Below, piece after piece: positions 1 to 64,000 of a stretch of 64,000 nucleotides of DNA. Below the pieces are notes generated by a model. It was not told where the DNA came from. It did no database searches and worked only from the letters and a program-made list of their open reading frames with translations. Origin of the DNA: Scyliorhinus canicula (taxonomy: Eukaryota); assembly GCF_902713615.1 (NCBI RefSeq), contig NC_052153.1, forward strand, positions 191,379,394-191,443,393, written 5' to 3'. The first letter of the stretch is position 1. The number at the start of each line of letters is the position of its first letter. A program made the position numbers and the translations under genes.

Positions 1-350
1 AGGAGAGAAAGATAGAGAGTCAGAGTGGGGAAAGGAGAGAAAGATAGAGAGTCAGAGTGGGGAAAGGAGAGAAAGATAGAGAGTCAGAGTAGGGAAAGGA
101 GAGAAAGATAGAGAGTCAGAGTGGAGAAAGGAGAGTCAGAGTGGGGAAAGGAGAGAAAGATAGAGAGTCAGAGTGGGGAAAGGAGAGAAAGATAGAGAGT
201 CAGAGTGGGGAAAGGAGAGAAAGATAGAGAGTCAGAGTGGGGAAAGGAGAGAAAGATAGAGAGTCAGAGTGGGGAAAGGAGAGAAAGATAGAGAGTCAGA
301 GTGGGGAAAGGAGAGAAAGATAGAGAGTCAGAGTGGGGAAAGGAGAGATA
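1..350. repeat. 32-bp purine-rich minisatellite (AGGAGAGAAAGATAGAGAGTCAGAGTGGGGAA), ~11 copies, runs off window start
   Basis: Unit recurs at 1, 33, 65 etc.; one partially deleted unit near 130. Confidence 0.97.
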
Positions 351-361
351 GAGATTCAGGG

Positions 362-635
362 TGGGTATTAAGATCCAGGAAGCAGAACGGGAGGGTGAAC
401 ATCTGTTTATTTACAGTCACAAAAAGTCTGCCGATGGCAGCAAATATATACACAGACTAAAGTTCTGTTAGGACAGCCAACTTGCCGGTCCCTGGCTGGG
501 TCGGCCTTTATACTGTGTTCATGTGAGCCCCAGCTGACCTGGCCTCCGCCCACTAGCGGGAAGCTCAGATTCCACGAGTCCCACAGGGAGATCAATCAGA
601 GTATTCCCGTGGGCCACGCCTCAAATCTGAAAGCA
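362..635 (-). mobile_element. 3' LTR of a truncated LTR retrotransposon
   Basis: Minus strand starts TG after a purine tract (AGAGGGGG), contains GGGCGGAG, TATAAA and AATAAA, and ends CA; lies directly downstream of an integrase remnant. Confidence 0.65.
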
Positions 636-639
636 CCCC

Positions 640-1140
640 CTCTGCATAATCTGGAGGAGGCCTTCTGTGCCGCTTCCCACATGGTTGCGCTTCCGCCAGT
701 GCCGGGCCTGGGTCAGGTGACATTTTTCGAGACCTCTGGAGGGATACAGCCGGGAGCCGGGGGGGGGGGGGGGGGGGGGAGAGGGGGGGGGGGGGGGTCT
801 GCTCTGGACACGACATCGTCTGTGAGTGCAGGCGCTTTAGTGTCCATCTCCAAGCCTAAATTGTCATCGTCTTGACGGCCTGGGTTTTGAACCACAGCGG
901 GCTGCATTCCTTGGAGTAGTCCATGAGGTGGTGGAGGTACCAACGTCTCTGGCCGGGCACCCTCTGAGGTGCGATCTCGAGATGGTCAATGTGCTGACGC
1001 AAGGCCTTCCCTTGGGTCTCGACCTGATAAGATACGGGCCCAGTTTTCTCCAACACACTCCCCGGGATCCAAAGGGCGCCGTCTCTAAAATTCCGGACAA
1101 AAATAATTGACAACGTCTCCTGACTTCCTGTGGTCACGAT
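640..1140 (-). mobile_element. Ty3/Gypsy-type (K02A2.6-like) integrase C-terminal remnant
   Basis: ORF 856-1137: WIPGSVLEKTGPVSYQV...RQHIDHL, typical C-terminal motif of this group. Confidence 0.8.
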
Positions 1141-1199
1141 ACTTCCTTTGCATATCTAGTTGCAGCTCGGTTTTCTGCCCAAACTTGGGTAAGTCAGAC

Positions 1200-1500
1200 T
1201 TAAGCGGGTTATGAGTCAAGTGCTCGCCATTATGGTCGTATCGTCAGCAAACCTGTCGATGGAGGTGGAACCAAATTTTGCCACACAGTCGTGTGTGTAC
1301 AGGGGGTATAGTAGGGGACTAAGTACGCAGCCTGACGGGGCCCCGGTATTGAGGACTATTGTGGAGGAGGTGTTGGTGTTTATCCTTACCGATTGTGGTC
1401 TGTGGGTCAGAAAGTCGAGGATCCAGTTGCAGAGGGAGGAGCCAAGTCCTAGGTTTTGGAGCTTTGATATGAGCTTGGCTGGGATCATGGTGTTGAAGGT
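1200..1500 (-). mobile_element. Rex1/Babar LINE RT fragment
   Basis: [58 protein letters not shown]. Confidence 0.9.
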
Positions 1501-1502
1501 GA

Positions 1503-1680
1503 AATGAAAATGAAATGAAAATCGCTTATTGTCACGAGTAGGCTTCAATGAAGTTACTGTGAAAAGCCCCTAGTTGCCACATTCCGGCGCCTGTCCGGGG
1601 AGGCTGGTACGGGAATCGAACCGTGCTGCTGGCCTGCTTGGTAAGCCAGCGATTTAGCCTTGTGAGCTAAACCAGCCCCT
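1503..1680 (-). mobile_element. tRNA-derived SINE, family B (short, (ATTTC)n tail)
   Basis: Reverse complement of copies at 3863, 18075, 56667; A box TAGC(A/T)CA, B box GGTTC(A/G)ATTCC. Confidence 0.9.
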
Positions 1681-1884
1681 AAACCAGGTGGAGCTGCAGT
1701 CTACAAATAGGAGTCTGATGTAGGAGTCCTTGTTGCCGAGATGTGGTTTGTGGTTGGATTTGGGCGGTGATGGTGGCCATTTTGGGTGGGCGTGGAACCA
1801 AGGTAGGCCTGGAGTCAGCTCAATCTCCTCATGAGGTGGATGTGGCAGATAAAGGGGGGGGGGGTGTCAGAGACCCCCTGTCAG

Positions 1885-2165
1885 GATGGTCACGTAGCAC
1901 ATAGTCAGCACGGTGGTGCAGTAGTTGGCACTGCTGCCTACGGCGCCGAGGACCCGGGTTCGATCCTGGTCCCAGGCTACTGTCTGGTTCAGCACACTGG
2001 GCTAAATCGCTGGCTTTGCAAGCAGACCAAGGCAGGCCAGCAGCACGGTTCAATTCCCGTACCAGCCTCCCCGAACAGGCGTCGGAATGTGGCGACCAGG
2101 GGCTTTTCACAGTAACTTCATTTGAAGCCTACTCGTGACAATAAGCGATTTTCATTTCATTTTCA
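1885..2165 (+). mobile_element. HE1-like SINE head fused to a family-B SINE
   Basis: GCACGGTGG..GGTTCGATCC head then CTGGTTCAGCACACTGGGCTAAATCGC..ACTCGTGACAATAAGCG. Confidence 0.8.
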
Positions 2166-2239
2166 CATGGGGGATTCACTCACTTGAAGAGCTTGAATGC
2201 CGATGTAATCTTCTTGCAGGAGACGCAGCTGAGGATTGT

Positions 2240-2525
2240 AATAATAATCTTTATTAGTGTCACAAGTAGGCTTACATTAACACTGCAATGAAGTTACTGT
2301 GAAAATCACCTCGTCGCCACATTCTGGCGCCTGTTCGGGTACACAGAGGGAGAATTCAGAAAGTCCAATTCACCTAATAGCACATCTTTCGACTGTGGGA
2401 GGAAACCGGAACATCCAAAGGAAACCCACGCAGACACGGGAGAGCGTGCAGACTCCACACTCGACCCAAGCCAGGAATCGAACCTGGGGCCCTGCCGCTG
2501 GGAAGCAACAGTGCTAATCACTGTG
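2240..2525 (-). mobile_element. HE1-like SINE carrying the family-B-type 3' tail
   Basis: HE1 body plus CCCGAACAGGCGCC..CACAGTAACTTCATTGCAG..(ATT)n tail. Confidence 0.85.
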
Positions 2526-3862
2526 AAAGGTTTGACACTGGAAGTTCCGAGGAACAAAGGGACCTTGGCGTGTTTGTCCGTAGATCTCTAAAGACAGATG
2601 GGGAGGTTAATAGGGTGGTGAAAAAGGGCATATGGGACACTTGCCTTTATCAATTGTGGCATTTTTACACGTACATAAAAAGCAAGAGGGTAGCCAGGGA
2701 AAGGGTTGGCCCACTAAAGGACAGGGGAGGGAATCTATGCATGGAGCCAGAGAAAATGGGCGAGGTACTAAATGAATACTTTGCATCAGTATTCACCAAA
2801 GAGAAGGAATTGGTGGATGTTGAGCCTGGAGAAGGGTGTGTAGATAGCCTGGGTCACATTGAGATCCAAAAAGACGAGTTGTTGGGCGTCTTGAAAAATA
2901 TCAAGGTGGATAGGTCCCCAGGGCCTGATGGGATCTACCCCAGAATACTGAAAGAGACAAGAAAGGAAATTGCTGAGGCCGTGACATCCTCACTGTCTTC
3001 AAGTGATGTCTCGGAGGACTGGAGAATAGCCAATGTTGTTCCTTTGTTTAAGAATGGTAGCAAGGATAATCCAGGGAACTACAGGCCGGTGAGCCTTACG
3101 TCAGTGGCAGGGAAATTACTGGAGAGAATTCTTGGAGACAGGATCTACTCCCATTTGGAAGCAAGTGGCCGTATTAGTGAGAGGCAGCACGGTTTTGTGA
3201 TGGGGAGGTCGTGTCTCACTAACTTGATAAGAGTCTTTTGAGGAGGTCATAAAGATGATTGATGCAGGTAGGGCAGTGGATGTTGGACTTCAGACAAGGT
3301 CCCTCATGGCAGATTGGTACAAAAGGTGAAGTCACACGGGATCAGGGATGTGCTGGCAAGGTGGATACAGAACTGGCTAGGTCATAGAAGGCAGAGAGTA
3401 GCAATGGTAGGGTGCTTTTCTGATTGGAGGGCTGTGACTAGTGGTGTTCCGCAGGGATCAGTGCTGGGACCTTTGCTGTTCATAGTATATATAAATGATT
3501 TAGAGGAAAATGTAACTGGTCTGATTAGTAAGTTTGCGGACCACACAAAGGTTGGTGGAATTGCGGATAGCGATGAGGACTATCAGAGGATACAGCAGGA
3601 TTTAGATAATTTGAAGACTTGGTCAGAGAGATGGCAGATGGAGTTTAATCCAGACAAATGTGAGGTAATGCATTTTGGAAGATCTAATACAGGTAGAGAA
3701 TATACAGTGAATGGTAGAACCCACAAGAGCATTGACAATCAGAGAGATCTAGGTGTACAGGTCCACAGGTCATTGAAAGGGGCAACACAGGTGGAGAAGT
3801 TAGTCAAGAAGGCATACGGCATGCCGGGGCATTGAGTATAAAAATTCGCAAGTCATGTTGCA
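2525..3862 (+). mobile_element. CR1 (HER1-like) LINE ORF2 fragment, degenerate
   Basis: [62 protein letters not shown]; frameshifted. Confidence 0.95.
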
Positions 3863-4035
3863 GGGGCTGGTTTAACACAGTGGGCTTAACAGCTGGCTTG
3901 TAATGTAGAATAATGCCAGCAGCGCGGGTTCAATTCCCGTACCGGCCTCCCCGAACAGGCGCCGGAATGTGGCGACTAGGGGCTTTTCACAGTAACTTCA
4001 TTGAAGCCTACTCGTGACAATAAGTGATTTTCACT
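3863..4035 (+). mobile_element. Family-B tRNA SINE
   Basis: GGGGCTGGTTTAACACAGTGG..GGTTCAATTCCCGTACC..ACTCGTGACAATAAG. Confidence 0.9.
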
Positions 4036-4269
4036 TTTTTTCCATTTCTCCCAATACTCATAAAATACTCCCTGAACAATTGATACCAAATCAAATTCCA
4101 TCCCTAACCTCTTGCCCTCCGCTGGCAGCTCCTTTGTCGGGCCTGTGGAGTACGACTGGTCCACCTCCACAATTGAGTCGCCCAACCTCTGCCTGTCCAC
4201 CCTCCCGACCCCATCTTGTCCCTGTGGGCCTTGTGTTAGATTACTGCCCCCCCTGATCACCCGCTTCAG

Positions 4270-4391
4270 CGCTTCCCAGAATGTAGAGGGCAAGCTTCCC
4301 CATTCTGGTTGAAATCGACATAGTTCCCGATGGCCGAGTCTACCCTCTCACAGAACTCCTTGTCTGCCAGAAACACCACGTCTAACCTCCA

Positions 4392-4425
<34 letters not shown>

Positions 4426-4520
4426 TGGGCTCGACCAGTCTCCAGCCTCGCATCCACATGATGTGGTGCATGATCCAATATCACTATCGCAGTATACTCA
4501 TCCACCATCACTCCCAGGAG
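4270..4520 (-). mobile_element. L1/Tx1-type LINE ORF2 remnant
   Basis: ILDHAPHHVD..WRLDVVFLADKEFCERV..IGNYVDFNQNG (post-endonuclease region). Confidence 0.75.
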
Positions 4521-4525
4521 TACAG

Positions 4526-4685
4526 GGGCATAACTCTCCCCTACCCGGCGGGGCGGGGGGTCCCGGCGTAGCGGAGTGGCGCCAACCACTCCGGCGTCGG
4601 GCCTCCCCAAAGGTGCAGAATTCTCCACACCTTTAGGGGCTAAGCCCGCGCCGGAGTGGCTCCCGCTCCGCTGACTGGAGCCAAT
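4526..4685. mobile_element. Terminal fragment of the GC-rich TIR MITE
   Basis: Reverse complement of the right end of the 36792-37410 element. Confidence 0.75.
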
Positions 4686-4789
4686 GGGCTGGTACGGAAA
4701 TTGAACTGTGCTGCTGGCCTGCCTTGGTCTGCTTTTAAAGCCAGCTATTTAGCCCACGGTGCTAAACCAGCCCCGAAGGCAAGTATCTA

Positions 4790-5850
4790 TTGGCTCACCA
4801 GCTGAGACGACAGGTGGCCACACGAGAGATAGCCCAGGTTAAGGATGAGGTTGGAGGGCTGGTGACGGCGCCAGACAAAGTTAATAGTGCATGAGGTATT
4901 CTACCAGGACCTGTACAGGCCTGAGTCAAAGCACCGGGAACAGACGGCTTCCCAGTGGAACTTTACAAGCGGTTTGCAGTATCATTGGCAGCACATTATT
5001 CAATCACTTTCTGTCACGGAGGTGGGGGGGGGGGACGCGGGAGCTGCCAGCCATGTTAGCGAAGGCATCAATCTCCCTGATCCCAAAGAAGGACAAGGAT
5101 CCAGTGGAGTACGGGTCTTATAGGCCTATTTCTTGACTGAATACTGATGCTAAGGTGCTTGCCAAGGTTTTAGTGAAGCATCTGGAAGGTTGTTTGCCAG
5201 AGGTGGTCTCTGAGGACCAGACTGGGTTTGTTAAGGGTCGACACGTGTTGGCCAATATCAGGCGACTCTTGGATGTGGTCATGTGTCCATCTAGGGGGAA
5301 GGTGTCTGAAGTATTCATCTCCAAAGACGCAGAGAAGGCTTTTGATTGGGTGGAGTGGAGGTACCTCTTTGAGGCTCTGGGACGATTCGGATTTGGTCCA
5401 ATGTTAATTTCCTTGGTGAGACTGTTACATAGTGCTCCCACGGCGATTGTCAGGACTGAGGCCCACTAGTGGTGGCATCTCTAAAAATGTGGAATCAAGT
5501 CAGGGAACCTTCTAGATTAGGGGGCATGTCAGTAATGCCACCAATTTGTACCAGCTGGGAGAGATACAACGTCCAGGATTTGGAAGTGGGATTGGGTCGA
5601 GTGGATTAGGGATCTGTTTGTGAAGGGTAGGTTTGCGTGACTTGAGGGGTTGATGGAAAAATATCAACTCCTGAGGGGGAGCGAGTTTCGATATTTGACC
5701 ATTGTCTCCCGAACGGAGAATCCCACTATCTCTAATTTTCCTTGGTTGGCCATTGGCCCAGAAAAACATCCCGTATACACTCCAGAAATTCCACCTGTGG
5801 CTCATATGCGAACATGTTTGGAATTCAGGCAATGCGCTGTGTGCTCGACT
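4790..5850 (+). mobile_element. L1-clade LINE ORF2 (RT) remnant
   Basis: ASISLIPKKDKDP..YRPIS, EDQTGFVKGRH..NIRRLLDV, DAEKAFDWVEWRYLF. Confidence 0.9.
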
Positions 5851-6041
5851 TAAACAGGGCGGATGTGGAACCTGGAACAACCCTGCATCGGACGTCCCTC
5901 TGACGTCGTGCTCTCCAGGCACGTTAGCAGGATAAACCGGTCAAACTTGTACCTGAGTCTTCAGTGTCTTATTCACATAATTCGTCACCCCAAAACTATC
6001 AATTGTCCTAAATACCCCATCTTGTTCGCTAATGTCCTTTT

Positions 6042-6464
6042 TGTCGTGTTGCTCACCCTGGGGTAACACGGGCTGCACATGATGCAGTTAGCTGATCAAG
6101 TATACGCCAAACGTGGGCGTTGGTTCAATATAAGATTTATTGAACTTCAGTAACGAAGCACACAGCTGCCTGCGGGGTGACTCTCTACTACTCTAGTAAA
6201 CTAACATTAACTATCTAGACCAGGCCAGCTCTGAGCCACGTGTAGAAGGTGTTGAATGATTTGTACACCCTGGCTGTCACTACAGTTGTCACCAGTGGAA
6301 AGAGGCGGGAGTGCTGATGCCTCGTGTGTTTAATAGTGGGAGACCACCTTCTGGTGTTCTGTCTGGTGATTGGTCGTGCTCTGTTCTGTCTATTGATTGG
6401 ATCATCCGGGTGTCTGTCACTGCCTGCTTTTACCTCATGATGTGCATGGGTGCATATTGTGACA
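6042..6464 (-). mobile_element. Solo LTR (423 bp), 5-bp TSD CTTTT
   Basis: TGTCGTG...TGTGACA termini; CTTTT at 6037-6041 and 6465-6469; homolog at 45418-45820. Confidence 0.9.
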
Positions 6465-6779
6465 CTTTTAGGAAGGGAACCTATCTGCCCTCCTTCCCTG
6501 GTCTCCAGATCCACAGCTCTTAACTGCCCTCTGAAATGGCCGATCAGTTGAAGGGCAATTAGGGACGGGCAACGAATGCTGGCCCCGCCCAGGAGAGAAT
6601 AAAAAAAGACCTAAAAAAAGAGCGAAGGGAAATGAAAGATTTCCTTCTGAGAATAGATGGAGCTAATGAGAAGTCTCTGGGCTGCCGCACACTGCTGGGT
6701 GGTCCCAACAGAAGTAATTAACTTTAAGACTGATACGTCTTACAAGAGAATTCTTGGGAGAAGTAGGAAGCAAACCTGA

Positions 6780-6884
6780 GTGTATAATATATAAAGTTAC
6801 AAACTATATTGTGAAGTTCATAGTGCTTGTTTTATTTGTTGATGTAAAACAAAGTCACTTCTGTTCAAAGGAAACTGAAATCCC
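6780..6884 (+). promoter_or_regulatory. Candidate proximal promoter of the Ig receptor (TATA box, ISRE-like element)
   Basis: TATATAAA 6788-6795; GAAACTGAAA 6871-6880; AGGAAG and ACTTCTG ETS-like cores; ATG at 6885. Confidence 0.35.
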
Positions 6885-6999
6885 ATGACTTGGATCGGTC
6901 GAAACAAGATATTCAGATTTTTTTTTAATGTTGACATCCTCTCATCAGATTGCAAAATCACCCAGACACTGATCATTCTGTTGTTTGTCCTTTCCTCAG

Positions 7000-7353
7000 C
7001 TGCCGGTGGAAATGAGTCAGTGGTGAGTGGTACTGAGGGAGCTTCGGTTACATTGCCCTGTACGTTCATACCCAGTAACTCCCACACCCTGACCACTGTT
7101 AGCTGGATGAGGAAGGAGACCTATGAACGGGTGGTCACATTTACACCCCAGCCAAATGGATTGTGGACAACTGTAAACGGTGAAAATCGATACGAGCTCA
7201 TCGGGAACCTAAAGGAGGGAAACGCCTCAATCAGGATAAAGCAGCTGAGCGTGAATGATAATCTCACTTACGTGTGTCTGGTGGAGTACAAGGGGGAACG
7301 GTACCATTATCAAAACCTGATCCTGAATGAGACTCGGCTGCAGGTCACGCCTG
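7000..7353 (+). CDS. Ig V-set domain exon of a single-pass immune-type receptor (NCR3/NKp30-, CD300/TREM- or PILR-like architecture); 5' boundary may be 6949, or 6885 if the leader is in the same exon
   Basis: TLPC..VSW..NASIRI.QL..D..TYVC with 71 aa between Cys; acceptor TTTCCTCAG at 6991-6999; donor G|GTAAGA at 7354; phase 1 at both ends. Confidence 0.9.
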
Positions 7354-7434
7354 GTAAGAAATCAGCGTTGAGTTCCCAGCGAATCGAGGGTGTACACTGA
7401 GGGTGGGTGCTGTAACCGAAAACATTCATCCCCT

Positions 7435-7670
7435 CTGACTCAATTGCAGCATTCTTGCTGCTGAGTCAGTGGGCAATGGGTTCCAGTCCCACGCCAGGAT
7501 TTGAGCATAAATTCTACACTCCAGTGTAGTACTAAGGGAGTTGGAATTGCACCTTTCCAAAGTTTTATTAAACTGAGGCCATGCCTGTCCTCCCGGAAGC
7601 AAGCAGAAGATTCCATAGTACTATTTTGAAGAAAAGATATCCCTGGTGTTGTGGCCGATATTGACACATA
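7435..7670 (+). mobile_element. Old Deu-domain-type SINE (SacSINE1/AmnSINE-like), decayed
   Basis: CTGAGTCAG..GGGTTCCAGTCCCAC..AGTACTAAGGGAG..AAACTGAGGCC..AAGATTCCATAG..TTGAAGAA; similar to 59140-59820; family name from recall. Confidence 0.55.
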
Positions 7671-7789
7671 CGAACATATGAATCAGAAGCGGGAGTAGGC
7701 CACTCGACCCCTCGAGCCTGCTCCATTATTCAGTAAGATCATGGTGATCTGATTTTGGCCCTTTAGTCACCTTCCTGCCCACTCTAATA

Positions 7790-8015
7790 AATTTTTAAAT
7801 AAATTTAGAGTATCCAATTCATTTTTTCCAATTAAGGGGCAATTTAGTGTGACCAATCCACCTACCCTGCACATCTTTGGGTTGTGGGGGCGAAACCCAC
7901 GCAGACTCGGGGAGAATGTGCAAACTCCGCACGGACAGTGACCCGGGGCCAGGATCGAACCTGGAGCCTCGGCGCCGTGAGGCAACAATGCTAACCACTG
8001 CGCCACCGTGCTGCC
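7790..8015 (-). mobile_element. HE1-like SINE with short A-rich tail
   Basis: HE1 body; tail AATTGG(A)nTGAATTGGATACTCTAAATTT. Confidence 0.9.
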
Positions 8016-8329
8016 CCACTCTAATAACTCTGACTCCCTCGTTAGTCAAGAATCTATCGAAATTTGCCTTAGAAATATTCAATGATCCTGCCTCCACTTC
8101 TCTCTGAGGAAGACTCACAAAGAAAAGAATTCTCACCTCCGTTTTGAATGGGGGACTTTTTAAAGTTTATTTGGGGGATGTGGGCTTCGTTGCCCAGGCC
8201 AGCAATTATTTTCCATCCATTATTGGCCTTGAGAAGGCGGTAGTGAGCTGCCTTCTTGTGGTGTAGGTCCACCAACAATGCTGTTAGGGAGGGAGTGTCA
8301 GGATTTAGACCCTGTGACAGTGAAGGACA

Positions 8330-8790
8330 GTGGGCCGGTGACCAAGCTCTTCCTCGGAAAGGGGGTGCTTGCCAGAACCAGCTCTGGGGGCTCCGCCATC
8401 CCCTGGCGCTGCCAGTCCTGGAGGCCCACTCTCGTCTCGACCAGGGTCTCAATGCTTAGGGCCATGGAGCACAGGGACACGTCTCGGAGATGCTGGAAGG
8501 TGCGGATGATAGCAGTGACCTCCGACTTTCCCTCTCATGTACCTGCAACCATCAAATACCGTCCCCTGATCAGTTATCACCCTCTCCGCCCCGGAACCGG
8601 ACCCTTTATTAACGAAGATTGCCACCCGTCGAGCCCCACTATCAAAGCCCGAATGAAACACCTGGCTCACCCAGGCTTCCGGAGCCTAACCTGGCCCTGT
8701 ACCCGCAAATGGGTATCTTGTAAAAGCATCACGTTGGCACCCAAACTCTTTAAATGAGAGAAAAGCCTCGCCCTCTTTACAGGCCCCCCC
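8330..8790 (-). mobile_element. L1/Tx1-type endonuclease remnant
   Basis: SQVFHSGFDSGARRVAIFVNK in ORF 8449-8670. Confidence 0.65.
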
Positions 8791-8799
8791 TGGCCTCAC

Positions 8800-9920
8800 G
8801 CGTTCGCCTTGTCGGGGGCCTGTACATCCCTGGTCTTGTATTCTCGCCCTCTCGACATGAATGCTGACGTTGCATTTGCCTTCCTAACTGCCGACTGAAC
8901 CTGCACGTTCACCTTAAGAGAATCGTGAACAAGGACTCCCAAATCCCTTTGTGCTTCTGATTTCCCAAGCATCTTCCCATTTAGAAAATAGTCTCTGCCT
9001 CCATTTCTCCTTCCAAAGTGCATAACCTCACATTTTTCCACATTGTATTCCATCTGCCACTTCATTGCCCACTCTCCTCGCCCGTCCAAGTCCTTCCTCA
9101 ATACTTCCTGTCCCTCTGCAGATCTTTGCATCATCTGCAAACTTAGCAACAGTACCTTCAGTTCCTTCTTCCAGATCATTGATGTATATCGTGAAATGTT
9201 GTGGTCCCAACACCGACCCCTGAGGCACACCATTAGTCACCGGCTGCCACCCTGAAAAAGACCCCTTTATCCCCACTCTCTGCCTTCTGCCAGTCAGCCA
9301 ATCCTCTATCCATGCCAGGATCGTACCCTTTACACCATGGGCTCTTAATTTATTTAACAGTCTCCTATGCGGCACCTTGTCAAAGGTCTTCTGGAAATCT
9401 AAATAAATCACATCCACTGGTTCTCCTATGTCTAACTTCCTTGTTACCTCCTCAAAGAACTCTAAGAGATTTGTTAGACACGACCTCCCTTTGACAAAGC
9501 TGTGCTAACTCAGTCCTATTTTACCATGCACTTCCAAGTACTCTGTGATCTCATCTTTAATAATGGACTCTAAAATCTTACCAATGACCGAAGTCAGGCT
9601 AACCGGCCAATAATTTCCCGCCTTCTGCCTCCTTCCCTTCTTAAACAGCGGTGTTACATTAGCCACTTTCCAGACCTCTGGGACCCTCCCTGCCTCCGAT
9701 GATTCCTGAAATATCATCACCAATGCCTCCACAATTTCCTCAGCTATCTCTTTTAGGACCCTGGGGTGTAGTCCATACGGTCCAGGTGACGAATCCACCT
9801 TCAGACCTTTCAGTTTCCCCAGAACCTCCTCCTTAGTAATGGTCGCTGCACTCACCTCTGCCCCCTGGTTCTCCTGGAGCTCTGGCATCCCACTGGTGTT
9901 TTCCACCGTGAAGACTGATG
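8800..9920 (-). mobile_element. CR1 LINE ORF2 fragment
   Basis: [50 protein letters not shown]. Confidence 0.95.
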
Positions 9921-10018
9921 TTGGGGGTTTCCTTCCCGTGGCCTTCCTCGCCGAGGCTTTTGACAGTTCTCTGTCGATCATCTGTTGGCCATGCCAACCT
10001 GCTGGGTTGGAACACCAT

Positions 10019-10873
10019 GGGCGGGAGTCTCCAACCCCCTGCCGGCGATTCTCCATTCCCGGATGGGCATCCCCCACTCCCCCCTCCCCCGCCGATTCCC
10101 CACTCCCCAATGGGCAGCCCCCCCCCCCCCCCCCCCTGCCGATTCCCCACTCCCCGATGGGCATCCCCCCCCTCCCCTGCCGATTCCCCACTCCCCAATG
10201 GGCAGCCCCCCCCTCCCCTGCCGATTCCCCACTCCCCAATGGGCAGCCCCCCCCCCCCTGCCGATTCCCCACTCCCCAATGGGCAGCCCCCCCCCCTGCC
10301 GATTCCCCACTCCCCAATGGGCAGCCCCCCCCTCCCCTGCCGATTCCCCACTCCCCAATGGGCAGCCCCCCCCACTCTCCAATGGGCCAGGCGGCCGCCC
10401 GTTTTCGGCCAGTCCCGCCGGCATAGATTACACCAGGTCCGTACCAGCGGGACCTGGCTCTGGGGGCGGCCTGCTGAGTCCTCGGGGGGGGCGAGGGGGG
10501 ATCCGGCTCTGGGTGGGACCCCACGGTGGCCTGGCGCGCGATCGGGGCCCACCGATCTGCGGGCGGGCCTGTGCCGTGGGGGCACTCCTTCCTACCGCGC
10601 CGGCCTGTCTAAAGCTCCGCGGTGGCCGGCGCGGAGAAGAAACCCTCCGCGCATGCGCAGAAAATACGGCAGTGGTTCTGCGTGTGCGGCAGAACACGCT
10701 GGCGCTCCCACACATGCCCTTCAGTTGGCGTGGTGCCATCGACGCCGGCTCCGGCCTAGCCCCCGAAGGTGCAGAATCCTCCGCACCTTCCGGGTGGCCC
10801 GATGCCGGAGTGGTTCATGCCACTCTTTGGTGCCGGTACAGCCCACCCCGCCGGTTAGCGGAGAATCCCGGCC
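10019..10873. mobile_element. GC-rich TIR MITE with internal tandem expansion (~37-41 bp x ~8)
   Basis: GGGCGGGAGTCTCC ... GGAGAATCCCGGCC; repeats of CTGCCGATTCCCCACTCCCCAATGGGCAG(C)n; TSD not matching. Confidence 0.85.
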
Positions 10874-11136
10874 AAAACCTCCCGACAAACTGAGCAAAAG
10901 TCATCAAATTACAAGGACCTCTTGATTGCTCTCCATGTCATCACCAGAATCCCCTCACTATTTCCCATCTCTACCCAAACCATCATTAGCTAAGAACCAC
11001 CCGTCCACTTTGCCCTCGCTTCCTGTCCTTCCTAAATATCCTATGCCCTCTAATATTCAGGTCCCAGTCCATGTTCTCCTGCAGTCATGTTGCATAATGG
11101 CTATCAAATCGTGCTTATTTCAATGTTCGCTCTCTG

Positions 11137-11250
11137 CTGGTTTAGCACAGTGGGCTAAACAGCTGGCTTGTAAAGCAGACAAAGGCCAGCGGCGTGGGTT
11201 CAATTCCCGTACCAGCCGCCCCGAACAGGTGCCGGAATGCGGCGACCAGT
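11137..11250 (+). mobile_element. Family-B SINE, 3'-truncated
   Basis: GCTGGTTTAGCACAGTGGGCTAAACAGC..GGTTCAATTCCCGTACC. Confidence 0.85.
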
Positions 11251-11254
11251 AAAA

Positions 11255-11403
11255 AACAAATAAAACCAATAAAAAACAGACACACCCAAGCTTTTCTGAA
11301 AGTGAAACTAAAAAGCAGAGCCATAGCTCAGCTCCACCCACACTCTGACATCACTGCAGTAACATGAGCAGCCAAACATTTCTTAAAGCGAAATTCTCAT
11401 GAT
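11255..11403. mobile_element. Fragment of the LTR family seen at 52412-52990
   Basis: Shared CTGAAA.TGAAACTAAAA..CTCCACCCACACTCTGACATCACTG..CATGA(T/C)A. Confidence 0.65.
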
Positions 11404-12100
11404 AGTTCTACCCAGCTCGCAACGCCTCGCGAGATCCAAGGCAATTTCGTCAGATGTTGCGATATAAATCCTGCCCATTTTGGGCATATCAATGTGCGGA
11501 TTGCGGAGGTTCCTGAGGCTTTGAGAGTCAACCCTTTCACCTCAGGACCTTGGGTCCCACAAATGGGGACCAGACGGAACGGCACTCGTGGGGGTCTCCC
11601 AGGGGATTGAAGTCCCCCAGCTACATGCCCTTTGGGCAGGTTGGTAGCCTGGCACCCTGTCTGTGCCACTTTGGTGCCAAGGTGCCCAAGTAGCACTGCC
11701 AGCTGGCATGGCCACTGCCAGGTTGGCACTGTCAAGGCACCACGCTCGCATTTTTTGCACCCGCGCGATCGGGCCAGGGGTGACCTGCATGTGTGTTGGG
11801 GGGGTGTGCGGGCAGGCCTACTGTCGTGTGTTCGGGCTGGGGTGGGGTGAGGGCGGGTTAAGTTGGGGGTCACTTCAGGGGCCTCTGAGATCTCTCACTA
11901 CACTGGGGAGTTCCAGCCAGCGGAGCTTCCCACTGTACAGGGGTCTGTGGGGCCTTGACTGCACATTCCTCGTTCAGACCCCTTATACAGCGTGAGTCGC
12001 ATTGAATGGTCATGCCTTTCTTGGAACTACGAGCGCCGGGAAACATGCGGCTAAACGCGCTCCCGAGAGGACTTTGTTCCCATTTGGCTGAATCCAGCCC
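11404..12100. mobile_element. Second GC-rich TIR element family (left end lost)
   Basis: Ends GAATCCAGCCC like 36792-37410 but with a different interior. Confidence 0.55.
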
Positions 12101-12172
12101 TCTGACGATTGTCTGTATATTGTTGGTCTCTCACCTTTTGTCTCTGATTTGATCTCTTTCCTTTCTGTTCAG

Positions 12173-12272
12173 CTGCACAGCCCTTCCCCGTTGTGATACT
12201 GTGCATTCCACTTGGAGTGAAACTCCTTCCCCTGCTCGTGATGTGGATCATTTTATTGAGGGACAAAATCAG
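12173..12272 (+). CDS. Transmembrane exon of the Ig receptor: AAQPFPVVILCIPLGVKLLPLLVMWIILLRDKI(R)
   Basis: Long polypyrimidine acceptor ending CTGTTCAG (AG 12171-12172), phase 1 in; donor AG|GTATGG at 12273, phase 2 out; ~23 hydrophobic aa with central Lys followed by basic residues. Confidence 0.85.
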
Positions 12273-12361
12273 GTATGGAATTTTTACTGGGAGCCTTTGC
12301 AAAGCTCGATTCGCAGGTGACCCTTGGCCAGTGTGTCTTGGCAGGAGATTTGAACAGAGGT

Positions 12362-13019
12362 GCCACTCTGATTGAGCCGCACAGTGTGTGTCCAGCACAG
12401 GTCACTGGGCCACTCTGATTGAGCCGCACAGTGTGTATCCAGCAGGGGTCACTGGGCCACTCTGATTGAGCCGCACAGTGTGTGTCCAGCACAGGTCACT
12501 GGGCCACTCTGATTGAGCCGCACAGTGTGTATCCAGCACGGGTCACTGGGCCACTCTGATTGAGCCACACAGTGTGTGTCCAGCACAGGTCACTGGGCCA
12601 CTCTGATTGAGCCACACAGTGTGTGTCCAGCACAGGTCACTGGGCCACTCTGATTGAGCCGCACAGTGTGTGTCCAGCACAGGTCACTGGGCCACTCTGA
12701 TTGAGCCACACAGTGTGTGTCCAGCAGTGGTCACTGGGCCACTCTGATTGAGCCGCACAGTGTGTGTCCAGCACAGGTCACTGGGCCACTCTGATTGAGC
12801 CGCACAGTGTGTGTCCAGCAGGGGTCACTGGGCCACTCTGATTGAGCCGCACAGTGTGTGTCCAGCAGGGGTCACTGGGCCACTCTGATTGAGCCGCACA
12901 GTGTGTGTCCAGCAGAGGTCACTGGGCAACTCTGATTGAGCCGCACAGTGTGTGTCCAGCACAGGTCACTGGGCCACTCTGATTGAGCCGCACAGTGTGT
13001 GTCCAGCAGAGGTCACTGG
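12362..13019. repeat. 47-bp minisatellite, 14 copies (GCCACTCTGATTGAGCCGCACAGTGTGTGTCCAGCACAGGTCACTGG)
   Basis: CACTCTGATT at 12364, 12411 ... 12975 (13 x 47). Confidence 0.97.
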
Positions 13020-13605
13020 ATACAATGGGAGCAGGCACCCTGCTCAATGTTTAGTCTCCCTATCCCTGTCGCAGTTACACCAGCTCCTACTGCAGCCCAG
13101 TTGGGATTAGCTCAGACAGGGGATGGAAACCGGCCCATTCCTGGTCTGCACGATTCAGCTCCTCACAGCATGAACCGGCTGAGGTGTCACAGACCTGATT
13201 TAACACCCCCCCCCCCCCCCCCCCCCCCCAGGCCACCTCCATTCACAATGACGGTGTGCTGCAGTTTACACAGGGAGTCTGAGTCACCGTGACATTAATG
13301 TTTACATGCATGTGGTAACCTGCGTTTGTGGACAGTGATGGCGGAGGCTCCGATTTCTTGTCCTGGCTGATCAGGAATCTCCGCCGCCCTTATTGCCTGT
13401 CATTGGCGTGTGTTGGAAAGATTTAATAATCAACCTGTTTGGCCGTGTTATGAACACATCTTACTTGGCCACCAAGTCCTGGGGTGGGACACGTAAAGGA
13501 AATCCTGGCTCAGAGGCAGAGACGGTACCCACTCCGCCACAAGATCGTTCCACATTCGCTGGAGTCTACTTTAATCTGTAGGATATCTGCAGGAGATATT
13601 AGATT

Positions 13606-13849
13606 TGAGATACCTTCAATTACGACACAGGGGAGAAGATTGGTAATTCAAAGGCTTTAATTATTAGAGAACTGAACAGCAGCCGAGAAGTCTGCTCATT
13701 ACATGCTGCCGAGTGAGCCTCATCTTATATACCGTTTCCTGGGGGCGGAGCCAGAGGCGGAGTCCCCCAGAGTTCCAAGCCCGGTCTTAAAAGGCCAATG
13801 TATTAAAGGTAAGGTACAGTTACAGCAGCTACTGATACCATTCATCACA
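13606..13849 (-). mobile_element. 244-bp solo LTR, 5-bp TSD AGATT
   Basis: TG..CA termini; AGATT at 13601-13605 and 13850-13854; same-length copy at 57608-57851. Confidence 0.92.
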
Positions 13850-13879
13850 AGATTTAAATATGATTTAGTTCTATTTGAT

Positions 13880-14270
13880 TCCAGTGCTGGGTCCCTCGAC
13901 CACTGATGCACAGTAGCAGCCGTGTGTACCATCGACAAAATTCACAGCAGTAACTCACCAAAGTTCCTTCGGCAGCACCTTCCAAACCCACAATTTCTAC
14001 CATCTAGAAGGACAAGAGCAGAAGATACCTGGGAACCCCATCACCTGGAGGTTCCCCTCCAAGTCACTCACCTCCCTGACTGGGAAATATATCGGCCGTT
14101 CCTTCACTGTCGCTGGGTCAAAATCCTGGAACTCCCTCCCTAACAGCACAATGGGTGTACCTACACCATGTGGACTGCAGCGGTTCAAGAAGGCAGCTCA
14201 CCTCCACCTTCTGAAGGACATCTAGGGATGGGCAACGAACGCTGGCCTAGCCAGTGAAGCCAACATCCCA
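13880..14270 (+). mobile_element. 3' end of a CR1-clade LINE (family 2)
   Basis: GTGTGTACCATC..CAGCACCTTCCAAACCC..GTTCCCCTCCAAGTCAC..AGGGATGGGCAA; same as 22980-23340. Confidence 0.9.
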
Positions 14271-14948
14271 TAATTAATTTTAAATGAATAAATATTGGCA
14301 GTAAGTCTCCTGGAAATTTTCCAATCTAAGGTTTTTTTCCCATTTATTGTAGAATAACTAACCACTCGCCACAGCAGTGGGGAAAGGAATTGCACTCTGG
14401 GTAGTGGCTGCTGTTCAGACCGTGGCAATGAGGCTTTCACAGTCTCGTGAAGTCTTGCTGTGCCCTCTGACCAAGCTTTTGCTCACCCGTCCTAATATCT
14501 CCTGTGTCAGGTTTTGTCTGTTATGGTCTTGGGACGTTTTGCTACATGGAAGGTGTGATTATATAAACACAAGTTTTTGTTACTCGTGTCAAAATCACGA
14601 GGTAGAAAATCCTCCCTTTTGGGCTGCGTTCTCCTGTCCTACAGGCAGCGTAGGGGCTTGGAGGTGGAGGGGGGCTGGGTGTGAGGGGAAACTGCCTGAG
14701 GACATCTTCCCACCACATTCCTTAAACGGGGGACGTTTCCCATGGATGGCCTGGGAAGCTGATCCATCGACAGGTGCCTGGAGGCAATTAGAGGCGAATG
14801 CTTGGGCCTGTTGGGATTTTGCCGGTGACGGAACAGATGCCCCCCCACTCGTGGAGGCTGCCAGCTCAGTGGTGGTGGTCTCAGTACAGCAACCTGGAGG
14901 ATCCATCAGAACCGGCGATCTGTGCCCGGTGAAGGCCCACCGGCCTAG

Positions 14949-15238
14949 TGATGAACCATCAATCGAACGCGAGACGAGTTGCTGTACAAAAGAAAGTTAG
15001 GCTTTAATAAGCTAGAAGTTAGCCCTGCGGTCGACTACAGTAAATGGACGACCGCCGGGCATTCTGGGTATTTATACCTCGCTCTGGAGGCGGGGTTAAC
15101 TCAGCCGTTCAACCATTCGGAGAGCCGTCACATGACTGGTCTCAACCAATCGGTCGAGAGGCACATGACCGACCGGGGCCAATGGTAAGCCAGTGTTCTG
15201 CACCAATGGCAGACAGCTATGCAAATCATACCACCATA
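14949..15238 (-). mobile_element. 290-bp solo LTR, 5-bp TSD CCTAG
   Basis: CCTAG at 14944-14948 and 15239-15243; starts TG, ends TA (likely decayed CA); TATA and CCAAT motifs. Confidence 0.8.
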
Positions 15239-15671
15239 CCTAGTCTATCTCAAACCTTCAGCAATGTGCCTCAGCATCCTCGTGACTGAGCAGCACTCAC
15301 CTGTTTAAGGCTCCAGATCTGCCAACTCTCTGACTGGGCCGGTTACATTGAGAACCAGCATGGTGTCCTTAATCAGACAACGAACGCAGAGGCAGCCAGT
15401 TAGGATGCTGCCTTCTGGATGATTGCTCCGCCCATCTGTCTCCCGGCGAGTGAGAATTCAGGATCCTATTTGGTATTACACTGGGGAACGGAAGACCATT
15501 CGAAAATCCTGCCCACTCGGTTAATATTTAACACAAGTACCAATGATTAGATCTGTTTTTAAATGTGTGAGGAATCCTATTTAAACAGGTGCTTGTTGTA
15601 TCTGGAGGTGTTGAAAATGTTATCTTACTGTTAATTTGGCTCATTTTAATTGATCTTGTCTTTATTCCCAG

Positions 15672-15798
15672 GAAGGATCAGGCTGAGGAAGAACCCAGGA
15701 AGGACCGACCCATCGCAGGAAGAGAAGAACCCAAATATATAAACTGCAACATAAACCTATCCCACTCGCCCCGCACAGAATCTCACCCAGCAGTTTAA
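15672..15798 (+). CDS. Terminal cytoplasmic exon of the Ig receptor: (R)KDQAEEEPRKDRPIAGREEPKYINCNINLSHSPRTESHPAV*
   Basis: Acceptor TCTTGTCTTTATTCCCAG (AG 15670-15671), phase 2 matches the TM exon; stop TAA 15796-15798. Confidence 0.75.
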
Positions 15799-15949
15799 AC
15801 TGGGCTTGCTTTAATCATCCTTCACTGTGAGATCCTGGGTTCAGCAAAATTCTTCCTGTTAATCAGCTAGTCGGCAATGTTCTACATCACACTGTGGTGA
15901 TCTTATAGTCTTGATGGGACTGTGTAAATGTGCGATTGTGAATCAACAC

Positions 15950-16318
15950 GGCAGCACGGTAGCACAGTGGCCAGCACAGTTGATTCACAGTTCAAGGGCC
16001 CCAGTTTCGATTCCCGGCTTGTGTCACTGTCTGCGTGGAGTCTGCATGTTCTCCCCGTGACAGCATGGGTATCCCCACAGGGGGCTAAACAGCTGGTTTG
16101 TAAAGCAGACCAAGGCCAGCAGCGCGGGTTCAATTCCCGTACCGGCCTCCCCGAGCCGGTGCCGGAATGTGGCGACTGGGGGCTTTTCACAGTAACTTCA
16201 TTTGAAGCCTCCTTCAAGCCTGTTCGGGGAGGCTGGTACGGGAATTGAACCGTGCTGCTGGCCTGCCTGGGTCTACTTTAAAAGCCAGCGATTTAGCCCA
16301 GTGTGCTAAACCAGCCTC
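15950..16318. mobile_element. SINE cluster: HE1 head (+), family-B SINE (+), family-B SINE (-)
   Basis: HE1 15950-16080; B+ 16081-16205; B- 16215-16318. Confidence 0.85.
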
Positions 16319-17336
16319 TTATCTAACAGCCTGATTAAAATTTCAGCCATTGGCTGGAATTGAAATAACAAGAGATAAAACCAGCTGTGGATTGACCGTT
16401 TTACACTATCACATTCAGTCCAAATGACCCCTATCCTCAGAATTGAATGTGAATTTGAGTTTTCTCAGTAAAAGTCTGTATAAACACTCCGGCTCGCTCC
16501 ATAAGGTACTAGTAGGAGAGCTCATGCGGCAGAGGTGACTGTGAGTGGGACAGGTTTAACCCTGATTATTCCAGGTGCTCTGTCCAGGGGACTGGCTGCT
16601 GTTCCCAACTCCTCGGCTGTGTTGGGGGAGATACTGCTGTAGGTCAGCCAGCTTTCCATAACCCACCCCAGAGTGAACCTCTGCTTTTCATTGTCGGTCT
16701 ATCTAAGTTGCACGATGGAGCTGCAATGATTGTAAACAATGCAACCAATAAACAATTGTTTGTGACTGAACATTGACTCCTCCTTAGCATCAACGTGCAC
16801 TCCATATCACACCGCCGTGCGGAATCGAGTGAGGCCATTCAGCCCATCGTATCTGTGTCAGCTCTATGAAAGAGTTATCCAATTAATCTTATTCCTGTGT
16901 TTTCTCCTTATTTCCCTGAAAAATCTTCCCTTTCAAGCAGTTATCCAATTTCAGGCAGTGCATTGCCGATCATAACTCACTGCGTGAAAGATGCCCACTC
17001 TTCCTCAGGTCGGGCAGCATCCCTGGAGTAAAGAACAGCAGTTTACTATTGAATCTTTCAGACTGCAGCATCATCACTCACTGTTTGAAACATGTTTCCT
17101 TCAGCTGCCCCGTGTTCTGTTTATCGTTAACCTGTGTCCTCCAGTTATCCAATCTCTCTGGCAGCAGACACTTAATGAATAACCTCAGGATGTGGGTTTC
17201 CTTGGTAAAACGGGCATTTATAATAATAATCTTTTATTGTCACAAGTAGGCTTACATTAACACTGCAATGAAGTTACTGTGAAAAGCCCCTAGACGTCAC
17301 ACACTCCGGCGCATGCGTGGACTTCCGTCCAAAAGT

Positions 17337-17655
17337 GGGGCAGCACGGTAGCACAGTGGTTAGCACTGTGGCTTCACAGCATCAGGGTCCCAGGTACGAT
17401 TCCCGGCTTGGGTCACTGTCTGTGCGGAGTCTGCATGTTCTCCCCCTGACTGCGTGGGTTTCCTCCGGGTGCTCCGGTTTCCTCCCACAAGTCCCACAGG
17501 TGGATTGGCCATGATAAATTGCCCTTAGCTAAAGTGGGGTTACTGGTTTCCGCTGATAGGGAGGTGTGGGCTTAAGTGGGGTGCTCTTTCCAAGAGCCGG
17601 TGCAGACTCGATGGGCCAAATGGCCTCCTTCTGCACTGTAAATTCTATGGGATTC
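17337..17655 (+). mobile_element. Full-length HE1 SINE with CR1/HER1 tail
   Basis: GGGCAGCACGGTAGCACAGTGG..GCAGACTCGATGGGCC..CTGCACTGTAAATTCTATG. Confidence 0.93.
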
Positions 17656-17829
17656 TATGATTTGTGTGCGGGGGGGCCCCGTATCCGCAGCCAGAGCTGC
17701 GAGAAGCACTCCGGGGGCTTGCTAGCTCTGTGCAGACGGGAGAATCACTCAGGACTTTCTTAAGGAAAGTCCAGAGTGAAACGCCAGCATTATTACGTTG
17801 GTGTGGGGGACATAGCCCCATTATTGGAG

Positions 17830-18578
17830 TATCCAGCCCCTCATCTTTATGTATGCCTGGTGTTGCTCCTGGCATGCTCTCTTGCACTCCTCATTGAACC
17901 AATTTGCTCCCCTGGCTTGGTGGTAATGGTAGAATGGGGGACGTGCCAGGCCGTACGGTTACAGGTTGTGGCTGTTAACAATTCTGCTGCTGCTGATGGT
18001 CCACAGCGCCTCATGGATGCCCAGTAGAGTTGCTAGTTCTGTTCGAAATCTATTCCATTTACCATGGCAGTAGTTTAGCTGGTTTAGCTCACTGGGCTAA
18101 ATCACTGGCTTTTAAAGCAGACCAAGCAGGCCAGCAGCACGGTTCGATTCCCGTACCAGCCTCCCCGAACAGGCGCCGGAATGTGGCGACTAGGGGCTTT
18201 TCACAGTAACTTCATTGAAGCCGACTCGTGACAATAAAGCGATTTTCATTTTCATTTCTGCCACACAAGATGGTGGAGGGTATCCTCAACATGAAGATGA
18301 GATCTTGTCTCCACAAGGGCAGTGCAGTGGTCACTCTTACCAATACTGCCACGGACAGATTCATTTGCAGTGAATAGGTCGGTGATCATGAAGTCAAGTA
18401 TGTTTTTCCCCTCACCCTCTGCCACAGGCCCTGTCCAGCAGCAGTTCAGCCATTTTCAGCCAGTGGTGGCAATACTGAGCCACTCTTGGTCATGGCCAAT
18501 GACTTCCCCCACCCAGAGTACATTCTGTGCCCTTGGCACCTTCAGTGCTCCCTCCACATGGTTTTCAAGACGGGCGGG

Positions 18579-18612
<34 letters not shown>

Positions 18613-18720
18613 GTATGTGGGTATGTGGTAATCAGCAGGAGGATTTCCTCCCCCATGTTTGACCTGATGTAACGAGATTTCATAAGCGCTGGAGTCAATG
18701 TTGAGGACTTCCAGGGCAAG
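17830..18720 (-). mobile_element. CR1-clade LINE (family 2) endonuclease region, interrupted by a family-B SINE (+, 18075-18256)
   Basis: LENHVEGALKVPRAQNVLWVG..HDQEWLSIATT. Confidence 0.75.
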
Positions 18721-19355
18721 TCCCTCCTAACTGTACACAGTTGGATTTTCACAGTAACTTCATTGCAGTGTTAATGTGGGCCTACTTGTGACATGAATAA
18801 ACCACCACCTGCTTTCTGAAGCCAATCCTGGTACCATATATTGGGAGGGATTCTCCAACCCCCCCCGCCGGGTCGGAGAATCGCTGGGGGGGGGGTGGCG
18901 TGAATCCCGCCCCCGCCAGCTGCCAAATTCTCCGGCACCGGGGTTTTGGCAGGGGCGGGAATCGCACCACGCCGGTTGGGGGCCATTGGCAGCGACCCCA
19001 CCCCGGCAATTCTCCAGCCCGCGATGGGCCGAGTGGCCGCCCGTTTTCGGCGGGTCGCGCCGGCGTAAATCACAACAGGTCCTTACCGGCGGGACCTGGC
19101 TCCATGGGCGGCCTGCAGAGTCCTCGGGGGGGAGGGGGGGGGAGGGGGGGGGGGGCGTGGGGGGATCTGGCCCTAGGGGATGCCCCCACGGTGGCCTAGC
19201 CCGTGGTCGGGGCCAACCGATCTGTGGGCGGACCAGTGCCATGGAGGCACTCTTTCTCTCCCCACGGCCGCTGTCAACCTCCGCCTGGCAGGTGCAGAGA
19301 AGCAGCCCCCTGCGAATGCGCTGGGATGACGTCAGCACACGCTGGTGCTCCCACG

Positions 19356-20330
19356 TGTAGCCATCTAAGATGGACACTGGGCTACAAAATGGAGAACTGC
19401 TAAGGTTGCAGGGAAAAACAGTCTTAGCAAGGACAAGCAGTTTGCAGAAGACTAATTAGCATTCTGCACGCACAGAAACCAGTTTTTGGCCAGGTGCAGA
19501 GTTTCAGCCAAAGGTGTAAATGGCAACAGATCTACATAGTAATGAGGTGATCCAGATCCAGACCCCGCACAATAGAAACATTTAAGTATCAATGGATACT
19601 TTTGAGTAGACGCCCAGACAGAATGGCACCACAGTATCCAACACAAAGAACCATAGGGACCGCCCCACCCATCGAGGAACGACCCTCAGATTGGGGAGTT
19701 TGGAAGATATCGATTGGGAAAGGCCCAATCGATACATGGCAGGTAAAAGGACCGCCCCGAAGGGGCACGGACTTCGGGGACCTATAAGAATAGACCCCGC
19801 ACATGGTTCGGTCTGCTTTGCTCCGGCCCAGATCTGCTGTTGCTTCCAGACTCCGGCCCAGACTTGTTACATCGCATCCTGACTCCAGTTTCAGCACCGG
19901 CCGTTGAGCATCAGCCATCGAACTGTAAGTGCCAATACAACGATCGCTACGTGATCCAGACCTTGCTAGATCCTGACAACTTTAAGTACCTGAGAGTTGC
20001 AGACCAAGAACGGGACGAAGGCCTTGTCCCCTGACCTTGCCTGTTCCTGTCTTGATAAGTATTTTAGTTGTTTAGTATTAGAAGTAAGTTAATCTCTTTA
20101 GCGTATGCATGTGTATTTATTATATTTGTCATAATAAATATCAATCGTTTGGACTTACTAATCGGTGTACAGATTTATTACTTTGAACCTGACCTTGATA
20201 TACTTGTGAGGTGTCTAAATACGGCACCTGGCGACTCCTGAACATAATTACATACACAGAGCCATAGTAGTGTTAAGCACACGACCTTTAAACGGAGGCG
20301 TGTTAATACACTCCAGTAAAACGAGCAACA
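19356..20330 (+). mobile_element. ~975-bp solo LTR, 4-bp TSD CACG/CATG
   Basis: TGTAGCC...GCAACA; TATAAG near 19782, AATAAA near 20133; TSD differs by one CpG-type transition. Confidence 0.8.
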
Positions 20331-20383
20331 CATGCATGTGCCAACTCGTGCCAGCCGGCAGAGGCCCTTCAGCGCCGGTTGGC

Positions 20384-20639
20384 ATAGCTGATGCTCGATC
20401 AATGACTCCAGAAGCGAGATTGGATGGCAATTGAAGGCTTTATTGGACTAGATGTTTCCCCCAGCAGTGCAGGTACAGAATGCAGCTGCTAGGGAGACAC
20501 AGGCTCTTATACTCCGCCTTACTGGGCGGAACCAGCAGGCAGGCTTCACCAATGATATTGCTGTCTCAGGTACCTCCCACACCAGTGGTCTTACAGCATC
20601 AACCTGGGTACCGTAATACCCCTAATACCGACTACCACA
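20384..20639 (-). mobile_element. 256-bp LTR-like insertion, 5-bp TSD TTGGC
   Basis: TTGGC at 20379-20383 and 20640-20644; minus strand starts TGTGGTAG, contains TATAAG and AATAAA. Confidence 0.75.
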
Positions 20640-21151
20640 TTGGCGCCAAGCCCTTCCGGAAGGTGTATTCCGCACCTTCGGGGCGGCCCGATGCCAGAGT
20701 GGTTCACGCCACTCCTCGGCGCCGGAGTGGCCCGTCCCGCCGGTTCGCGGAGAATCCCGCCCATTATTCCTTATGTCCGAATGAAGCTTGTGGTCTTCCA
20801 GTTGAGGTAAATGCTTTATTGAGTAAGTTTGTTTTCTCTCCAGAACTTATACTAGATGTTACATCTGAGCTGTCTGTCTGTGTCCTGCTCACTAGCTGCT
20901 GTTCCCGTGAAGAGTGAGGTCTTGGATGCCGTCTATCTATTTTGTGCATCTCTAGTGCTCCCTCTAGTGATTACTTTGTTGTAGTGTATTTACATTAACC
21001 CCTTGTATACATGCAAAAGTGCAGATCACTACAACCAGGACCTCTGATGAGTCTGTCCTATCGGGGGGTCATGATATAAGCAGCGATGGTGATATCTGGT
21101 AATATCCCAGTTGATGTTATAAGTGTTGACGGGAAGATCCCAAAAGACCAT

Positions 21152-21625
21152 GGGCCGGATTCTCCAATTCTGGGCCATTTTGCTGGGGGCCAGCAGGGCG
21201 GCAGCATCGAGCACCCAGCTCTAGCTGCCGATATGCCCCGGAGAATTGCCATATCCGTGGCTGCGCATGCGCACGCCAGCGGCCACGCCGTGCAACATGG
21301 TGCCGGCCGAGAGCCCGCTAAATAATACCTCCCTTTGGGCGGCTCGCACGCCCCGGACCATCCCCACAATGACCCCAGCCCCTAATAAAGGCACCTCGGC
21401 CCCTCGGCTCGGCCTGCCCCGACTGTGGCGGTACTGATTGAGTCCGCAGCCGCCAGGCCGAGTTCCCGAAGGATCAGACCACACGGGACCGACGCCACCG
21501 GGAATTCGGCCGGGTGGGGGCGGAGCATCGCAAAAGCGGCGTCGCCCCCGATTTGGTCGGGAACTCGGATTCGCCGGCCTATTGCCGGACGCGATTTCGG
21601 CGTCGCCGACCGGAGAATACAGCCC
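21152..21625. mobile_element. GC-rich TIR MITE (474 bp), TSD CAT
   Basis: CAT|GGGCCGGATTCTCC ... GGAGAATACAGCCC|CAT. Confidence 0.9.
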
Positions 21626-21649
21626 CATAACTTGTATTTTTATCAATCA

Positions 21650-23340
21650 CGGAGGAACCGAGTCTCAGGGCCACTAATTAATTTTACCAACAGCATAATT
21701 AATTGTGCCAAACAGCATAAGCAGCAAGTGATAGACAGAGCTAAGCGATTTCACAACCATTGGATCAGATCCAAGCTCTGCAGTCCTGCCACATCCAGCC
21801 GGGATGGTGGTGGACAATTAAACAGCTCACTGGAGGAGGAGGCTCCACGAATATCCCCTTCCTCAATGATGGAGGAGCCCAGCCCTTGTGCTCCAGAACT
21901 TGCCGCCCCCCTAGCCGAGCTGTTCCAGTACAGCTACAACACTGGCATCTACCTGGCAATGTGAAAAGTTGCCCAGGTGTGTCCTGTACACAAACAGGAC
22001 AAATCCAACCCAGCCAATTACCCCCCTATCATTCTACTCTCCATCATCAGTAAAGTGATGGAAGGAGTCACAAACAATGCTATCAAGCAGCACTTACTGA
22101 GCAATAACCTGCTCACGGACACTCAGTTTGGGTTCCACCAGGGTCACTCAGCTCCTGACCTCATTACAGCCTTGGTTCAGACACGGACAAAAGAGCTGAA
22201 TGCCAGAGGTGAGGTGAGAGTGACTGCCTTGACATCAAGGCAGCATTTGACCGAATATGGCTTCAAGGAGCCCGAGCTAAACTGGAGTCAATGGGAATCG
22301 GGGGGGAAACTCTCTGCTGGTTGGAGTCATACTTGGCACAAAGGAAGATGGTTGTGGGGGTTGGAGGTCAATCATCACAGCTCCAGGACATCACTGCAGA
22401 TGTTCCTCAGGGTAGTGCCCTCGGCCCAACCATCTTCAGCTGCTTCATCAATAACCTTCCATCCATCATAAGGTCAGAAGTGGGGATGTTTGTGGATGAC
22501 CATTTGCGACTCCTCAGATAATGAAGCTGTCCGTGTCCAAAGGCAGCAAGACCTGGAGAGTATCCAGGTTTGGGCTGACAAGTGGCAAGTTACATTCGCG
22601 CCACACAAGTGCCAGGCAATGACCATCTCCTACAAGAGAGGACCTAACCATCACCCCTTGACATTCAATGGCATTACCATCGGTGAATCCCCCACAATCA
22701 ACATCCTGGGGGTTACCATTGATCAGAAACTGAACTGGACTAGCCACATTAATACTGTGGCTACCAAAGCAGGTCAAAGGCTAGGAATCCTACGGTGAGT
22801 AACTCACCTCCTGAGCCTGGCAACCATCTACAAGGCACAAGTCAGGAGTGTGATGGAATACTCTCCACTTGCCTGGATGAGTGCAGCTCCAACAACACTC
22901 AACAAGCTCAACACCATCCAGGACAAAGCAGCCCCGCTTGATTGCTCCTCCTTCCACAACCATTCAAACCCTCCATCACCGTTGAACAGTGGCAGCTGTG
23001 TGTACCATCTCCAAGATGCACTGCAGTAACTCACCAAGGATCCTTCAACAGCACCTTCCAAACCCACGACCACTACCATCTAGAAGGACAAGAGCAACAG
23101 GTACCCGGGAACCCCACCACCTGGAGGTTCCCCTCCAAGTCACTCACCAACCTGACTTGGAAATATATCGGCCGTTCCCTCACTGTCGCTGGGGCAAAAT
23201 CCTGAAACTCCCTCCCTAACAGCACAGTGGGTGTACCTACAGATGAAGGACTACAGTGGTTCAAGAAGGCAACTCACCACCTCCTTTTGAAGGGCAACTA
23301 GGGATGGGCAATAAATGCTGGCCTAAGCAGCGACACCGTA
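21650..23340 (+). mobile_element. CR1-clade LINE family 2, RT region to 3' end, degenerate
   Basis: FHNHWIRSKLCSPATSS, KSNPANYPPI.LLSIISKVME, QFGFHQGHSAPDL, VPQGSALGPTIF, LGVTIDQKLNW. Confidence 0.92.
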
Positions 23341-23929
23341 AATGAATTTTTTTTAAACTCAGGTTCGTGCTTTTCAAAAACCAGGGGAGGAATGATCCAA
23401 CGCCCAGGTCTGCTACACGTACACCCACACACAGTAAGGTGTTGGGGGAGATAGAAAATAAAAGGTTTTACACTCCAATATTAGATTACGTGACTTTCAG
23501 AGTCCAAGAAGTCAAAGACAAAGACCAGACGGTGTTTCCTCTATGGTGGGGTTTTGTTCCCATGAGTTTCTGGTTGGAGTTAATAATACAAACATCCTTG
23601 AAATGCTTCAGCAGGGTGGGCTTCCTGTGCTGAGGACACATCGCAGGCGTTGTTCAGAGACTTTTAAAGTCAGTGTGGCTTCATGGAGTTGAGAGGTGAT
23701 GGCTGGTTGCTTATTCAACCATGCGGCTGGTGTCCTTTCCAGTTAATGTTCGAACAACAGTTTGAGGATTTCCCAGCTCTCTGAGGAAGACAGAGATTTC
23801 AAAATAGCCATTTGAATCATATGTTCCCTTTTTACCCACTGTGACCTCAAAAGGGATATTCATTCTGTGTCTGGACCTGCCTTTGATTTCAGGGCTGTTA
23901 ATGTCCTAGTCATTTATTGTTGAGCATCA

Positions 23930-26900
23930 CCATAGAACATAGAACATAGAACATAGAACACTACAGCGCAGTACGGGCCCTTCGGCCCTCGATGTTGCGC
24001 CGACCTGTGAAACCATCTGAAGCCTATCTGACCTACACTATTCCATTTTCATCCATATGTCTATCCAGTGACCACTTAAATGCCCTTAAAGTTGGCGAGT
24101 CTACTACTGTTGCAGGCAGGGCGTTCCACACCCCTACTACTCTCTGAGTAAAGAAACTGCCTCTGATATCTGTCCTATATCTATCACCCCTCAATTTAAA
24201 GCTATGTCCCCTCGTGTTGGTCATCACCATCCGAGGAAAAAGACTCTCACTGTCCACCCTATCTAACCCTCTGACTATCTTATATGTCTCTATTAAGTCA
24301 CCTCTCAGCCTTCTTCTCTCTAACGAAAACAACCTCAATTCCCTAAGCCTTTCCTCGTAAGACCTTCCCTCCATACCAGGCAACATCCTAGTAAATCTCC
24401 TCTGAACCCTTTCCAAAGCTTCCACATCCTTCCTATAATGTGGTGACCAGAACTGCACGCAGTACTCCAGGTGCGACCGCACCAGAGTTATGTACAGCTG
24501 CAGCATGACCTTGTGGCTCCGAAACTCAATCCCCCTGCTTATAAAGGCTAGCACACCATATGCCTTCTTAACAGCCCTATTAACCTGGGTGGCAACTTTC
24601 AGGGATTTATGTACCTGGATGCCGAGATCTCTCTGTTCATCTACACTACCAAGAATCTTGCCATTAGCCCAGTACTCTGCATTCCTGTTACTCCTTCCAA
24701 AGTGAACCACCTCACACTTTTCCACATTAAACTCCATCTGCCACCTCTCAGCCCAGCTCTGCAGCTTATCTATGTCCCTCTGTACCATAAGAACATAAGA
24801 ACATAAGAACTAGGAGCAGGAGTAGGCCATCTGGCCCCTCGAGCCTGCTCCGCCATTCAATTAGATCATGGCTGATCTTTTGTGGACTCAGCTCCACTTT
24901 CCGGCCCGAACACCATAACCCTTAATCCCTTTATTCTTCAAAAAACTATCTATCTTTACCTTAAAACATGTAATGAAGGAGCCTCAACTGCTTCACTGGG
25001 CAAGGAATTCCATAGATTCACAACCCTTTGGGTGAAGAAGTTCCTCCTAAACTCAGTCCTAAATCTATTTCCCCTTATTTTGAGGCTATGCCCCCTAGTT
25101 CTGCTGTCACCTGCCAATGGAAACAACCTGCCCGCATCTATCCTATCTATTCCCTTCATAATTTTAAATGTTTCTATAAGATCCCCCCTCATCCTTCTAA
25201 ATTCCAATGAGTACAGTCCCAGTCTACTCAACCTCTCCTCATAATCCAACCCCTTCAGCTCTGGGATTAACCTAGTGAATCTCCTCTGCACACCCTCCAG
25301 CGCCAGTACGTCCTTTCTCAAGTAAGGAGACCAAAACTGAACACAATACTCCAGGTGTGGCCGCACTAACACCTTATACAATTGCAACATAACCTCCCTA
25401 GTCTTAAACTCCATCCCTCTAGCAATGAAGGACAAAATTCCATTTGCCTTCTTAACATCCTTAACATCCTTCAACACTATCCACAACTCCACCGACCTTC
25501 GTGTCATCTGCAAATTTACTAACCCATCCTTCTACACCCTCTTCCAGGTCATTTATAAAAATGACAAACAGCAGTGGCCCCAAAACAGATCCTTGCGGTA
25601 CACCACTAGTAACTGAACTCCAGGATGAACATTTGCCATCAACCACCACCCTCTGTCTTCTTTCAGCTAGCCAATTACTGATCCAAACCGATAATCACCT
25701 TCAATTCCATACTTCCTTATTTTCTGCAATAGCCTACCGTGGGGAACCTTATCAAACGCCTTACTGAAATCCATATACACCACATCAACAGCTTTACCCT
25801 GATCCACCTGTTTGGTCACCTTCTCAAAAAACTCAATAAGGTTTATGAGGCATGACCTACCCTTCACAAAACCGTGTTGACTATCGCTAATCAACTTGTT
25901 CTTTTCAAGATGATTATAAACCCTATCTCTTATAACCTTTTCCAACATTTTACCCACAACCGAAGTAAGGCTCACAGGTCTATAATTACCAGGGTTGTCT
26001 CTACTCCCCTTCTTGAACAAGGGGACAACATTTGCTATCCTCCAGTCTTCCGGCACTATTCCTGTCGACAAAGACGACATAAAGATCAAGGACAAAGGCT
26101 CTGCAATCTCCTCCCTGGCTTCCCAGAGAATCCTAGGATAAATCCCATCTGGCCCAGGGGACTTATCTATTTTGACATTTTCCAAAATTGCTAACACCTC
26201 CTCCTTTTGAACCTCAATTCCATCTAGCCTGGTCGACTGAACCTGAGTGTTCTCCTCGACAACATTGTCTTTCTCCAGTGTAAACACTGACGAAAAATAT
26301 CCATTTAACGCTTCCCCTATCTCCTCTGATTCCACACACAACTTTCCACTACTATCCTTGATTGGCCCTAATCTTACTCTAGTCATTCTTTTGTTCCTGA
26401 TATACCTATAGAAAGCCTTAGGGTTTTCCTTGATCCTATCCGCCAACGACTTTTCGTGTCCTCTCCTCGCTCTTCTTAACTCTCCCTTTAGGTCCTTCCT
26501 GGCTAACTTGTAACTCTCAAGTGCCCTAACTGAGCCTTCATGTCTCATCCTAACATAAGCCTTCTTCTTCCTCTTGACAAGTGCTTCAACTTCCTTAGTA
26601 AACCACGGTTCCCTTGCTCGACAACTTCCTCCCTGCCTGACAGGTACATACTTATCAAGGACACGCAGTAGCTGTTCCTTGAAAAAGCTCCACATTTCGA
26701 TTGTACCCATCCCCTGCAGTTTCCTTCCCCATCCTATACATCCTAAATCTTGCCGAATAGCATCATAATTGCCTTTCCCCCAGCTATAATTCTTGCCTTG
26801 CGGTATATACCTATCCCTGCCCATTGCTAAAGTAAACATAACCGAGTTGTGATCACTATCACCAAAGTGCTCACCTACATCTAAATCTAACACCTGGCCC

Positions 26901-27020
26901 GGTTCATTACCCAGTACCAAATCCAATGTGGCCTCGCCCCTTGTTGGCCTGTCTACATACTGTGTCAGAAAACCCTCCTGCACACACTGCACAAAAACTG
27001 ACCCATCTATAGTACTCGTA
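23930..27020 (-). mobile_element. Young CR1 (HER1-like) LINE, 5'-truncated, split by a second CR1
   Basis: Open 441-aa ORF 25667-26992 (end of endonuclease to RT) and 251-aa C-terminal ORF 24033-24788; (TTCTATG)n tail at ~23930. Confidence 0.95.
24786..25450 (-). mobile_element. Second CR1 subfamily 3' fragment nested in the above
   Basis: Own (TTCTTATG)n tail at 24786-24810; second copy of RPHLEYCVQFWSP..RFTRLIP. Confidence 0.9.
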
Positions 27021-27384
27021 TCATGCTGAGGATCTGGTGCTGGGAAGCCATTGTCTGGGCAGGCCCACTGACTCCACTAGAAAGGTGAGCTTATCAAATG
27101 CAAATGACGCCCCCTTTTGGTTCCCTTATGAAATGGACCTGGACATTCCCAGCTACAAGATGAGTCTGTTCGCGGCTTTGCAAGCATAACGTGATTTGGT
27201 GTGCGCGTCTCCAAAAATCAGGGCCTTGACAGCTGGAGACAGGACTGCCAATGCCTGGTCGATGCTCGTCAAACGTGTGGTCATCAGGTCATTATAGGCA
27301 ACACATGAAACAAAAAATATGCACTATTAATAAAATAAATGTACAATCTTTAGAGAGTCTAAACCTTCAACCATCAAAATTGAT

Positions 27385-29130
27385 GCATTGCTGCCTCACG
27401 GTGCCGAGGCCCCAGGTTCGATCCCGGCTCTGGGTCACTGTCCGTGTGGAGTTTGCACATTCTCCCCGTGTCTGCATGGGTTTCGCTCCCACAACCCGAA
27501 GATGTGTAGATTAGGTGGATTGGCCACGCTAAATTGCCCCTTAATTGGGAAAAATGAATTGGGTACTCTAAATTTAAAAAAATTGATGTACTCACTGCCT
27601 TATCCAGGAGAAAGGTTTCAAAGGGTTTTGAAATCAGAGAACAAAGAAAGGACAATACAGCACAGGAACAGGCCCTTTGGCCCTTCAAGCCTGTACTGGT
27701 CATCATACCACCCGTGGCCAAAACCCAAAAGAACAATACAGCAAAGGAACAAAGAATAGTAGTACATGAACTGTAATCCAACTGTTCCACAAAGCAGAAT
27801 TCATACACAACACGGAGTTAGGGAAGGAAAATAAATCAGTTCTCTCTCAGTGATTGGCTTCTGCACCCTGACTCTTGCCTTCCTTACGCTCTGTCACCCT
27901 CCATTTCCAAACACAAGTCAATGGACATTTAACAGATCTTTGGTTCATGGCCAATCTCTGGTAACCTGTCCTTTTACATTAATAATACCCAATTTCTTTC
28001 AGGCGCTCGTTTCAAAAGATTCATTAAGGGAAAGGCTGAACGCATTCGGATGTAACTGCACAACCAGAGTTTGTCAAACACAAGCATTTCTTTAAAAAAA
28101 AAATTTAGAGTACCCATTTTTTTCCAATTAAGGAGCAATTTAGCCTGGCCAATCCACCTAACCTGCACATACCATAGAATTTACTGTGCAGATGGAGGCC
28201 ATTTGGCCCATCAAGTCTGCACCGGCTCTTGGAAAGAGCACCCTACCCAAGGTCAACACCTCCACCCTAACCCCATAACCCAGTAACCCCACCCAACACT
28301 AAGGGCAATTTTGGACACGTAGGGCAATTTATCATGGTCAATCCACCTAACCCGCACATCTTTGGACTGTGGGAGGAAACCGGAGCACCCGGAGGAAACC
28401 CACGCACACACGGGGAGAACGTGCAGACTCCGCACAGACAGTGACCCAAGCCGGGCATCGAACCTGGGACCCTGGAGCTGTGAAGCAATTGTGCTATCCA
28501 CAATGCTACCATGCTGCCCTAACCTTAACCCTAACCCTAACCCTAACATCTTTTGGGTTGTGGGGGTGAAACCCACGCAGACACGGGGAGAATGTGCAAA
28601 CTCCACACGGACAGTGACCCAGGGCCGGGATTCAAACCTGGGTCCTCAGCGCCGTAGTCCCATTGTAAACCTGCGCATTTCAACTTTCATAGGCGGTCAT
28701 GTAGCCATGTACATCGTACAGGTACCTCAATTGGTTTGCGAAAACTGACAGCTACCAGCTGAACAAAATCAAGTTCTTCACTGAGCATTCCATTTTACTA
28801 TCCACATGTATCGAGTGTAGTGGGCAATTCTGCTCTCGACTTGAATTTACAATGCGTATGAATGAAACATAGTACACAGACAGAGAAAGATGGGTTATGA
28901 TTTTCCAATTTAATTCTGTTAATCAAATAAATTTAGAGTACCCAATTCTTTTTTTTCCCCTAATTAAGGGGCAATTTAGCGTGGCCAATCCACCTACCCT
29001 GCACATCTTCGGGTTGTGGGGGCGAGACCCACACAGACACGGGGAGAATGTGCAAACTCCACACGGACAGTGACCCAGCGTTGGGATCGAACCGTGAGGC
29101 AGCAATGCTAACCACTGCGCCACTGTGCCA
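27385..29130. mobile_element. Cluster of HE1-like SINEs (27385-27585 +; 28090-28170 -; 28175-28520 -; 28545-28650 -; 28925-29130 -)
   Basis: HE1 bodies with either the CR1-type or the short A-rich tail. Confidence 0.9.
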
Positions 29131-29917
29131 CCCATTCCAATTTAATTCAGTAAGTCCCCTTTGCTTTATTAATAAATGGGTGCTTATCGCCCCTTAGAAA
29201 GATGAATCTATTTTTGTGAGGTTAATTTTATTTTGCGTATGGGTTGTCATTCTGAAAGTCAAAGGGAAGAGGAGAAAGTGCATTGTCGACATGAAAATTA
29301 ATATGATTAACTTGTTAAGTTTCCTTTAGTTAATTGATCATCTGAATTTTATTAGCTTTATAAAGTTGTTAATACGATTTTGATTGGCATCTCCGTAGGA
29401 TTCTAATTAGCCAATCAGAAGATTGAAAACAAAACTACCAATTGATACTGTGTCCATGGAAACTACCCATAATACATGGGGACTATAGATACCGTTCCAA
29501 TGTATGTTGTATCCATAGATACCGTAACCACGGAGACTACTCATTAGTACATTTACTCTGAAATACTGACCCCATAATGACTTAATTTGATAAGTTTTAT
29601 TCTTTATTATTTGTTACCTACTCTTTAAAAAGGGATCACTTTTGTAAAATTATTATTTTTTTGATTGATGACATGGTGGCCTGCCCATTGCCACTGTTCT
29701 TAGCCAACAGAACAGTGAATAGTGTCAGTATAGATATTGCACTTGTCGGAACCACATCCATTCAATCTCACCCCCATTTACTCACTTTCTGTACATTAAC
29801 ACATGATGTGATGCTTAATGTTCAATCCCATTTAGTTAGAGTTATTGAGGTTTACAGCATGGAAACAGGCCCTTCGGCCCACCTTGTCCATGCCGCCCAG
29901 TTTTTATCACTAAGCTA

Positions 29918-30634
29918 GGGCGCGATTCTCCGCTCCCCACGCCGGGTGGGAGAATCGCGGGAGGGCCGGGCGATTCACGGCACATCCCCCTGGCACCCCC
30001 CGCGATTCTCCCACCCCCCGCTCGGATGAATCGCCGACGACCAGCGATTATCCGGCCGGATGGGCCGAGCGGCCTGCCGTTACCGACCGGTTCAGACGGC
30101 GGCAACCACACCTGGTCGCTGCCGCCGTGAACATGGGCGCCAAATGCTCGTTTGTGGCTTGTGGGGGGCGGAGAGGGGAGTGAGCACCAGGGCCGTGCTC
30201 GGGAGGGGACTGGCCCGTGATCGGTGTCCACCGATCGTCGGGCCGGCGTCTCCAAGCGATGCACTCTTTCCCCTCCGCCGCCCTGCAAGGTCAAGCTGCC
30301 ACGTCTTGCGGGGCAGCGGAGGGGAAGACGGCAACCACGCATGCGCGGGTTGGAGCTGTCAGCCGTCGTGACGTCAGCCGCGCATGCGCGGGTTGGAGCC
30401 GGCCAACCTGCGCATGCGCGGGTGACATCACTTAGGCGCCGCCGTCGCGTCATTCTCGGCGTGCCACCTTGACGCAAGCGTCAAGGCCCGGCGGCCAAGA
30501 GTTACGGAGCGCCGCTCCTAGCCCCCCGGGTGGGGGTGAATAAGGTGCGAGGAGCGGCCTCCGAGGCCATCGTGAAACTCGGCCGAGTTCACGACGGCCT
30601 TCCCGATTCATCACGGGAGCGGAGAATTCCGCCC
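29918..30634. mobile_element. GC-rich TIR MITE (717 bp), TSD CTA/TTA, inserted in a CR1 3' end
   Basis: 20-bp TIR GGGCGCGATTCTCCGCTCCC / GGGAGCGGAGAATTCCGCCC. Confidence 0.9.
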
Positions 30635-31004
30635 TTATCCCAATTGCCCACATTTGGCCCATATCCCTCAAAATTGTAGCCGCCTCCAGTACTGCGTCTG
30701 GCAGCTCGTTTCAGACACACACCACCTTCTGTGTCAAACAATTGCCCTCTGGACCCTTTAGCAGATTGATAAATAAGAATAAATACTCACTAGGACCCAT
30801 TGTGCTACAGCAGCCAAAATACAAGAAACGGCAAAATCAATTCACTAGTCCTTTACAATTCATTAAAAATCTAATGAAATTTAAACACCTCAATTGGCCC
30901 AAGAAGGGACAGGTTGTTCTCATTTGTTGAACTCAAGACCGTACAGTCTTTTATTGGGAACCATTGAAAGCGTGAGGCAGTAATACACAACAGTTTCAGC
31001 TTTG

Positions 31005-31100
31005 ACAAAGGGTCATCTGGACTCGAAACGTTAGCTCTTTCCTCTCCCTCCAGATGCTGCCAGACCTGCTGAGATTTTCCTGCATTTTCTCGTTTGCTTC
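31005..31100. mobile_element. Penelope-like terminal remnant
   Basis: CTTTGACAAAGGGTCATCTGGACTCGAAACGTT..AGATGCTGCCAGACCTGCTGAG; related pieces at 35260, 50820-51000, 53090-53250. Confidence 0.6.
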
Positions 31101-31764
31101 CAGTTTCAGCTCAGTTGGACCTTTCTTTGTGTTTACTTCAAGGAGCAAGGGACGAGTGTTGGAAACCCATTGCCTGGTCGCTGGGATCAGTGTGGGGTCC
31201 GATCGAATTTCATGGCTATGATTCAGCAACAACCTGCATTTATATAGCGTCCTTAGTGCCGGGAAATAAACCATTACACTTCAGAGGACTGCGATGAATG
31301 TAGGAATATCAGATGTATTGTATGATGGGTTTGGTACAGAAAGGGTTAAAAGCCTGGGCTGGAGTGTGTTTGACTGCCGCAGTCATGTTTTTAAATAATC
31401 CTGGTTCAAAAGGCAAATATAATAATAGTTAAAAAAAAAATAATATTTATTATTATATGTTTTGGGAGCCAGGGGTGCAATTACGGTATCGGAAAAAGCT
31501 TGGGCTAATTCATTTTATTTTGCACTAAAGGGGGGGTTCCCTGTGGAGTTAATTAGATCTCAGCTTGGTGAGATGATGTAGTTATTGGGTACAGCTAAGG
31601 TATCAGGAAGTGTGCACGGAAGCAGAGTTTCAGTTGAGCGTTAGAGGGAGATGAGGGCAGAAGTCAAGCATCTTGCTCTCATTACAGTTCAGTTAAAAAT
31701 ACGTTTGTAGACAGATTAGCAGTTTCTTTTCAAGCGGTCCGGTTAGGAGGTGAGGTGAAACAAG

Positions 31765-32065
31765 TTGAGGAGTGGTTTTCGCCACATCCCCGTTGTTTTC
31801 TCCCACATTCCCGGTGTTTTCTCCCACATTCCCGGTGGTGTTCTCCACATTCCCGGTGGTTTTCTCCACATTCCTGGTGTTCTCTCCCAAAATTCCCAGT
31901 GCTTTCTCCACATTCCTGGTGTTTTCTCCTACATTCCTAATGTGTTTCTCCACATTCCCGTTGTTTTCTCCCACAATCCTGGTGTTTGCGCTCCCATTCC
32001 TGGTGTTTTCTTCCACATTCCCAGTGTTTTCTCCCACATTCCCAGTGTTTTCTCCCACATTCCCA
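31765..32065. repeat. 21-bp minisatellite (TTTTCTCCCACATTCCCGGTG), ~14 copies
   Basis: Period 21 (31801, 31822 ...). Confidence 0.95.
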
Positions 32066-32539
32066 GTGTTTTCCTGCCGGTGACCGTTATTCTAGCCCTG
32101 CCCCTCTGCTGCTTGTCAATCAATTGCCCCACGTGACCGGCGGGAGCCAATCCCCAGTCAGGCTCGGGAGTTTTGAACTGAGGGGGTTGGATTGTCGAGG
32201 CAGGAAAGATTCCATTTCAAATACAGATTCCTTTCCTGGCTGATGGCTGCCTCACTGCCCAGAGCCTGAGAGACACAGTCAAGGAAATGGCAAAGGGGAG
32301 TCCAAGGAATTCCTCAGAAAGACATTGTTTAACAGGACCTGGTTACGTCTCTCAGGGTCCTCACTCCCCCTCTCTATGATAGAAGCTGACTGAATGTTTG
32401 AGTGTGATCCTGAGTGATATATAACTGAAAATAGACCAACGAGTTTGAAATATTTGGACGTCACAATGAATCTGAAGTACACATTGAATAATAATAATCA
32501 TAAAATCATAATAATAATCTTTATTAGTGTCACAAGTAG

Positions 32540-32885
32540 GTGGTGGCGTAGTGGAATTGTCACTGGACTAGTAATCCAAAGACTCTGAATAATGATTTGG
32601 GGACCCAGGTTCGAATCCCGCCAAGGCAGGTGATCTTTAAACTCAATAAAATATCTGGAATTAAAAGTCTAATGATAACCATGAAACGATTGTCGTAAAA
32701 AGCCATCTGGTTCACTAATGCCTCTTAGGGGAAAGGGAATCTGCCGTCCTTACCTGGTCTGGCCTACATGTGACTCCAGACCCACAGCAATCTGGTTGAC
32801 TCTTAACTTCCCCCTCAAGGGCAATTTGGGATGTGCAATAAATACAGGCACAGCCTGCGACGCCCACCTCCCATGAACGAATAAA
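32540..32885 (+). mobile_element. tRNA-derived SINE family C (LF-SINE-like core; tail shared with CR1 family 2)
   Basis: GGTGGCGTAGTGG..GGTTCGAATCCC..CCTTACCTGGTCTGGCCTACATGTGACTCCAGACCCACAGC..AAGGGCAATT; copies at 63245-63530 and 6470-6590; name from recall. Confidence 0.7.
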
Positions 32886-33164
32886 ATAAGTCATCTTACA
32901 TTAACACTGCAATGAAGTTACTGTGAAAAGCCCCTAGTTGCCACATTCCGGCGCCTGTTCAGGTACACTGAGGGAAAATTCAGAATGTCCAATTCACCCA
33001 ACATAATAAAGTCACAGAAGAGGAGAGCAAACTGAATTAAGCAGATTGCACATTTGTGAATTAACTTTTATTTTTTGTTCATAAAAGTAGGCCATTTCCC
33101 GAGCTGGGAAAGTTTTCCTTTCCCATTTCAGGAGCAAGGTGTTCAAACTGCCTGTTTCATGAAC

Positions 33165-34550
33165 TGGATTGGATTTGATTTATTGTCACGTGTACCAAGG
33201 TACAGTAAAACGGTCTGCATACAGTCCAGGCAGATGGTCCAATAAATGCATGAAGAAGCATAGAACATGCTATAAATACACAATGTAAATACATAGACAC
33301 AGACATCGGGTGAAGCATACGGAGTGTAGTACTCCTCAGTAGAGAAGATGTGCAAAGAGATCAGGTCAGTCCATAAGAGGGTCATTCAGGAGTCTGGTAA
33401 CAGTGGGGAAGAAGCTGTTTTGAATCTGTTAGTGCGTGTTCTCAGACTTTTGTATCTCCTGCCCGATGGAAGAAGTTGGAAGAGTGAATATCACAGGTGG
33501 GAGGAATCTTTGATTATGCTGCCCTCTTTCCCCAGGCAGCGGGAGGTGTAGATGGAGTCAATGGATGGGAGGCGGTTTCGAATGATGGACTGGGCTGTGT
33601 TCACAACTCTGTAGTTTCTTACGGTCTTGAGCCGAGCAGTTGCCATACCAGGCTGTGACATAGCCAGATAGGATGCTTTCTATGGTGCATCTGTAAAAGT
33701 TGGTAAGAGTCAATGTGGACATGCCGAATTTCCTTTGTTTCCTGAGGAAGTATAGGCCCTGTTGTGCTTCCTTGGTCGTAGCGTCGGCGTGGGTGGACCA
33801 GGACAGATTGTTGGTGATATTCACACCTAGGAATTTGAAGCTGTCAACCATCTCCACCTCGGCCCCGTTGATGCTGACAGGGGTGTGTACGATACTTTTC
33901 TTCCTGAAGTCAATGACCAGCTCTTTAGTTTTGATGGCATTGAGGTAGAGATTGTTGTCATTACATCACTCCACTGGGTTTTCCATCTCCCTCCTGTATT
34001 CTGACTCGTCATTGTTCAAGATCCGACCCACTCCCGTCGTGTCATCAGCAAACTTGTAGATGGAGTTGGAGCCAAACTTTTCCGCACAATCGTGTGTGTA
34101 CAGGGTGTATAGTAGGGGGCTAAGCTCACAGCCTTGCGGGGCCCCGGTATTGAAGACTATGGAGGAGATGTTGGTGTTTATCCTTACTGATTGTAGTCTG
34201 TTGGTCAGAAAGTGAAGGATCCAGTTGCAGAGGGAGGAGCCAAGTCCTAGGCTTTGGAGATTTGATATGAGCTTGGCTGGAATTATGGTTGGAGTTGTAG
34301 TCAGTGAATAGGAGTCTGACGTTGGAATCCTTGTTGTTGAGATGCTCCAGGGATGAGTGTAGGGCCAGGGAGATGGCGTCTGCTGTGGGCCGGTTGCGGC
34401 GGTATGCAAATTGCAGTAGATCTCGGCATTCTGGGAGTATGGAGTTGATGTGGCTCATGACCAACCAATCAAAGCACTTCATAATGATCAATGTCAAGGC
34501 CACCAGACAGTAGTCGTTGAGGTACGTTGCTTGATTCTTCTGAGACAGGC
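33165..34550 (-). mobile_element. Rex1/Babar LINE 3' portion incl. 3' UTR
   Basis: [56 protein letters not shown]. Confidence 0.93.
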
Positions 34551-34734
34551 AGCTCATTTCAAGAATTGGGCAACTTGACTGGCCAATTTATGAAATTGAC
34601 AGTTTCACAAATAGGGTGTCACATATGCACTCACTCAGAAGCTGGGATCCAGCTCATTATTGACTCCGGAGAATACAAGAAAATGCCTCAGTTAATTTAC
34701 CAAGGTGCTGACACAGTTTGGAGTTCATGTTCTA

Positions 34735-36095
34735 GAACAAGAACATAGAACATACAGTGCAGAAGGAGGCCATTTGGCCCATCGAGTCTGCACCGATCCA
34801 CTTAAGCCCTCACTTCCACCCTATCCCCGTAACCCAATAACCTCTCCTAACCTTATTTTTGGCCACAAAGGGCAATTTATTGCAGCCAATCCACCTAACC
34901 TGCACGACTTTGGACTGTGGGAGGAAACCGGAGCACCCGGAGGAAACCCACGCAGGCACGGGGAGAACGTGCAGACTCCGCACAGACAGTGACCCAGCAA
35001 GGGATCGAACCTGGGACCCTGGCGCTGTGGAGCCATAGTGCTAATCACTTGTGCTATCTTGCTGCCCTGTTCTGTAAAATTAAATTCAATAGGGGTGAAT
35101 TGCCCTTTTAAATACCTCAAAATAATGTGGGGAAAGGGCGGGAACAAATTGAGGTGTTGACTCTTCAATCAGAATTTCCATTGCTCGCCACCTCCAAAGC
35201 CATCTCTACACGAGCAGGAAATTCTGGCCAGCATTTCAGATAAGTTACAAAATTAACTCTGTTTCTGTCTGCACAGATGCTCTCAACCTGCTGAGCGTTT
35301 CCACCACTTTTGTTTTTCTTAAGCCAGTTGCATCTGGGCCCGTAATATCACCTTGTTTTGAAAATGTTAACTTGTTTTGAATATTGCCACAGTCTCCCGA
35401 ACCATCATTGACTCTTTTGTGGTAAGGATCAGCACCTAACATAAACCTCCCTTGTCCGAGGAGGCCTCATTTGTCTCGAGCCCACCGATTGTGTGTCTCA
35501 CTCGCTGGGAGTGCTGTCTCAATGGAGTGGTGTAACGACAACAATCTCTCCCTCAATGCCAGCAAAACTAAAGAGCTGGTCATCGACTTCAGGAAGCAAA
35601 GTATCGAACACACCCCTGTCAGCATCAACGGGGCTGATGTGGAGATGGTTAGCAGTTTAAAATTCCTAGGGGTGCACATCACCAAAAATCTGTCCTGGTC
35701 CACTCACGTCGACGCTATCACCAAGAAAGCACAACACCGCCTATACATACATAGAATTTACAGTGCAGAAGGAGGCCATTCAGCCCATCGAGTCTGCACC
35801 GGCTCCTGGAAAGAGCACCCTACCCAAGATTAACACCTCCACCCTATCCCCATAACCCAGTAACCCCACCAAACACTAAGGGCAATTTTGGACACTAAGG
35901 GCAATTTATCATGGCCAATCCACCTAACCTGCACATCTTTGGACTGTGGGAGGAAACCGGAGCACCCGGAGGAAATCCACACATACACAGGGAGGATGTG
36001 CAGACTCCACACAGACAGTGACCCAAGCCGGAATCGAACCTGGGACCCTGGAGCTGTGAAGCGATTGTGCTATCTACAATGCTACCACTCTGCCC
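34735..36095. mobile_element. Two HE1 SINEs (34735-35070 -, 35745-36095 -) and a Rex1 fragment (35510-35745 +)
   Basis: HE1 bodies with CR1 tails; WCNDNNLSLNASKTKELVIDFRK. Confidence 0.9.
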
Positions 36096-36789
36096 ATATG
36101 TAGTATGGCCCTCGACACTGTGACGCAGTTGTGCTAAGCACTGTGCCACCGTGTGCCTGGCAATAGGTACTGCCCACAGTGTGGTGTATAGAGACACATG
36201 TCCTGAGACTAGAGTAAAATACGGACTGAACACAGACCTGTGTAGTTAGCTCAGATCTTGGATGATACCAAGTAAATATGTACAATTATATGTTATCAGG
36301 CGACAGTTAAGGTTCAACGATATGGGACTCAACCAATTTGTCAGACCGACTGAACACACAATATGGTGTCAGTGAATGACAAACCCAGAACCTCTGAAAA
36401 AACTAGAATAGAAATTAAAAAATTAAAAAATTATAGGACGAGCACCTGAAGTAGAGACACGGAAGGAGAACACCTGGAAAAGAAACTCCATTGCAGAATT
36501 ATAAGCAGAAATTCAGAAGAAAAATTCTCCACTGATTAGCGGAGGACTCCACAAGATCTCATGGAGATCCATTGCGAACACAACGAGAACACATTGTGAA
36601 CATTGGCAGAGTGCAGGATCAAAGGGCCGAACAAGCATGACCTAAATGAAAATGAAATGAAAATTGCTTATTGTCACGAGTAGGCTTCAATGAAGTTACT
36701 GTGAAAAGCCCCTAGTCGCCACATTCCGGCGCCTGTCCGGGGAGGCTGGTACGGGAAATGTTCAGTTCTAAGCCAAGACTAGTCTAAAA

Positions 36790-37823
36790 CAGGGCGAAAT
36801 TCTCCGACCCCCAGCAGGGTCGGAGAATCGCCTGGGGGCGCCAAAAATCCGGCCCCCGCCGTGGCAGAGATTCTCCGCCACCCGAGAAGTGGCGGTGGCG
36901 GGAATCTCGCCACTCTGATCGGAGAGGCCCCTGAGGTGATTCTCCGGCCCGGATGGGCTGAAGTGCCGCCGCGGGGAGGCCTCTCCCGCCGCCGAGGTTT
37001 GAACCACCTCTGTAACGGCGGGATCAGCGGCGCGAGCGGGCCCCCGGGGTCCTGGGGGGGGGGGGGGCGGGGGGCGATCGAACCCCGGGGGGAGGTGCCC
37101 CCACGGTGGCCTGGCCCGCGATCGGGGCCCCCCCGCTCAGACTCCGGGCCAGTGCCCTGGGTGCACTCTGTAATGGCCGCTGACGTCACTGCCGGCGCAT
37201 GCGCCGACCGGCGAAAGCCTTTCGGCCAGCCCCGCTGCCGGGGGCACCGTTTTTTGTGCCAGTCTTCAGGTGCCAACCGCTCCGGCGCGGGGCTGGCCCC
37301 CAAAGGTGGGGAGAATTCCCCACCTTTGGGGAGGCCCGACCCCTGAGTGGTTGGCGCCACTCCCCTACCCCGGGACCCTCCGTCACGGCGGGTAGGGGAG
37401 AATCCAGCCCACAGTGTTTTTCAAACTTTTTTTACGGGGACCCATCTTTACCAACCAACCAACCTTCGCGACCCACGCCGGCCGACCTGTGCGACCCACC
37501 ATTTTCTCTTATCTTGTTTGTTGCTGAGAAAAATGGAGGAAATGGTTTGGGTCCCTTTGGCCCCCCAAACTTGAAAAACAATAGTCTGCGACCATATAAA
37601 AACAAATGCAGCCGTACTGCGCATGCGTGCCCGATCATCGGTGGGCATACGCAGTGCGGCCGAATATTTTTCTTTCTGTTCCTGGCCAGTTTGAAGGCCG
37701 CTTGCAGCCAGCATTATTGAAAGCCGGCTGTTGCACGCGGAATTGCACGATCGGGAGTGCCGCAACCCTCCCGACACCCGCCCACGACCCACCGAATGGC
37801 GCCCCCGAGTTTGATAATGCCTG
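36790..37823. mobile_element. Non-autonomous hAT (Charlie-like) element, 8-bp TSD GTCTAAAA, interrupted after its 2nd base
   Basis: GTCTAAAA at 36782-36789 and 37824-37831; TIR CA|GTGTTTTTCAAACT ... AGTTTGATAATGCCTG. Confidence 0.85.
36792..37410. mobile_element. GC-rich TIR MITE (619 bp), TSD ACA
   Basis: ACA|GGGCGAAATTCTCC ... GGAGAATCCAGCCC|ACA. Confidence 0.9.
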
Positions 37824-38039
37824 GTCTAAAACATTTGCGTGCTGTTAGTCCGGGTTCCGAATTGGCATCATACCATGTGGTCACGGAGCTCGTAAGAAAG
37901 AAAAAAAAATGAATATGAATTAGTAGGTTAAAAAACTCTCCACTAAAGATAGGAACCCACTGTAAAACGCCCAACAACCCCAGCTGTTCAGCTTGTAAAG
38001 TAACTAAGGGGCAGAGAGACTCCATGTGAAGGAAGACAA

Positions 38040-38960
38040 TTGCCAAAGCAACCACAAGAAGGTGGTCAAACGTGTCAGTGTTGTGGAGCCAAACAACCGC
38101 ACAGGGTGAGACAATGTCCCATAACTTCAATGCTGGATTTCAACTGCAGAAACCCGGGACCCTTCAGAAAGCTATTGAAAGCTAAGAAAGGCAGACGGGT
38201 GGAGGAGGGAATTTTTAATACTTTCATGGGATGTGGGCTTCGCTGGCTAGATCAACATTTTAATTTCCCATCCTTAATTGTCCTTGAAAAGGTGGCAGTG
38301 GGCTGACTGCAGTCCATGTGGTGAAGGTACATCCACAGTGCTGCTAGGGTTCTAGGATTTTGACCCAGCGACAGTGAAGGAACGATGATCAAGTGCAGCT
38401 TGATAGCACTATCGATGATCTTACCATCACTTTGCGGATGACAAAGAGTAGACTGGTGGCTCAGTAATTGGCCGGATTGGATTTGTCCATTTCCCAGATT
38501 GATGGCAGTGTTGCAGCTGGAATAATCTGGCTAAGGGTGAAGCTGGTTCTGGAGCATCAGTGTTCAGTATTATTCCTGGAATGGTTTCTGGGTTCAAGAC
38601 AATCCGTAAGATTGAGGTACCACACCAGGAAGAGATACAACTGTACTTCTTGGAAGAGGTCAAGGATCTTGGATACTCTTTCTGGAATGTGGACATCTCA
38701 GTAAACAGTCACCTCCCCAACGTTAAACTGAACTTGGGAGCCAGTGTTACGTTCCTCTCAGATAAGGAACTATGACTGAGAGACCTCTGGCTCCACCAAC
38801 AGAGACACCACACCATGGGCCTGGAGGAATCCAGCTTCCCATCATAAGCATGATCCTATAATCACTCCTTTATAACGACAGGGAGATGTTCAAAGTCACG
38901 CACGCCATCCAAAACCAATCCTTTTCTCTCTTGAGCAGAAATGCATGCATTGGAATTAAC
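38040..38960 (+). mobile_element. Decayed Gypsy-type gag/protease remnant
   Basis: CQCCG..H.VRQCP....FNCRNPGPF (decayed Zn knuckle); WNVDISVN....VKLNLGASVTFLS (aspartic protease LDTGAS-like). Confidence 0.6.
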
Positions 38961-39304
38961 CTTCTTCCAGCGGCAGATGTCAAGATAACCTCTGTCTCCA
39001 AATAAACGGAACTACAAGTTCTTGGCAGGCTAACCAGTAAAGGGACTCTCGACTGGGACTTCAGCTCTGAATCTGAATCTTCACTCTTCGCAGAGCCAGT
39101 TTGTCCAATTTCTTTCCAGGCGGGGGAAGCCCCTCTTTGGTCAGACCAGCCATGGCTTCAGATAATTACCACTGTACCTCGAGTGGAAGGCACACAGGAA
39201 AATGGCCAGCAACAAAAGAATGATCGCCAAGGAGGGACACCGTCAACTCCCACAAAGTTCATGGTGGATCACACAGAGAAAGAAGAAGCGGGTTCATCCC
39301 ACAA

Positions 39305-39545
39305 ACGGGCAGCACGGTCGCACAAGTGGATAGCACTGTGGCTTCACAGCGCCAGGGTCCCAGGTTCGATTCCCCGCTGGGTCACTGTCTGTGCGGAGTC
39401 TGCATGTCCTCCCCGTGTGTGCGTGGGCTTCCTCCGGGTGCTCCGGTTTCCTCTCTCAGTCTAAAGATGTGCGGGTTAGGTGGATTGGCCGTGCTAAATT
39501 GCCAATAGTTACCAAAAAGGTTATGAGGGTTTTTTGGGTTACGGG
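39305..39545 (+). mobile_element. HE1 SINE, 3'-truncated
   Basis: HE1 head and body. Confidence 0.9.
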
Positions 39546-42110
39546 GCAAGAACATAGAAAATACAGCACAGAACAGGCCCTTCAGCCCACAATGTTGTGC
39601 CAAACTTTTGTCCTAGATTAAGAACAAATCAATCTACACCCCAACATTCTACCGTAATCCTACCTATCCAATAGCCGCTTGAATGTCCCTCATGTTTCTG
39701 ACTCAACTACTTCCACAGGCAGTGCATTCCATGCCCCCAATACTCTCTGGGTAAAGAACCTACCTCTGACATCCCCCCCTATATCTTCCACCATTCACCT
39801 TAAATTTATGTCCCCTTGTAATGGTTTGTTCTACCCGGGGAAAAAGTCTCTGACTGTCTACTCTATCTATTCCCCTGATCATCTTATAAACCTCTACTAA
39901 GTCGCCCCTCATCCTTCTCCGTTCTAATGAGAAAAGGCCTACCACCCTCAACCTTTCCTCGTACGACCTACTCTCCATTCCAGGCAACATCCTGGTAAAT
40001 CTCCTTTGCACCTTTTCCAAAGCTTCCATATCCTTCCTAAAATGAGGCGACCAGAACTGTACACATTACTCCAAATGTGGCCTTACCAAGGTTTTGTACA
40101 GCTGCATCACCACCTCATGGCTCTTAAATTCAATCCCTCTGCTAATGAACGCCAGCACACCGAAGGCCTTCTTCACAGCTCTATCCACTTGAATGGCAAC
40201 TTTCAAAGATCTATGAACATAGACCCCAAGATCTCTCTGCTCCTTTACATTGCCAAGAACCCTACCGTTAACCCTGTATTCCGCATTCATATTTGTCCTT
40301 CCAAAATGGACAACCTCACACTTGTCAGGGTTAAACTCCATCTGCCACTTCTCAGCCCAGCTCTGCATCCTATCTATGTCTCTTTGCAGCCAACAAGGTT
40401 TTGTACAGCTGCATCATCACCTCACAACTCTTAAATTCAATCTCTCTGCTCAGAAATCCTATCCCTCAGTACCCTTTCCATTACTTTGCCTGCCACCGAA
40501 GTAAGACTAACTGGCCTGTAATTCCCAGGGTTTTCCCCACAGGCGCACGGCATTCACCACACTCTAATCCCCTGGTATCACCCCTGTTGATAGTGAGGAC
40601 GAAAAGATCATTGCCAAAGGCTCTGTAATTTCATCTCTTGCTTCCCATAGAATCTTTGGATATATCCCATCAGGCCCGGGGGACTTGTCTATCCTCAAGT
40701 TTTTCAAAATGCCCAACACATCTTCCTTCCTACCAAGTATCTCCTCGAGCTTACCAGTCTGTTTCACACTGTCCTCTCCAACAATATGGTCCCTCTCATT
40801 CATAAATACTGAAGAAAGGTACTCGTTCAAGACCTCTCCTATCTCTTCAGGCTCAATACACAATCTCCCGCTACTCTCCTTGATCGGACCTACCTTCGCT
40901 CGAGTCAATCTCATATTTCTCACATATGTGTAAAAGGCCTTGGGGTTTTCCTTGATCCTACCTGCCAAAGATTTTTCATGTCCTCTCTTCGCTCTCCTAA
41001 TCCCTTTCTTCAGTTCCCTCCTGGCTATCTTATATCCCTCCAGCGCCCTGTCTGAACCTTGTTACCTCAGCCTGACATAAGTCGCCTTCTTCCTCTTAAC
41101 AAGACATCCAACCTCTCTTGTCAACCATGGTTCCCTCACTCGACCATCTCTTCCCTGCCTGACAGGGACATACATATCAAGGACATGTAGTATCTGTTCC
41201 TTGAACAAGTTCCACATTTCACTTGAGTCCTTTCCTGACAGCCTATGTTCCCAATTTATGCACTTCAGTTCTTGTCTGACAGCATTGTATTTACCCTTCC
41301 CCCAATTATAAACCTTGCCCTGTTGCACGCACCTATCCCTCTCCATTATTAAAGTGAAAGTCACAGAATTGTGGTCATTATCTCCAGAATGCTCCCCCAC
41401 TAACAAATCTATCACTTGCCCTGGTTCATTACCAAGTACCAAATCCAATATGGCCTCCCCTCTGGTCAGACAATACTGTGTTAGAAAAGCTTCCTGGACA
41501 CACTGCACAAACACCACCCCATCCAAACTATTTGATCTAAAGAGTTTCCACTCAATATTTGGGAAGTTGAAGTCACCCATAACTACTACCCTGTGACTTC
41601 TGCACCTTTCAAAAATCTGTTTCCCAATCTGTTCCTCCACATCTCTGCTGCTATTGGGGGGCCTATAGGAAACGTCCAACAAGGTGACTGCTCCTTTCCT
41701 ATTTCTGACTTCAACCCATATTACCTCAGTAGGCAGATCCTCCTCGAACTGTCTTTCTGCAGCTGTTATACTATCTCTAATTAACAATGCCACCCCCCCC
41801 CCCCCCCACCTCTCTTAACACCCTCCCTAATCTTATTGAAACATCTATAACCAGGGACCTCCAACAACCATTTCTGCCCCTCTTCTATCCAAGTTTCCAT
41901 GATGGCCGCCTGATCGTAGTCCCAAGTACCGATCCATGCCTTAAGTTCACCCACCTTATTCCTGATGCTTTTTGCGTTGAAGTATATATACTTAAACCCA
42001 TCTCTGTGCCTGCAAGTACTCTCCTTTGTCGGTGTTACCTTCCCCACTGCCTCACTACATTCTTTGACGTCCTGAACATCGGCTACCTTAGTTGCTGGAC
42101 TACAAATCCG
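39545..42110 (-). mobile_element. CR1 LINE (endonuclease, partial RT and 3' end; internal deletion)
   Basis: IYFNAKSIRNK, VVMGDFNFPNI, AILDLVL.NEP, DKSPGPDGIYP, RRFTRMLPG; (TTCTATG)n-type tail. Confidence 0.93.
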
Positions 42111-42734
42111 GATAGGGTGGAAGTGAGTGCTTAATCAGTCAGTGCAGGCTCAATGGGCTGAATGGCCTCCTTCTGCACTGTATGTTCTATGTAAATGGAT
42201 GCAGTATACACACTCTCAGGATTGGGAAAGAATAGGACAAACTGGTAGCCCCGAGCAGAGCAGATGGGGAACTGACAAAGAGAAGTTGAATGCAAGGAGC
42301 GGAACAAACATATGTTAAGATCCCGGACGGGAAACAAATTATTTTCGATTTGTAAAACTGTGAGGAAATGTTACTGCCCCACAGGAGGGATAACACTGAC
42401 CAATAGGTATCTTTTATCCTATAACAAATGTTAATTTAAACACAAAATTAAGCACATGAGCAACAAAATAAATAGCTTTACAGATAACAGTTACAACAGT
42501 TCTTAAGGTCAAGAGAAAACCTTAACTTAATTCCTGAACCTGCCACTATATTCCAATTAAGCAAACCAATATATTTCAAATACCACTCGTGAATAATGTG
42601 AACAACCAGGTTTCCACTTGATTTTCTCTGCGCAGAATCTTTCGAGAGCGAACCTTTCAGGACCAAAGTGAATCACCTCTGTTCAGATGAGAGTTCTAGG
42701 ACAATTAACTTTTCAGACAGACCTGGCTCCTCCC

Positions 42735-43030
42735 ATGGGCAGCACGGTAGCAGAGGTGGATAGCACTGCTGCTTCACAGCTCCAGGGTCCCAGGTTCGAT
42801 TCCCGGCTTGGGTCACTGTCTATGCGGAGTCTGCTCGTTCTCCCCATGTCTGCGTGGGTTTCCTCCGAGTGCTCCGCTTTCCTCCCACAAGTCCCGAAAG
42901 ACGTGCTGTTAGGTAACGTGGACGTTCTGAATTCTCCCTCTGTGTACCCAAACAGGCGCTGAAATGTGGCGACTAGGGGCTTTTCACAGTAACTTCATTG
43001 CAGTGTTAATGTAAGCCTACTTGTGACATA
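42735..43030 (+). mobile_element. HE1-like SINE with family-B-type tail
   Basis: HE1 body then TGTACCCAAACAGGCGC..GGCGACTAGGGG..GCCTACTTGTGACA. Confidence 0.88.
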
Positions 43031-43039
43031 TATAAAAAA

Positions 43040-43860
43040 AGAATGGACAGTCCAATGCCAAGATGTACAGAGGACCAGAGGGGCCTTTGAGTGCTTGTCC
43101 ATAAATCCCTGAAGACAGCAGGACAGGTAGCTAAGTTGGTTAAGAAGGCTAATGGGACCTTGTCTTTATTAGCCGAGGCATAGAATATAAGATCAGGGAG
43201 GTAATGATGGAGCTGTATAAAACACTTGTTAGGATACAGCTGGAGTACTGTGTGCAGTTCTGGTTGCCACACTATAGGAAGGATATGATTGCACTAGAGA
43301 GGGTGCAGAGGAGATTCACCAGAATGTTGCCTGGGCTGGAGCGTTTCAGCTATCAAGTGAGGTTAGGGTAGGGTTGCTTTCCTTGGAACAGAGAAGGCTG
43401 AGGGGGTCCTAATCGAGGTGTATAAGATTATGAGGGACATAGACAGGGTCAATAGAAATAATCTTTCCCCTTAGTTGATGGGTTCATAACCAGGGGGCAT
43501 AGATTTAAGGCAAGGGGCAGGAAATTTAACATAGATTAACATAGAGCAGACAGTGCAACAGGAGGCCATTCGGCCCATCGAGTCTGCACTGAGCCCATTA
43601 AGCCCTCACTTCCACCCTATTCCCATAGCCCAATAACCCCTTCTAACCGTTTTGGACACTAAGGGCAATTTAGCATGGCCAATCCACCTAACCTGCACAT
43701 CTTTGGACTGTGTGAGGAATCCGGAGCACCCGGAGGAAACCCACGCAGATACGGGGAGAATGTGCAGACGCCGCACAGACAGCGTTCCAGCGGGGAATCG
43801 AACCTGGGACCCTGGCGCTGTGAAGCCACAGTGCTAGCCACTTGTGCTACCATGCTGCCC
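43040..43860. mobile_element. CR1 3' ORF2 fragment (+, 43040-43530) and HE1 SINE (-, 43530-43860)
   Basis: QLEYCVQFW..RFTRMLPG; HE1 reverse complement. Confidence 0.88.
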
Positions 43861-45417
43861 CATGGCCACCATGCCACTCCATCTCCTGCTGGAGGAGAAT
43901 TGGAACTGATTAGCGCTCCCGCTGGGATTCCCGAGGCAATCCCGCTATTGGGCCGCTATTTTGAGCGGGGCGGCCCGATAGCAAGCTCTCGCTACTGACC
44001 ACTACCAACCGCCCCCCCCGCCCCCCCCCCCATTGCAAAGCAGCCCCCTCCCTCCAGCTGTCAATTTCCAGCACAGCACTTCAAAATCACTCAAGCGTGA
44101 AGGAGGTGATTGGAATGCACTTAACTCTTTTTGAAGTGGTTGATGTTTGCAAACATTGTGGTTACAGCACTTCAGAGTTACTCATCTGTGAAGGGAGATG
44201 AATTAAACCAGGCTGACAGCTGTGTGTGTGGAAGTTGTCAATCACAGCCCACTAAGGGAAATGAAGGAATGGCTTGCAGCTAAAGGATTTGACGGTCACT
44301 GCTTTTCTCTTTCCAAGAATGGACACGTGGTGCTTCCTCTGCCAGAGCCAGCAGGCTTATGCCCAGGTGAGTGTTACAACAGCAGTGTTTTTCACTGCCC
44401 CTGTCTGGTCTGCTGTCTAGCTTCCGGACAGGGGTCTCTTTTCTGGGGAGTCTGTGGAGGAGGGAGGGATTGGGGGGGGGGGGAGGTGGTACTGCCATAT
44501 GCGTACGGCCACGGGCCACTTCAAATGTACACGGGCCGGCAGCAAAACCTCGGCCCGTGCTTGTTTTCCATGCCACCCCAGGCTCCGAGAAAGCCCTGCA
44601 GACACTCTGCGCACTGATTGCAGAATTCCATACTCGGGCGTAAAATGTCCAAATGCCCAAACAACAGCAACGTTAATCGACAGGCTCCGTAACTTTGTTC
44701 AAAATACAGTTTATGGGGAGGTGGCTCAGTCGGACAGGCAGCTCGTCGACAGTTCCGGTTGTAGCCTCATCACCAGTTTAATAAGACACGGGGAGTCGTC
44801 AGCGAGTTGAAGGAAAGACATTTATTTAACAACAATATTATTTACACGAAGCCCAGTTACACCTCACCGGGTCCTCTCTCCTTTCTGGTTGGCTCCACAC
44901 AGGCTGACCTTTAATACCATATAAGCTACCCCCCCCCCCCCCCCCACCCCAAGCAGGGAAGCTCGCACTCCCAATGAGAACGGGGAAACAATCAACTCCA
45001 GCCAGATGTGTCCCGTGCAGGTTATTACAGCTTCCCCATCTAGGGGGCCTCCCAATCCCGGGTGTCTTGGGAGGGGTGGGAGAGAGTGGGGAATTTGGTA
45101 GGGGAGATGTGGGCAGATCAAGCATTGTGGGGGTGGAGGGTGGCTCTCGGGTAGACTTTGGGGGCAAGTCCCTTAAAGGGTTACCCCCCAGGCCCACAGC
45201 TAGTTCCACCATGCCAGGGACACCCTGGCAAGTACCAGTAAGTGATCGCCGGCCACTTGATTCCTACGCAGAGGACCGGAGAATTGTGAGGGCCCAGAGT
45301 GGGCTTGTTAAGTGGGCGTAAACAGGTTATTGGAACCCATCTGCATCCATTTGCATTCTCCCGCTGAAGCCCGATCCCGTTGCCAGCGGCGGAGGGGGGG
45401 GGGGGGGTGAGTGTGTG

Positions 45418-45820
45418 TGTCGTGTTAATCCCCTGGGGTAACACGGACTGCAACTGGATGCAGTTGTACTTGAAAGTAGACTCCAAACAATGGTGTTGGT
45501 TCAATAGGCTTTATTGAACTTGTTAAGCAGTGCACACTCTACTAATCTAAGCGTGCTTACTATAACTAACTGGACCGGACTAGCTCTGAGCCACATGTAG
45601 AAGGTGCTAACTGACATATACACCCTGACTGTCACTACAGTTGTCACCAGTGGAAAGAGGCAGAGTGTTGATGCCTCGTGTGTTTTATAGTGGGAGAGAC
45701 CACCTTCTACTGTTCTGCTTAGTGATTGGTTGTGTTCTGTCATGTGTGTTGATTGGCTGTACTGGGTGTCTGTCACTGCCTGTCTGCATCTCATTATGTG
45801 CATGAGTGCATATCATGACA
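45418..45820 (-). mobile_element. Solo LTR, same family as 6042-6464
   Basis: TGTCGTG...CATGACA and colinear interior; TSD not clean. Confidence 0.85.
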
Positions 45821-45999
45821 GGGCGGAGCATAGCGGTTTGTTTGGCACCTGCCGCTAACCTTGTTTTCGGCCGGACGCCCGATCACGACCTGTGTTGCCG
45901 GCGTCTCAGGGCGGAGTACCCAGGACGGTCTGAAAGGGTAGAGGCAGGAATATATGGTAGAGGCGGGAACCCTCCCGCCATTTAAAGAAGCATTTCATA

Positions 46000-46335
46000 G
46001 ATATCATAGAATTTACAGTACAGAAGGAGGCCATTCAGCCCATCGAGTCTGCACCGGCCCTTGGAAAGAGCACCCTACCCAAGCCCACATCTCCACCCTA
46101 TCCCCATAACCCAGTAACCCCACCCAACACTAAGGGCAATTTTGAACACTAAGGGCAATTTATCATGGCCAATCCACCTAACCTGCACATTTTTGGACTG
46201 TGGGAGGAATCCGGAGCACCCGGAGGAACCCACGCAGATACGGGGAGAATGTGCAGACTCCGCACAGACAGCGTTCCAGCGGGGAATCGAACCTGGGACC
46301 CTGGAGCTGTGAAGCAATTGTGCTAACCACTGTGG
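46000..46335 (-). mobile_element. HE1 SINE with CR1 tail
   Basis: HE1 reverse complement. Confidence 0.9.
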
Positions 46336-46599
46336 TACCGCTCATTTAGATTAGCTCTGGAGCCGAACAGCAAACCAGGCTACTGACCAAGTGCTGGAAT
46401 GTGGGATTGGAATAGATAGGGGCGTGATGGCCGGCACAGACTAGAGGGGCCGAAGGGCCTAATTCTGTGCTGTAAAACTCTGACTGAATATAAAAGAGCT
46501 GCAGCTAATCTGTGCACAGCAAGGTGATGGGGATCAGGTATCTGTGATGCTCAGTAGGGGTTGACTCCCCCTCCATGTGGAACACAGTGTGAGCTGCCA

Positions 46600-47140
46600 G
46601 TGAGGGAGTGCAGCCCGCAGGCGGCGCCCAGACTCTGTGTGTGTGGCCCGGGCCAATGAGGCTCTGTGCGGGGCGGCAGCGTCTGAGCAGCGCCGCCTTT
46701 CCCCGGCTGTGCCAGCCCCGGCTGCCAGCGCTCCGCACCTGGGAAAGCGGCGCAGAGACAGACAGAGAGACCCGGAGACAGAGCCCGGCTGCAGCATAAC
46801 CCCAGCGCGGAGCCGCAGCCCGGAGCCCCAGCGCGGAGCCGCAGCCCGGATCCCCAGCCCGGCTGCAGCACAGCCTCAGCCCGGAGCCCCAGCCCGGCTG
46901 CAGCGGAGCCCCAGCGCGGAGCCCCAGCCCGGCTGCAGCGGAGCCCCAGCGCGGAGCCCCAGCCCAGCCCGGCTGCAGCGGAGCCCCAGCGCGGAGCCCC
47001 AGCCCAGCCCGGCTGCAGCGGAGCCCCAGCGCGGAGCCCCAGCCCAGCCCGGCTGCAGCGGAGCCCCAGCGGAGCGAAAGGGCAGCGGCAGCAGTGTGAC
47101 TCTCAACAGGAACCGGGATCACAGCCGGAGCTGCATTAGA
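46600..47140 (+). promoter_or_regulatory. CpG-island promoter / probable non-coding first exon of the TESK gene, with a 35/40-bp GC-rich VNTR (46790-47075)
   Basis: CCAAT 46653, GGGGCGG 46670, dense CpG in non-TE sequence 1.4-1.9 kb upstream of the ATG. Confidence 0.65.
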
Positions 47141-47545
47141 GGGAAACTCAGGATCAAACCTGGAGCAGGATTAGAGGGAAAATCAGGATTAGATCTGGAG
47201 CAGGATTAGAGGGTAAATCAGGATTAGATCTGGAGCAGGATTAGAGGGTAAATCAGGATTAGATCTGGAGCAGGATTAGAGGGTAAATCAGGATTAGATC
47301 TGGAGCAGGAGTAGAGGGAAAACCAGCATTAGACCTGGAGCAGAATTAGAGGCTAAAGCAGGATCAAACCTGAAGCAGGATTAGAGGGGAAATCAGGAAT
47401 AGATCTGGACCAGGATTAGAGGGAAAACCAGGATTTGATCTGGACCAAGATTAGAGGGTAAACCAGGATTGGATCTGGACCAGGATTAGAGGGTAAATCA
47501 GGATTTGGTCTGGAGCAGGATTAGAGGGAAAACCAGGATTATTAC
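47140..47545. repeat. 35-bp minisatellite (TGGAGCAGGATTAGAGGGTAAATCAGGATTAGATC), ~11 copies
   Basis: Period 35 (47161, 47196 ...). Confidence 0.93.
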
Positions 47546-47614
47546 AGGAAAGGTTGGAGCAGGATTAGAGGGAACACTAGTGTCAGACCCAGAGCTGGAA
47601 GTGAGGTGAACCAG

Positions 47615-47720
47615 GATCAGACGGGGAGCAGGGTTTGGGGAGGATCGGACAGGGAGCAGGGTTTGGGGAGGATCGGACAGGGAGCAGGGTTTGGGGAGGA
47701 TCAGACAGGGAGCAGGGTTT
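47615..47720. repeat. 28-bp tandem repeat, ~4 copies
   Basis: GGATCGGACAGGGAGCAGGGTTTGGGGA at 47642, 47670 ... Confidence 0.9.
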
Positions 47721-59820: not shown

Positions 59821-60384
59821 TAGTGTTGCATTCATGCTTCCCCTGACCCATCCATTGCCCTATCAGTGGGACAAGAATGTGGTGTATATCCTGGACGTTT
59901 ACCTCTCAGCACTGAACTGTGTGGACCTTCGAGCCACCAGACTCTACACCTGTGAGGGGACTGATCAGCTGTCTTGACGCCCTGTGTCGGGAAATTCCAA
60001 CTTCATCTTCAAGACATGTCATTAATCTCGGCATTTAAACCGAAACATGACAGACTGCAGACTGTGCAAGGTGATTTACTTGTTCTTTAGCCCCATGTAA
60101 TCTCTTGTAACTGGGAGTAGCAATCTGCCCAATAATCTGAGATAGAAGTGGGGTCACTCGAGTTCATTCCAAGAACTCTGCAAAAGAAATGCTGCATGCC
60201 AATAAAAGATTAAATGTGCTTTATTAAACTGTGAATTATAATATGCTGCAGTAGGATACAAACAGAGAGGGGGACGGACCATTAACTCTGGTTGGTAACA
60301 GACTGCCCGTGATAACATGATAGGATGTCGTACAGACAATGAAGTCAGCTCTTTGAAAGAGCTGTCCAATTAGACCAAGCTGTG

Positions 60385-60688
60385 GGCAGCCCGGTGGCAT
60401 AGTGGTTAACACAATTGCTTCACAGCTCCGGGGGCCCAGGTTCGATTCCCGGCTTGGGTCACTGTCTGTGCGGAGTCTGCACGTTCTCCCCGTGTCTGCG
60501 TGGGTTTTCTCCAGTTTCCTCCCACAGTCCAAAGACGTGCAGGTTAGGTGGATTGGCCGTGCTAAATTGCCCTCAGTGTCCAGAAAATGGGAGCTGGGGT
60601 TACGGGGTAGGGTGCTCTTTCCAAGGACTGGTGCAGACTCGATGGGCTGAATGGCCTCCTTCGGCACTGTAAATTCTATGATTCTATA
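60385..60688 (+). mobile_element. HE1 SINE with CR1 tail
   Basis: HE1 head, body and tail. Confidence 0.9.
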
Positions 60689-60989
60689 CGCCACTCTTTT
60701 CCTCAAAGCCCTGCAAACCTTTGCTTTTCAAGTATTTAGTCAATTCTCTTTTTGAAAGTTACTGCTGAATCTGCTTCCACTGAACACTTAGGGCAGATGA
60801 CCAGGCGTAGGCCCCTTATACCATTGACAATCTCTTCACTTATCTGCATGTTATAAACTGTGTTCCTTCATTGGATGATGAATTATTAATGGTCAGCCAA
60901 TGTTCAGTTACATTTCCATTTAACGTTCTCTGAGGACGTTAAGGGGCGGGTGTAATAGGCAGAGTGAGAGACAGAACGTATTGATTTGC

Positions 60990-63110
60990 ACCAAGTCCCA
61001 TTCCTTACCCTATGATTGGCTGTGCTCGCTGGCCTACATTGGCTTCCAGTCCAGCGACACCGCCATTTTGAAATTCTCATCCATGTTCTCACATCTGTCC
61101 ATGGCCTCCTGCCCCCCCCACCTCTGTAATCTCCTACCGCCCCACAACCCCCCTCGCCATCTCTGTAATCTCCTACCACCTCACAACCCCCCTCGCCACC
61201 TCTGTAATCTCCTGCCGCCCCACAACCCCCCTCGCCACCTCTGTAATCTCCAGCCACCCCACAACCCCCCTCGCCACCTCTGTAATCTCCTACCACCTCA
61301 CAACCCCCCTCGCCACCTCTGTAATCTCCTACCGCCCCACAACCCCCCTCGCCACCTCTGTAATCTCCTACCACCTCACAACCCCCCTCGCCACCTCTGT
61401 AATCTCCTGCCGCCCCACAACCCCCCTCGCCACCTCTGTAATCTCCTGCCACCCCACAACCCCCCTCGCCACCTCTGTAATCTCCTACCGCCCCACAACC
61501 CCCCTCGCCACCTCTGTAATCTCCTGCCACCTCACAACCCCCCTCGCCATCTCTGTAATCTCCTGCCGCCCCACAACCCCCCTCGCCACCTCTGTAATCT
61601 CCAGCCACCTCACAACCCCCCTCGCCACCTCTGTAATCTCCTGCCGCCCCACAACCCCCCTCGCCACCTCTGTAATCTCCAGCCACCTCACAACCCCCCC
61701 TCGCCACCTCTGTAATCTCCTGCCACCTCACAACCCCCTCGCCACCTCTGTAATCTCCTGCCACCTCACAACCCCCCTCGCCACCTCTGTAATCTCCTGC
61801 CACCCCACAACCCCCCTCGCCACCTCTGTAATCTCCTACCGCCCCACAACCCCCCTCGCCATCTCTGTAATCTCCTACCACCTCACAACCCCCCTCGCCA
61901 TCTCTGTAATCTCGTGCCGCCCCACAACCCCCCTCGCCACCTCTGTAATCTCCTGCCGCCCCACAACCCCCCTCGCCACCTCTGTAATCTCCAGCCGCCC
62001 CACAACCCTCCTCGCCACCTCTGTAATCTCCTACCGCCCCACAACCCCCCTCGCCACCTCTGTAATCTCCTGCCAACTCACAACCCCCCTCGCCACCTCT
62101 GTAATCTCCTGCCACCTCACAACCCCCCTCGCCACCTCTGTAATCTCCTACCGCCCCACAACCCCCCTTGCCACCTCTGTAATCTCCTACCGCCCCACAA
62201 CCCCCCTCGCCACCTCTGTAATCTCCTGCCGCCCCATAACCCCCCTCGCCACCTCTGTAATCTCGTGCCGCCCCACAACCCCCCTCGCCACCTCTGTAAT
62301 CTCGTGCCGCCCCACAACCCCCCTCGCCACCTCTGTAATCTCCTGCCGCCCCATAACCCCCCTCGCCACCTCTGTAATCTCCTGCCGCCCCACAACCCCC
62401 CTCGCCACCTCTGTAATCTCGTGCCGCCCCACAATCCCCCTTGCCACCTCTGTAATCTCCTGCCACCTCACAACACCCCTCGCCACCTCTGTAATCTCCA
62501 GCCACCTCACAACCCCCCTCGCCACCTCTGTAATCTCCTGCCGCCCCATAACCCCCCTCGCCACCTCTGTAATCTCGTGCCGCCCCACAACCCCCCTCGC
62601 CACCTCTGTAATTTCCTGCCGCCCCATAACCCCCCTCGCCACCTCTGTAATCTCCTGCCACCCCACAACCCCCCTCGCCACCTCTGTAATCTCGTGCCGC
62701 CCCACAACCCCCCTCGCCACCTCTGTAATTTCCTGCCGCCCCATAACCCCCCTCGCCACCTCTGTAATCTCCTGCCACCCCACAACCCCCCTCGCCACCT
62801 CTGTAATCTCCTGCCACCTCACAACCCCCCTCGCCACCTCTGTAATCTCCTGCCACCTCACAACCCCCCTCGCCATCTCTGTAATCTCCAGCCACCTCAC
62901 AACCCCCCTCGCCACCTCTGTAATCTCCTGCCACCTCACAACCCCCCTCGCCACCTCTGTAATCTCCTGCCGCCCCACAACACCTCGCCACCTCTGTATT
63001 CTCCTGCCACCTCACAACCCTCTGGCATATTTGTGCTTCGCTAATTCTGGCTTCTTGAGCAGCCCTGGTGTTATTTGTTCCACCATTGCAGAGTGACCTA
63101 GGAACATCGA
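60990..63110 (+). mobile_element. L2 LINE ORF2 C-terminal remnant, split by a minisatellite
   Basis: Left flank VLAGLHWLPVQRHRHFEILIHVLTSVHGLLPPHLCNLL; right flank ..TTCGCTAATTCTGGCTTCTTGAGC (RSxNSGLL-like). Confidence 0.75.
61110..63020. repeat. 39-bp minisatellite (CCTCTGTAATCTCCTGCCGCCCCACAACCCCCCTCGCCA), ~49 copies
   Basis: CCTCTGTAAT from 61121 to 62991, period 39 with a few 1-bp indels. Confidence 0.97.
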
Positions 63111-63244
63111 CCTCTCTATCTACAGCAGAGTTAAGCTGTGGCTAATGCGCTCCTGTTAACCTCTGAATGGATTGAGCAGTTTAACAATTAAGACAAGCTA
63201 ATTAAAACTCTTAACAAGGGTTCCTGGAAGAGACAATCCCTTTA

Positions 63245-63530
63245 GGGGGAGGTGGTGGCGCAGTGGTACTGTTGCTGGACTCGTAAACCAGAGACCTAGG
63301 GTAAAGCTCTGGGGACCCAGGTTCAAACCCCACCACTGCTGATGGTGAAATTTGAATTTAATAAATATCTGGAATTAAAAGTCTAACGCTGAAACCATTG
63401 TTGATTGTCATTAAAACCCATCAGGTTCACTAATGTTCTTACCCGGTCTGGCCTACATGTGACTCCAGACCCACAGCAATGTGGTTGACTCTTAACTGCC
63501 CCTCAAGGGCAATTAGGGATACGTCCACGA
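63245..63530 (+). mobile_element. SINE family C copy
   Basis: Colinear with 32540-32885. Confidence 0.75.
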
Positions 63531-64000
63531 CCTATGAACAAATTTTTAAAATAGTATCAAAAGTGGCGGTGGGAGGGCGAAGAACATAATGGTCTGTTAG
63601 TTAGCCAGGTCCTCCTGCGAAGATGGTTGTTTTCTCTGTGTTTCTCATTATCCAGTTCGATGTGACTGTCTCTGTAATTGGATCTGGAAATCCATTCCAC
63701 CTGTCCCTTAACATCCTCAGAGAACAGCTTTGGAAATGTAACTGAAATTGGCTGACCGTTAATAATTCAGCACGCTTTGCGATAAAGAGGATAGAAGATA
63801 ATTAATAAGTAAACAGTTGGAGGGGGCGAGACGGAAACATGAAGTGCACACAGACCAACCAGACAGTCACGCAGAGAGACAGATGGCAGGATAGAGACAC
63901 AGGCAGATAGAGAGAGAGAGACACAGCGGGGTAGAAATCGGCATACGACTGGATCAACGAGAGCCAGATTCAGGGTCTACTCATGTCCCCGAGGGAAGGG

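Follow-up and report, generated by a model that had tools for sequence, protein, structure and literature searches.

The locus examined here raises a question of completeness and kinship: do three short exons in a 64 kb window of Scyliorhinus canicula DNA, the whole stretch that was analysed, encode an entire receptor with one V-type Ig domain, or are they the end of a larger gene, and to which known receptors is that gene related?

The three exons (Table 1), each flanked by AG and GT at its splice boundaries, join into a single open frame of 192 codons plus stop. RNA contigs cross both introns at GT..AG joints. The first joint (7352/3 to 12172/3) was found in contigs of X1, X2 and X4, which come from three studies, and the second (12272 to 15672) in contigs from four runs (X1, X2, X4 and X5). 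A single 806-nt contig of X1 covers all three exons (7032-7352, 12172-12273 and 15669-16055). Use of a minor alternative acceptor, at 15676, changes the reading frame. The exon structure, splicing and transcription of the three exons were thus directly observed, and a preliminary description of the DNA had been correct in its canonical splice sites, in the phases 1/1, 1/2 and 2/stop, and in the junctions 7353/12173 and 12272/15672, for which spliced contigs occur in three and four runs, respectively. The RNA contigs carry the amino-acid-changing variants L70P, Y101D, K>N and E>G.

Table 1. Exons, introns and untranslated region in the 64 kb window, with the supporting RNA
Feature	Position	Strand	Remarks
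V2 exon (membrane-proximal V-set, Ig domain 2)	7000..7353	+	Phase 1/1; residues 156-272 of XP_038661842.1 (P0242)
Intron, 4,819 nt, GT..AG	7354..12172	+	RNA joint in X1, X2, X4
Stalk and transmembrane exon	12173..12272	+	Phase 1/2; encodes AQPFPVVILCIPLGVKLLPLLVMWIILLRDKI(R)
Intron, 3,399 nt, GT..AG (cut +3)	12273..15671	+	RNA joint in X1, X2, X4, X5
Cytoplasmic tail exon, coding part	15672..15798	+	Phase 2/stop; TAA 15796-15798; encodes KDQAEEEPRKDRPIAGREEPKYINCNINLSHSPRTESHPAV
3' UTR, as far as single RNA contigs go	15799..16055	+	X1 and X2 contigs to 16055; X4 contig to 16091

The 4,819-nt intron contains SINE-like elements, a LINE reverse-transcriptase fragment and a Gly/Pro-rich low-complexity stretch, and very high, repeat-type depth was recorded within it at 7682-8075 and 11031-11424. 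The 3' UTR continues into a SINE-like repeat; on the + strand, AATAAA first occurs at 16747. At the 5' side, RNA contigs enter the V2 exon at 6998-7000 and leave it at 7352/3. Because RNA depth was zero across 6697-6893 in all four runs, the ATG at 6885 was rejected as a start.

The 192-residue product of the spliced frame is 100% identical to residues 126-317 of XP_038661843.1 (P0198), which is labelled "uncharacterized protein LOC119970765" from S. canicula. A second RefSeq isoform, XP_038661842.1 (P0242, 347 aa), supplies the signal peptide and a membrane-distal domain (V1), and the products of the V2 exon and of the tail exon (residues 306-347) match it at 100%. The exons in the window are very probably the last three coding exons of LOC119970765, a member of a Siglec-15-related family of shark and ray receptors with two Ig domains. 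The gene exists, but RefSeq already had a model of it, with two Ig domains, and the first reading of the locus is corrected here: the Ig exon in the window, taken for the sole domain of a single-V receptor, codes for V2, the second domain of a V-type pair.

Several observations place the remainder of the gene outside the window. The gene range of LOC119970765 (17,767 bp) exceeds its span within the window, and RNA contigs bring 105-271 letters 5' of the V2 exon that are absent from the window. In a search allowing up to three mismatches, a 30-letter upstream RNA end had no match in the window. When the full-length proteins P0242, P0243, P0182, P0237, P0238 and P0160 were compared with the window by tblastn, only the three exons were recovered, with no V1 or leader exon. 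The leader and V1 are therefore encoded upstream of the window. The upstream part of the X4 contig reads ..VPQGTDLIVN|A, the end (G-strand) of an Ig domain, so the expectation that only a leader would precede the V exon did not hold. This end is V1-like; it differs from the V1 of LOC119970765, whose exon ends ..KVR, and resembles that of the paralogue LOC119970771. Because the contigs may mix paralogues, the V1-V2 joint of LOC119970765 rests on the RefSeq model and on a two-letter 'AG' match (X2 and X5). No paralogues or ITIM-type exons were found in the 64 kb window.

We consider it highly probable that LOC119970765 encodes a type I membrane glycoprotein composed of a signal peptide, V1, V2, a lysine-bearing transmembrane (TM) helix and a short, poorly constrained tail. 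The V2 exon matches the Pfam V-set profile PF07686 (5.1e-16, 59.3 bits, cut-off 26). All of the V-set hallmarks noted earlier were found again: Cys20 and Cys92, separated by 71 residues, Trp35 and the F-strand YVC (a YxC motif), together with four sequons (NES, NAS, NLT and NET) and the absence of an FGxG motif from V2. An AF2 model (pLDDT 79, pTM 0.70) has two nine-strand domains, both of V-type fold, followed by a TM helix at residues 279-311; V2 occupies residues 161-271 with the strands A'BCC'C''DEFG. The top Foldseek matches of the model are proteins with two V domains, namely JAML, pIgR and scFv. By sequence, the solved proteins that matched V2 best were TIM-2 and TIM-1. TIM domains have a six-Cys pattern; V2 has only two Cys and far closer relatives exist, so membership in the TIM family was rejected. 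Matches to CD276/B7-H3, VSIG4 and CD4 were dismissed as generic V-set similarity.

The TM helix carries Lys134 of the spliced product (codon AAA at 12220-12222; K289 of P0242) in the middle of the 21-mer with the highest hydrophobicity. The helix lysine, the activating-type layout and the existence of a spliced elasmobranch V-set receptor gene, all proposed from the letters, stand. The TM segment CIPLGVKLLPLLVM resembles LVPLGIKLLILLVM of bird Siglec-15, and PLGVKLLPLLVM aligns with the bird Siglec-15 TM region PLGIKLLILLVM. The lysine is present in all short-tailed forms aligned. In human Siglec-15, binding of DAP12 requires Lys274 (PMC6941304).

V1 points to the same relative. Its sequence was taken from the RefSeq protein, since the window does not contain it. 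Among solved structures, V1 (P0242 residues 20-155) is closest to human Siglec-15 (7zoz_A, E=4.3e-12), with all four Cys aligned. At the level of sequence, V1 and the TM segment are akin to Siglec-15, and the earlier statement that the protein could not be assigned to a named family was too strong. In the F strand, YHCCVEL of V1 aligns with YFCRVEF of 7zoz, which places a Cys at the essential sialic-acid arginine (R143 in human). The arginine is retained in the paralogues P0182 and P0243 and in the Scyliorhinus torazame sister protein P0181 (YHCRVEL or YRCRVEL). Of the catshark loci, LOC119970764 and LOC119970771 have Arg at this position.

The homologues fall into two classes in the family alignment: those with a TM lysine and a short tail, and those with an uncharged TM segment and the ITIM-like motifs SCTYAxI/VTYAAV. 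Both classes were found across about 20 elasmobranch species, sharks and rays alike. The ITIM-bearing partners anticipated by the preliminary description exist in the catshark itself: LOC119970771 (P0243) has the tail motifs SCTYAEI, SCMYASV, SCTYASV and VVYAAV, and is identical to P0242 at 91% of V2 and 79% of V1 positions. LOC119970765 thus belongs to a paired-receptor set, in which charged-TM and ITIM forms with similar ectodomains occur in one genome. The sialic-acid arginine is kept in 29 of the 30 inhibitory members; it is missing from 10 of the 23 members with a TM lysine, which have C, G, H, K, S or Y instead, and whose frames are open.

We infer that LOC119970765 most likely functions as the adaptor-coupled (DAP12-type) activating partner in a paired receptor system and has lost canonical sialic-acid binding. 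By analogy with Lys274 of human Siglec-15, its TM lysine would pair with the aspartate of a DAP12-type ITAM adaptor, and engagement of a ligand would then activate the cell, making the protein the putative activating counterpart to inhibitory paralogues with near-identical ectodomains. Canonical sialic-acid binding would be gone because the V1 arginine is lost. Our literature search on DAP12 in cartilaginous fish returned only papers on cartilage.

The loss of the arginine could also mark a ligand-dead activating copy that is transcribed and spliced, has lost its function through the Arg>Cys change in V1 and is becoming a pseudogene. The change is specific to this copy when compared with the paralogues and the S. 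torazame sister gene, and it adds an unpaired Cys, which could be the sign of a decaying copy; several of the variants among the RNA contigs change amino acids, and divergence from the paralogues is greater in V1 than in V2. Set against this are the intact frame through all exons, the canonical splice sites and transcripts from several studies, and the open frames of the TM-lysine members of other species that also lack the arginine. Recurrent loss with open frames looks like repeated ligand change rather than decay, and we regard decay as unlikely.

It is much less likely that LOC119970765 and Siglec-15 are true orthologues and that the catshark protein binds sialyl-Tn-type glycans and acts in osteoclasts or myeloid cells. 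RefSeq labels many family members 'Siglec-15', and the resemblance to that protein is greatest in V1 and the TM segment. However, domain 2 is a V-set and not a C2-set domain, the essential arginine is absent, and the gene belongs to a multigene expansion with ITIM forms. In a tree of V1, activating and inhibitory forms group together within each lineage, LOC119970765 is sister to S. torazame P0181, and the elasmobranch family forms a group separate from the Siglec-15 sequences of coelacanth, bird and caecilian. The long branch of sawfish P0237, which retains a Siglec-15-type C2 domain, attaches outside the elasmobranch clade, as its sister.

A single-V, NKp30-like activating receptor made of leader, V domain, TM helix and tail is what the three exons would spell by themselves, and a Mustelus RefSeq model (P0004, 183 aa) likewise consists of a V2-type domain and TM segment only; with its odd N-terminus and no signal peptide, that model is probably truncated. 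V1 precedes the V2 exon in both RefSeq isoforms, full-length homologues from about 20 species have the V1-V2 arrangement, and the RNA contigs that enter at 6998-7000 bring in upstream letters, one of them ending in the Ig G-strand described above. NCR3 is not among the best 60 solved relatives. With two V domains the NKp30-like layout does not apply, and this reading is now scarcely tenable.

The cytoplasmic YxN, put forward earlier as a feature of the receptor, lies in the tail motif KYINCN. It is not conserved: no family member other than the two S. canicula paralogues has it, S. torazame has Cys where the Tyr would be, and in most homologues the protein either terminates sooner or is read from the other frame of the tail exon. 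A JAML-like adhesion or co-stimulatory molecule signalling through its own tail (YxN as a Grb2-type site) with no adaptor, although suggested by KYINCN and by two-V-domain JAML as the top structural match, is just as implausible, given this tail, an identity to JAML of only 17% and a TM lysine that, unlike the tail Tyr, is in every aligned short-tailed form.

The preferred reading, an activating partner in a paired system, can be extended to the family as a whole, although we do so tentatively and hold the extended version to be possible rather than probable. The family would be an undescribed, elasmobranch-wide V-V paired family that arose from a Siglec-15-like ancestor and whose activating members repeatedly lose the arginine, with LOC119970765 as a fresh example; it would show the arms race of mammalian paired Siglecs being replayed independently, with activating copies shifting from self sialic acid to other, perhaps pathogen, ligands. 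The tail motifs CTYADI/VTYAAV are shared by caecilian 'Siglec-15' models, a hint that the Siglec-15 lineage may already have been paired in early jawed vertebrates. The preliminary description had called the receptor undescribed. The gene itself has a RefSeq model, LOC119970765 (uncharacterized), but our literature search found no paper on a shark Siglec-15-like or paired receptor family. In tetrapods Siglec-15 is a single conserved gene, which such a family would link to an extensive system of paired activating and inhibitory receptors in sharks and rays. Its natural pairs with the arginine present and lost could show whether the activating receptors of cartilaginous fish escape self-ligand binding, as in mammals.

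Among the systems with which LOC119970765 can be compared, NCR3/NKp30 shares a V-set domain, a charged TM residue and a short tail, but it has one V domain instead of two, and specific sequence similarity is undetectable. JAML, which signals via its own tail, is the best structural match (3mj6/3mj7/3mj9, Foldseek E about 1e-15) and is likewise a type I membrane protein with a tandem V-set pair; nothing beyond the Ig fold supports common descent. The skate MDIR (Cannon et al. 2006), as far as the summary in PMC3031540 goes, have CD300/TREM/pIgR-like domains and share with the catshark family the organization of modular multigene activating and inhibitory Ig receptors of cartilaginous fish. No MDIR-named protein occurred among the 90 matches of the skate query P0018 in a search limited by word sharing and length, which gave no support for membership in MDIR. 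Siglec-15 (7zoz; bird P0238) is closer: it shares the N-terminal V-set with four cysteines and the LPCTFTHP and YxCRVE motifs, the TM helix with a central Lys in a PLGxKLLxLLVM context, the two Ig domains and, putatively for the catshark gene, DAP12 signalling. It differs in its C2-set domain 2 (a search of the window with the bird and coelacanth C2 domains gave no match) and in retaining Arg at the position of the catshark Cys, and LOC119970765 belongs to a lineage-specific multigene family with ITIM partners, without one-to-one orthology. In the mammalian paired Siglecs (Siglec-5/14 and Siglec-11/16), activating and ITIM genes have near-identical ectodomains that are similar within a lineage, and the activating members tend to lose the sialic-acid arginine. 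Those Siglecs are CD33-related, whereas the catshark family has a V-V ectodomain, is found in elasmobranchs and would have originated independently from a Siglec-15-like ancestor.

We established the structure, transcription and kinship of LOC119970765, which most likely encodes an activating receptor that is coupled to an adaptor and belongs to a paired system. Sequence inspection revealed a pyrimidine-rich AG acceptor at the border of each of its three exons in the window and a GT donor wherever one is expected, and the spliced exons form one frame of 192 codons plus a stop. The V exon encodes a V-set Ig domain (Pfam, 5.1e-16, 59.3 bits, with a cut-off of 26 bits), which contains Cys20 and Cys92, separated by 71 residues, as well as Trp35, the F-strand YVC and four sequons, and no FGxG motif was found in this domain. 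The TM lysine is encoded by AAA at 12220-12222, midway along the 21-mer with the highest hydrophobicity. These domain and TM features had been listed in a preliminary description made from the sequence alone, and all were confirmed; the in-frame joining of the exons with the proposed splice sites and phases was borne out by both the sequence and the RNA joints.

The V exon is represented in contigs from public S. canicula RNA runs, which were placed on 6500-12400 and 12100-17000. The joint from 7352/3 to 12172/3 (4,819 nt skipped, GT..AG) was found in X1, X2 and X4, which are runs from three studies, and that from 12272 to 15672 (3,399 nt skipped, GT..AG) in X1, X2, X4 and X5, so that RNA crosses both junctions for which the preliminary description had proposed a check (7353/12173 and 12272/15672). 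A single 806-nt X1 contig spans 7032-7352, 12172-12273 and 15669-16055 (8 other letters), which puts the three exons together on one assembled transcript. The ATG at 6885, which opens a mechanical ORF, lies outside the message, since none of the four runs has any RNA depth over 6697-6893. Contigs that run into the V exon do so at 6998-7000 and bring with them upstream letters absent from the window (105 in X2, 106 in X4 and 271 in X5). The X4 upstream end, translated in the frame of the V exon, reads ..VPQGTDLIVN/A, which is the G strand of a further Ig domain, and could not be matched anywhere in the window even when 3 mismatches were allowed. It is nearer to the V1 (N-terminal domain) end of LOC119970771 than to that of LOC119970765, in Logan contigs that may merge paralogues 90% alike. 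A 754-nt X5 contig (12173-15925) joins the TM and tail exons to about 390 more upstream letters, which, at 95% likeness, could not be placed on the V2 exon; its source may be the paralogue LOC119970764 or a different upstream exon. Contigs also differ from the reference within V2 at 7210 (L70P, CTA>CCA; X2, X4 and X5), restoring the family consensus GNP, and at 7302 in the F-G loop (Y101D, TAC>GAC; X1, X2 and X4). These differences may reflect a minor allele in the reference or a mixture of paralogues in the contigs.

The surrounding sequence is rich in repeats (table). The short repeats resemble SINE-type elements that are transcribed at many loci, and the long ORFs between 16 and 64 kb showed no further Ig exon or cellular gene. 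AATAAA occurs 84 times in the whole window, compared with 25.6 expected from shuffles, probably owing to A-rich repeat tails.

Exons of LOC119970765 and neighbouring features, in window positions
Feature	Positions	Observation
V2 exon	7000-7353	phase 1/1
TM exon	12173-12272	phase 1/2
Tail exon	15672-15798	phase 2/stop
Short repeats in introns and 3' UTR	7682-8075, 11031-11424, 13904-14231, 16036-16363	summed contig depth 10^4-10^5 in 4/4 RNA runs
Non-LTR retrotransposon fragments	2570-3835, 25667-26992, 41062-41793	RVT_1 reverse transcriptase and endonuclease domain (Pfam)
G+C-rich low-complexity stretch	9505-10925	long overlapping ORFs on both strands (GEWGIGRGGGG / PLPIPHSPMG repeats); no Pfam match; within intron 1 of the window's part of LOC119970765

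A HMMER search with the V exon returned 437 relatives, 17 of them below 1e-30, and the best named ones are elasmobranch RefSeq models titled "uncharacterized", "Siglec-15", "pIgR-like" or "JAML-like". The spliced product is identical to residues 126-317 of the LOC119970765 isoform XP_038661843.1 (BLASTP against fetched sequences, 100% over all 192 residues). Isoform X1 (XP_038661842.1, 347 aa) consists of a signal peptide, V1, V2, a TM segment and a tail. At 17,767 bp, the gene, which is on a 200-Mb chromosome, is longer than the stretch between 7000 and the transcript end, and only residues 155-347 of isoform X1 matched the window by tblastn; this places the leader and V1 upstream of the window start.

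Among solved structures, human Siglec-15 ranks first as a relative of V1 (7zoz, 4.3e-12), with LPCRFTHP aligned on LPCTFTHP, FRC on FRC, YHCCVEL on YFCRVEF and the second extra Cys aligned. The arginine in this alignment stands at position 124 of the 7zoz chain; we take it to be R143, presuming that the construct begins after the signal peptide. R143 of Siglec-15 is needed for sialic-acid binding; at this site, V1 of the LOC119970765 RefSeq protein has a cysteine, by which canonical sialic-acid binding would be lost. Arginine is kept at this site in LOC119970764, LOC119970771 and the S. torazame sister gene. That LOC119970765 is a decaying copy is unlikely, with this substitution on one side and the open, spliced frame on the other. 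A true Siglec-15 orthologue, as the V1 alignment might be read, is very unlikely: the second domain of Siglec-15 is C2-set, whereas V2 of LOC119970765 is V-set. V2 resembles V1 distantly (27%, 9e-9), with Leu at the arginine site of V1 and without the extra Cys pair. In the V1 tree, a quick search with long branches flagged, the elasmobranch family is monophyletic (SH-aLRT 98) and separate from the Siglec-15 sequences of coelacanth, bird and caecilian. In a sawfish model, V1 is followed by a V2-type domain that shares 37% identity with V2 of LOC119970765 (2e-18) and then by a Siglec-15-type C2, a layout that points to a possible route to the V-V form. Two caecilian "Siglec-15" models are V-C2 proteins with an uncharged TM and tails bearing CTYADIQF and EVTYA(A/T)V. 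These motifs recur in the shark inhibitory forms, so the origin of an ITIM-type Siglec-15 relative may be ancient.

An AlphaFold2 model built on a 40-sequence family alignment (pLDDT 79, pTM 0.70) has two domains, each with the V-type Ig strand pattern (V2 strands A'BCC'C''DEFG at 161-271), and a helix at 279-311 containing Lys289. Two-V-domain proteins took the top Foldseek ranks against PDB, namely JAML (1e-15), pIgR and scFvs. Because of this model and these matches, the single-V, NKp30-like receptor of the preliminary description is highly improbable; the V exon in the window encodes the second, membrane-proximal domain. Some members (540-654 aa, from Hemiscyllium, Chiloscyllium, Heptranchias and Stegostoma) are V1-V2-V1-V2, and the family is therefore modular in domain number.

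The family alignment contains two classes with the same ectodomain. In one, the TM contains IPLG(V/L)K(L/T)L and the tail is 10-50 residues long. In the other, the TM is uncharged and the long tail bears (D/S)SCTYA(E/S)(I/L) as well as (V/I)(T/I)YAAV at its C-terminus, motifs that fit the ITIM pattern. In the activating, adaptor-coupled receptor that we favour, Lys289 would provide the adaptor coupling, with a presumably activating outcome. The catshark inhibitory LOC119970771 is 91% identical to LOC119970765 in V2 and 79% in V1, and the V1 tree groups activating and inhibitory forms by lineage, not class, a pattern expected if a cluster of paired receptors evolves by birth and death or by gene conversion. 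LOC119970765 is sister to the S. torazame gene (support 89), with LOC119970764 next. Among the fetched models, the V1 arginine is kept in 29 of 30 ITIM and 13 of 23 TM-Lys forms (Fisher p = 5e-4), a lead rather than a result, as isoforms are included and shared ancestry is uncorrected.

The cytoplasmic YxN that had been singled out is present in LOC119970765 (KYINCN) but limited to the two activating paralogues of S. canicula; Cys occupies the tyrosine position in S. torazame, and in many homologues the tail stops at ..AGS. A minor alternative acceptor at 15676, 4 nt downstream of 15672 (X4 only, depth 6 vs 126), shifts the frame to give the tail ..RTDPSQEEKNPNI before a stop, and Heterodontus and Heptranchias models have their tail in this frame (..RTDPSQEAEKLNVQTAI). 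A conserved signalling motif seems unlikely in a tail readable in either frame across species, which fits adaptor-based signalling; the JAML-like molecule signalling by its own tail, which the leading Foldseek match might evoke, is just as improbable as the single-V receptor.

LOC119970765 is an existing RefSeq model, so the novelty once proposed falls away while the gene itself is real, as the preliminary description had allowed. A full-text literature search found no paper on a shark-and-ray Siglec-15-related family. The skate MDIR family has been described as CD300/TREM/pIgR-like (PMC3031540), and a skate member used as the query returned no MDIR-named protein. LOC119970765 belongs with the paired Ig receptors and is Siglec-15-related: its TM segment CIPLGVKLLPLLVM is similar to LVPLGIKLLILLVM in a Siglec-15 model from a bird, and this is the only other segment of the bird protein with a match in the window (E=0.035), and in human Siglec-15, Lys274 is essential for DAP12 binding (PMC6941304).
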